Below are positions 1 to 64,000 of a stretch of 64,000 nucleotides of DNA, piece by piece. The translations under genes were made by a program, and so were the position numbers. The stretch is from Eledone cirrhosa (taxonomy: Eukaryota). Location of the stretch: NCBI GenBank assembly GCA_964016885.1, contig OZ024741.1, positions 82,150,001 through 82,214,000 on the forward strand. Direction: 5' to 3'. The first letter of the stretch is position 1, and the number at the start of each line of letters is the position of its first letter. Under the pieces are notes generated by a model, which searched no databases, was not told the origin of the DNA, and worked only from the letters and a program-made list of their open reading frames with translations.

Positions 1-39
1 TGATCAGCTCGACATGTCTGGGAATATACAACATCAAAA

Positions 40-106
40 CCACCATCACCACAAATACCACTACTTAACCACATCCCACCAGCAGCAGCAGCACCATCAT
101 CATCAT

Positions 107-138
<32 letters not shown>

Positions 139-200
139 CCACTACCATCCACACCACCATGTCCAACACCACCATTATCCCACACCACTACCACCACTAA
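40..200. repeat. (CAT/CAC)n trinucleotide microsatellite
   Basis: catcatcat/caccac runs; these produce the His-rich pseudo-ORF 14..211. Confidence 0.9.
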
Positions 201-1061
201 CAACATTGTAATCCATTGGGTCCACCTTGTAACCCGCTGAACACCCCTGAATCACTTTACAGGAACACGTGCCTGTAGAATGCTTTACTGCCTTTTACTC
301 CATATAATATTTTCCTGAAATCTTAACTTATAAATTATATACAGTTCTTTATTGTAAAACCTCATCTTATATATTCCATTTATTACATGTTTTACTCCAA
401 TATATTCAGATCTACATATACAATTTAAACTTTACATATATCTCTAAATTCTGCGTGTATCCAACTCAGAATAAGTACACCGTTTTCCCGTGTCGTAAAA
501 TGTGACAGAAAGAATAGGTTACGATGGGCATCGAGCTGTTAAAAATTGTTCTCCAAACCTTTAATCCCTACTATGACAAATCACATGGTTTTAAGTTTCG
601 GGTTTTTGTTATAACTTTATAAAACAGTGAGGGCTTTGGTCTTGTTTGTTCCGTACGGCAATGTAAATAAAAAAATGTAAAAAAAACAATCATGAGATCA
701 GACTAAGGAAATAAAGTGTTCATTGGTCTTTCCATAGATAATTCTATTTGCCGGTTGCTATTTCAGTTGGATCAGATATCGAAAATCTTCACGTCACACT
801 CTTCAACAATTCCATTAGGGCTGATACTATATTTATCAACACCAACATAATGATACTTAATTTAATCTCAACTTGATGTGAACTGAGGGCGCAGTAATCC
901 GCCTCTTTTGTTTTATTCATAAACCAGTATACAAGGTGTTTAATTCATTAACGATTTATATAATTAACGCACATACACATCTGTGTGTTACAGTTCCATC
1001 GCTTCCAATGACAAGTGTTCAGGTTGTTTGCTTAATAGAATGCCTATATATGAAAATAATA

Positions 1062-1275
1062 TGCAGGTGGCTAAGCATTATACATACACGACTAATTATT
1101 GCGTAATTCTAAGGGAGATTCTGCTTGACACATTGGGTACAACTCTTTTATTCAGAGAGAGTGTACTAGAGTAGAGTGAATTAAAGTGTCCAGCTGAAGA
1201 ACACAACGCACAGTCAGGAATCGAATTCACAGACATTCGATCAAATGCTCTAAGTCTAATCATTTCACAACAGGA
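1062..1275 (-). mobile_element. Degenerate tRNA-derived SINE
   Basis: The minus strand has a B-box-like gaattcgattcc followed by gcgttgtgttcttcagctggacacttta; shares gcaggtggct(a/g)agcatt with the copy at 27072. Confidence 0.55.
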
Positions 1276-1489
1276 ACATCTACAGAACAGTTGATAATAT
1301 GAATTTTACAAAATATACACATCATATATGAGACGATATATTTATAAAAGTATTTGGGAAACTTTGCAGATGAAGAGACAACAGAACGCGATGGAGAGAT
1401 TAGCTGGACAGTAGACAGAGTGAGAAAGAGGGAAGAGAAGGTGAGTTAGAAAGAGAGAGATAGAAAGAGATTGTTTTTGATGTTGATAG

Positions 1490-1765
1490 TTTTCATCATA
1501 ATAATCCTCGCTGCCATCATAATCATCAGCACCAACATCAACATCATCATTATCACCCCACCAAATATATCACAATAATCACCCCTACCACTATTACAAC
1601 CATTACCACCCCAGCCAACATCATCAGCTTCACCACCATCATCAACACCATCCTCAACATCCTCATCATCATCACCATTTCCTTATTCGTTATCATCATC
1701 GCCACCACAACCATAACAATAACAAGCTTCACGATCAACGTCAGCATCATCACAATCATCATGAA
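1490..1765. repeat. Degenerate (CAT/CAC)n low-complexity repeat
   Basis: Visible triplet periodicity. Confidence 0.8.
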
Positions 1766-1968
1766 AATAAGTGAGATAAGTAATAAGTTTCCTGGACTGA
1801 ACTGAATATATTTAAAAAAATAAATTATTGTCAGTTATTGGTTGGTATCTTCGAGCAAACAAGGAGCGGAACTTCAAACAGACTCTTGATGTGCTTATGT
1901 ACTTTTGATGTGCTTATTTACTTTTGTATTGAGTTGTTAACACTATGGTATTGAATTATCTTTCCCTT

Positions 1969-2130
<162 letters not shown>

Positions 2131-2729
2131 TTTCTTCCAATTATTTTTCTTTTAGACGGTTTGTAAGCTTCAATATATTCTGATGATAAAGAAAGACTTC
2201 ACACCTGAGGAAAATCAATAGTTAATAGTATATAGAGTATATAAAGTATATAAAGTATATAGAAATAGTTGTGTACTAATCCAATGGGGAAAAGCATATT
2301 TGCTACTTAGATTTATATAAGGTGATGTTTTCTTCTTTTTTCTGATCACCGTTATTTTCTTTTCTTGCCTTCTCTTCTTTTCATCATACCATGGAAATGG
2401 GTGATTTAGAGAATGTAGAAACTTGCATTAGTGCTTCTAGCAGCTAGTTTTTATTTATGATTGTACGTATTGCATGATAGCAGCAACCATGCAACCATGT
2501 AATGCAAGAGACACTGTGGCTGCAACGTGAAACTGTTGTAGCATTGATATCATTGTTCGTGTATTTGAAGCTTTAATATTGTTGTCATTGTGCTGTGCAA
2601 CTTTCTGAAAGATATTTGAATTATTATTAGCTATTCTCGAATTAGGTGGAATCTAGTTCTGTTGGTTTCATAGACGTTTAAATGTAAGAAGGAAATGTAA
2701 AAATTGTGCTAGGAATAAAGTTACTCTTT

Positions 2730-2912
2730 ACTGGCAGTTTCGGTAGAAGGTCAGATGCCATGCTTGGCAACATAGTGTTACGCCTCTTTATAGTTTGAGT
2801 GCAAATCTCGCAGACGTTCACTTCGCCATTTATCCTTACGGGGTCGATAAAATAAAGTACCAGTAATGTACTGGAATAATTGGTGGTCTTGTACCAAAAC
2901 TAGAAACAATTA
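2730..2912 (+). mobile_element. Cephalopod-type tRNA-derived SINE (family A)
   Basis: Core atccttacggggtcgataaaataaagtaccag and tail tagaaacaatt shared with five other copies in the window. Confidence 0.85.
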
Positions 2913-3045
2913 TATGTATACATATATACATGCACTACAGTATGGGAAATGGCAGTGTCTCTAGTGTAAGATAAAACCAGCACACAGTTCTATTTTCAAC
3001 AGAACACACACACGCACGTATCATATATATATGTACATAAATATA

Positions 3046-3091
<46 letters not shown>

Positions 3092-3837
3092 TATACATAT
3101 ATATATATATACAGTGGGAGTGCATATGTGTGCGAGTGAGGGCATTACTTATTCCTTTCATTTGTAAATTAAAATATATCGTTACATGTGCTTTATTATC
3201 AAACCATTTACAAGAGCTATAATCACTTTTTATAACGCGTCCTTCATTTTATTCTGATGTAGGATCTTGTCAAGGGACCAATTGTTGATAATATAGTCAT
3301 GGTTAGAATCCCTTTGATCATTGGTCAAAACTGCTCTATGATTTATTTTTTTATTTATCTATTTGAACCAATCTAAACGCCCGTAGACAACCCTGGGTAA
3401 GTTACATAATACAGATTGAAATAAAGAAACAGAAGCAAGATAGAGAGAGAGAGAGAAAATATATATATATATAGAGAGAGAGAGGGGGGGGGGAAGAGAA
3501 GTAAGTGGATGAATACAGAGGCAAAGAAAAAACAACAACATAAATAAGCAAAATGTGAAAAGGATGATGAAAAACGTGTAACATAACCTCGATGTATTGG
3601 AATGCAACATGAAATGAACAATCACTTTCTTGCAAATTGACTTTTTTGTTTTCATCGCAGAAAAATCTTATTAATATCAAGAGGACATAAAAAGAAGAAA
3701 AGCAGGGGATTAGTTGGAGAGAATAGTGGGAAAGTAATAGTGGAGAAGTAATGAAAAAGATGAATTGAAATAGTCGAACGGAATTTGTGTATGCTTATTT
3801 GCGCTTGTGAAAGGCGACGAGTGAAAATGTATGTGAG

Positions 3838-3878
<41 letters not shown>

Positions 3879-3984
3879 GTGTTGTGAATGTGTGTGTGTA
3901 TGATGTATGTATGTAACTATTGTATTTATCTATCTCTATACATACATACACACACAAACACATACACACACAAACACACACACA

Positions 3985-4022
<38 letters not shown>

Positions 4023-4032
4023 AACCAGTAAG

Positions 4033-4126
4033 ACCCCGACAGCTGAGCTCAAGCCGTTTCGACGGCTAATTCTGGACTAAATGAACATTTATCCTGGTAT
4101 TTAAATAGCCGATCTTCTCAAGGGGT
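4033..4126 (-). ncRNA. Type I hammerhead ribozyme (inverted pLTR copy)
   Basis: Reverse complement of 6213-6306. Confidence 0.75.
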
Positions 4127-4379
4127 AATTCCATATATGGTCAAAGTGATTGTCAAAAATCAGTAGTAATTCTGTGGTTGCAAATTAGTAGGGGAGATGG
4201 TGGCTAAACCTGCCAGTAGGAGAAAGAGGGGAGGGGGTGGAGTAGACCCAATCAAGCGTTGGTAGTGCCAGCTACAGCTGGGCATGAGGTCAAAGAAGAT
4301 ACAGGGGCGGGGGAGGGGGAGGAAGTCGGAACGGTAGGTAGAACAATGGGGGGTAAAAATAGGAAAGAAAAAATACTGT

Positions 4380-5114
4380 CCAGATCCCATTAGCGGAACC
4401 AGCAGGAGACACCGCCGCTCACGCAATGTAACATGGTTCAATCCTCCCCACAACGCAGAGGTGACTACTCCCATCGGGAAACTATTCTTTAGGCTCATTG
4501 AAAAACACTTCCCATTACAACACCGCTACCACAACATAATTAACAAAAATACCATCAAACTCTCTTACAGCACTACACCAAACTTCGCACAAAACATCGT
4601 CTCCTCTAACAACAAAAAACTCAACCCCGATGGCAGAAATAACCTAAATAGCAGTGGAGAACCGACCAGGAGGTGTAACTGCCCGGATAGATCTATTTGC
4701 CCACTCGACAATAGATGCAGAGACCGTAATGTGATCTACCAGTGCAACGTGAGGACGGATACCTCCAACAAAGCCTATATAGGACTTACCGCATGTGACT
4801 TCAAGACCCGGCTATACCAACATAGACATACCTTCCGAAACCCGGCCCGGCGTCACGCCACTACACTTTCGGGCCACATATGGGACCTCAAGGACAACAA
4901 CATCACCTATGATCTCACTTGGAGATTACTGTCCAGAGCCAATTCTTACACGGGAGGACGCCGTCCGTGCAATTTATGCTCGGAGGAAACTTTACAAATG
5001 CTGTTTTCGACGGACCAACTCCTAAACAAGAAAGATGAACTGGTTACTGCATGTAAACATAGATTGCGTAGGACTTACCTCGCCCTCAAACCCCATAATG
5101 ACCCGGGGGGGTAG
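4380..5114 (+). CDS. C-terminal part of PLE polyprotein (end of RT region, linker, GIY-YIG endonuclease); 5'-truncated but uninterrupted
   Basis: WFNPP, TIKLSYS, CNCPDRSIC (CxCx5C), VIYQC...AYIGLT...FKTRLYQH, CNLCSEE, LLNKKDEL...CKH. Confidence 0.88.
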   Translation, partial: PDPISGTSRRHRRSRNVTWFNPPHNAEVTTPIGKLFFRLIEKHFPLQHRYHNIINKNTIKLSYSTTPNFAQNIVSSNNKKLNPDGRNNLNSSGEPTRRCNCPDRSICPLDNRCRDRNVIYQCNVRTDTSNKAYIGLTACDFKTRLYQHRHTFRNPARRHATTLSGHIWDLKDNNITYDLTWRLLSRANSYTGGRRPCNLCSEETLQMLFSTDQLLNKKDELVTACKHRLRRTYLALKPHNDPGG

Positions 5115-6212
5115 ACTAGGGCTATAACACCCCAGTTGCCGATTTTGCAATGGGTAACCCCTGCTTGCCAAGGAAGACGTAAGATCTTCTTTGTATTCTT
5201 TTATCGCATCCTTTATTTCCTTCCCCCCTCTCTCCTTTGTCCTTCTACCCCAGCTCTTCTCCTTTGTCGGCGTCTTTTCTCGCCCACCCGAGGCTGCCCT
5301 TTGGCCCCATGTAGCCTTAGTACCCCCACTCCCCCCTCCCCTAGTCCTTGATAGATTTGGCGGACTCCGCCCTTTATAGCAGTTGGCTTAGACCCCGGAT
5401 ACTTGCCCCCCTTTTCCGACCGCTCCCACTATTCTCTGTGCCCTCTATATTTCTTAGTGGCACTTATGCCTTATTTTTTCGTTTCAGTATTTCTTGCTTC
5501 GCTTTTCTTCTGGGCGGGGTGGATTCTGAACTTATTTCTCCGTATTCTACCTTTATTTCGTACGAACTTTCATGTAGCTTGTTTTAGATCTTTTAGAGTT
5601 AGCATTAGTATATATTTTTCCCGGGACTCAGAATTATTATGTCGTACAAGTTCACTTTGCTGCACTGGGTCGTTGCTGGCCCGGGATGGAAACCTTTATT
5701 GTTTATTTCGTGGTAGTCTCTTTAGTATTTTGGCCCCTTTTGTTGACCAGTCACCGTATCATTTACGTACTTATACCTCTTAAAAGGGTCCTTGCCTAAT
5801 TCGTCCCACCTAGTTCTTTTACTTATTTCCTTATTTATTTATTTATTTATTTATTTACTTCTTTCTTTCTTTCTTTATTTTATTCTCGCCTAACAATAGC
5901 CTGACACCTAGGTCGTAGAATTTAATTTTTTCTTTACACTTATTTGCTTTTCTTCACTCTCAGTATTTTTTCTTTCCTATTTTTACCCCCCATTGTTCTA
6001 CCTACCGTTCCGACTTCCTCCCCCTCCCCCTCCCCTGTATCTTCTTTGACCTCATGCCCAGCTGTAGCTGGCACTACCAACGCTTGATTGGGTCTACTCC
6101 ACCCCCTCCCCTCTTTCTCCTACTGGCAGGTTTAGCCACCATCTCCCCTACTAATTTGCAACCACAGAATTACTACTGATTTTTGACAATCACTTTGACC
6201 ATATATGGAATT

Positions 6213-6306
6213 ACCCCTTGAGAAGATCGGCTATTTAAATACCAGGATAAATGTTCATTTAGTCCAGAATTAGCCGTCGAAACGGCTTGAGCTCAGCTGT
6301 CGGGGT
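6213..6306 (+). ncRNA. Type I hammerhead ribozyme, U3-A8 core variant
   Basis: Stem I acccc/ggggt; core TTGAGAA; stem II ga(t)cggcta/tagccgtc; GAAA; stem III acggct/agctgt; GUC triplet, predicted cleavage after 6301. Confidence 0.78.
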
Positions 6307-6397
6307 CTTACTGGTTCCTATTACCCACTCTACTACCTCAAGTATTGAGTACTTTGGTGCGTTATGGTCCACCTGGTTCCTTACCACATTTCCTTCG

Positions 6398-6457
<60 letters not shown>

Positions 6458-6859
6458 GGAAATAATAAAGATTTGAAGATGAGCCTTATGATTCTTATGT
6501 ATACATGCGAATGTATAGTACCCAAGAAGAAAAACAAATTAGCTCATAGAATATGAATTAACATCTATTTTTTTAAATAATGAATTCGTTTGCAAAAATG
6601 GTCATTATTATCCAATTCATTTTCGTGCTAACAACTTTCTGTATGAGTAGTATTTCAAAGTTCCATATTAACCCGTAATGATATTCAATATATTTAACGT
6701 GTTGGCTGCGTGTAGCTTATACCCTTTCTAAGTCAAGGAACGCAACTCTGGCTTCGCTCTCTATTGAATTAGATGACATATGTTTGCTGAGTTCACTTTT
6801 AGGTTGTATTTACTTATAAATTATACTTCCTTATAATACGTCGTTGTTCGCTGTCGAAT

Positions 6860-7225
6860 TTCTACATTGTTAAAATGGGAAAACGACAAATTTTCCTCCT
6901 CCGAAACTCAGGAGGGAAAAAGACCCCCATTCGGTCACTAATGCCCGTGGGATGTGCACCTAGAAAGTTTCCCTCCGAGGCCCACTTTCGGGCAAGGTAT
7001 GTTTGTGTAAGACCAGCTGCCGCCCATGCATACCAGTCCTCCCTCTCTAAGCCACCGATTTTGTCCACGGGAAAGGTAATGCTCGATGCAGCTTGGCACC
7101 AGTGACGCCCTAACTCTCTTCTACAATTGAAAAAACTAGAGCAACTTTGCTTAACGATACACCCGGTCCGAGAATCGAACTCACACCCATCTGATTGTAA
7201 GCCCAATGCTCTAGCCAATAAGCCA
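6860..7225 (-). mobile_element. tRNA-derived SINE (family B)
   Basis: The minus strand begins with a tRNA-like head (ggctagagcattgggc...gagttcgattctc B box) followed by a structured GC-richer body. Confidence 0.7.
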
Positions 7226-9420
7226 TGAACGTTCACCGAAACTTAGTTTATGGTCCTCTATAATAATTTTGTAAGGCAACTAATACATTCTTCAGATTGT
7301 TTCATAAACGGATGTTTATTTAAATTGCTAAAAGTCTTTTATCACATATGCTGTCTTTAGCGATAACTACTTTCGCCCTGTTTCACTCCTGTTCATTTTC
7401 ATTTTGTTCTAGTAACACACAACAGAAAAACAATACACACACCTCACACATACATACACACGCACCCCACCCACTACGCACAGACACACATATATATATA
7501 TATTGTCATACTTTGGGAGGGACGCACCTCTTGGCTTTCACTTTAATTTATTACGAATTTCCAGTTGGTTGGTTTAATAATCAGATGGTTATTTGTTTAT
7601 TGTCACATTCTGTGACCTCTTCAGTGACTAAATTGATATTTTGTGTCTTTCTTTTGTCTGTCTTACACTAATCAACTGGAAATTTGTGATAAATTGAAGT
7701 GAAAAACTTCAGGTACGTGTGTTTTTATTGGCAGCATGACCTTCCCAAAGTATAACAATATCTATTTCAACAGACGTTTTCAGATAATACTTTTTAGGAA
7801 TTTAACGATTAGCTATCGATGGGAGTAAGAAGTCTTATGGGCAATACCCACCCCCTCTTACCTGCTGCACACAAACTGGCATACCAATGAAATCTCTTTA
7901 CAAACACCATGGACTCTATTTCAACCCCTATCTGAACATTATTCTTCGTATTTTTCCATCTCTATTTTCCTAATGCATAATTTATATTTAGACACATCTG
8001 TACCTGTTTGGATACCCTTGTGCAGATACCAGATTATTGTTTAATATTCCCTTGCATATATTTATTTTCCTTTTTTATATTATAGGTACTTATCGTTTTC
8101 TTTTCTCAATCATTATCTTTATATCTCGTATATTGTTCCAAACCATGCTTTTTTTCTTATACTGTACGACTATGACCCTACCCTAATTAACTCAATCTTT
8201 TACTTTAATTTATCTCTAATTCCTTCTCATTCTGATATGTCCTTGAGGTTACCTTAATAAGACTCTACCTAATTTACTGTATTTTAATTTATCTCTAATT
8301 CATCTTCTCGTGTCTCATTTAGACAATCACTTTAACTTAAATTAAGTTAGCCTACACTATCTAATAGTTAACGGAACCACATACTAGCTCCTTGCCGATT
8401 AGGCACTTGGCCCGAATAACTTGATAGGTTTCTCATGTATATTTGATTCAAACTTAGGGGAACAATTCTACTACCCATCCCCTTATCTTACATTCCCTAT
8501 ATATTGTAGGATTTCACTTTGATGTCCAGCTCATCAATTACACGAGTCTCTTGGAGGCGAGGAAACGAACATATGGATGTAATCCGTAGAGCTTGATTAA
8601 ACGGGGAACTAGCGAGGAGTGGGTCTATCATGCTTCCACCGATTTCGAACCTGTTACACCATAACGATATAACAACTACGTTATATAGTCTGGTTTATAG
8701 TTTAGGCTTACAGGCATCTATCTTTCCATTATAATTATATTTTCCCCACATATCTATACTTTTAATATAACTATTACTTTTAATTTATTACTTATATATT
8801 GCTTCTTGGTATAGGTTGTAATATTCACAATTGTTGCAGATCTGCTGACAAAGTGGGGTTGGGGGAGGGGGGGAGATGGCTATCACTACTATAACAACTA
8901 CTGACTGCCAGAGAGGATGGCAATGGTCTACTAGATGATTTCGTTACAACAACGATGTCTTACAACACTAAACATTCCGCGATAGTGACGTGAGAGTGTG
9001 ACTGACCAGCACTTCTGCTATAATTCTTAGGGTCATGCAGGGACCAGCCCACGAAGAAACAACACTACACGTTCGGCCGTCACCTTGTATCAAGAAAAGA
9101 ACATTTCTTGCAAGGAAGTTCTTGGATTTTTTAAAAAGATTTCCTTGAGGAACTTTCAATGTTTTCAAGTTGTTATAAGTTGTGCTGTCCGAAGAGCTTA
9201 AGCTATTGTAACTGAGTCTTCAGTGAAATATGTATAATCGAGTTTTAAATAAACCTGAATCAACAGATTATGGCCTCCGATCTTTTAATAATATACATTG
9301 CCCCGGCTTGCACCAGTGTTGAACGCTTCTTTTTATCTGCTTCACAGCCGACTACGATAATGCGATCCGTACATCTCTTATCGGTTACCCGTGTATATAT
9401 ATATTTTTTTTTTTAAATAT

Positions 9421-9530
9421 AGAAAAGCTTCTACAGTACTAGAACTGTTTCATTTGTGAGAAATAATCCTCACGAATGAAACAGCTCTAGTATATTAAAA
9501 CATTTATACTCTACTATGTATTAAGTACCT
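9421..9530. mobile_element. Fold-back remnant of a PLE pseudo-LTR end
   Basis: Hairpin 9437-9492; the minus strand reads GAAAcag-ttctagta-ctgTA, the 3' half of a hammerhead; (TA)n runs nearby on both sides. Confidence 0.55.
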
Positions 9531-9584
9531 TACTTTCTGTGGTAACCCCCGATTCAACCCGGAATAAATTATATATATATATAA

Positions 9585-10478
9585 ATCTAAATGGCGAGCT
9601 GTGTTGTTCCAATTAAGTATAATGAAAAATAAGAAATTAGAAGTTAGGATTATCCATCATCAGTTGTCTACTAGGCGTCATAGGCATTTCTTCGCATTAA
9701 ATACAAGATACCTCGGCCTAGGGCGAAACAATAACTAAAGTAAGTTATTGGGATAAAAAGAGTTGGGTGGAGAAAGAGAAGGACATATAAACAGACACGA
9801 TGGTTGAGGCAACGCAAAGAGAGGAAAAAGGAAAGAATCAAGTCAATAATACATCATTTCAAACATAAGAATACGCGAATTTTGACGAGGAGAAAAAGAC
9901 TACGTCTTGACCGTCCGGGTGTGAGCAAGAAAGACCGCGTACAGAGTTGGACGATGGAGGAAGTGAGAGAGAGGGTGATTGGCAGAGAGTGAGTGAGGGA
10001 AAGTGCGCGGAAGAGGCAAGCCGAGAGAGGGGGGTGTAAAAGAGGGGGTGAGTAAAAGTAAGAGGGAGAAGGAGCGAGAGAAGGGAGAGAGAGAGAGAGA
10101 GGATAGCAGCAAGGGAAGAGAAAAAAAGACAGATCACAGCAGAGGGGGAAGAATATATGAATCAAAATGGTGAGCTGTGTGTTGCCATTAAGTATAATGA
10201 AAAATAAGAAATTAGAAGTTAGGATTATCCATCATCAGTTGTCTACTAGGCGTCATAGGCATTTCTTCGCATTTTTCCTCTCCTTACGTTGCCTCACCAT
10301 TCGTGTCTGTTTACATGTCCTTCTCTTTTTCCATCCACTTCTTTTTATCCCAAAAACTTACTTTAGTTATTGTTTTGCCCTAGGCCGAGCTATCTTGTCT
10401 TTAATGCGAAGAAATGCCTATGACACCTAGTAGAAAACTGATGATGGATAATCCTAACGTCTAATTTCTTATTTCATG
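9585..10478. mobile_element. Non-autonomous PLE-like element built from direct and inverted pLTR copies
   Basis: 9589-9698 repeats directly at 10165-10272; 9620-9770 is inverted at 10330-10475; CTGATGA at 10438; (TA)n flanks. Confidence 0.7.
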
Positions 10479-10503
10479 ATATATATATATATATATATAT
10501 ATT

Positions 10504-11990
10504 TATAAATTACACAATTATCAAAGTTATGTTCAAATCATTTTATTGCTGACAATCGTTTCTTCCAAACTTTCGTTTCGAATCATCGGAGCATTAGCAA
10601 TGTTTGTACATATAATTAACCTCCTATTCAACTGAACAATCATATAGTTACATATATATTAATGTTGGGAACAACAGTTTCGTATTTACAGGGTGTAATT
10701 GATGCGACATATATTATACGAGAATTTTACAATAATTCAAATTAAAGTTACTACTATAGCCAACTTATATTTATACAGTAATATATATATAATATGTAGA
10801 GACATTTAATGTTATATGTGATAATAAATTATATATACATTTATAATTAAATATATAAATTAATAGCATTGTATATAAGGGATTAACTTTTAACACAATA
10901 TTATGTATATTATTAACACAAGGGATTTAACTAATTGGACATGTAAACAGCTATACATTTTTCCATAACTTATATCTTGTCCAGTAATGGATAGATAACA
11001 ATCTAATGAGACCTTTAATTTATTATAGGAAAATAGACTGTATTTAAAATTAAATACAAATATATAATATTATGTAGAATTGTAACACAATATAATGTAT
11101 ATTAGAGCAAATAATTGGAATAATTGATACTTTCCTATATAATTTAATTTAATTTAATTAGCTCCCCTTACATTTGGATCTCATACTCACTTCCGGAAAT
11201 TAAACGGTTAGAATAACTCGCTGTAGAACAACTCTAATCAATGAATAAGAATACAATAAGACCAATTTACAATCCATTGCTGTAACTAACTAAAAACATT
11301 CAATATAAACATTAACTAAAATATAATTTAACATATGTAATGGAAAAGAAAACAATAAGTTTGATACTCGCAACACATACAAATTTGAACACTACAGAAA
11401 CTATCATCACATTACATCCACCGTAAATTTTAATACACTAACACATTTGCTTAATATGCTTATATTTTATGTGATACCTTTGCCATACAGTATTTATATA
11501 TGCCTAATACCTTTGCTTGTTTCCTTCTCATATATATGACTAACGCATGTGCACTTTCTACACGCTTGCATATGTACTGCTAGTGTCCTCATTCTTTCTC
11601 AATGCCTATTTAATTATTATACTATTCTCTTGTATTATCTGTCGGATGTAATCCACTTTGTGCTTTTAACTTTAATTTGAATTATTGTACAATACTCGTA
11701 TAATATATGTCGCATCCATTACATCCTGTAAATACGAAACTGTTGTTCACAACATCAATATATATGTATCTATATGATTGTTCAGTTGAATAGGAGGTTA
11801 ATTATATGTACAAACATTGCTAATGCTCCGATGATTCGAAACGAAAGTTTGGAAGAAACGATTGTCAGCAATAAAATGATTTGAACATAACTTTGATAAT
11901 TGTGTAATTTATATTCCTGCTCTGTAAAACACCTGATGTTCTTACATTGAGCTATTTCTCTTACTGGTAATAAGGTAGTAATAAATTACT
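10504..11990 (+). mobile_element. PLE-derived element with ~245 bp inverted pLTRs
   Basis: Inverted repeat 10504-10750/11667-11913 containing a hammerhead; the right copy probably extends into a tail. Confidence 0.8.
11824..11870 (+). ncRNA. Minimal type I hammerhead ribozyme (CCGATGA core variant); inverted copy at ~10545-10591
   Basis: tgct-CCGATGA-ttcgaaac(gaaa)gtttggaa-GAAAc(gatt)gTC-agca. Confidence 0.75.
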
Positions 11991-12068
11991 GACCTTTCCT
12001 GTTTATAGTTGTTTATAGTATATACATAACTATAAATAGTATCATTATTATTATTATTATTATATAAT

Positions 12069-12268
12069 GGCGGTGGATTGGCAGTATCAGTAGAGGGTCG
12101 GACGCCATGCTTTGACGCATAGAGTTACGGCCCTTGCCATTCTGAGTTCAAATCCCGCCGAGGTTAACTTTGCCTTTCATCCTTACGGGGTCGATAAAAT
12201 AAAGTACCAGCAATGCACTGGGTAATTGCTGGCCTTGTGCCTAAAGTAGAAACAATTATTATTATTAT
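12069..12268 (+). mobile_element. SINE family A, full length
   Basis: ggcggtggattggcag head, B box gagttcaaatccc, shared core, (ATT)n tail. Confidence 0.9.
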
Positions 12269-12294
12269 ATATATTTATATATATTTATTTATCG

Positions 12295-12900
12295 CTGTTT
12301 TCAAAACCCACCTATCATCGCGTTTAAGTCCGCCTCTAATATCCACGACGTCCTGGTACATCGTTCCTTCTCCTAGGACTCCACCCGGCACTCATCTTTG
12401 TTCTCGCCCCCGTTGTAACGCCTGTCCCTTCATTTATAACCTCACCACTCACACAGGCACCAATGGTTCATTCTGTATCCACCACTCCTTCACCTGCACC
12501 TCCACCCACGTAGTCTATGCTCTCCGGTATTCCGTTTGCATGTCCTTATACATCGGACACACAGGACGCCGTTTGGCGGAACGTTATGCTGAACATTTGA
12601 GGGGCATACTACTACGCCACTCGTCATTTCCATTCCCATGTCACTCTTCCCTACACGTTTCAGTTATTGGTGTCTTTTTACATCATGGTTCACTCGCGCA
12701 GAGTGTCAATTTCCACCTTTTCCCCATTTTCCCCAGTCGATTCAACTCCCCTGCACAATTTCTTTAATCTTACACACATACGCTCCTGCTTAATTCTCTA
12801 CCCCTAGGCACCGTCACGAAAACCCCGCCCATTGTCACAGACGTGCGCGTACTTTCACCCCTCCCTCCTACTTTCCTATGGCTCTCTTATAGTCATAAAC
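12295..12900 (+). mobile_element. Neptune-type PLE GIY-YIG endonuclease fragment
   Basis: PGTHLCSRPRCNACPF...FTCTSTHVVYAL...LYIGHTGRRLAERYAEH. Confidence 0.8.
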
Positions 12901-13344
12901 AAACTTCTACAGTTTATACAGTCCAACAAGAAACGCACACGCACCTCTACATTTACCTTCACAGCTCTGTACACACACACGCACACCATTATATACACAC
13001 ACATTCACACACACTCTTTTACTTACATATATACATATCCTCAGAGCTTCGTACGAGCTTATAATAAAGCACACACACACGCACACGTACTGCTCTATAT
13101 ACAAAACGGTTTTTTCCTTTTTCAGATGGACGTGCTCCATCATGATCTTTTCAAAAATGTATATCATACTCAAAACCCCAGATTCAACAGTTTTCCAAGA
13201 GATGACAACATGAGTGAACCTGTTATTTTCTCTAAAAACGTTTCCTTTTGCGACCTGCCCGTCTCCTCAATCATTTTATTTCTGTTTGCCTTTTGCATAC
13301 ACACACACACACACACACATATACATACATACATACATACATGG

Positions 13345-13950
13345 TGGCTGCCAACTCGTTTTCGAGTATGGCCACTACTTTATATCCATGTAGGTAAACT
13401 CCTACCGATGCGCTGAACGAGTGTGACTTTTTAGTCCAGCCAGCGACTTGAAAACTCTGGTACAAACACTACACTTGTGACAATTATTGACACATAGTGC
13501 TGGGCCCATGGTACCATGTGACGACAAGTGCAGAGAGATCTCCAGATATAAAGCAATGCCTGTGCCGTGAAGCTTTTATAGTGAGCAAAGGCACTGCACA
13601 CAGCCAGTCCCACTCTCTTAACCAATATGATATTTACCAAAAAGAAGAACAAGTCAACATCATTGGATACCATCAGGGTTGCAGGTGTTATATCAGAGTT
13701 TTCCTTCTCCTAGAATTCTGCCTTGACAAAGGCTAAGGGGTCATCTCTCCCGGTGATTTTGGATGGCCATTGACTCTTAAGAGCTCCTTTGCCCTTTGAC
13801 AGGTTTTGTTTTTAGTCCTGCAGGATGTCCAAAGTCACCCTCCTCACCAAGAAACCTTGGTGGGGTTGCCAGTTTAGTTGCCAACGACCCGACCATGAGA
13901 CAGGTTGTACTAGGATACATGTTACCAGTAACACCAACTGGTGACCTGAC
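13345..13950 (-). mobile_element. Interspersed repeat resembling an RTE-LINE 5' UTR or RTE-derived non-autonomous element
   Basis: GC-richer block between (CATA)n tracts; minus-strand start motif gtcgttggcaactaaactggcaacccc; family assignment from recall only. Confidence 0.45.
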
Positions 13951-14062
13951 ATACATACATACACACATACAAACATACATACATACATACATACATACAT
14001 ACATACATACATACATACATACATACATACATACATACATACATACATACATACATACATAC
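13950..14062. repeat. (CATA)n microsatellite
   Basis: Seen directly. Confidence 0.95.
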
Positions 14063-14084
14063 AGAAAGCCTGATATAAATCTTT

Positions 14085-14982
14085 CACCCAGATAAATCGG
14101 AAGATCCTATTTAATGTTCAAACAAGAAGAAAAAATTGACCAATTTACAGAAAAAGTTGTGCATGGATACTTGAGACGTATAACAGCGACCATAGAGGGG
14201 ATAAACCACTCAAAAAGCATGGCATGGAGTTCCGACAAGTTTATGACATCACGCCTTGAGGGATATCTCTATGCAATACAGGAACAAGAACTTCCTACCA
14301 AATATCTGCTGCACAAAAGGGGAGGGCCATCAGCTGACAATAAATGTAGGCTATGTAAAACAAAGATAGAAGATGTAAGCCACATTGTTGCCAGCTGCGA
14401 AAGAATGTCATCTCGCTACTACCTCCCCATGAGACACGATGGGATAGCTAGAACCATCTGGAATGCACTTCGGAAAACAAAATTAACAAATGAGGAGGAA
14501 TATATTGAGACAGATGGCACTAAGGAATACTGGTGGAATCTAAAAATAAAAACTGCCACCAAATTAAAGCACAACCGGCGTGATATTGTTGTTTGGGACC
14601 ACACATTGAAAACGTGTTCTGTTGTGGAGATCAGCTGCCCACTTGATGTAAACGTTGTCAGAAAAATACAGGAGAAGGAGGATATCTACGGACCATTGAT
14701 GAGGAGTTTGCAAATCCAGTATCTAAGATACACCTTTAGCTTCATACCCATCATTATTGGAGCTACAGGTTATATACCAACCCGTTTGGACTAAAGTATG
14801 ACTGAACTTGGATTTGCGGACAAAGAGCGCAGCTCCCTAATTCATAGTCTACAAATGGCTGCGATAGCTGGCACCTTCAACATTTGCAAAACATTCTTGC
14901 GATTCAGGGATGACAATCTCTTTTCTTTTACAACCTTGCCACCAGGAACGTGGCCGGTCAAAAACGTTTAAGAGAAAGAGAT

Positions 14983-14985
<3 letters not shown>
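14085..14985 (+). mobile_element. 3' fragment of an RLE-type non-LTR retrotransposon (R4/NeSL-like)
   Basis: ORF 14114-14794: AIQEQ, CRLC-x7-HIVASC zinc knuckle, RHD, HNRRDIVV...VEISCP...K..K...Y restriction-like endonuclease. Confidence 0.88.
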
Positions 14986-15023
<38 letters not shown>

Positions 15024-15539
15024 GTGTGTGTATGTGTGTGTGTATATATATATGTGTGTGCGCGTATCTGTATTACATAGAGAGAGATAGATACATATAA
15101 ATGTGTACATATATCAATATCCATCTATTATTGCTCCCCCCTCTCTATTTATATGTATCTCTTTCTTTCTCTATATATATATGCTAAATAGTTTAAAAAT
15201 CACATCATTTTGAGTTTATGTTTTTACCTTCGGGTAAAAATATAATTGAACATATTATTTATTTATATATATACTTTTATATGTGCACTGCTTTTCATTT
15301 CTTTTTTTATAAACAAATATACAATTACATTAAGTCCACAAATATTCAGCTTAATACAAGGATTATAAGAAACCAAAATATTATTGAAATCTCGAAAGAA
15401 AATAAAAGAATTTGTTCTTTTATTTGGTTGTTTTGTTTTTGGTTTTGCAACGTTTATTTTTATTTCTCCTTGAAAGTAAGCAAACATTTCAAAGGGGGAG
15501 AAGTTTGAGAAAACAATAATATATGAGTAAGATTAGTGT

Positions 15540-15655
15540 GAACAAGAACAACGAGGAAGAGGAGGAGGAGGAGGGGGAAGAAGAAGAAGAAGAAGAAGAA
15601 GAAGAAGAAGAAGAAGAAGAAGAAGAAGAAGAAGAAGAAGAAGAAGAAGAAGAAC
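15540..15655. repeat. (GAG)n/(GAA)n microsatellite
   Basis: Seen directly. Confidence 0.95.
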
Positions 15656-16687
15656 ACATATTTAAAAGTCTAAGCTAAAGGAAAAACAGTAAATACCATA
15701 ATTCTTAATATTTAGAATTTGCAGAATAAATATCTTGTGAACTTGCAATTATCTCTACTTTCTATTATATACATTTTTTTTCTGTTTTTTTTTCAGGCGG
15801 GTTTTAAATAAAATATTCTTTAGGAAAAAACTGTTATAGAAAAATGCAAATGAAAAAATAAAATAACAAAATAAAATAAAATAAAATAAAAAAAACAAGA
15901 GTGCATGCGTACATTTTATTGTTACTTTTCACGCCAATTCCGCAGAAAATATGTTTCAGATTATATATTTCCTGTGCATTTTGTTTTGGTGAACATCATA
16001 AAGTCTGTTGTTATTAGACCGCCTTCATTTTAGAGCAAAGTCTGGAAATGTGGTTTAGGTGAAATCTATCGCAATAAGTAATTTTTCAAGACTAGTAGTT
16101 ATGTAATTCATCTCTTGACGTCGAACTTCTAGATAAGGGGACATAAACACAGAGTAAGCGTAAAAACCTACACTTTTCCTACACATCTACATATGCATAC
16201 ATGTATATACGTACGTACGTATGTATGTATTTATATATATATATATATATATACATACACTTCGTTTTTGAATTTGTTTTACAGGATATCTTATCTGAAA
16301 ATATGTGTTGAAACAGATATTGTCACAATTTGGGAGAGTCGTGTTGCTAATAAAATCACACGCAGCAGTTGATTCTCACTTTATTATAAATTTCAGGTTG
16401 GCTGGTTGATTCGATAACCATCTTGTAGGACATGATGATGTAGGATAGAAGAAAGGAGGGACACAAAATAAAAGCCCAGTCACTGAGAACGTCACAGAAT
16501 GTGTGAGGAACGAGCTTCGACAATATATTAACATCCATCCTTTTATCGAACCAACAGTCACCAAACCGGAAATTTATAATACATTGAAGTTTAAACCAAC
16601 TGGTGCATGTGTTTTTATTGGCAGCATGGCCCTCCGAAAGTAGAACAGTATATATTTATATATATATATATATACATGATGATGATG

Positions 16688-16875
16688 ATGGGGCACGGTC
16701 CAGCAAAGCCGAAGCAAGCGATAGCCTAACACATGATACTAGAGGCTGTGAGGCGAGTGGGGCACTGCCCAGAGCCTGCGAGGCGAGCAGGGCGCGGTCC
16801 AGCGAAGTCGAAGCAAGCCAGAGCCAAACACAGGAATCTAGAACATGTGACGCAAGCGGGGCACGGCCCAGCCTT
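16688..16875. repeat. GC-rich imperfect tandem duplication (~100 bp period)
   Basis: gggc(a/g)cggtccagc.aag.cgaagcaagc occurs twice and ggggcac.gcccag twice. Confidence 0.65.
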
Positions 16876-17749
16876 CTTATTCTTCTTCCGGGCGGAAGGA
16901 GACATAACTCAGAACAGTCTTTCCCAATTAAAATTAGCAGTTATACAATTATGTAGCCAACGACTGTACCACTCAACCACCGAGACTCTTCGAATGTTTA
17001 AACATTTTTTAAAGTTATATTGTAAATAGTAAACTTTCTTATCTTACGTATGGATTTGCTTAAATATTTTACCGCATTCGGTTATACTATCAATTATCAA
17101 AAACTAATATAGAATTTTATTCATTTAATCAATTTCATGTATATCTCTACAGAAAACTAACTCATCCCCTCTCTCTCTCTTCACGACCATCTCGGTCTAC
17201 CCCCAACCTAATTCATTTCGCACATAAAAGTCAATACTAACTACTAACTGCGATAAATAAATAAGACGTACCTGTTTGTTCTATTCTCACCCTTCTAAAG
17301 GGTACATATGTGTCTATCTGTGTGTATACACGTATCTGTGTACATGTGCTTATGTGTGTGTACATATATATGTGTATACAGGTATGATTATATATAGATA
17401 TATATGTATATATAGGTATATATGTGTGTGTGTGTGTGTGTAGATAACCGTGTGCGGGTGTGTATTATATATTTACAATATGGATTACAATTTTTAACAG
17501 CTACAGTTATAATTTTAACACCCCTTACTATTAGGACCCTTAATATTGATAAGCATACACAATCCCAAATAAACCCATATATGTTTTTATATGTGAATTT
17601 TTCACTAACATCTCCAATACTACCACACCCCACAACATGAGGAGTGATAGTAACATATTAACACTACTGCCTCTAATGTCAGCTAGACCAAAAAACCTCT
17701 ATTTTATAGGTACATACAGTTATTAGAACTGGTTGTTAAAAACATCCCT

Positions 17750-19450
17750 AACCAACTGACATAATTCCAGGACAACTGACCTAAGAAATTCAATAGACTT
17801 GCTATTGGAATGATAAGATAGGAGGAAGGTAAATTCTATTGATGTTTGAATTCGTTCATTCTAAATCATAAGCCACCAGTTCTTTGAGAAATCGATACCA
17901 TAATTCGGAATAGGGCATATCAAAAGATCGAAATAGCAGAAATAAACTTTGTTCCATCATTATGTTTTTCTTTTTTTTTTTTGTTCAAGTTCTAGCTATC
18001 TTATGAGGCCATAGCTGTTGAATAATGGTTATCACCGAAATATATATAAGTTAATTTTAACCTGTTGACTTACATTTCTTGTTTTTTAATTACTCCGGAA
18101 TAAACAGACCCACCTGCGCAGAAATCGCTCTCCGAAATAAGGAAACGGATTTCATAATTTGTTTTCTTCCAAATCTCTACTGCTGGGTTGGAATGGAAAA
18201 TAATATAGACTTGTGAGATGCCCTTTTCCGACCATCTTCCTGAAGCAGGGATTAGCTCCAAGCTGGGGCCAATTTGTAATGATGTACCATTTCGAAACGC
18301 AGGAGACTATTGCAGTAGAATGTTTAATAAGAGTGAGTAGATAATACCTTCGATGTTAATATTTGAAGCAGAGGTAATGCCGAAATACTTTTTATCTGAA
18401 ACTACTATTGAGCGATCCTAGTTACACTATGTGATTATAATCATCACTACTCTAAATGTAAAAATAGACTTCAAAATCCTGTATAAATATTCTAGAGGGT
18501 ATCTTGAAGATAGAGTTTTCTGTAGATTGTTGGGTGTTAATATTCTTCCTTCTGTATTTAAATTGTTATTGAAGTTTAATTCAAAAAAGAACAGTCAGTA
18601 TCTCCGGGAAGAATATATCTCATACGAGGTAAAAAAAAGATTAGGCATTCTATTAAGCATATAATACAGAAGGTGTAATATTGTAATATGGGCGGAAAAC
18701 AAGAGGAAAGAGTATCAATTTAAAGTTTAAGTGTGGATGAGATAAATATAACAAGTTCAGAAATACGGCCATAATTTTCGTAGCTTAGAATTTGACCATT
18801 AATTTAGAAGGCGATTTCATTTTTATGCGTAGATTTTCCTATCAGATATATGGTACGATAAAATATTGTCAATCTTTTCAAACATACACCTAATAAAAGA
18901 ATTCCAATTTATATATAACTGACTTGCAGTTATTCATCGTATTCTAAGGAATGTAATCAATAGATATGTTATAATAATATCAAAACTGCTTAACTGTGTT
19001 GCTGTGTGATGGGTTGTAGAAGGAAGTGGCAGAAAAACTGTAGAACCTTCTCCTTCTATTCACATTACTTTCCCTCGCATTTACGACATCATATATAATT
19101 TCAACATGATTGCTCATGTCATGGAGATCAGTATATCATGTTAAAATACACTTAAACATATCGGGTCACAGTAATATAGGAAATTTCATTCAACAATCTC
19201 CACCAGCACCTCTCTTCATTGAATAAACTGTAGTTTAAGCATATCCTTTGGCTCAACAGTTTCCACCAAACACATAACCGAGAGGAGTCAAGTCAAACAA
19301 TTACTTCCTCAACAAGTTTAAGATAGGTTTACCAATGACCGCTCTGTGAAAGGTCAAATTGAAAGCATTTATTAACACTCACTGATCTTTTCGTAGAGAC
19401 AAAATCAATCTCGAGAGTGGAAGCATCACAAAACAGGAATGTAATTCAAA
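17750..19450 (-). mobile_element. Highly decayed LINE reverse transcriptase (CR1/L2-like)
   Basis: Faint motif relics in the right order on the minus strand: KAFD-like, KYFGIT, IGPSLE...WS. Confidence 0.35.
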
Positions 19451-19706
19451 TAAATAGTAGCAAGGGTATATGTGGTCAAGACATTTGTTTGGCAACCACG
19501 TACATCCGAGTTCGATCCCAGTCCATGGCAACTGGAAATGTATATTGTAACATAATTCCCGTGTTAATCAATACATTACATATTAGAATATATTTGAAAA
19601 GGCTGAAATTGTGTGGAAAATATTTTGACATAAATACAAGTACACACACACGCAAATATCCCCCACACATACACATAGAGACACACACGAACTTTATATA
19701 CATATT

Positions 19707-19738
<32 letters not shown>

Positions 19739-19739
19739 A

Positions 19740-20569
19740 ATTGATGAGCAGAACAAACAAACATTAAACAATCCTTTAAATAAATTAAACAATAATTTAA
19801 ATATCTACCTGTTTATAATGCTATTACCGGCGGTTTCCATCCACAAAAGATTGGAAATTCCCTGAATTTCCAACGGAAAGTAGATTTCATCAGATAGCTA
19901 TTTCCTTTCCATAGGACATCTATCCCATGGTCCGCAAATATAATGCCAACTACCAGCTCGTATGAGTTATAGCCGTTAAAGTGACCCATACGTGACCTGA
20001 CCACTAGAGCAAGCGGGAATATTACAGACTTGTTGATGGCTTGGCTGCTAAAAAAATAGCGGTAAGCAACAACGAATTTTTTCTCTACATAGATCGGAGA
20101 ATATATAAAAATGAAGTAAATATCTCACTGAGCACTAAGTACACATTGAGATATATTTTTTTAGCAGCCCAGCCATCAACAAGTCTGTAATATTCCCGCT
20201 TGCTCTAGTGGCCAGGTCACGTATGGGTCACTTTAACGGCTATAACTCGTACGAGCTGGTAGTTGGCATTATATTTGCGGACAGATGTCCTATGGAAAGG
20301 ACATAGCTATCTGATGAAATCTACTTTCCGTTGTTAATTCTCTGAATTTCCAATCTTTTGTGGATGGAAACCGCCGGTAATAGCATTATGAACAGGTAGA
20401 TATTTAAATTATTTTTTAATTTATTTAAAGGATTGTTTAATGTTTGTTTGTTCTGCTCATCAATGTTTATAGTTCTGGTACCTCTAATTAGTACCATAGA
20501 ACAACAAATATATTATAGACACCCTATATATCTCAATGTGTACTTAGTACTCAGTGAGATATTTACTTC

Positions 20570-20576
<7 letters not shown>
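19740..20576 (+). mobile_element. Non-autonomous PLE-like fold-back element
   Basis: Inverted repeats 19741-20058/20155-20463 and 20101-20155/20526-20578; contains a hammerhead; (TA)n flanks. Confidence 0.8.
20306..20384 (+). ncRNA. Type I hammerhead ribozyme, canonical core; inverted copy at ~19819-19900
   Basis: gctat-CTGATGA-a.atctac...gtggat.g-GAAAcc(gcc)ggTA-atagc; GUA triplet, predicted cleavage after 20379. Confidence 0.78.
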
Positions 20577-20637
<61 letters not shown>

Positions 20638-21278
20638 AACCTAGGAATTTTAAACTAGACATATGATCATTATTTTTCACACATTATTGATACGTGTCTC
20701 ATTCATGAATACTGATATTTACATTATAATGCCTGTTTTATACGAATTGATATTTTTTACATTGATGAAACATAGTGTTTTAAATCTGCCTCGTTTTTGT
20801 CTGGATATTTTTCTTTTCTCTCTATGTAACGGCTGTTTTCTCTCTTAACCACATATATCTCTCTCTACATTAATACTAGAGCTAAATAAATAAATAAATA
20901 AATAAATAAATATATCATTGATACGTCATTCCACTGGTGCCCAACTACCTAGTTTCTTTCTCTCTATCTCTATCTATATCTATCTCTCTATATTTTCTCT
21001 CTCTCTCTCTCCTCTCTTCTCTCTCTCTCTCTCTATCTATCTCCCTCTGTGTTTTTTTTCCTCTCTCTGTTTCTTTACATGAATCTCTTCTCTCTATCTA
21101 TTTCTCTATATCTATCTCTCTCTATTTAGTTGCATGCATTTCTTCTTTTTCTTCGTTTTTCTTTCTTTCTTTTTATAACTGTCCCTAATATTTTTTCACT
21201 ACCAAATCAACTTTTCAAATAGAAGTCGAAGTTGAAAGGTATGTCGAATCTATCTATTTATAAGACTGTTTATATTGT

Positions 21279-21342
21279 ATTTTGTCTGAAGAAGGCATAA
21301 CATATTTTTAATATGATATCCCTGAAATATATATAATGAAAT
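21279..21342 (+). ncRNA. Minimal type I hammerhead ribozyme in a solo pLTR-like repeat (~21190-21470)
   Basis: attttgt-CTGAAGA-agg...cct-GAAAt(atat)aTA-atgaaat; related truncated copy at ~33100-33127. Confidence 0.7.
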
Positions 21343-21473
21343 AAATATGGTTTTATAAATATAGTTTCCATTTATTTAATATCGTAAATATACTCCAAAT
21401 ACTTGTTGAGTGCTTTTATATCAGTTATAAATATTTACTCGTTGTTAACCCAACAATTTAAATAAAACTTTGC

Positions 21474-21504
<31 letters not shown>

Positions 21505-22611
21505 CGCGTATATATATATATATTCACATGCCATAATTTAAATTTTCCATATATTCACAGTGATCCTACCTTTAACATATTTCTTTACATAGGAAATATA
21601 TTTATGTCGTTGACCTTATATCTAGCTATATACACTTACATATGAAGACTTGTACATGTGTAAACAGTGCAATGTCAATACTAAGAAATCAGCTGGTGTA
21701 TTGAGTCTCTGAAGAAGGAAACAAAGGTTTCCAGAAATAACTGGACACACTTTCGTTGTTTCTTTTCTCATAACACGTTGTGGATCAGTGTGCTGCTGGA
21801 TAGAGAGAGAAATTAAAGGTAAACCTTCGGGACCCGTTTGATGAAAACACAACTTAAACCGACCCGGATTTTAGTATTTAAAAAATGAATTTCTTTTGAA
21901 GTCCGCATATTAAAATTTAAATCCTCCACTATAAATTTATATAAGAGGCATTCTCTTCATTATTGCGATATACGAACAACGCGGAAGATAGTTATATTAC
22001 TAAACACATATTATTAGCAAAATTATTTGAAAATGATAGTCAGTATGAAGCCACATCATTCTGGATTTAGAACTGTAGTGCTCTCTAGACAAAGGGAAGT
22101 AGCTAAAGTTACTTGCCGTAGAATTTCTAGAATATTCCTTGAACTTCCGTTCCAGAGATTATAAAAGAAAGAACAAAGGGCAATCTCTCTCTTTTGGCAA
22201 CAGGCTCTAGAACTGACCACACCAAGCACAGATATGTTACGTTTTTCCAATCCTATCTTGTTTTTCAGGATTACACTTCTATCACGTCACAAGGTACGTT
22301 TTGTTACCACATTGTAATAATCACACTACAATAAAATACACGTTGTTATTGATACTCGTTTTGAGATATTTGTCATGCTTCAATTATTACTTCGAATGTA
22401 GAGAGATAATTCTTTCAAATTAAATTAGTGGTTGGCATACAGTGGTATTTACTGGAGTAAATAACCCTATGACCAAATCACTGAAGAACCATTGCGCGAT
22501 ACATTGGGTAAATGTCAGGTAAATATCTTGTATTATTGCCTGACGTTCAACAATGTCTTCTGAGGGAAATTCTGTAGACGGCAACTTCAGAAACCAGTAT
22601 ATATATAATTA

Positions 22612-22753
22612 TATAACAAAGGAATTGTGGTAAGGAACCAGATGGACCATAACGCACCAGAGTACTCAATGCTTAGGGTAGTAGAATGGGAAATAGGAAA
22701 AAGTATGATCCCGAAACGGCTTGAGCTCTGCCGTCGGGGGTCATACTTTTTCC

Positions 22754-22758
<5 letters not shown>
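22612..22758. mobile_element. Mini fold-back remnant of the Naiad pLTR family seen at 6200-6400
   Basis: Inverted tail (gtggtaaggaaccag...ataacgcacca) joined to the 3' half of the hammerhead (gaaacggcttgagctctgccgtcggggg); (TA)n flanks. Confidence 0.8.
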
Positions 22759-22784
<26 letters not shown>

Positions 22785-24297
22785 CAAATATTGAGTTATA
22801 AACTCGAAATAGTCTTTTACAATTAAATAGCTCAAAGAAGGAAATATTTCCGAGCCGTGTAATACAAATGAATATATGAGGGATAAACACCTATACAATT
22901 ATACATGTGTTCGAATTGCAATTGACCAAGTTAGCTAGGTTGAAAAATACTAATTTTACATAATATGGTTTGCCTGTCTCGATTTAAAATAATAACTCAA
23001 TAAAAATAACAAACCTATATTGGCAATGGCCGTGATACCCGGACAAATTCTAAATTTGTTTCGCAATTAAGTGAAAGTTACTATTCCTGTGCTCTTCTGC
23101 GGGTATCCAGGAAAATTCGTATCATTCACTTCAAAATGCTTAAGAAGACTGAGAAATACGTGCTGTTGAACGCACATGTGTTCCAGAGCCTAGCTCGTGT
23201 CATACTCGTGCTGCTAAAAATAGCAGTCGGTTTTATAGGACTAAAATTAGCTCAACGTATGGAACCGTGAATATCAAATATTGTTTGGTTGGTTTTTCGC
23301 TTCTGCATCTTATCTATCTCCATAATTAATTAATTTGGTCAAATAAAAATGGCCTAGACATACAATACAACAGGAGGAACATAATAGTACCACTGATGAT
23401 GTTTCGGATGTGCAACGAAATAATTTGTTACACTATATATATGTATTTATATCTGTACTTTTGACCGTTGGTCAGTCAATGAAAAACATTGAGGAGCAAA
23501 TGAATTATCTGTGGAGTAAAAAAAAAATACAGAAGCGAAAACCAACCAAACATTGAGTGTGTTCTGTTATTATTTCTGGCAATATTATTACAACAATATG
23601 ACCCTCCCCAAGTATAACAATATATATATACATACATAAATATATATATACGTATATATATACATATATACATATATACATACATATATATGTGCACGCA
23701 TATGAGTGTGTGTTCACGTATTTGTTCTTTTGTGTCTGATAAGGTAACCATGATGTAAATAACGAGTCGATATGACTGACTAAATCAAGATCCTGCACCA
23801 AAATGTTGCCTGTCTAATTATTGAAATCGACTTATTTTGGGGGGAATTCTTTCGAAAAACGAGTAGCCTCAGCCGGATGGCTGGTACAGGTAAAATAGTA
23901 AAAGAGTAAACGAGCTAACGAATTCACAAGCATGCGAACTGATGCCGAACACTCTATCAACTAAGTCACTCCCCTTACCGATATACGGCAGTAACACAAC
24001 TTTTCTGAAATGTCGAAAGCGGGAAAGTGTTTGATTGTGGATTTTCTGGTTTCATCTGTAAATACTGCAAATTCCGCAATCATTTTCAATTGAAGATGAT
24101 TTCAATTATCATTTAATTACAGCGATAGCAATACGGATGTCTTAGCTGCTGGCAAATCTTATAAATATATTCTCAAATATTAAATCAGTAATGAGGTTTC
24201 TGGTGACATACAGGTGATAATGGCGACGAAGATTTTGTCGGTGATGATGTCATTCGAGAAGATGGTGCTGTTGTAGTTGATAATGACATTAATAATA

Positions 24298-24412
24298 ATT
24301 GTTTCTACTTTTGGCACAAGGCAAGCAATTACCCAGTACATTACTAGTACTTTATTTTATCGACTCTGTAAGGATGAAAGGCAAAGATAACCTCAACAGG
24401 ATTTGAACTCAG
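24298..24412 (-). mobile_element. SINE family A, 5'-truncated
   Basis: Reverse complement of the shared core and tail. Confidence 0.85.
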
Positions 24413-24439
24413 ACAGCAGCAACGACAACAACAATAATA

Positions 24440-25230
24440 TTTGTATTGGCCATAAGGGCAGATATATGGGGTAAAAGAGAAAGACAGTGGGTGTTTACAT
24501 CAAAATTGAGTGAAAAAGTATATCAATATATTGAAAAAAAACAATGACACTCCCCAGAGGTGACTCAGAAAGTCACAAATCATAAACAACCCTATTTTCC
24601 AAGAGTACCCCAGGGAGTGCACCTCTCCTCTCCAAACTAGCCACCCTATAAGCATATGGTCAAGGTAGACATGTTCTTACGAACCATCCTCATTACGTTC
24701 ACCTTTTAACAAATGTAGCCTTTGTATCAAACAAATATGTTTTCTTAGCGAAACATTTTTTTTCCTCAAATTTCCTGTATTACTGCTGAAAGTTTAACAA
24801 ATCTTGAAAGAACACTGTGGATTTCTCAAATCGTACTGGCAACACTGTGTTATATTAGTAATGTGCATATTTATGTGTATCTAGGCACACCTAAAGAACT
24901 TCATGAGCCGTAGACAGCTTGCAATGACACGAAAGTTTTAACCTTCTGTAGCTCATCTCCAAGTCTGAACACAATATATATCTTCAGGAGAAAGAGAGAG
25001 CATAACAGGTAGTAAGAACGAGGTATAGACGCACAATCAAACCCATATACTGGCCTGGAACATTTTTATACACCTCATAAGTATGAAAGTCAAAGTTAAC
25101 ATCAGAGAGATTTGTGTTTAGAGGACGGAGACCAGGACCAAATATTCCAAAGCATTTTCTGTAGCGACTCTGCAAATTCACTGCTTGTAATCGAATACAA
25201 TATTACAAAATATAACTAATTTACCCGTGT
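24440..25230 (-). mobile_element. Decayed 3' end of a Tx1/L1-like LINE
   Basis: The terminus tattggccataagggcagatatat...gacagtggg resembles the Tx1 3' end at 55675-55725. Confidence 0.5.
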
Positions 25231-25831
25231 TGAATACAACTTAGACTGCATAACAGAAAATAAACTATGACGCATTTTGTTAGGTTTCTGATATTTCGCA
25301 GTAACTGTACATGATTTAGCGATATTTATTCAGTTATAACGAGATTAATAAATGAAAACTACTAAGCTCACACATACAAGACCAATACGTGTTTATTTAC
25401 TCTTTCAACAATGTTATTCAATCCCAGACGTCTATATAGACCTCTTTGAATAAACAAAAGGGTGCATCTTCACTTTACATATATTTGTAATGCTTAGCTC
25501 ACCCCAGGATTGGGCATTTTCGATCAGGCGTAGATTTGAATCCATTTTACTAATGATTATACACTTTGTGTCAATATTACACGTACCTCATATTCAAATC
25601 AAAAAAGGCATTTCAACAAGCATTAGCATTTGAGAATATATACTGATATTATTTATAGCAAGTCAACTGACTGATTGGATCATCAGCTTCCTGTTAAAGT
25701 TGCAGAATTGTAGAGTAATCTATCTACCTACCTATCTAGCTATCTATTTATCTGTCTAATTATAATTCTCTATTACAATGCACCACCACACAAACATGCA
25801 CATATACATACATATATATATGTAGATATAT

Positions 25832-25871
<40 letters not shown>

Positions 25872-26357
25872 GGAAATTTGAGAGGGAAAGATTTGAAAGG
25901 TGTGCTAAAATGACTGCAAAAACGACTTTTCATTATATTTGTATATGACAGCACATTAAGTGATGTAGAATGAATCTGCCTGAAATATATCAGATTCCAA
26001 AACGATAATATATTCCACGTGTTGATTAACATAGGTCGATGATCTAAGCTGTCGCCTGTTAAACAACGCATGGTTTGGCAATATTTAAAATGACATTCTA
26101 GTTCTAAGTTTCATATACTGAGAATATATCTTTAGCTAAGATTGAATTTACAAATATTATTAAATAATTATAATTGATGCATGCACATGAAAGTGGAAAT
26201 GCGGCGGATAGTCGATTAAATTGCGTTCATTATGTGACTGATACTAAATCAATCCTGGAAGGATCGAAACAACAAGGTAGGATCTACGTGTTTGATTTCC
26301 ATGCTAGAAATGTCTCTCATATCACAGGTTACCGTCATAAATAAAGAAAACATTTAC

Positions 26358-26572
26358 CTGTCACCTTCGAGACCTCTGGTGTCTTCAGTTCTCGAACTCC
26401 GTCTTGCTCCACAAAATTGAGAGTAGTGCACTTCGCCCGAGGAAGGTGACACCGTAAGGTGAGGTATCTGATGATTTTCGTGGCATTGCTTGCCACCTTT
26501 TGTCCGCAGAGTGCAGTTGAGATACACCACCTTGTCAAATCCTGAACTAGATGCTTGCGCATGTAATGCCAT
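26358..26572 (-). CDS. Candidate first coding exon of an unidentified host gene (MALHAQASSSGFDKVVYLNCTLRTK...TRGLEGDR)
   Basis: Non-repetitive GC-elevated open frame from an ATG, ending at a CAG|GTAAAT donor (215 nt, phase 2); no TE motifs; product not recognised. Confidence 0.55.
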
Positions 26573-27071
26573 AAGTTTGATACAAATCGTTAACCAATAT
26601 AAACCATGATATACAAAAATGGCAAAATGTTCACGGCTAAAAAACCTATATCTCTTCGAAATAATATTATCAACCGCAAACGGCAAATGAATGTTTTACT
26701 CAGGATGTAAAAAAAAAAAAAAAAAAATTACCGCATATCATCTATCCAAGGAGCTTTTCTGATTGCTGTATAGAACATTGGACTGAAGATCATGAGGACG
26801 GGGCTACGATTTTTGCATCGGGTGATGCGTTGTGTTCTTGAGCAAAATATTCTAGTTCCCGTTGCTCCTTATGCCAGGGGTAACAACCAGCTAATAATAA
26901 AAGTAATACCTAGACCAATGGGATCAACTTCTATCGCCCGATCTGACAATCAGTTCATTTACATATTCCTTTCCTTTATAGAACATGGTTTAATTGTGAC
27001 ACTTTCTTTAGTCACCTATGCTTATTCGTGGTTAAGAATTTCAAAATTATGGAGTAGAAAATTGGATTGAC

Positions 27072-27340
27072 GTGCAGGTGGCTGAGCATTTCACATAAAC
27101 ATGTACTCTTAATGTAATATTTCAGGGAAGCTCACAGTATCACAGTGTGTCACAAGGCTGGAAGTTTGAATCGCAAGTATAGTTGCCATACAGTTCAAGT
27201 CTGTTCAATTCCCCTTGCAATGCTTGAGGTGATTCGAGGCTATTGTAAATGATACTTAAACACAATGACCCACATTAGGATTGAGTACGGTATCTAATGA
27301 TTGTGAAGTGTATTTCTTAACCATGTGCCATACTGCGCCT
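27072..27340 (-). mobile_element. Degenerate SINE related to 1062-1275
   Basis: Shared gcaggtggctgagcatt terminus. Confidence 0.5.
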
Positions 27341-28523
27341 GCTACAAAAGCAATAACAACACAATTTACATAAAACGTTTTCAACGAAATTTAAATTCTG
27401 CAAAATGAGAACATTTCAAGTTGCTGACGTTAAAACTATTTTCAGACTAATAATAACATACAATTTGAATCAGTATTTTTAGATTTTATATACGTCTACT
27501 CATAATTCATATGTGATAGAGCATTAAAGAGAAAATATGGTTGTGATGTGTGTAGAGCTATAAAAACACGAATGAGAATCAATATCTTAATACATCGGTG
27601 TAATTACTGCTACACAATTAGTTTTCAATTTGTTTTGTTAAAATGCCCCACTTGATTTCATAAATTCCTTAACGTCTCCAACAAAACATTACATGTATGA
27701 TATATATAATGTAGGTGGACTATTTTTGCCATTTTCAATTTAAAATAATAATTTATATCGTTTATTAAATCCTCGTAGGAAACAATAATGATTAATATTT
27801 ACATTGGTTATCAATTTTAGTCAGGACATGAGACTAAATTCCCCACATATCAAAATAAATTTAAACCCAACAGAACATACAAAAATACAGAATATATGAT
27901 ATACAATTTGGGATGTGTTAAAGCTATAAATATGTAAAAGTAAGAAAATGTAATATCACATGTGTAGATTGCGAACGTGATAGAAAACAAGGTCAAACGA
28001 TTTTATACAAGTGTTTAATATAAATGGGAAAATATGATAGGATTTAATCCCAAGTGTGCGAATTAATCAGAGAAATATTCTTCAAACACCGAAATGAAAT
28101 TGCAAAAGGGTGTTTTGAGATCAATTACATAAGACCTTTGACAGTATTCCCATCTATGCTGTGAATCTATACATACACAGAATGGCTGAAAATTAATTTT
28201 CCAATCCATACATCAACATATTTTCAAAGGCCTTCTTGTTTATTTTCATACCGAGTTTGATATTTCTATGATGCCTTTTGATATTTCCGTAGATCAGATC
28301 AGAATTTGATTACGAAAAAAAAAAAGAATCACGTTTCATTTATGTTCTGATTGAAAAATGAATTGTTGGCGAGCAAAGTCAACTCGATAGGATACATAAC
28401 TCTATTTAAGACAACGGAGACGATAACATCTCTAATCTCCACAGAAGTTCACTTACCTTTACCATTGGCCTTATCATCTACACCGTATCAAAATATTAGA
28501 CTACTATCGTACACGTGTATACA

Positions 28524-28700
<177 letters not shown>

Positions 28701-28724
28701 ATCAAAATGGATAGAGTGAGAAGG

Positions 28725-28922
28725 GGGTTAGAACATTACTCGCCAGACGGTAGAGAGTCGGACATCATGCTTTGAAGCATAGAGTTACATCTCTTTATGA
28801 TCTGAGTTCAAATCCCGCCGTGGTTAACTTTGCCTTTCATCCTTACGGGGTCGATAAAATAAAGTACCAGTAATGTACTGGGTAATTGCTGGCCTTGTGC
28901 CAAAAATAGAAACAATTATTTT
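28725..28922 (+). mobile_element. SINE family A
   Basis: B box gagttcaaatccc, shared core and tail. Confidence 0.9.
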
Positions 28923-29848
28923 ATTTCCAACATGTTCAGGTGGCTGCACAAGCTGCAACGTCTTTCATAAGAGTCATGTTGAATTCCATTACGGCAACTA
29001 GCAGAAAAACCACCCTTGGGGTGGTTTTCTGCTAGCAAGTGAAGTGTGTATATTGATATTATACGCATGTATATATATATACATGTAGATAAGATACATC
29101 AAATAAAAGCGTAATTTACAATATACATAGAAATTGAACGAAGATTGCGTTACACTGTCTTATTTAATCAGTAACAAAATCCATGATACATTAAAAAAAG
29201 ACAATATTATATATAAACTGTATTACAGAAAATTAGTAACAGAAAATTAGTATAATTATTTAAGCGATGGCCAACCGGATGTGTAGACATTTCAGACAGT
29301 TTTAAGAAGTGAGTCTTTAAATAAACAAAATATATTTAACCAACAGCCACGAAATTTATTAGATAAATTATGAAATATTCATTCATTATTTATTCAAAGT
29401 AATGCAACTTAATGGGATAAAATATTATAAACCGTACGCAGTCCCGCGCTCTTTACTTTATTATTACGGTAATTATGACATGATCAAGAATTTCGGTCTT
29501 CGATGCATCCTTCAAATCTGAAGTGTCCGCTTAAACCTGAAAAGTCTGGCCCTTCTTTCTGGTGAATGTTTCGTAGTTATATTAACATTACAGCCGCTCC
29601 CCAAATATGAAAAACAATATCCATATTATTCAATGTTATAACAATAACGAGCTGTTTTATGCAAAGAAAATTTCGCCTTATTGCCCTTCACAAATGTATT
29701 GCGTGAATATTGTTCAATGTGACTTTTGATAGTCATTCGTAGATAAGGTATGACATTCCGTCTGTAGAGTCAGATGTCTGTCATCAGATTGTTTGCAAAC
29801 TTTAAAAAGTTCACAAGTGATATATGTTATATATATATATATATATAT

Positions 29849-31900
29849 ATAGGAAAAGAGTCAGGACCCGACGGCTGAGTTCCGCCCGTTTCGACAGCTA
29901 GACTCGAACTCGGGTCCTGAGACTTTCCCTACCCTTTCTAATACCCTAAGTATCGAGCAATCTGGTGCGTTATGGTCAACCTGGGTTCTTACCACACTTT
30001 CTTTGTGGAGGCTCGTAATAGAGAAACAAATATCTTCGTTCATATAATGTTTGTGTTGGGACAGATTCGAGAGAGAGAGAAAGATGAGCTGCGTGTGATC
30101 GACCCCAAGTCGTCGCGAGAAAGTAAGAATATTGGCGTCAGTATAGCTGGCCTGCAGAAGAGGGAGGAAGAAGGTGACAGTGGGAGGGAGAGGGGTAAAG
30201 ATAGGGAGCAGTGTGAGAGAATGGAGAGAAAGAAAGAATGAATGCATGGTGGACAAACATTATATGAACGAAAATATTTGTTTCTCGCAACGAGCCGCCT
30301 ATTCCCCGCAGTAATCTCATTACTTCGTCGAAACTGCAGGAGGTTCAGATCTGAAGAGCATAATTTAATATTTGTGTCCTGTTCACTTTCATACATACTT
30401 TTTCCTCCTTCCTATCTTCTCTTCCTTCCTTCGAGTCGAGTCAACTCACATCTAGCCGCTGTTCTCTGTCCTTCAAAGTAATATATTACCTATCTACCTA
30501 TCTACGCATCTAAACATGCAGACTTATCTGGTGATGGGGTACATGTAATTCTAGCCGCACGGAAAACATTAATGGAGTTCAGTGGTCATCTCTGGACAGG
30601 AGCCGATGGATAAGATAGTTTTGATATCACTATGGGATCATCCGACTCAGCGCAGGCGGCGGATCTTGTGGCTTATTTGTTAGTGGTATACTGCATGGGA
30701 GGATGCCAGAGATGGCCGGTGGTTTGTATCGTGACGATATGCTGCTCTTGGTTGAGGGTCATAGTAATTGTAAAATTAATAGGAAAGGAAAATCCATAGT
30801 ACAATCCTTCAATGATTATAGCCTTGGGTTGGAAATGGAGAATAGCTATAAAATCGTTGACTTCTTGGGCGTGGCATTGGACCTTGGCGCAGGGCTTTGC
30901 TGTCCTTTCCATAGAATTAATGAAAATCTAAATTGCGTGTGTTTTGACTCTAGTCGTCCTGGATCTGTTGGGAGCACTATTGTCAATAGTGTCCAACAAC
31001 GGATTTCACGCATCTCTGCTAATAAAAATATTTTTGATGATAAGGCTGAATATTATAATGAAGCGAATAAAATTAAATACAATGACAACAATAACATGGC
31101 AAATCACCCTAGGATAATAATAATAAACAATTTAACTTAAACTCTAAACCAAACAAAAGAACTAGAACTAGAAATATTATTTGGTACTCACCCCCATTCT
31201 CATTAAGTGTTAACACACCTTTAGCAAAGCTATTCTTTAAAGCACTAGACAAATGTTTTCCTAAAGCCCATAGATACCACTCAATGTTTAACAAACATAC
31301 TATAAAACTATCCTACTCTACTACTATGAATATAGCACAAAATATAAATAGAATTAATAATAGAAACTTAAATTTAAACCCTAACCAAAATAACCATAAT
31401 AGCAATAATAATATTTCTAGCAATATCCAGTATAATAGTACCGTTCCGAGCAACAACAACTCCGTAAAATGTAAAGGTAGAATCAAATCAAACTGCCCTT
31501 TACAAAATGCCTTTATAAATGCAGAGTTAAAACTAAAGATAATATATTTAACTATGTCGGTGCCTCTTCTAGAAAATTTAAAGATCGCTGGAATAACCAT
31601 AATCATTCTTTCAGAAGATCTGAAAAAATCTTCTACTTCTCTTTCACATCTTATATGGAACTTAAAAAGCAACAATATAGACTATTCAATATCTTCGAAA
31701 GCACCTGCGTACGAAATATGGCTTTATCAAAATTCTGTAAATTGTGTATCGAAGAAATATTTTATATAATTAACTGTCAAAACTCTATTAATCCCAGGAC
31801 AGAATTATTTTCTTCTTGTAGAAATCGCCAAAATTCTACATTCAGAACTATGTGTAATTTATAATATTCCTATAAATCATAAAAATGATCCTATCTCCTT
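29849..31900 (+). mobile_element. Decayed Naiad-type PLE: rearranged pLTR, RT and GIY-YIG relics
   Basis: FDITMGSSDSAQ, GLYRDD, VDFLGV, WYSPP, TIKLSYS, CPLQN, CKLCIEE, NPRTELFSSC; pLTR fragments at 29849-30005; frameshifted. Confidence 0.85.
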
Positions 31901-31995
31901 TAACAATTTAAATTTTTTATATTTTAATATATTAATATCTCTAAATGGTAATATCTCTAATATTTGTAGTACTTTCACCTTTCAGCAAAAATGTC

Positions 31996-31999
<4 letters not shown>

Positions 32000-32081
<82 letters not shown>

Positions 32082-32105
32082 TATATATAGATATATATAT
32101 ATATA

Positions 32106-32186
<81 letters not shown>

Positions 32187-32230
32187 ATATATTTATATAT
32201 ATTTATATATATTTATGTATATTTATATAA
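32000..32230. repeat. Long (TA)n microsatellite
   Basis: Seen directly. Confidence 0.95.
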
Positions 32231-32712
32231 TTTTAATTTTAATTTTAATTTTTTTAATTCTTTAATTCTTACATTATATTTTTCCAATGGCACCCTCTAA
32301 AGCTATTTTTAAACGTAGATTAATAACCATTAACTGACACTAGAAAAATGTATCCTATTCAAGACGATCTTTAAACATTCACATTTCTTTCGACTAAATA
32401 ATTAATTAATCTCACACTAACTCTTAAAAAAAATTATCGATTAACAAATAAAATTGGAGTTACCTTTCCTTTCTCTATCATATAAACTTATTACATTATT
32501 ATATACCCAACTCCGTTAATTTAAAACATTCTCAAAGCCGAACATAAAGTGCAAAATCAACACCCTCGAAACTCATATTATAAAGCCACCTAAAACTTGA
32601 ACTACCTATTTATCTACATAAAACACAAAACCAACACCCTCGTAACTCATATTATAAACAACTAATAATTGCAAATTATCTCTTTAATAATAATACATAT
32701 GCTATTATTAAA

Positions 32713-32744
<32 letters not shown>

Positions 32745-33144
32745 TTAACCCACTACAATATTGTAATAAGATAAATACTTACAAACATATTCCTCCATAT
32801 AAATATATACATAATATAGGTAAATATTTAAATCTTTTTCCCCAAAATTAACGTATATAAGTGGTCTTCTTTTTCCTTTTCTTCTTTTTTCTTTCTTTCT
32901 CTCCTACTAATATATCTAAACTTTACATAGCCTTTAAAATAACGGTTTTTCAATCATATAACTCAACCTCATTTACATATTCATTTGCATACTCATACTA
33001 ACAATTTTGAAAAATCAGTTCTTTAACTTCACTATGCAAGGAAAATTCAACTGATAAGGTATGTTTCCTTGGCTATGTCAACATTTATAAAACACACTTT
33101 GTATTTTATCTGATGAAAGCATAACAAAGTTTTTGGCACACTTG

Positions 33145-33182
<38 letters not shown>

Positions 33183-33904
33183 AAGAAAGAGAGAGAGATT
33201 GCTATTTGTCTTTAATACCTTAATACTTAGACGTCCCAATTAATGGTTGAAATATACAGATAAAATATCACCCAGAGAATAATTTTACGTACTAAATTTA
33301 TGCCAAAATCTCAGTTTAGTGGATATTATGTCCTTATGTATAAAGGAATACACTGCAAGAGTGTAATGATATAGTCGAAACAAACGGCAATAACCACACG
33401 TAACGGAACAGCAATCTTTTACGACCCAACAATCCAACGCGCTAACTCGAACTTTGAACTTGAACTCCAACTTTGACCATCAACACACGAACAGTGGAAC
33501 TAGTACCAACTGCCCACTTACTCAGGCCGCTACTATTTATATGTAGTGGCCCAGCCCATTTATACCAGGGGGCGTCGTACTCTCGCACAGCATTGGAGTA
33601 TAAGGCAGATAGTCTACAATACGTCATACAATTATCTCCCAACCACGGTTTCAAAAACAAAAGAAACAATATCAGTCATTTCAAATCATTGGAATACACA
33701 ATATTGGAAGAACTTGTTTTATCGCCAGGGAATAATGTTTTAGAACAAGAGAAGGTATTGATCCTAAAGTATACAGACAATTTCGTTGTCGAAATAGTAT
33801 GGTGCCCAACACGTCGCGTTGCCGAATTACTAAATGAACAAATATTTCTATATATATTAGGACAATATGACAGGCTTATAAGGACGCTAGAAATAGCAGC
33901 AACA

Positions 33905-34735
33905 AAACAGTCTAATTCAGCCTCCTACCTTCCATCACTCGTAAACATGGGCCCGAGATAGTTGACCTTCTCCATTCACAAGTAGAGTGAGAGGAAGAAT
34001 GTCTCAGTTTTTGCAGCAATGATTTTGCTTCCCGCCATGTAGCTCTTGGTATCAAACCTATCAAGTGCAAGTTGGAGATCACCTGCTGTTGAATTAATTA
34101 ATACGACGTCGTCTGTAATTTCCAGCCGACTGATTTTACACCTGTCAGTCGAGATACCACTTCCAACCCAGCTGCGCATGTCAATCATGTTTATGAAAAT
34201 ATTAAACAGGAGAGGTGACAGCATGCACCCTTGGTGGAACCCGGCTACCACATTGAATGGTTTCGCACCATTTATCCGAACATAAATGGGTATATACTCG
34301 GGTATAAATTAGGTACAAGGATTGTAGTAGCTGGTGCAGTAACTTGCCAACTTCAGGATTCAGTAATGAGAAGAAGAGAGTTAGATGTACGAGCAAAACT
34401 AACAATCTTCAATTCGGTATTCGCGCCAACGCATAACTATGATCATGAATCTAGAGTAATGACTGCGGCCGAGATGTGATAATGTGATATGGAATAACGT
34501 TACTTAATAGTGTGCGTAGCTTGGAGATCAGAGAGTCATTCAAGATCGAGTCGCTCTGATATTATGGGCGCGCGGTTAGAATGTCTCAGGAAAGAATAAC
34601 TGGACAGATTTTACGGGCGAAAACACTGGCAAGAGACCCAGGGGCAGACACCGAACAAGACGGTTCGATAATATCCATGAGCATGACTCGTCTCGGTTGG
34701 GGAGCCCCCGGACAGCCTTCATATGACAAGTTGGC
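33905..34735. mobile_element. RTE-clade LINE fragment with 5' inversion (33905-34290 minus, 34300-34735 plus)
   Basis: Minus: QGCMLSPLLF, ITDDVVL, NYLG..FTSDG; plus: AKLTIFNSVFAPT..YDHES; followed by (GAA)n. Confidence 0.8.
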
Positions 34736-34819
34736 GAAGAAGAAGACGAAGAAGAAGAAGAAGAAGAAGAAGAAGAAGAAGAAGAAGAAGAAGAAGAAGA
34801 AGAAGAAGAAGAAGAAGAA

Positions 34820-34851
<32 letters not shown>

Positions 34852-34984
34852 AGAAGAAGAAGAAGAAGAAGAAGAAGAAGAAGAAGAAGAAGAAGAAGAA
34901 GAAGAAGAAGAAGAAGAAGAAGAAGACGACGACGACGAAGAAGAAATAAAAGAAAAAGAAGAAGAAGAAGAAGAAGAAGAAGAA
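34736..34984. repeat. (GAA)n/(GAC)n compound microsatellite
   Basis: Seen directly. Confidence 0.95.
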
Positions 34985-35600
34985 TGTATATATATATATT
35001 TATGCCTACACCCACACCTAGCATATTTCATCAGAAGTGTGTATAATACAAGTGCGCTTCTTGCCAGTCTGACCATGGAGCTAAGTTAGCTGTAGATGTG
35101 GATGTGAAGAAGGAGATTCAGTCGTTACTTATGAAGTGATTCACCAAAGAGACACATTATATGACTGAAAACTCCTGCCTAATATAAAGGGCTTCACTGA
35201 TTTTTATGTCCAAATATGATATCACTATCTAAACGATTGTATTCTTTGAATAATTAGAGAATATAATTCAAGTTGTAGTTTGCAATTCCTTAGTCAAATC
35301 ATTGTCAAGGTGTTTCCTATAATGGACACTTTATACTTTATATCTATAGTACTATAGTATGATATATTCACGGTGGCAATTAAAAATATGCAGAATGTTT
35401 CTTCTTTTACTGGTTTCATTCGTTAGACTGCGGCCATGTTGGAGCAAGCAGGGTTTATGTACTGCAAGGTCTGGTATCGGTACTGTAAGGTCTGGCTCAT
35501 TTTGACGAACCATTATTTTATTGACCGTAAACACGGAGGCACACAAATAAACACACAGAGGCGCGCACACAGACACACATACGTGCACATACACGCACAT

Positions 35601-35681
<81 letters not shown>

Positions 35682-36552
35682 AAATTAAATTAAGGGTGTC
35701 ATGTCCGAGAAACATGCGCCATATCCACTGTAGAATATGTTCAAAGATTCCTTAATTTAATTTTGGTTATATATACGGCCATTTAATTGTAGAGCTAATT
35801 CGGTTGAAAAGACTCGGCTGCTATTTCTAGTTGTCGATAATCCTATTCACGCCACTGGGATGACGATGGTACGATGTGCGTTTTTAAAAAAAAATGCAAC
35901 ACGTGTTACTAGTCATTCGCAGATTCGCAGATTTGCATTTGCTGAGTAAACACAGATAGTTAAATCTTCTCCCTTGTTGAAAATCCAGAATTGACTACTC
36001 TGACCGATTGATGGTAAAATATATTTCTTTAATGAAACATATACAAGGAAGAATGATCATTTTAAAAGGTATGTATATTTAAAGTTCTAGTTAAACTTTA
36101 ATTAGTTACCTACCTAGCTGTGTATGCTTACACACTTTACAAATTATTCCCTGTGATTGTTTCATATGTTTAATTTAGATATATATATATATGTCAATCC
36201 ATTTCTAGTTGATATATATATATATATAAATAATGTCGTCATTGTCGGCACCACTCATGTCTGAGTTTGGTTTATCTGGAACCTCCACAATACTTCAAGC
36301 TGAAAAGGTGTGGAACAATCTCAAGAACGTATCTCAAGGCAAGGTGGCTTGTTGTATCGGCTGGAGTTAACGGCCTTGCGTTTTTCGAGGGTATTATCCT
36401 CCACAATCAGGCTAAAATTTATTTAGTAAAAAATACGGCGAAAGCTTCTATTTCTACTGAATTTGAACCTTCGCTCGCTGTTTCAAAACAAACTTACTTG
36501 TCATTACACTTGCTATGAATGTAGCTTCTAAGTTGACTGTAACGGGTTGAGT

Positions 36553-36623
36553 GACATGTTGGAGTAATGGTAGTACAGTGCTCTGGATAACCAAAAATGT
36601 GAGTTTGACTCCTGTGTACGTCA
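36553..36623 (+). pseudogene. tRNA-like sequence (tRNA pseudogene or SINE head)
   Basis: A-box-like tggagtaatgg, B-box-like gagtttgactcc, imperfect acceptor stem gacatgt/gtacgtc. Confidence 0.45.
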
Positions 36624-36689
36624 ATACTCATCCTTTTCCATTTTTAGAGGGGGTTTTAAAACTGACTATCTGGTTACAATTTCTTTAGT

Positions 36690-36721
<32 letters not shown>

Positions 36722-36949
36722 AGATACAAACTGCAGCCGGTAATCGAACTATGATACAGTCTTACCACTCGATGAAATATCACTCATATGACAATGGCAT
36801 CATAACTCATGTATAACGTAGATGAAATATAATATATAAAATAAAATTAAGTTTAAAAAGCACACATGTGACAAGATAAATTGATTTTTCATATCATTTC
36901 ATTTTCAGAGAATAAGAAATAGTTGTTGATCTAATGTAAAATTCTTCCT

Positions 36950-38110
36950 TAATCACAATGTCCTCCCACGTCTTAAACTTGGGCGCCTTTATAATTCTGT
37001 CGTGACTTTCGTCCGTTCGTGTACCGAAAGTTCAAGAAGGAAAACGTATTTCCAACCAAAGTTCTGTAAGCCTCTATTCTTGCTCAAATAACCTCTTTAA
37101 AATCTTGATTAAACCAAGTAGTCCCCATGCCAATGGGCTCAATACCTCGCTGCTTTCGCCCGCGCACTTTTAGCGCTGAAGCAAATCGATCCAAGCTTTA
37201 TATTGAACAAGAAATTCTCTGAATTTGGATGCAAATAATACCTTGACGTGAATAACTCACGAACTGCTGCTACCTACTTCATGCTGTATGTGGAGCTGAA
37301 CTTGCCGGTCATTTCGAGTTTTCTTGACTTTTGACAATTCCAGGTTGCAGGGAACTAGATAATGAATAGTCGATAGCTTAGTCTCTTTGTTAATACGAAT
37401 ATCTAGCAGAGAATTAAAAGTGTCAGAAACAATAAGGCAAATCAATTACTGATCTCTGTTTTCAATTTCCCTTATAGCATGTATATTTATGGATATCTTT
37501 GTGCCGGTAAAAGATCTGCACAATAGAGAGATCATCACTCAGATCGAAATCTAATTCGGCATCTCCATTCTCATTAAAATCAGGATAGTCGTTCCTTCTA
37601 ATCAATCCTTTCCCTGTGCCTACATGTAAATTGGTGTCTCCCAGTAGAATATATGACTCATCCTGAACTGCATCTAACGTTGCAGTGTCATCGTCAAGTA
37701 AGGATCGATATTCGGACTCTCTGTTTGGCTCCTAAACTTGCGCTATCCACAGAGGCATTTGTTGCGGGAAAAGATTCAAGAAAAATGTTCTCACTTCTAA
37801 TGGGATGCATGCCATAACACATTCCGACAGCCAGGGACTTGAGAGCATCTCCACTCCCACCTGTGCAGTCATTTCTGTCGCAAACCCTGAATAATGGAGT
37901 TTATATCCCCCTCCAATAGTTCCTGCATCTTTCCTGAAAGAGCTGTAAGGGCTCCCTTCTCGACACTCTTTGTGATGTTGAGATGCGGGTATATTCCAGG
38001 CATCACACAAGAAATCGTGGTATGTCACCAGTCTTTTCGGTATTACATGGAGCCGGCAATATAACGCCCGAAAGAGTCCTCTTACACCTTGTGAGATAGG
38101 CGATGCAATA
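36950..38110 (-). mobile_element. Decayed RTE-clade LINE, AP endonuclease region
   Basis: Minus-strand relics YKLHYSG, ILLGDTNLHVG, RSVID, LSTIHYLV (SDH motif). Confidence 0.7.
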
Positions 38111-38384
38111 TGATTGATTATGACCATAATGCAGTTGTTTCTGGTCTTATTCGCAGCAGTAAGCAATTTGGTAATTTTCTCAGATCCACATTTTTAGAAG
38201 CGGCCTTTATCGTTGTTGTGAGAGATTGTTTGAGGGCTAAGAACGTCATCCATTGCTCTATCTCTCCTAATAACTCTCTTCTGTTTACCCAGGCGTTGCT
38301 TATTCGTCTTCCAGGAGTCCATGTATATTGCAAATAACCATCATATTTGCTGACTGTATAGATATCAACAATCTTCAAATCTTT

Positions 38385-38960
38385 CTCTAGTAGAACAACT
38401 TTGCCGAGAATTCAGGAATGAAAATCAGAGCTTCAAAAACCGAGCTATTGGTCGTATCCAGAAAGCGTGCGCAGTGCGCTCTGCATATGAGTGGATTTAC
38501 AATAAAGCAGTTGTTGGCGGTAAGGTATCTCGGGACCTTTAGACGAGAGATTGGAGGCAAGATGTGGAATTTAAATGAAAGAATTTCTTGGGCTGGTGGA
38601 AGAAGTGGATGAATGATCAAATGAAGAAAATAATTAAGGACAACATTAAACTTGAAGCTTTATTAAACGGGGCATTACAAAACGTAGATATTAATAATAG
38701 ATTGACAAGAATATACAACACTAAGGGAATGGTTAAAGGTTGTAATAGAGGAAATAAATCAACGTGCCATAACCACATATGCAAAAATCAAAACGCATGA
38801 GAGCTGAGTTGGCCCGTGTTGACAAATCCACATGCTCGACAAGATGTTATTTGAACAGCTAGAAAGGAAAAAAAGGAAGCGACGATGGTCTTCCTAAGGC
38901 TGAACAGACCCATAGATATGGGACCAGGATGTTGAAAAAAATAGTCGAACGGTGTGAATT
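38385..38960 (+). mobile_element. Decayed RTE-like RT 3' fragment
   Basis: SGMKIRASKTE...VRYLG relics. Confidence 0.5.
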
Positions 38961-39149
38961 GAGACTGTTAAAAAGGAGGTTAATGAAGTATATAACGTCT
39001 GTTCACCCGATACTGACAGTCGTGTTCAATGACAGCTTGATAATAAGGTTCGGGTGAGTACCGCACTGAAGGAAATGAATTAGCAATTATAGTCCAATCA
39101 TATGTCTCTCCTTGGTGTGGAAATTGCTAACAAACATTATGTCTGAGGA

Positions 39150-39635
39150 AATCTATCACCACCGCGACATAAACAACTTTTGCCGGAGGAACAGAAAGGA
39201 TGCTGAAAGAAGTCCCGTGATACAAAAAACCAGCTACTTATTGCAAATATAATAAGAAGAAACTACAAGACGAGATATACTAGTTTTATCATGGGATAAT
39301 AGACTACACAAAATTACTCGACATGCTTCCTCATTCTAGGTAACAAAGTACCTAGAAATCTTGAAGGTGACGGACAACATCGGATTAAATAATAGTCTGA
39401 ACAACTGGAGACAGGAGGAGAATCCTTAGGAGTAGTGAATATCAAGAGAGTGAAATATCATCCAGGGAGGTAGTCTCTCCCCGTTATTGTTTTTCCTTAC
39501 ATTCACAACATTGTCTCTAGTATTGCGAGCATTGAAGGTAGGATACTAACTGGGAAGAAGAGAACTTACAATCAACAACTTCCTCTTCATGCTAGAACTA
39601 AAACTCTTCGGGAAGAACGGAAAGCAGTTGGATAA
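39150..39635 (+). mobile_element. R4/Dong-like RT fragment
   Basis: IDY...DMLPHS, VNIKR, IIQGGSLSPLLF relics. Confidence 0.7.
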
Positions 39636-39699
39636 GAACTAGAGATCAGGCTCTTAAAACAATAAGTGTAGATATTTAAGCCTGATGTATCAGAAGTGA

Positions 39700-42288
39700 A
39701 GACAGTTATTTATGCAGCACAGCAGTAATAGAAAGGAAATATTTGTTAAGGTAAAAACAGAACATGGCAAAACCACCCTACCATGCAAAAAGTCCACGAA
39801 GGATAAAAATCGAGAAGGAAATTGAAATGATGAAGGGAAAAATCTCGATACTGGATAAAATATGTCCTGGGTAATATGTCAAATCAGGAAAATGGAGGAA
39901 AGTGATTAAGAAATAAAAAGTCAGTTCAAAACCTATATTCTATCAATCGAAGAAAACCTGAAACAGAAAGTACAGCTGAAAGTTCAAAGAATCAGTAAAT
40001 CTGAAAAGAAAAATAGGTTTTACAGTTAAAATGAATTGTTTATGTCAGATGAAAATAATATTTTACAGTGAAATTGAGACACAGACAATTCAAGTAACAG
40101 AACATTCTTAAATGTATGAAATTGAAGAATTTTGAAAACACTATGGAGTACAAAACAATCCTATAATGCGAATACAGAATGGATAAAGAACATGAAAGAA
40201 ACATTCAATAATTTAGAAAGGCAGAATTGGCAAGCCATAATGGAAGAACTGAAGATAGCACTAAAGAATGCCAACAAATGGAAATGTGATGCATTGAGAA
40301 AGTGCCAAACGTCTGATTATCTTCACCAACTGCTACCCATGCAGTAAAATGTTATAACGAAATTATGCACAACCTTGAGAAAACTGCTGATTTGTTTGCA
40401 TAACGTATGACATATCTCTTGCCAAAATCGACAGAAATAAATATTTCAAAAAATTATCGCCCATTACTTGCCTTCTCCCATCATTCAAGATTCTCACGTC
40501 AATCTTGACTGATACAACCGTTAAATTTATGGATGGAAATCGGCATTTCCTTACTGAGTAGAAAGGCTGTAGCCCTGGGTCTTACGGTTGCAAAACCAAA
40601 GTTTCATTAATCTCATGATTGTGGAAAACAATTATTAACAAGCATAGAAGTTTGAGTAGTGCTTGGTGTAACTATGGAAATATATTTGATAGTGTTCTCA
40701 CTGTTGGAGTTGAAATCTTTGAATGTTCTCAATATTTCAACAATAATATCAAACTTCCCGAAATACAACATGTCTGTATTGAAAACAAATCTATCACTGT
40801 CAGATAGGAACTATACATTCCAGCTTTATCCGTATTAACAGTGGTATTTTTCAAAGTGGTTCGTTTTCTCCACTGATGTTGTGTATTGCACTCCCACCGA
40901 TGTCTCATGCGCCCAGGAAAACAAACTATGGCTAGAAAAAGTATAACAACGCCATACATATTCGGTTTTATATGGATAGTTGTAAGTGTATGACACAATG
41001 AAAGTGTCGTAAGTATGAACGGAAGTAAGGAGTGTCGAAGAGAGTTAAGGTCATTAGTGATTTGTAGAGACGGACTTTGGATTGGGAAAATTCTCCATAA
41101 CTATATTAAAGAAAGGCAGAATGACAAGCACAAACTCAATGGCAATAAATGAGGAACTAGAACAGCAACAGATCTTCAGATATCTAGAGATCAACTAAGG
41201 CCGAGGTATTTATTCTTTCAGCGTGAAAGTGAGAATCAGGTATGAATGTTAGTGGGGAGTACGTGCCTCCTTGAAAACTGAGCACAACTCAAAGAATTAA
41301 AAAAAACACATACTATAAATGCACCTACAATCCCAGTTGTCCCCGAATCACAATATAATAAATTGAAACGCTAATGAAATAAAGAAAATGGACACCTAAA
41401 CCATAGAACTTCTGACCTGTAATCAACTGTATCACCTAGAAACAAGTGTGGATCACCTCTCGGTTCCTAGACAAAACGGGAGTAAGGGAATAATTCAGCT
41501 TGAGCTGTCATGCGAAATATCAACTATTGGACTCTAACAATACCTTAGTGCTGGATGCTGAAAATGCTTGCAGATCACGAAAGGAAGAAATTTCATTCAA
41601 TCACAAAGGAAAGCAGGAAATTTATGGAAGAACTGGAAATGCATTTTGAAAATGATGGTGATTTTTCAATTACAGCTGAAAGAAAATAAAAAGTTTAACA
41701 AAACATGAATGTCAACAGATACTGCCCCCAATGAGAGCAAAAACCATTGCATTACCAGTATGTTTCCGTAGCAAAATATATGATGTTGATTAAACTTTCC
41801 CCCATCAGGAGCAGCTGTGTTCTGGCTAAAATCAGAGAGTGAGCGCTACATTTTGGCTGTAAAAGACCAGTATCTTTCAACGCACAACTGTCAAGGCCAT
41901 GTGATTGGAAATGAAACACACCGAAAGTTTCGATTCTGCAATTAGCATGTTGAGTTCATTGGCCCCCCAGTTTCAAGCTGCAAAGTATCATAACCACAGG
42001 AATATAACATGGGGTTTGTTAGAGTAGGGCATTATTTATATGTGTAATACATAGTTTTTATGGTGTAAAAACAGAAGGAAAATAGTACAACTATCATTCA
42101 GATCCAGAAACATGAGGTACAAAGTGACAATCCTATATGAATTCCCTGTGGACACTGACAGAACGATCAGGGCCAACATACCTGATTTAATTGTGAAGGA
42201 ATAGAAAAAGAAAACATTCTCCTAAATTGACATGAGCATTCCATCAGATCGTAACGAACGTGTTCCGAAAGCTCAGTAAATCTAAAGA
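39700..42288 (+). mobile_element. Decayed R4/Dong-like LINE (RT plus RLE)
   Basis: NYRP(I)TCL, GIFQSGSFSPL, FRYLEI, TDRTIRANIPDLIV in order; many stops and frameshifts. Confidence 0.8.
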
Positions 42289-42389
42289 TCTTCTTCTTCT
42301 TCTTCTTCTTCTTCTTCTTCTTCTTCTTCTTCTTCTTCTTCTTCTTCTTCTTCTTCTTCTTCTTCTTCTTCTTCTTCTTCTTCTTCTTC
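42289..42389. repeat. (CTT)n microsatellite
   Basis: Seen directly. Confidence 0.95.
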
Positions 42390-43293
42390 GTACTGTTAAT
42401 GTTTTCTTTAAATTTTGAAAGAGCTAGTTGGATACCTGCAAATATAAATTTATTTCAAAGTATTTATATACACTTTATTTCATGTTAACTGGAACATCCA
42501 GTTAGATGATCGTATAGATTGCTCTACAGTATTAGTTCCGGCTCTCAGCACACTCAAATCACGAGTTCACGGTCCATAGACATAGATCTATGTCAACAAG
42601 AATATTCATGGAACAGTAACTGGGAACAGTCTATGGGACAAAGCAAAATGAGCCTCTCTTATGGCATGCATCATATGTAGAAACTGAACATTAGAAAGTG
42701 AATTTATTCAAATGATCTTTTTACTATGGATTTCTGTTAGCTACATTCAGGATACCATGAGTGAACTATTGACGTAGCCTCTACTTTGATGCTCGAGTAA
42801 CTGGATATAGCATGTCTTCCATCGTAGTCTACCATTTCAAAAAAGCAGACAGATATTCTAATAGGAAAGCCTTTCATCAGAATGTTACTCCAATGAGCTT
42901 GGGATAAACAACAAAAACAATAAACCAAGTGGTCATAGCTGGCGCGAGTCTTGGTCAGAAGTCTGTCCGATCAATGCTGAACTGCAATTGAATAGCAGCC
43001 AACTACAGCATAAATTTTAATAAAAGTAGACGATTTGATTTTCAAAAGAAAAGGAGAAAAAGCGACTAATTTCATTTTACGTTCTATAAATGACATCTAT
43101 CTCTGTTATTTCATTCTTTAGCACAAACATCACTACCATAAATTTAGTTGATATATGTCTGCACTAATCGGTCACAAGATTTATTGGTGAGTGGTGAATA
43201 TTCTAGTTTGTAAACGCACGCATTTGATTGCTGTGATTGTACGCCTGCATGTACGTACTTTTCTCTGAGGCTGTATGTGTGTGTGTATTTGTG

Positions 43294-43310
43294 TGAGAGA
43301 GAGAGAGAGA

Positions 43311-43376
<66 letters not shown>
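43294..43376. repeat. (GA)n microsatellite; another at 44509-44584
   Basis: Seen directly. Confidence 0.95.
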
Positions 43377-43379
<3 letters not shown>

Positions 43380-44505
43380 TGAGAGACTCTGTGAGAGAGA
43401 GACAGGAATTGTGAGAGAGGGAGAGATGCTGTGTTATGCAGTGTGTGTATTAGTGTTTGAAATAAGTTATTTGTGACACAATGAAAATTTGATTATCAGC
43501 AGAATACATTTATTGAATTAACAATGAGTAATTCCTTGCGCTGTTCGGACTTCTTTATGTCGGCATGATTATCTGTAGTCTTGTCGACAGTTTCTGTTTA
43601 AATAACCAACGCTAATACTCAAGATTTATGCGAAATATTGGCAGTCGAACAGGAAGACGAGGACAGTTCCAATTAGAATAAAATTTGTTACTTAAAAGTA
43701 ATGTTGTTGTTGTTATATCTTCAGAGGATACTGCTCCATTTATTTTTTTTATTAGTAAGGTTTTTGTTGTTGACTTCCATCCGTTTGTACAATAGTACGT
43801 TTGTTATAGAGAAAAATTATCTTTGGGGTAGAGGAATATTTGTTACTTAAAAATGATGTTTTTGCTACATTTTGTAGTTGTTGTTACTGTTGATTTTTAA
43901 GTGGATACTGGTATATTTTTATTATTGTTATTAGTTATATTTTGGTTATTCTCCATCCATTTGCAAATGGTATGTTTGTTGAATAGAGAAAATGTCCTTG
44001 GGTTCGAGGAAAACTTGTTTGAATATTTTAGTTGTGCTTTGTTAAGTGAGTCTGCTGTGTATTTGATGTATTTTTGTTATTATATTTTGTTATTGTTATT
44101 ATTGTTAAGTTTCAATTTACAACACTTCTCCTTGGGATAGGATAAATAACCGCCCAATACTAGCTCACTTGCCAAGTAACAACAAGACATGTTATTCAAT
44201 ATTCAATGAAAACAATGCTAGTTATTTTTGTTTTTAGTTATATTGTGTTAGCTATTGTTGCTATTATTATTAATGAGGTTATTAGGTTTCATTAATTTTT
44301 TCTTGGAGAACGGTAAATTTTTAAGCCATTTTCGGTCATAAGCCAAGGCAAAATGTTTATCTTTCACACAGATTAATCGAAAGCTATACAACAGCAGCAC
44401 AAAAACGGGGAAGTGATATGAACAACAATCTGTCCATGGACCTTGAACACAAGGTGCCATCGGATGCATTTAAACCAGGTGGAGCTCAACCCTCTCTAAG
44501 AGAGG

Positions 44506-44587
<82 letters not shown>

Positions 44588-47015
44588 AATAGAATTCTAA
44601 TAGAGAAAGCGAGAAAGAGAAATAACCGAAGAGTTTTGGCATTTTATTTTTCGTTCTCAGAAGAATAAAACAGTACATTTGACACTGCAAACCGTAAAAA
44701 CCTTACGATATTTTGTCGAGTTTGCCAATCCACCGACCGTACGATCAGCAATATGTTACGATAAGTAAATAAATCCAGCCTCTAACTTCCTTTAAGTAAT
44801 TAACATAAATAAATATGTCTTAGCTTTAGTTTTATTCTGTTTTAAATAGATGCGTCTTTCGTTGAATGAAAATACAACGACTTTATATGAACTACATCAA
44901 CATTAATTTAAAGATAAAACACATCCAACATTTTATTATTTAACGAAATGTGCAAGCAAATCATTGAATAAATAATGATGATAAATTAGGATAAAGTGAT
45001 TAATGTATTTCTACGGGAGACTAATTGCTTGCTCTGTTTGGGTCAGCTGATCTGACGTTTTGTGAAAAGTGTAACCAGAAACTCTTCCTAAACCGTTATC
45101 AATCAAAGTTAGTGATGTAATTCCATACCTACTTCTAAAACGACGCTACAATCTGCTTGATTACTTTACTAATGAAGAGCGGAAAATGTCCAAATAGTTG
45201 GTATTGAGTGACCGATTTTATTTTTGCAACGATCGCCATTGAAATCTCGGTTCCAAGGATTCAGCGTGGAAGATGAAGTTGACCAAATACGAAACATTGA
45301 CTAATCCGATTCGTTATTCTGCCTCCACAATTTAGACCTCTAGTCCCCTGCCTTCCGTTCTACCAAAAGAAAAAAAAAAATAATGGAAAGAGCCCTATGA
45401 AGTGAACTGGCAGGTGAAGCGAATATTACTGGCTGTTCTCTGCGGAAACTATATCACTATCTCGTCCCCGAACGTAGTTAAAAGCAGACGGCTAGGTAAT
45501 TTTAGGATCTGAGTCCAATGAATTTCCGTTTCTTTTTTGTCATGGGTAAAGTTATATCAATATACCAGATGAATAACAGTAACTTGTGCCATTCAAATGT
45601 TATTCCTGTTTCTCATATTTCCATTAGAAAAGTATTTTAAGCTAGAAAAGAGCTGTTGATTTGTTGGTACAAAATCAGCGCTCATGTACTAGGCGTATAT
45701 ACAAAATATTCTACTGGCAACCCACTCGTTGTTTTCGACTGTCTTTTTATGTTTCAGATATATTGTATCTAGGTTCAATGTTTTGTATACTGTTTTGAAT
45801 AGGTAGACCCTAAACCTGTATATCGTAAAATACAACTATAAACGTTGGCGTCAGCGTGAGCATCAGGAAAATATTGATTCAAAATCAACTTCGCGATAAG
45901 CATGTCTCATGCTAGGTTAATTGCTACTTTATTTGGGAATGGCTTTAAAACGCTTAATTACATATATTGTATCAACGATATTGTTTGCTAGCCTCCCATC
46001 AGTTCCTAGTAGATTGCCAGTGTGGTCAATATAGGATATTACACAAAGATTGATACTTTTTTAAAACACAGAACGCTACAAATTAGGAGAACGTTAACTG
46101 CTAATTTAAACATCTTGAGCGACTGAGTTTAGGGTTTTCTTCTCAGCTGTTTTAATATGAATGTGTATCGGAGTTAACCAAACGTCAAGTAGGTGACGCG
46201 GGAAACGTAGCCAATACACTAGCGTGGTACGTGGTGTAAAGATGAGATGCAAATGAATTATAGATGAAGTGTAGAAGAAGTGTACAGCAACCAACTATAA
46301 GAGGGCTGTGTACCTATTTACGACCGAGTGAATTGGGATTTATAGATAAGCGACATAGGACATAACTAATAGAAATACAATGATAAGAGATAAATCACAA
46401 TTCTATTTATTTATGCTTCACATAGCTTATCCTTTCAACGATACTTATTATTTAGTTTCATTATATAGGTACCTGGTCTTCTATGTGAATTGATATATAT
46501 GATGCAAAAGTTAGTTGTTTAGCCAGGGAACATTATTAAGTCTCACATATTCTATGCTACGATATCAGATCAATTTACCTTACGGACCAAATAAACCTTT
46601 GAAGAAGCCACTATTCAGTTGTGCAAATCCATGGCGGATTTTCAACGCGGGAACTACAAAATAGTCAGTCAACCTCTACGCAGCTTCCCAAACTGCTAGG
46701 AATATCTAAGAACTCGCACTCAAATCCCACTCGATCGATTAAATAACAATGCAAATAAACTGTGAATAATGATCTTCTTGCAGTGTGTGTTGAGCGTTAA
46801 GTATTGTGTCCAGCTTTCTGCACATGTACAGAATTGTTAAGAGTGTACAGAACAATAATTGTCTGCTCGAAGAAATAACATACGCATTCCCAAGTCACAA
46901 TCGATTGCGAGTCACAAACGATGTTAGTAATTTACATTAAAAGAAAAAAGTGCAAAAGTCACGAATAGAGTGGAGCATTTTAAACATAGATATTCTGAAT
47001 CAGTGTTGCAGTAAA

Positions 47016-47135
47016 GATAATGATGATAATGTTGATGATGGTGGTGGTGATGATGATGATGACGGTGATGATGATGATGATGATGACGACGATGATAATT
47101 ATGATGATGATGTTGTTGATGATGATGATGATAAA
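47016..47135. repeat. (GAT)n microsatellite
   Basis: Seen directly. Confidence 0.9.
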
Positions 47136-47295
47136 TAATGGTGGGTGTTAATTATATTGAGAATGATTTGAATGACAATCAAGGTGGTTTAGACATTTGA
47201 CTGCTGAATAATCATTAACATTAAACATTCGCACATACACAGACACCAGCACACACATATATACACACATACATACATACATACATACATACATG

Positions 47296-47362
<67 letters not shown>

Positions 47363-47835
47363 CATCTAGCAGATGACATTACGTAAATTAAATGGGGTTT
47401 AACTTTTCTAAAAAAACTCATTGGTATTCCGAGCAAAAATACTAGAGCATTCGAGAAAGCGTAATCGCGTGAAAATGAATATAGTATATATATAAAATAA
47501 AGTGAAACAAAATTAGTATAATTTTAGAAAATAAATATATGAATCCAGTTTCTGTTTTCAAATGACGCTTTAAAAGTTTAAATGAAAAAGGAAAGAACGT
47601 ATTTTATTTAAAGCAGCCATTCTAGATAAGAATCTACGATGTCATTCTGGAATGTTCTAGATCGTAGAAAATTGTAGAATCTAGAATGTATCAAGAATAT
47701 CTGTAGCCATTCCCTCCATTTGTTATATGATACTTTTGTGTTTGAGTATGATTTATTGTTTGTAACTGATACTTACTAATTTGAATAGGTACTACATTTC
47801 TTTTTCCTTTTGATGTTATCTAATTCTGTATTTTA

Positions 47836-48280
<445 letters not shown>

Positions 48281-48944
48281 CTTGATTTTCTCTTTTTCTC
48301 TCTCATCATTTAGTTTGGTGTGCTTCTTTATCTATCTGTCCATCTATTTGGTCCACCTATCTGCTCATCTCTTCCTCTCATTCTTTATCTCTTACTTTTA
48401 TTCAACAGCGTATTCTAGCGATAAACATCCACCTGAACACCAAACGCACAATTGCAGTAACACAAGACCTCGCACACACACTTACACCCACTTATAGACA
48501 CTTTCACATACTTACACACAATTACACACTGGATATGAAAATAAACATTGTGTGGAAAGAGATAAAACTATGGCGAATTGTTGTCTTTGATCTAACGTTT
48601 ATTTTTTTATCCTGTGTTTCGTCAATTTTCATTTCGCTTGCACTGATAAATATCCTTAGTAAAGTGACGTATCATCTGAAACATTTGCTTCTATTTCTTA
48701 TAAAGTCAAACAGTGGTTGTTCTTCTATTAAGGAATATAACCTTGGCTATGAAAAGGTCAAATAATTAAATGTCTATTGATATAGTGTACATGCATTTTA
48801 TGGGAACGCACACACATATATATGTATATACATATATACATATATATGTGTATGTGATGTGTGTTTGTGTGTGTGTGTGTGTGTGTGCGTGACTATATAT
48901 ATACAGAGAGAGAGAGAGAGCGAGAGAGAGAGAGAGAGAGAGAG

Positions 48945-48985
<41 letters not shown>

Positions 48986-49034
48986 AGAGGACATAATTAG
49001 TTGATTCAGGTTTATTTAAAATTCCGTTATACAC

Positions 49035-49832
49035 ATTTCACTGAGGACTATCAAGGATACGTACTGTCACTTCTCCTGTTCATTATATTCATGAACAAGA
49101 TTGACATGCCCAGCCAGGTTGGAAGTGGTATCACGCATGGCTGGTGTAAAATTATTCGGCTGGAATTGCAGGCGTCTTGGTGTTACTTACCTCGATAGCA
49201 GGTGATCTTCGACTTGCACATGTTAGGTTTGATGCCAAGTGCTGCATGGCGAGAATGAACATCAAGGCTGCGAAAACTAATACGCTCATCTTCTCAAGGA
49301 AGTCTGCGTAGAGCACCCTCCATGATTTCCACTGAAGCAGGTGGAAAAGTTCCAGTATCTCAGACCCGTCTTCACAAGTGATGGAATGCAGTAGGCTAAA
49401 TTAAGTGCAGGAATTTCTGGAGTAATGGGCCAGCGTCACCATTCCACAATCAGAATAATAGTTATAGGTGTAAAACCCAACTCGCTATCATCAATTCCTT
49501 ATTTGTGCCAACACTTACCTATTGTCATGAATCTTGGGGCTTGATTGAAAGAATGCGATCACGAATACAAGCGGCCCAAATGGGCTTTCTCTGAAGTGTC
49601 TTAGCAGCAACTTTACTCGATAGATTGGGTAACTCGGAAATCAGAGAGTCGCTTCAGAGAAAGAGACTATTTCTCAAAATTGAGAGATAACAGCTCCGAT
49701 AATACTGGTATGTGGCTGGAATGCCTCATGAAAGAATTGTTGGACAGATTTTAGTGAGCAAAATCAGCCTGCGGGAGACCCTGGGGTAGACCTCTAGCAA
49801 AAGGGTTGGATAACATCTATGAGCTTGGCTGC
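49035..49832 (+). mobile_element. RTE-clade LINE 3' fragment, same family as 33905-34735
   Basis: QGYVLSLLLFIIFMNKID, VEKFQYL..FTSDG, PTLTYCHESW; shares (c)cagg/ctgggttggaagtggtatc with 34151-34172. Confidence 0.82.
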
Positions 49833-49851
49833 TATGTGTGTGTATGTGTGT

Positions 49852-49895
<44 letters not shown>

Positions 49896-50067
49896 AAACT
49901 TCCTTCCCTAAATTTGTCACACGACTCTTATGTGTATCTGTTCTCTCCTTATCCGAAATTTCCTGAAGAAGAACTTCCGTTCAAATTGTTGATACCTGCT
50001 CGTCTGCCACCAAGCTTGAGCCTGATATAACGGTACAATTGCCTCCTGTTTTATTTTATTTATTTAT

Positions 50068-50131
<64 letters not shown>

Positions 50132-50439
50132 TTCACCAAGCTTAAGCTTACAGATATCATGTACTTGTCTCTTCCTATATTTCCGTTGCAATACCATCGT
50201 TGTTTGTTTACATGTCTCGCTCGTTTCACCCTATTTTACTTCTCCCAATAACTTTACTTAGTTATTGCTCGCACCAACTAGAGGTGTATGATTTTTAAAG
50301 CGATGAAATACCAATGAAAGTTGGAAGATCACTGATGAAGGATTAATTTTATTCATATTTAACCCATGTGCAGCTCTCAATTTTTCTCATATGTATATAT
50401 GTATATATAGTTTCGTTGACAATTATACTAATGTGCACA

Positions 50440-51940
50440 GACACACAGATATATTGTCCTTGGTATGACATGGCCTGGGCATCTTGGGTCCAGATAGCCT
50501 TAACCATAACATGGTAGATAGATCAAACATAATATAGTGAATAATGGGAGCGCATCGCGTGGACTACGTCCCACATGATCGATCAGACCCCGGTACGGTT
50601 TGAATCGAACAACGGGTTTGCCCCAAGCGTCCCGGGGATATCTAATGAATCCGCCCTTTATGACGCGAGCTGCCTCCCATTCTTTTCATAAGCGCACAAC
50701 GACTTCCTGCGTTCGTATTTTGGCAACCGTTGGGAGTTACTAATGAGAAGGTAAATATTGAAATTGTGGAATATGATTGTGCTGCAAATATGATAAATTA
50801 TTAAACCACATTTAAGGCAAAGTGTGACAGTTGATATTGACTTCCAGCCGACCCAGGAGGGGTTATACCCGACTGTAAAAGGATTACAACCTCCAGATTC
50901 AGTGATCTTCACGAAAACCACGTGCATTGTTGTCGTGAGTTTACTATATCTTCTGCAGTACTTGCACACACCAGAAATTTACACTTTTTCTAATAAGCTC
51001 GCCTATTAACCTAACCGTAACTGCTTTTCCTTCCCTCTGCCCTAGGTAATTCCATAGGCGGAGTCTTTTATATACGCTATCTGTCTACGAGACTAACTAG
51101 CCATTACGAATAGCATTTACTGTAGTATATTTACATATGGTATGGCACTTTAGCGCGATGCCGACTAGGGCATACTGTGTATTTCACGTGGGACATTGGG
51201 TTGCGTAACCGAACGTGAAGACTGTGAGAGATAGCAGATATTGTGGACCCGTCTTATTTCCACTTCCTTCATTGGGGTGCCAGCAGTGCATGTACCCTGC
51301 TTTAGCTCAGTTCATTGTATTCTGTTTGGGATTTAAGGTGTTTGTTGCAGACTGCCTCTGTGGAAAAATCCTCTATGGAAACCTACTTTTATGCGCCTCA
51401 TACTTGGAACTGGAACCAATGGATAGAGGGTGGTGGCAGGATATGGAGAAATCAACCTGTTATAACGCGATAATACAGTAGTGCACTCTCTTTCCTATAA
51501 ACGATCCTGGCTGTAAACTGCACCACCGCTAACCAAGTTTTCTGTTTACTGACTCCTGCTTACAAGCTTTCATACTCTGCCTGTAAATCATGTACTTGCA
51601 CTGCTTGTGAATTGATGTATCTATTCTTGGTTTGTTTTTTGATCATGCTGAGTAACACCCTCATTCATTTCTTGCTCTCCTCTCTCTACCTCATTATGAT
51701 CTATTGCACCATTTATGTGATAAACTTTTGATGTAATTTTTTGTGACATTATATGTATCATATATTGTGTGCCCCCTACTTGTCCTTCTTCCTTGTTCTG
51801 GTGACTAGGTTCGATGGAGCCTGCAACCTTTGATATACTTTTGTTTACAAGCTCTGATGATTCCTGTCCTAGGGTATGGATGAAACATTGTTAGCAAATA
51901 AAACAATGTATTTCTAAGCACTCTTTGGTTATTCCTAAAC
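50440..51940 (+). mobile_element. Probable decayed PLE ending in a hammerhead-bearing pLTR
   Basis: Hammerhead at 51851 followed by AATAAA and (TA)n; coding relics weak. Confidence 0.45.
51851..51895 (+). ncRNA. Minimal type I hammerhead ribozyme
   Basis: gct-CTGATGA-ttcc...ggat-GAAAc(att)gTT-agc; short stem I; weak GUU triplet. Confidence 0.55.
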
Positions 51941-51960
51941 TTATATATATATATATATTT

Positions 51961-52014
51961 CAGATCTAGCTGTCAAATCGGTTGGAGCTCAGCCGTCGGG
52001 GTCCTGACTGTTTT

Positions 52015-52020
<6 letters not shown>
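51961..52020 (+). mobile_element. 60 bp remnant of the Naiad pLTR end
   Basis: ggagctcagccgtcggggtcctgactgttttccta between (TA)n tracts. Confidence 0.7.
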
Positions 52021-52057
<37 letters not shown>

Positions 52058-52061
<4 letters not shown>

Positions 52062-54120
52062 GTAGGAAAATGGAAACACGCGGTGCAAGGAAGCTGTTAA
52101 AACAGCAAAATGCCATCAAAGCAGCGTTGGGTAAATCATTATACCTCGAACGACAGAAATCAGTGGCTCAAAATGAGTTGACTCGAATAAATGTTAGGAA
52201 GGATGATGTTAGAATGGATGAAAAGAGATCACAAATATTAAAGTACGCTCCTCAGATTTTAGACGTATCTATTTTCATCCATTCTAACATCTTCCTTGCT
52301 AAGATTTATTCGAGTCAACTCACATCGAGCAGCTGATTTCTATCCTTCGATAGTATTTTGCTGTTTTAACAGCTTTCTTGCGCCGAGATTTTCAATTTTC
52401 CTACGAATTCTAATACACTCGCGTTTCAAAACTCGATATTCTGTCGAGTGCTTCTCATCTATTGTAAAATTGTATTCGTTGAATAATCAACGAACCGTAT
52501 TATTCTTTGGTCATACTTTGGTCTTAGAAGGTAGAGCGCTTCTTCTACAATAGCTTCCAAATAAATGATGGAATTCTTCAGGATTTCTACATCTTTCAAG
52601 GATATACCACTACCCCCAAGTGATGAGTATATGAGACAGCTTATTTGAAAAACAAACTCCTCCATAAGAAGACTGCGGTGACGTGCTTTCCATTTTAAAA
52701 ATAAAGAAAAATTGATAAGATATTAGTGAAATCGGATAAAACGAATAACCTATATGGGATGGAAAGAGTAAAATACAATGATTTAATTTTAAAAGAACTG
52801 AGGAAATATTATAAAAAAGGCCTCAAGCGAGGATTTATTGGACATGAATAAGGTGGCCTTCAAAATTATCACCAACCTAGGAATAAGCGGAAAACAGAAC
52901 CTTTCATACCTAAACAGCTACGGATTAACTTGAAATACCATAAAATAAACTTTGAGGAGGATTTACCAGTTAGACTCATAGCACCTTCTAAATCCGATCT
53001 TGGAATAATTAGTAAAAATATAATTGATAGGACCAACACTTAAATTGAAATCACAGCTAAATCTATGGAAAGGCACAAGTGGAGTTATAGATTGGTTAAA
53101 CAATATTGGTTTAAAATAATTATAAATTTATTCAAATGGATATATATTATTCAAATGGATATATATTCCTCGATAACTCCCAATCTATTAAATAAGGCGC
53201 TATCATATGCATACAAACACACAGACCTATCTAGTGAGGAGATAAATATGATATTAACAGCAAGGCGAACCTTGATTGATTTCAATAATGATAGGGCTGA
53301 TAGACCGAAGAATTTTTACATTACGATTGGTTCGTCAGATTCGGCTCAGGTTACGGATCTTGTGGGCATTTTTATCCTTAACATGATAAATAGAAAATTG
53401 CCGGAGATTACGACATACTATTTATTGTAGAAAAACATAACAATAGTGAATTAAATAGAGTAAAGGAAGCAATTATAGATTTTTTTTTAATTATGACCTG
53501 AAGATAGAAATAGAAAATAATAATAAAATAGTCAATTTTTTAGATGTGACTCTATATCTGAACCCAGGCCTTCATTATCCTTTCCATAAAGTCAATCAGA
53601 ACTTAAACTATGTTAGTTTTTATTCTAATCATCCTAAAAGTGTTAAGAATGCAATAGTCAACAGTGTACAACAACGAATATCCAAGCTCTCTGCTAATAG
53701 TTCCATATTTAATAGTAAGGCTATATATTATAATGAAGCGTTACATAAAGCTGGATATAACAATAACATTGAGTATAAACATAAAAATACAGAAATCCTT
53801 CAAAATAAAATTAATTAAAATCATAATAATCATAATAAAAATGAATATAAAAACAACAACTAGATGAATAAATCGAAGAAAATAATAAGAACTAGATCTA
53901 TAAGTTGGTATGCTACGTAAGCATCTTTAGCTATTAATGCACCTGTAGCACATTTATTTTTTAAAGCTTTCGATAAATGCTTTCCTAGCTCTCATAAATA
54001 TTACCCTATCTTCAATAGACACACAGTTAAACTATCTTACACAACAACTATGAATATTGCTCAAAATATTGTAAAAATAAAAAAAATCTTAAATCGAACC
54101 AATCTCTAATAAGCAATAAT
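52058..54120 (+). mobile_element. Naiad-type PLE, 5' portion (inverted 5' end, RT), truncated at the poly-Asn linker
   Basis: Fold-back 52058-52230/52267-52407; VRLIAPSKSDLG, DIYSSIT, ITIGSSDSAQ, VNFLDV, SNHP, TVKLSY. Confidence 0.85.
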
Positions 54121-54138
54121 AATAATAATAATAATAAT

Positions 54139-54320
54139 AATTGTTTCTACTTTTGGCACAAGGCCGGCAATTACCCAGTGCATTACTGGTACTTCATTTT
54201 ATCGACCCCGTAAGGATGAAAGGCAAAGTCAACCTCGACGGGATTTGAACTCAGATCGTAAAGGGACGTAACTATGCTGGAAAGCATGGCGTCCGACCCT
54301 CTATCGATACTGCCAATCCA
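54139..54320 (-). mobile_element. SINE family A
   Basis: Reverse complement of the consensus; (AAT)n on both sides. Confidence 0.9.
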
Positions 54321-54331
54321 ATAATAATAAT

Positions 54332-55645
54332 ACAAAGATACAAGTATTTCGGTGTTCTGGAGGCTGATGACATCAAGAACAAAAAAATGAAGGAATTGAT
54401 AAGATCTGAATACATTCGGAGAGTAAGGAGCGTATTAAAATCACATCTGAATAGTAGGAATGCCATAAGTGCAGTAAATTCCCAAGCTGTGTCTATTATT
54501 AGGTACAGTGTGGGAATTCTGAGATGGAATGTTGCTGAATAAAAAGAAATGGATAGGAAGACTAGGAAGCTATTGACTATCTACAACATGTTCCACAAGA
54601 GGAGTGGTGTCGATAGATTCTACTTAAGGAGATCTGAAGGTGGAAGAGGTCTTATCAGCATAGAGGACTGTGTTCAGATGGAGAAAAACAACCTACACAA
54701 ATACGTGACTGATAGTAAGGAGCCAATGCTCAGAATTGTACTGAAGGAGAGGACAATAGACCAGGGGATGTCCAAGTAGGAAATAACAACAAGGAGAAAG
54801 AGCAGCCTTCATGAAAAATCCCTTCATAGTACCTTCTTTGAGAAAACTGAATTCAGAGATCCACAGACATGGAACTGGTTGAAAAGAGGAGACCTTAAAA
54901 AGGCTACAGAAGGAATGTTAATGGCTGCGCAAGAGCAGGCCCTCAAAACGAAGTGGTTGAAACACCATATTTACAAGGAGGACGCTAGCCCACTGTACAG
55001 GATCTGTGGAGAGAGAGAGAAGACTGTGGCTCACATTGTATCCGAGTGTAAACATCTAGCCCAGACTCACTATAGGGCTGGAGACATGATGTGATGGGCA
55101 GGGTGATCCATGGCACCATTGCAAAGTAAACAATTTACCACATTTTGAGAAGTGGTATGAGCATAAGCCAGAGTCGGTGATAGAAAACGATCAGGTGAAG
55201 GTGCTGTGGGATTTTAGGATACAGACGGACAAGAAACTGGAACACAATAGACCTGACCTGGTGGTTTTGGACAAGGAAAAAAGATCGTGCCTGATTGTGG
55301 ATGTGGCCTGCCCATTCGACACTAGAGTACAAGAGAAGGAGAGGGAAAAGATTAATCGATACCAAGGACTTAAAGTGGGAGGTAAAAAGGATTTGGAACT
55401 GTCATGAAGTCAAAGTGGTCCCGATTGTCATAGGCGCACTAGGTACTATCTCAAAACGTTTCCAGGGATGGTCAAAGAAAATTGGCCCCTTCACGCTTTT
55501 TGGAACGCTTAAAAAGGCATGCTTGCTGGGAACAGCAAGAACCCTCCGATACGTCCTGAATATCTGAGGCTGCAGGTAGTGGCTTGATATTCATTTCAAC
55601 AAACTTTCCAGTTAACTAACATCAATGACTGTGACTCAAAGAACA
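54332..55645 (+). mobile_element. 5'-truncated R4/Dong-like LINE in (TAA)n
   Basis: YKYFG, MDRKTRKLLT, GGRGL, AAQEQAL, HNRPDLVV...VDVACPFD, VPIVIGALG; (TAA)n flanks. Confidence 0.9.
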
Positions 55646-55667
55646 ATAATATTAATAATAATAATGA

Positions 55668-58600
55668 TTTTATTTATTGGCGACAAGGGCCGACATATAG
55701 TGGACAATACTGGGACAGTGGGGTTTTACAGAAAAATCGAGTAAACAATATGAATAAGAATAAAAAAGTAACAAGAAAAATACAAGAAAAATTCCCCAAT
55801 AAGCGGGATGACCCCCCAGGGTTCGCTCAGGTACCCCACCAATCCTGAACGACCCGACGCTTCGAGAGCACCTTGGAAGGGCACCCCTCTCCTCCTCAAA
55901 TTTACCCACCTACAGGCGCATTATCAGAGTAGGCCCACTGACACGGGCCATTCTCGCCACATTCACTCACCTTTCAGCAAATGTACTGGAGGGAAGCACT
56001 TCTCTCTCCACCCTCACCTTCCTTTCCAAGTGAAACTTGAAAAAGTTGATAAGGGATTGGCCGAAGAGAAAAGTGACTGTCTTCAGTCCTTTCAACCACG
56101 TCCACCATACAACATCTTTCGCTACCGCCACCAGACATAGGAAAATTGCTTGCCGTTCCTGGCTAAAGGAAGGCGGCGGGTCGATCTTCACTATGGACTC
56201 GGCCGATAGCCGCATCCGTTCTACACGCGAGAACAGCTGTTCGACATAACGGTTTCGTCGCTTTGCGCGCATCTTGGGCAGGTCCGTCTGACAGCACTTC
56301 CGTGCCTGTAGAGTTTATCTCGAACCGGCAGTACCCGGTAGCACTGCCAAGCGAGGGATTTTTGGAAATTATCCATCGTCCCCGGCTCGAAATTCCTCCG
56401 GAACAGACCGGTTAGTTCGACTTCGTCGACTCCGAGAGCCTCTAATCCTCTATATAACTCGAGTGTGGAAGTTCCACTGACCGCATTTTCCACATGATAG
56501 AGGGCAGTGAGTGCCTGGCAACATTGCAGATGCCAGTCACCCAGTTTTGGTCTCTTCTTGACCCAGGACTGCAGCTCAGTCAATGAGACGAGCTGCGGAA
56601 AGGCTCGTCTGACAAACGGCGACCACACCTATTCACCGTTTAGGCAGAATATCTGGAGATGCCGCAGCCTCAGCGCGTGTCTGCGCATCATTAGCCACGG
56701 CATGCCCAGCCCTCCACGTATAGGGTGCTGGCAGCAGATGGACCGCTTCACCAGCGGAACCTGACCCCTCCATAAGAATTTGGAGAGGAGCCGCTCCAAA
56801 ATGGCGAGGCGCGAACGGGAGCAAGGGATGACAGTCAGACGTTAGTAGATGACGGACGCGATATACGCGTTCGCCACCTCCGCCCGACCTGTCAGTGATA
56901 GCTTCCTCCGAGCCCATTTCTGGGTGAGACTGGCTACCCTGCCCGTCACCTTGTCCCGATTCTTATCCTCCTGGAGGTCTGGCCCGAACCAAACCCCGAG
57001 CAACTTTACCGTTCCGTCCGTCCAGCGCCTAACGACGCTGTTGGACAGCATGGACTTGCCTCTCCAGGTGCCGAGTTGCAAGCCCACCGACTTTTCCGGG
57101 TTAAGTTTTGCTTCCGTCAACCTTTCATATTCCGTCAATAAGTTGGCGACCACCTCGATTTCTGAGGTGTCCGAGACCATCACGGTGATGTCGTCCGCAT
57201 AAGCCGACACCGCCTTTCGGCGTTCCGGTTCGAGCGGGATGCCCTTCAACAGGTCCAGCTTCCGCAGTAAAGGCTCGAGCGTCAATACGTACAGAGAGGA
57301 GGAGAGAGGGCAACCTTGACGGACCGATCGGTAGATCTGAAACGGTTCCGAGAGTTGGTCATTAATTTTGACCACCGATCAGGTGCCGCTGTGCATTGCA
57401 ACGATCCAGCTTCTGATGACGGGGCCGAAACCAGCCGCCTTGAGGACAGCCTCCAGGTACCGATGGTCGACCCTATCGAATGCTTTCGATTGATATAAAT
57501 TGATCAGAGCCCCACCGAAGCCAGATTTACACCCTACCCTCTCTATGATGTTTCGCATTAGGTGGAGGTTGTCGTGTATGGACCTGGTTGGGATTGCGCA
57601 AGTTTGCGCCTCCCCAACCAAATCCCTGACGACAAGCGCCAACCACTTCGCTAACACCCTGGCCAAAATCTTAAAATCTGTGTTGAGCAGAGTTATGGGC
57701 CTGAAATTGTCTAATGTGTCCCTCTTGTTCTCGTCTTTCCTTATCAGTTAAACTACGCCCCGGCTCACAGAACTGGGAATACTCCCGTTCTTCTGCCAGT
57801 TGCAGTAGAGCGCTTTGAGGAGATTGGAGAACAAGTCTGGTATATTTACGTAAAGCTCGTAGGGCAGACCATCCAAAGCGGGTGACCTGCGCCTCATGCA
57901 GCCGACAAGGGCACCCTGAATCTCGGCTGAAGTAATAGGCCTTTCGCAGCGCCCAGCATCGACCGTAGAGAGTTGCGGCAAGCCATCCAGGTAGGGACTG
58001 AAGTCCGCTACCGTCTCTAACCCGCCACTTCCCCCGAACAACCGAGCAAAATGTTGGCGAAAGGCCTTACACAACCGCTTGGAATCGCTCCGCTCGTGTG
58101 CGTCTCGTGTCCGCCTCTGGCATGCACGCCCATCAAACAGCTTTGGTTCCCTCGTTTCTCAGAGCACGCGCCTTAGCTCTGACAATGCAACCTTCGTGTT
58201 TCGCATTGAAGAAATTGTCTAATGCCATTCTCGCCGCTAGCACGTTAGTTGCAATGCTACAACCAATAGCTACGTATAACTTATCGACCAACTCCCCTTC
58301 CTTTCTATTTTTCTCTAACGCTACTTCTTTGTTAAACTCCATCGACATTACTCTAATCTCGCTTTTGAGAGCCCCCCCCCCCCCACCATCTATATTTGAC
58401 GATCCTCCCTCTCAACTTTTTCCTAACTAAATTGTTGACCTGATACCTGTAAGCGTTACGTGCCGGAAATGACATGTTTAGCTTCCAGTAACCAGGTCCT
58501 AACCTACGCGTCTTATCTAGGTCGACCATACAGATCACAAACTTGTGATCTGAATAGGCCACCGTTTTAAAACGTGGACAGCTTACACTATTTCTGTCTA

Positions 58601-58869
58601 TTTTCCTAATGAATATCCTGTCTATATACGATCTAGATGACCCTTTTCAGTTAGTCCAGGCCCACACTGGCGCATTAGGGAAATCTAGTCGGTACCTATC
58701 AGACAGTTGGAACTGGCTGATCAGGTTCTTGAGGCTTATGCACCCTCCGCTCCTATCCGATACTCCCACACAGTCCTAGCTTGCGTCTAAGATGCCGTTC
58801 TAGTCCCCCGCTAACAGTAAAGGGCGAGACGTACCCAGAAAGGCTTCCAAGCGTCTAAAGAAGTAAACC
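55668..58869 (-). mobile_element. Tx1/L1-clade LINE ORF2 (second half of APE, RT, C-terminus) and 3' UTR
   Basis: LLAGD, SDHK, YWKLN, FRPITLLN, KAFDRVDH, RQGCPLS, AYADD, KLLGVWF; AATAAA at the 3' end. Confidence 0.92.
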
Positions 58870-59008
58870 AATAATTAAATAAATAAATGAATAAATAAAT
58901 ACATAAATAATAGAAGAAAAAAAGATGTAAGAGAAAAGAGGAATAAAAAGAAAAGAAGGGAAGATGTGAGGAGTATACAGAGAAAACGAAGGGGAATAAA
59001 TAAAAGCG

Positions 59009-59068
59009 AAGAAAAGGAAAAGGAAAAGGAAAAGGAAAAGGAAAAGGAAAAGGAAAAGGAAAAGGAAA
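59009..59068. repeat. (GAAAAG)n hexanucleotide repeat
   Basis: Seen directly. Confidence 0.9.
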
Positions 59069-59407
59069 ATATGAAATATAGGGAGAATAAAACCGTTGTA
59101 TTCAAATGCTAAATAAAATAAGAAATCAAAAATGTATTCACATATATCATTGAATATCGCTTGTATTGGATTACGCTTTAGCTAATTATACCTTCATATT
59201 ATATCCAGATTATTAGGTATAGATTACTTTCTATAGCAATCAAATATTTAAGTTAAAGACAAGTTTTTTATAATTTAATTTAGCTCATTCTAGATTATTA
59301 TAATTGTTAATTTTAAGGTAAGATATTCTATTAGTATTATACTACAACTTTAAAAGAATTAAACTTTAAAGCCTAATTAAATAATTATTAAATATGTATT
59401 AAAATAT

Positions 59408-59596
59408 AATTGTTTCTACTTTAGGCACAAGGCCAGCAATTACCCAGTACATTACTAGTATTTTATTTTATCGCCCCCGTAAGGATGAAAGGCAAAGTCA
59501 ACCTCGGCGGGATTTGAACTCAGATTGTAAAGGGACGTAACTATGCTGGAAAGCATGGCGTTCGACCCTCTACTAATACTGCCAATCCACTGCCCT
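59408..59596 (-). mobile_element. SINE family A
   Basis: Reverse complement of the consensus. Confidence 0.9.
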
Positions 59597-60244
59597 TAAA
59601 ATATACCATGTATTAAAATATAATACCTGTATTAAAATACCTCTATTAAAATATAATACCATGTATATATCCCCATCAATGCATATAATCTATTTTGTTC
59701 ATTTATCATCCAAATTAATTTAGAGATTCACTTTATGAAAATTATGTTATTATTTAATTTTCATTTATTTCATAGAATTCAACTGTGGTTATGTTTACTC
59801 TCTCTAATTTAATGAATGGTTATATTTACTTCTGTATTTAATCATTCTGATATATATATATATAGTTTCCATTTAATGATAGTCTATGTATTATTAAACT
59901 ATTAATCATTATTTATTATTTATTAATCCATATTTCATATATTGTATGTTTTTTCAAGCTAATCAAAAATAAATTTTTACGGACAATGTAAACAAAAGGA
60001 CGATAACTCATTCACAATGTACAGGCATTTTTAACTTATAGGGAATCTCCTCTCTCACCTCCAGCGATATTTTAAAAGCCTTAAATTATCTAATTGATGC
60101 CTAATTAAATATTGAACTATCCTAATCCAAATCATAGGATAAAAAGACTCTTACTGAAATTATTCCATTACATATAGATATCAATAAATTATTACTTCAA
60201 TTAGGCAAAAATTACATATATTTAAATTATTAATTGTCCTTATT

Positions 60245-60783
60245 TTTTTGGAACTGGTACATTGGAAAGTTTAACCTATTTTATGATGACAACTAATAAA
60301 TAATTCATTTTATTTTTGTTGATTAAATTGTCATAGTTTGTGATTATCTGAAGAATCTCTTCATTGCAAAGATGGCAAAGTTCTGAGATTGTTGAGTTCT
60401 GGTAGGATGTAGCATCTTTAATTTCCTCCAAGAGATGGAGTATTTAATATTATTGTCCTTTAAAAAAAACCATACTAATTGTGAAAGTGAAGTTGAAAAT
60501 TTCTTATCCGGTCTATTAAAAGTATGTCTATGGTTAAACCAACGTTCCTTAAATTTAGATGAGGTGGCACATATGTAGTTATATATATTATTATTTGCCT
60601 TAATGGTACATTTATATACTAGATCTAGGCAATTATTTTGTAAAGGACATTCAGACCTCCTACTACAATTACATTTCTTCTCAGTGTAATTTACAGTCGT
60701 TATACTATTCACATTGCCATTTAAAGGCGTGCTAGTATTATTCGTGTTTAAATTATTATTATTGTTATTCCTATTAACTAATA

Positions 60784-60826
<43 letters not shown>

Positions 60827-60828
60827 TT
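60245..60828 (-). mobile_element. Naiad-type PLE 3' portion (poly-Asn linker and GIY-YIG endonuclease)
   Basis: CNCSRRSECPLQNNC, LVYKC, YICAT...FKERWFNH, STSLS, CHLCNEE, NELFISCHH. Confidence 0.88.
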
Positions 60829-60830
60829 TA

Positions 60831-63370
60831 TTGAGTCTGAACGGACGTCTTTTTGCTCGCTACCATAAGTTTATTTATTTACTTGTCAAAACTTATTTAT
60901 TGAATTTTTTGTTGTTGTGTAAGGCATACAAACCCTTGGACTTTGGCCTGTGGAGGTGAAAGAATAATATTTGGGCCTTTTGGCCTAGATATTTGAACTC
61001 TTTTACATTTAAAAAAAATTATCGAAAAAAAAAAACACGGCTGAGCCCCCCCCCCCCCCCCCCCCCCGCGATACGTCTGCTGTCGCGCGACAACGACGTA
61101 GAAGTTGAGAGGAGCACTACGGCGAAATTAACAGAAATTGATACAACAAACACCACCACAAGCAATGTAAACAAAGACAGCAATGATAACAACACTGAGA
61201 ACTCTAATTTTGAAAAAAAATGACAATAACAGCGACAACGAAAATACAGATAACAGAAATAATGACAAATGCAACAACAATATCAACACTACTAACATCA
61301 AAACAAATAGCGACAACACCAACAGCAACAATACCAACTGCACCGAGAACAACGGCGGCACCAAAGATAACAATGATAACAGCGACAGTGATAACAACAA
61401 CGCCAACAAGAACAACGACAACAACAACAAGACCCCCAACGAGAACAAGAATAACACTTTCGCTGCGGCAGCTTCAAAAAAGAGACCATGCTTCAACATG
61501 GACCTCTCAAACAAAGATGAAAAGTTGGCCCAGGCGTGGAAGCTTATCAATCAAGAGCAACTCTGGGCCAACTTAACTGTCCCGGTAGAAACTATTGAGG
61601 TAGTGGAGCGCAGAACGGTGCATTATATATGCATCTCAGCACAAACCAAAAGAGGAGTTTAATTCCACAAGCAGATGTCGAAGTTGCGCTGAGGTTCATC
61701 AGAGATGACAGCGAATACATAGCGAGGGGCAGACAGTATGGCACCATTACGGAGCTGTTCAAGTCAGAAGCCCTCGCTATGAAGCACGCTATGACTCCTT
61801 GCAAAACCAGCAAGGTCATAATGTAATTCTGCCACCAGAATCCCACCAGGACATGACATGTGGTGGCTTCTGGGATGATTGTGGAGGGGACGGATACCGT
61901 CCCGATAGAAGTGACAAGAACAGCAAGAGAGGACTGAAACGGGGTTGACCTGGAGATAATTCTCCAGATCAGGCCCGAGAATGTGAAGACAATCCCAGAC
62001 CACATCCGCCCTCAGAATGGGACGGTGATTCATATTATGACCGAGATCAAAAGGCCGCATTGTTTTGTTTGTGGGGAAAAAACCCATTTGCGAGCCTTCT
62101 GCTCTCAACTGCTGGAAGATGCAAGGGGTCGAAGGGCTCCACTGCTGCCGACGAGGACCACAACTAACACCAGCACCGGCAAAACCACCAACAACAACAC
62201 CAATAGAAAGACCACCACCAACATTGATCACCCAGGGGGGAAACGAGGAAAGTTGTCAAATTGCCTCGCCCCCCAAAATACAATAAAAACATAAACACAC
62301 ACACATACCCCTCAATAAAAACATAAACACACACACAGACCCCTCATTTACCAGTAGTGAAGACGAGGGAAAAACAAAATCCCCCAAAATTCAAAAAAGG
62401 AAACACAAAAAGGAAAAAAAAATCAACATAGCACAAAATCACCCACAATAAAAAATGCAGACACCACCCACGCAAACATCTCTCCAATAACAGCAACATC
62501 AACACCACCATCACCATCACCAGATCTCCCAAACGCAAACAACCTAAACAGACGCAAGAACAAATACACACACAAACATCTGAAACCACAGACACCGCAC
62601 TCACAACAAACACAGACACAACCAAAACACCACCACCAAAACCATCACCACCACAGCCACGCAAACAAATAAAATCACACCAACAAAACATAAAAAAACT
62701 TCGTGCTCGTCAGGAGGGCCAACAAGGAACTGATGGCCCTTGTAGCACAAAGTGAAAATATACAAAAAGAGGGGGACATTTTAAAATCAAGAACATTTCG
62801 CGTGTCGGAAGATTTGTTTCTGGTGCGAATGTCGTTCGATTTATACAAAGAAATACGAGGCAGCTTTCCTCGGGACGTGGGAACCCCGATCGTAAAACAC
62901 ACTTCAAGACTTTTAAAGGGATTCTCTAAATAAACCGCACCAACTATGGAGGTCGAACCACCCGACCTTCACAAGAGCCCGGAACGTAAGTAAACCTTTC
63001 CTCTCTCTCTTTTAATCTGCCAACATGGCCGTATTAAGTGTAGGAAGTTTAAATGTTCGAGGCCTGGGATCGCCCTGGAAGCAGGGTCACCTGCTCAACG
63101 ACCTCAGGTCTCTAGAAATGGATGTAGTTGCCGTCAGCGAGACCAGGATTGCCGACACGCGCGCACTAGCCCCCATTTTCGACGACTATCTTATCTTGGC
63201 ATCTGTTAGTCGGCCGGGAATGGGAGTTGGAGTGACAGTGTTGTCTAGGAAAGGCCTGGATCTCGAGGTAAGGTCGATCTTCCGGGGCCCGGACGGGAAG
63301 TTGGTGGTCCTGGACATGAACAATAACGAAGGTGGTGCCATTAGACTGGTGGCCGTCTACGCCCCTACTG
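60831..63370 (+). mobile_element. Tx1/L1-clade LINE 5' portion (5' UTR, disrupted ORF1 with zinc knuckle, ORF2 APE N-terminus)
   Basis: CFVCGEKTHLRAFC zinc knuckle; ORF2 at 63025: SLNVRGL, VSETR, RLVAVYAPT, then abrupt loss of homology. Confidence 0.9.
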
Positions 63371-63452
63371 TATATAATCAAAGATTAATGTGGTTCGTTG
63401 ATTATTCAACGAATACAATTTTACAATAGATTAGAAGCACTCGACATAGATT
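63371..63452 (-). mobile_element. Fragment of the Naiad 5' region
   Basis: Reverse-complement match to 52441-52518. Confidence 0.8.
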
Positions 63453-64000
63453 TTCCTGGAATTATTTAATATCATTCCAGATGTTAATAAATGAAAAATA
63501 TTCTCATAATCAAAATATATATTTTATTATACATATTCCAAAGGTACAATTCTGTGGCGTAGAACATTCGTGTATTTATATCTAGGTATGTGTGTGCGCT
63601 TGTTATATACGTATTTATTTATTTATATACATTTATATAATTATTTATTTATTTGTATACACGCATAAACACTCACACATATTTATATGTGCGTGGTTTT
63701 GTATACCTATGGTAAGGTTTTGCGTATGCTTGTGTATGTACGTTTTTGTTTGCGTGTATGTATTTATTTATTTCTATTACTTCTATATTGTATTTATTCA
63801 CTTTGTTCTTAACTCTGTAGCGGAGATTCATTTGGTCTCCTAGTTAGAATTTTAGTCTACGACTTCTGCTATACCATTTACGTGGTTTTGTCTTTGCGTG
63901 CCATTGTTCTCCACGCTCCACATATGACGTATTATCTTCGTTTTTTCGTTCATTGCCAGAGAACGTCTCTCTGCACCACCTAAGAGAACATTAGTCTACG

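Follow-up and report, generated by a model that had tools for sequence, protein, structure and literature searches.

The hammerhead motif at positions 6213-6306 of a 64,000-nucleotide stretch of Eledone cirrhosa DNA (the whole stretch analysed here, called the window) lies in a young Penelope-like element (PLE) which its protein motifs assign to the Hydra clade. We consider it quite probable that in the living animal this type I hammerhead cleaves the RNA of the element after C6301, presumably at a slow rate and in only a fraction of the transcripts, and cutting is likely also in older subfamilies with a mismatched core pair. The U3-A8 pair of the window copy appears, from comparison of the subfamilies, to be a reversion from a C3.A8 mismatch and no new compensatory invention. 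The role of PLE hammerheads is stated to be unclear (PMC8557442), and in the one in vitro study insertion did not depend on them and no cut ends were seen in vivo (PMC11167929). DNA copies of the family described here preserve a record, which can be counted, of RNA that ended at the predicted site, tailed junctions included, and such records suggest that reverse transcription of cleaved RNA likely takes place in the germ line. The features of the insertion are as follows.

4018-6400, unstranded: whole insertion, a 5'-truncated Hydra-clade PLE with an inverted arm, in (TA)n (sequence, self-comparison)
6399-6454, unstranded: right flank of the (TA)n target; left flank at about 3989-4019
4018-4378, minus: inverted arm, a copy of 5961-6321 that ends at the first fixed end (6321)
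4033-4126, minus: second hammerhead copy, within the inverted arm
4379-5114, plus: 3' third of the ORF, with the end of the RT thumb, CxCX5C linker and C-terminal GIY-YIG endonuclease
5115-6400, plus: 3' UTR / pseudo-LTR
6322-6400, plus: 79-nt tail between the fixed ends 6321 and 6400
6213-6217 (ACCCC) with 6302-6306 (GGGGU), plus: stem I (read from sequence)
6207-6212 and 6213-6217, plus: extension and 5' strand of stem I (folding, alignment of relatives)
6218-6224, plus: catalytic core UUGAGAA, that is U3 U4 G5 A6 G7 A8 A9 (sequence, family counts)
6225-6233 with 6271-6278, plus: stem II, with a 37-nt insert at 6234-6270 (sequence, covariation)
6257-6267, plus: conserved 5' boundary of short copies, peak at A6261/G6262 in TTAGTC
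6279-6282, plus: GAAA of the core, followed by stem III through 6300 (sequence, fold, relatives)
up to U6300, plus: stem III, ACGGCU with AGCUGU, 5-6 bp (sequence, fold)
6289-6294, plus: palindromic stem III loop GAGCUC (sequence, fold, relatives)
6301/6302, plus: predicted cleavage site, C17 / G1.1 (truncation peak, untemplated inserts in genomic copies)
6302-6318, plus: 3' strand of stem I, 6-nt bulge and extension (folding)

The earlier note had recognized a hammerhead here with its stems, GAAA and core UUGAGAA, and both the sequence and the minimum-energy fold bear this out. Three helices surround the core with stem I open, which is the type I layout. The core positions U4 G5 A6, A9, G12 A13 A14, A15.1-U16.1 and H17 are all present in the window copy, together with a Watson-Crick 3-8 pair (U3-A8) and G10.1-C11.1 in stem II. 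Stem I is predicted to resume beyond the 6-nt bulge (6207-6212 with 6313-6318), and TGAGCTCA occupies 6288-6295 in the stem III loop region. The minimum-energy monomer fold of the motif is the hammerhead fold, and a rival hairpin at 6272-6287 has a pairing probability of 0.24 versus 0.76 for stems II and III. The fold energy is no better than that of shuffled sequence (z -0.75 for 6213-6306), and an Rfam search gave no hammerhead match at E 1 or at E 10; a descriptor of the core, any Watson-Crick 3-8 pair and three stems had no hit in 1000 dinucleotide shuffles of 5115-6321. The copy on the minus strand at 4033-4126 is identical. An insert in stem II had also been noted and stands at 37 nt; the hairpin that the insert was said to form does not, being weak (-1.9 kcal/mol), losing one pair in the commoner allele T6253 and not conserved as drawn.

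The inverted arm differs from 5961-6321 at one position in 361 nt. The window copy is without the RT core, and whole copies elsewhere in the same genome form tandem arrays with a period of 3531 bp and have a 717-aa ORF with RT first and GIY-YIG last, domains named from their motifs; a Pfam search of this ORF matched no family. Its motifs are RWR, SDKT, CNCPDRSIC (the CxCX5C linker), CNLC (CxxC) and CKH (CxH). By eye, no CCHH motif was noticed in the endonuclease, and the ORF resembles the start of Hydra-1_Obim. The marks of the Hydra clade are RWK, DKT, the CxCX5C linker, CxxC, CxH and GIY-YIG at the C-terminus (Craig et al. 2021, PMC8557442), and Hydra PLEs share with the window element all of these except that it has RWR, as well as the (TA)n target, into which copies at other loci have also inserted. 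Their units are mostly below 3 kb, compared with 3531 bp here. Naiads share the (TA)n target, an inverted 5'-truncated arm and a tail, but are described as having an N-terminal GIY-YIG joined to RT by CxC, DKA and no canonical hammerhead (PMC8557442), none of which is true of the window element. The Naiad label that the element had been given is therefore wrong: its endonuclease is C-terminal and its protein carries the Hydra motifs. That the hammerhead sits in a PLE terminal repeat was correctly seen. By analogy with the anole PLE (PMC11167929), the fixed ends 6321 and 6400 are likely two reverse-transcription start sites. The word TGGTTCCT at 6312-6319, just before the first fixed end, recurs at 6375-6382 in the tail, and the frame of the ORF is open for 67 codons 5' of the first ATG, from inside hammerhead stem III (locus L031, 4256-4456).

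U3-A8 is a state of the family and not a mutation of this copy. Among copies of the youngest subfamily we counted 2,088 matches with U3-A8 and none with C3-G8; 25 single changes comprise 16 with another base at position 3 (all with A8) and nine with another base at position 8. A genome-wide comparison of copies had been suggested as a check of whether the pair is fixed, and it is fixed in the youngest subfamily; it is likewise fixed in the next youngest, these two being the largest by whole motifs. The remark that a CUGANGA search would overlook this hammerhead also holds for a core of UUGAGAA, and CUGANGA or Watson-Crick-only descriptors undercount hammerheads. The U3-A8 core alone is already published. 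U3-A8 covariation in natural hammerheads was recorded in 2011 and stated to be active in vitro (Perreault et al., PMC3088659), in cases that, in that account, are not tied to a retrotransposon lineage and have no mismatch intermediate, and about 1,300 U3-A8 motifs are known from Schistosoma PLEs (Cervera and De la Pena 2014, PMC4209133).

Hammerheads of Hydra PLEs resemble that of the window in being type I motifs in the pLTR with G10.1-C11.1 and a stem III of 3-4 bp or longer (PMC8557442). In contrast to U3-A8 and a 37-nt insert, the Hydra rows of File S2 of that paper have a CUGANGA core in 26/26 and a loop 2 of 3-10 nt, and neither subfamily history nor scars are reported there. Among metagenome relatives (best 52 of 77 loci), 21 have a hammerhead, always with a CUGANGA core and C3-G8, and none was found in 31. 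The closest likeness in the core is with Cercyon of Schistosoma mansoni, which also has U3-A8 in a PLE terminal repeat, a long stem II and a palindromic stem III region, and which the canonical descriptor misses (PMC4209133). Cercyon is described there as being without a stable stem III and is thought to depend on dimers, whereas the window motif has 5-6 bp in stem III and an extended stem I and does not fit the dimer-dependent minimal PLE hammerhead, in which stem III is absent or of 1-2 bp. Unlike Cercyon in that account, the lineage of the window element has a documented C.A state.

In a genomic run, C occupied position 6218 in one quarter of the depth, which pointed to older subfamilies with a C3.A8 mismatch. 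These account for about 1,500 whole motifs. The first has 955 matches, the best 100 all C.A; the second has 582, and its best 100 comprise 87 C.A, 10 U-A, two C-G and one G.A. An intermediate U3-A8 subfamily has about 690 copies (93/100 in the best 100 of 739 matches), and 11 scattered copies carry C3-G8. In the nearest sisters, 13/13 rows show U3, and distant sisters (best 100 of 414) divide into 85 U-A, eight U.G, three C-G and four others, with U.G exceeding C-G by 10 to 5 in their G8 group. A tree was built from the end of the ORF alone (43 rows, with three further Hydra-like families as outgroup), excluding two rows that were unrelated or gapped; L280, L289 and L312 are distant sisters in it. 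It forms a ladder from a U.G/C-G group through U-A, U-A, C.A (old), C.A (middle) and U-A to U-A, with within-group distance declining along it (0.205, 0.088, 0.067, 0.043, 0.000), its deep part consisting of six rows, none C-G, and long outgroup branches. An AU test rejected a single C.A clade (p-AU 9e-9). From the ladder and this test we infer that U3 was lost, the C3.A8 mismatch was amplified, and U3 was regained once. A direct path from C-G to C.A to U-A was abandoned because the sister families are U3-A8. A tree from the short motif region alone was unreliable, and ORF-based trees were used instead. The ladder amounts to a natural allelic series of one ribozyme (C-G, U.G, U-A, C.A, U-A). 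With C-G, U.G, U-A and C.A all occurring as family states, positions 3 and 8 seem to require only a pyrimidine-purine pair. The return to U3-A8 was perhaps mildly favoured. We found no paper on a C.A core in PLEs, nor one on a mismatch interval with reversion, in the literature searched, a search with subscription journals and bioRxiv supplements outside its coverage.

The terminal part of the element has diverged slowly. The segment 6181-6321 diverges like the ORF and at one third of the rate of the remaining UTR (M vs Y 0.085, 0.063 and 0.268), and between subfamilies it is conserved far better than 5115-6180. GAAA is kept in 37/43 relatives and UC in 38/43, across families 27% apart in the ORF; these relatives were picked by a pattern that fixes U4-A6 and A9, so that those positions are not independent conservation. 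The loop GAGCUC is retained in 32/43 and TTAGT within the stem II insert in 37/43. Two pairs of the stem II arm covary among the 43 relatives, 6229-6275 (G-C 19, A-U 21) and 6235-6269 (A-U 17, U-A 15), the counts being of cells rather than independent events and each pair probably reflecting one or two events. The double change at 6229-6275 agrees with the hammerhead fold and not with the competing hairpin. Stems I and III have no double changes of any weight in the same rows. An RNAalifold consensus of the relatives was weak and not a hammerhead (-2.66 kcal/mol), and the named hammerhead structure was counted pair by pair in its place.

Scars in genomic copies coincide with the predicted cut. 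We listed copies that have an intact tail and lose the match just upstream, and counted their starts over 6298-6305 by eye. With the young tail, 30/70 starts fall at G6302 (p 3e-10 versus a flat distribution; best 100 of 404 matches, 30 set aside because they are whole copies with indels). The middle tail, which is common to C.A and U-A copies, gives 19/57 (p 4e-5; best 100 of 681, 43 dropped), six of these 19 being ambiguous by microhomology, and the old C.A tail gives 14/48 (p 2e-3; best 100 of 116, 52 dropped). The junctions were verified by fetching 14 old and 20 young loci, of which one pair is a duplicate. Where starts are joined directly to (TA)n, and G microhomology thus cannot act, 16/34 are at 6302. 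In three young copies the sequence joined to G6302 is a fragment from the start of the ORF, as expected of a template jump. A truncation search for the tail of the distant sister gave 444 matches and was too noisy to be counted.

Between C6301 and G6302, an insert search returned 15 matches; 13 are A/T-rich runs of 5-23 nt that are untemplated and leave every original base in place, representing 12 independent insertions, while the one control site used, 7 nt upstream, gave five matches, all of 2-4 nt and none untemplated and A/T-rich. Eleven of the 12 run on into a whole hammerhead, nine with U3-A8 and two with C3.A8. The simplest reading is that a tail was added to an RNA with its end at C17 and that this RNA was then joined to a start at G1.1. 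The cleavage after C6301 that the earlier note had predicted gains indirect genomic support from the truncation peak and the untemplated inserts; against it, the GGGG run at the site favours microhomology joins. Many whole copies have one G extra or missing in this run, which could reflect slippage or imprecise rejoining. We found no paper on tailed junctions in PLEs within the same coverage of the literature, and one RNA run (a small share, as contigs) yielded a single piece, outside the motif.

Restriction of the scars to U-A subfamilies was considered and failed. Starts at 6302 per 100 intact tails are 1.97, 1.85 and 1.53 for the young, middle and old tails (Fisher p 0.18, young vs old), and tailed junctions number nine in about 2,780 U-A motifs versus two in 955 C.A motifs (p 0.74). 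Since the C.A lineages bear the same scars, a Watson-Crick 3-8 pair may be dispensable here, and the strict need for such a pair that had been assumed is not upheld. Equal rates across core states indicate either that the C.A core still cuts or that part of the signal is otherwise caused. Single mutants at positions 3 and 8 (G8C and C3G) cripple catalysis in vitro (PMC11167929), and the equality is unexpected if C.A cripples it in the same way.

A paused reverse transcriptase would be expected to stop at a helix edge, at 6306 or 6300 and not at 6302. This matters for an alternative in which the region is kept as a promoter and a protein-binding or reverse-transcription start signal, the ribozyme is near-inactive, bases 3 and 8 are free to drift, and scars arise where reverse transcriptase pauses at the three-way junction and ends are joined by G microhomology. 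That C3.A8 masters were amplified in three subfamilies (955 and 582 matches) whose scars match those of U-A ones in frequency is what such an account would lead one to expect, and it sits well with the lack of the core in at least 80% of end copies (14,587 tails vs no more than about 2,800 whole motifs) and with anole catalytic mutants that inserted normally in vitro (PMC11167929). It does not readily accommodate untemplated tails lying exactly between C17 and G1.1, with no base lost and none at the control site, or the whole hammerhead into which all 11 long tailed cases run, and the retention of GAAA and UC across distant families also speaks against it. We regard this alternative as clearly unlikely.

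The earlier note's own proposal was of selection for U3-A8 as a compensatory replacement of C3-G8 needed for function, in a ribozyme that may work as a dimer by way of its stem III palindrome; this now looks highly improbable. The immediate ancestors on the ORF-end tree are C.A and U-A, not C-G, and the C.A ones were widely amplified and carry scars, which tells against a selected direct swap even though U3-A8 is fixed in the two youngest and largest subfamilies, U3 was regained once, and the later changes A6226 and U6298 increase the fraction predicted to adopt the active fold (0.75 for the window copy). The predicted dimer is favourable (-62.3 vs 2 x -22.9 kcal/mol, a gain of 16.5 kcal/mol) and its loop is widely retained, yet such a dimer arises from any palindromic loop, and minimal PLE hammerheads need a partner where this one has 5-6 pairs in stem III and a monomer fold at the energy minimum. 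A dimer via GAGCUC could possibly occur in tandems; predicted folding does not need it.

Short copies have a 5' boundary of their own. In 40 short-copy regions, chosen among the best 100 tail matches, 54/73 arms begin at 6257-6267 with a peak at A6261/G6262, and rows of the sister family begin at the same A by eye. There is no consistent extra G, as a cap signature, at these starts. The surrounding TTAGT presumably resembles an initiator. Penelope transcription begins in the pLTR (PMC2377424). Taking these two points together, we read the A6261 boundary, inside the stem II insert, as a likely transcription start, deduced here from DNA boundaries; a start site inside a ribozyme was not found in the literature searched. 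For this boundary taken alone, a block to reverse transcription by protein bound to the long stem II arm, with no transcription start, is doubtful but carries some weight. The scatter of starts over 6257-6267 and the missing cap G would suit such a block, but the sister family keeps the boundary at the A of TTAGT despite a different insert sequence and pairing, the local hairpin is weak, and Penelope offers the precedent of starts in the pLTR.

In the mechanism we favour, transcription would begin at about A6261 and reverse transcription downstream of the cut, at 6321 or 6400. Most events would extend to 6261, the 5' end of the RNA, yielding short fold-back copies; some would reach the cut end at G6302 and stop, and others may pass from G6302 by jump or ligation onto the 3' end of the cleaved RNA (C6301), which may at times be A/U-tailed. 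Since both fixed ends lie downstream of the cut, whole copies would need uncut read-through RNA or a jump or ligation, and the tailed junctions suggest that such a route across the cut exists. The element could tolerate a ribozyme that cuts slowly, in keeping with the long duration of the C.A interval. In the anole PLE the hammerhead is protein-assisted and reverse transcription begins internally, at two sites by which the tail is delimited (Frangieh et al. 2024, PMC11167929). Poseidon PAc of Anolis has, like the window element, two fixed ends, a tail 3' of the hammerhead and an AT-rich target; RNA ends at the cut are described there as not found and uncut RNA as the main template in vitro, whereas about 2% of end copies in the window family start at the cut, some with tailed junctions.

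A joint reading, offered tentatively as a possibility somewhat short of even, combines a cut-and-rejoin cycle in the copies, an active C3.A8 ribozyme and a promoter within the ribozyme. The hammerhead would cut unit-length RNA, and reverse transcription would start 20 or 99 nt inside its 5' end, run off at G6302 and rejoin C6301, giving more-than-unit copies and the 3531-bp tandems. C3.A8 would work, probably with the help of protein, a pyrimidine-purine pair and not a Watson-Crick one being the real rule. With the promoter inside the ribozyme, fresh transcripts could not cut their 5' end in cis.

Several other elements were seen in passing. An unrelated second hammerhead at window positions 21278-21343 (plus strand) has a canonical C3-G8 core and an 8-bp stem I, and its family is also present in L113 and L114. 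At 22614-22756, 29851-30006 and 51953-52019 lie short end copies from older subfamilies, or from sister families, of the element described here. L140:189-225 is another small U3-A8 hammerhead, with a look-alike in L129 that has C3-G8, and L116, L118 and L124 belong to a separate Hydra-like family whose hammerhead has C3-G8 and a stem II arm of roughly 60 nt. Other inverted-arm pairs of 190-250 nt occur at 9627-10474, 10504-11913 and 19733-20471 of the window and are possibly further PLE fold-backs or DNA transposons. By eye, the remnants at 12198-12767 and 14096-14794 resemble a GIY-YIG endonuclease from a different PLE clade and the C-terminal end of a non-LTR retrotransposon.
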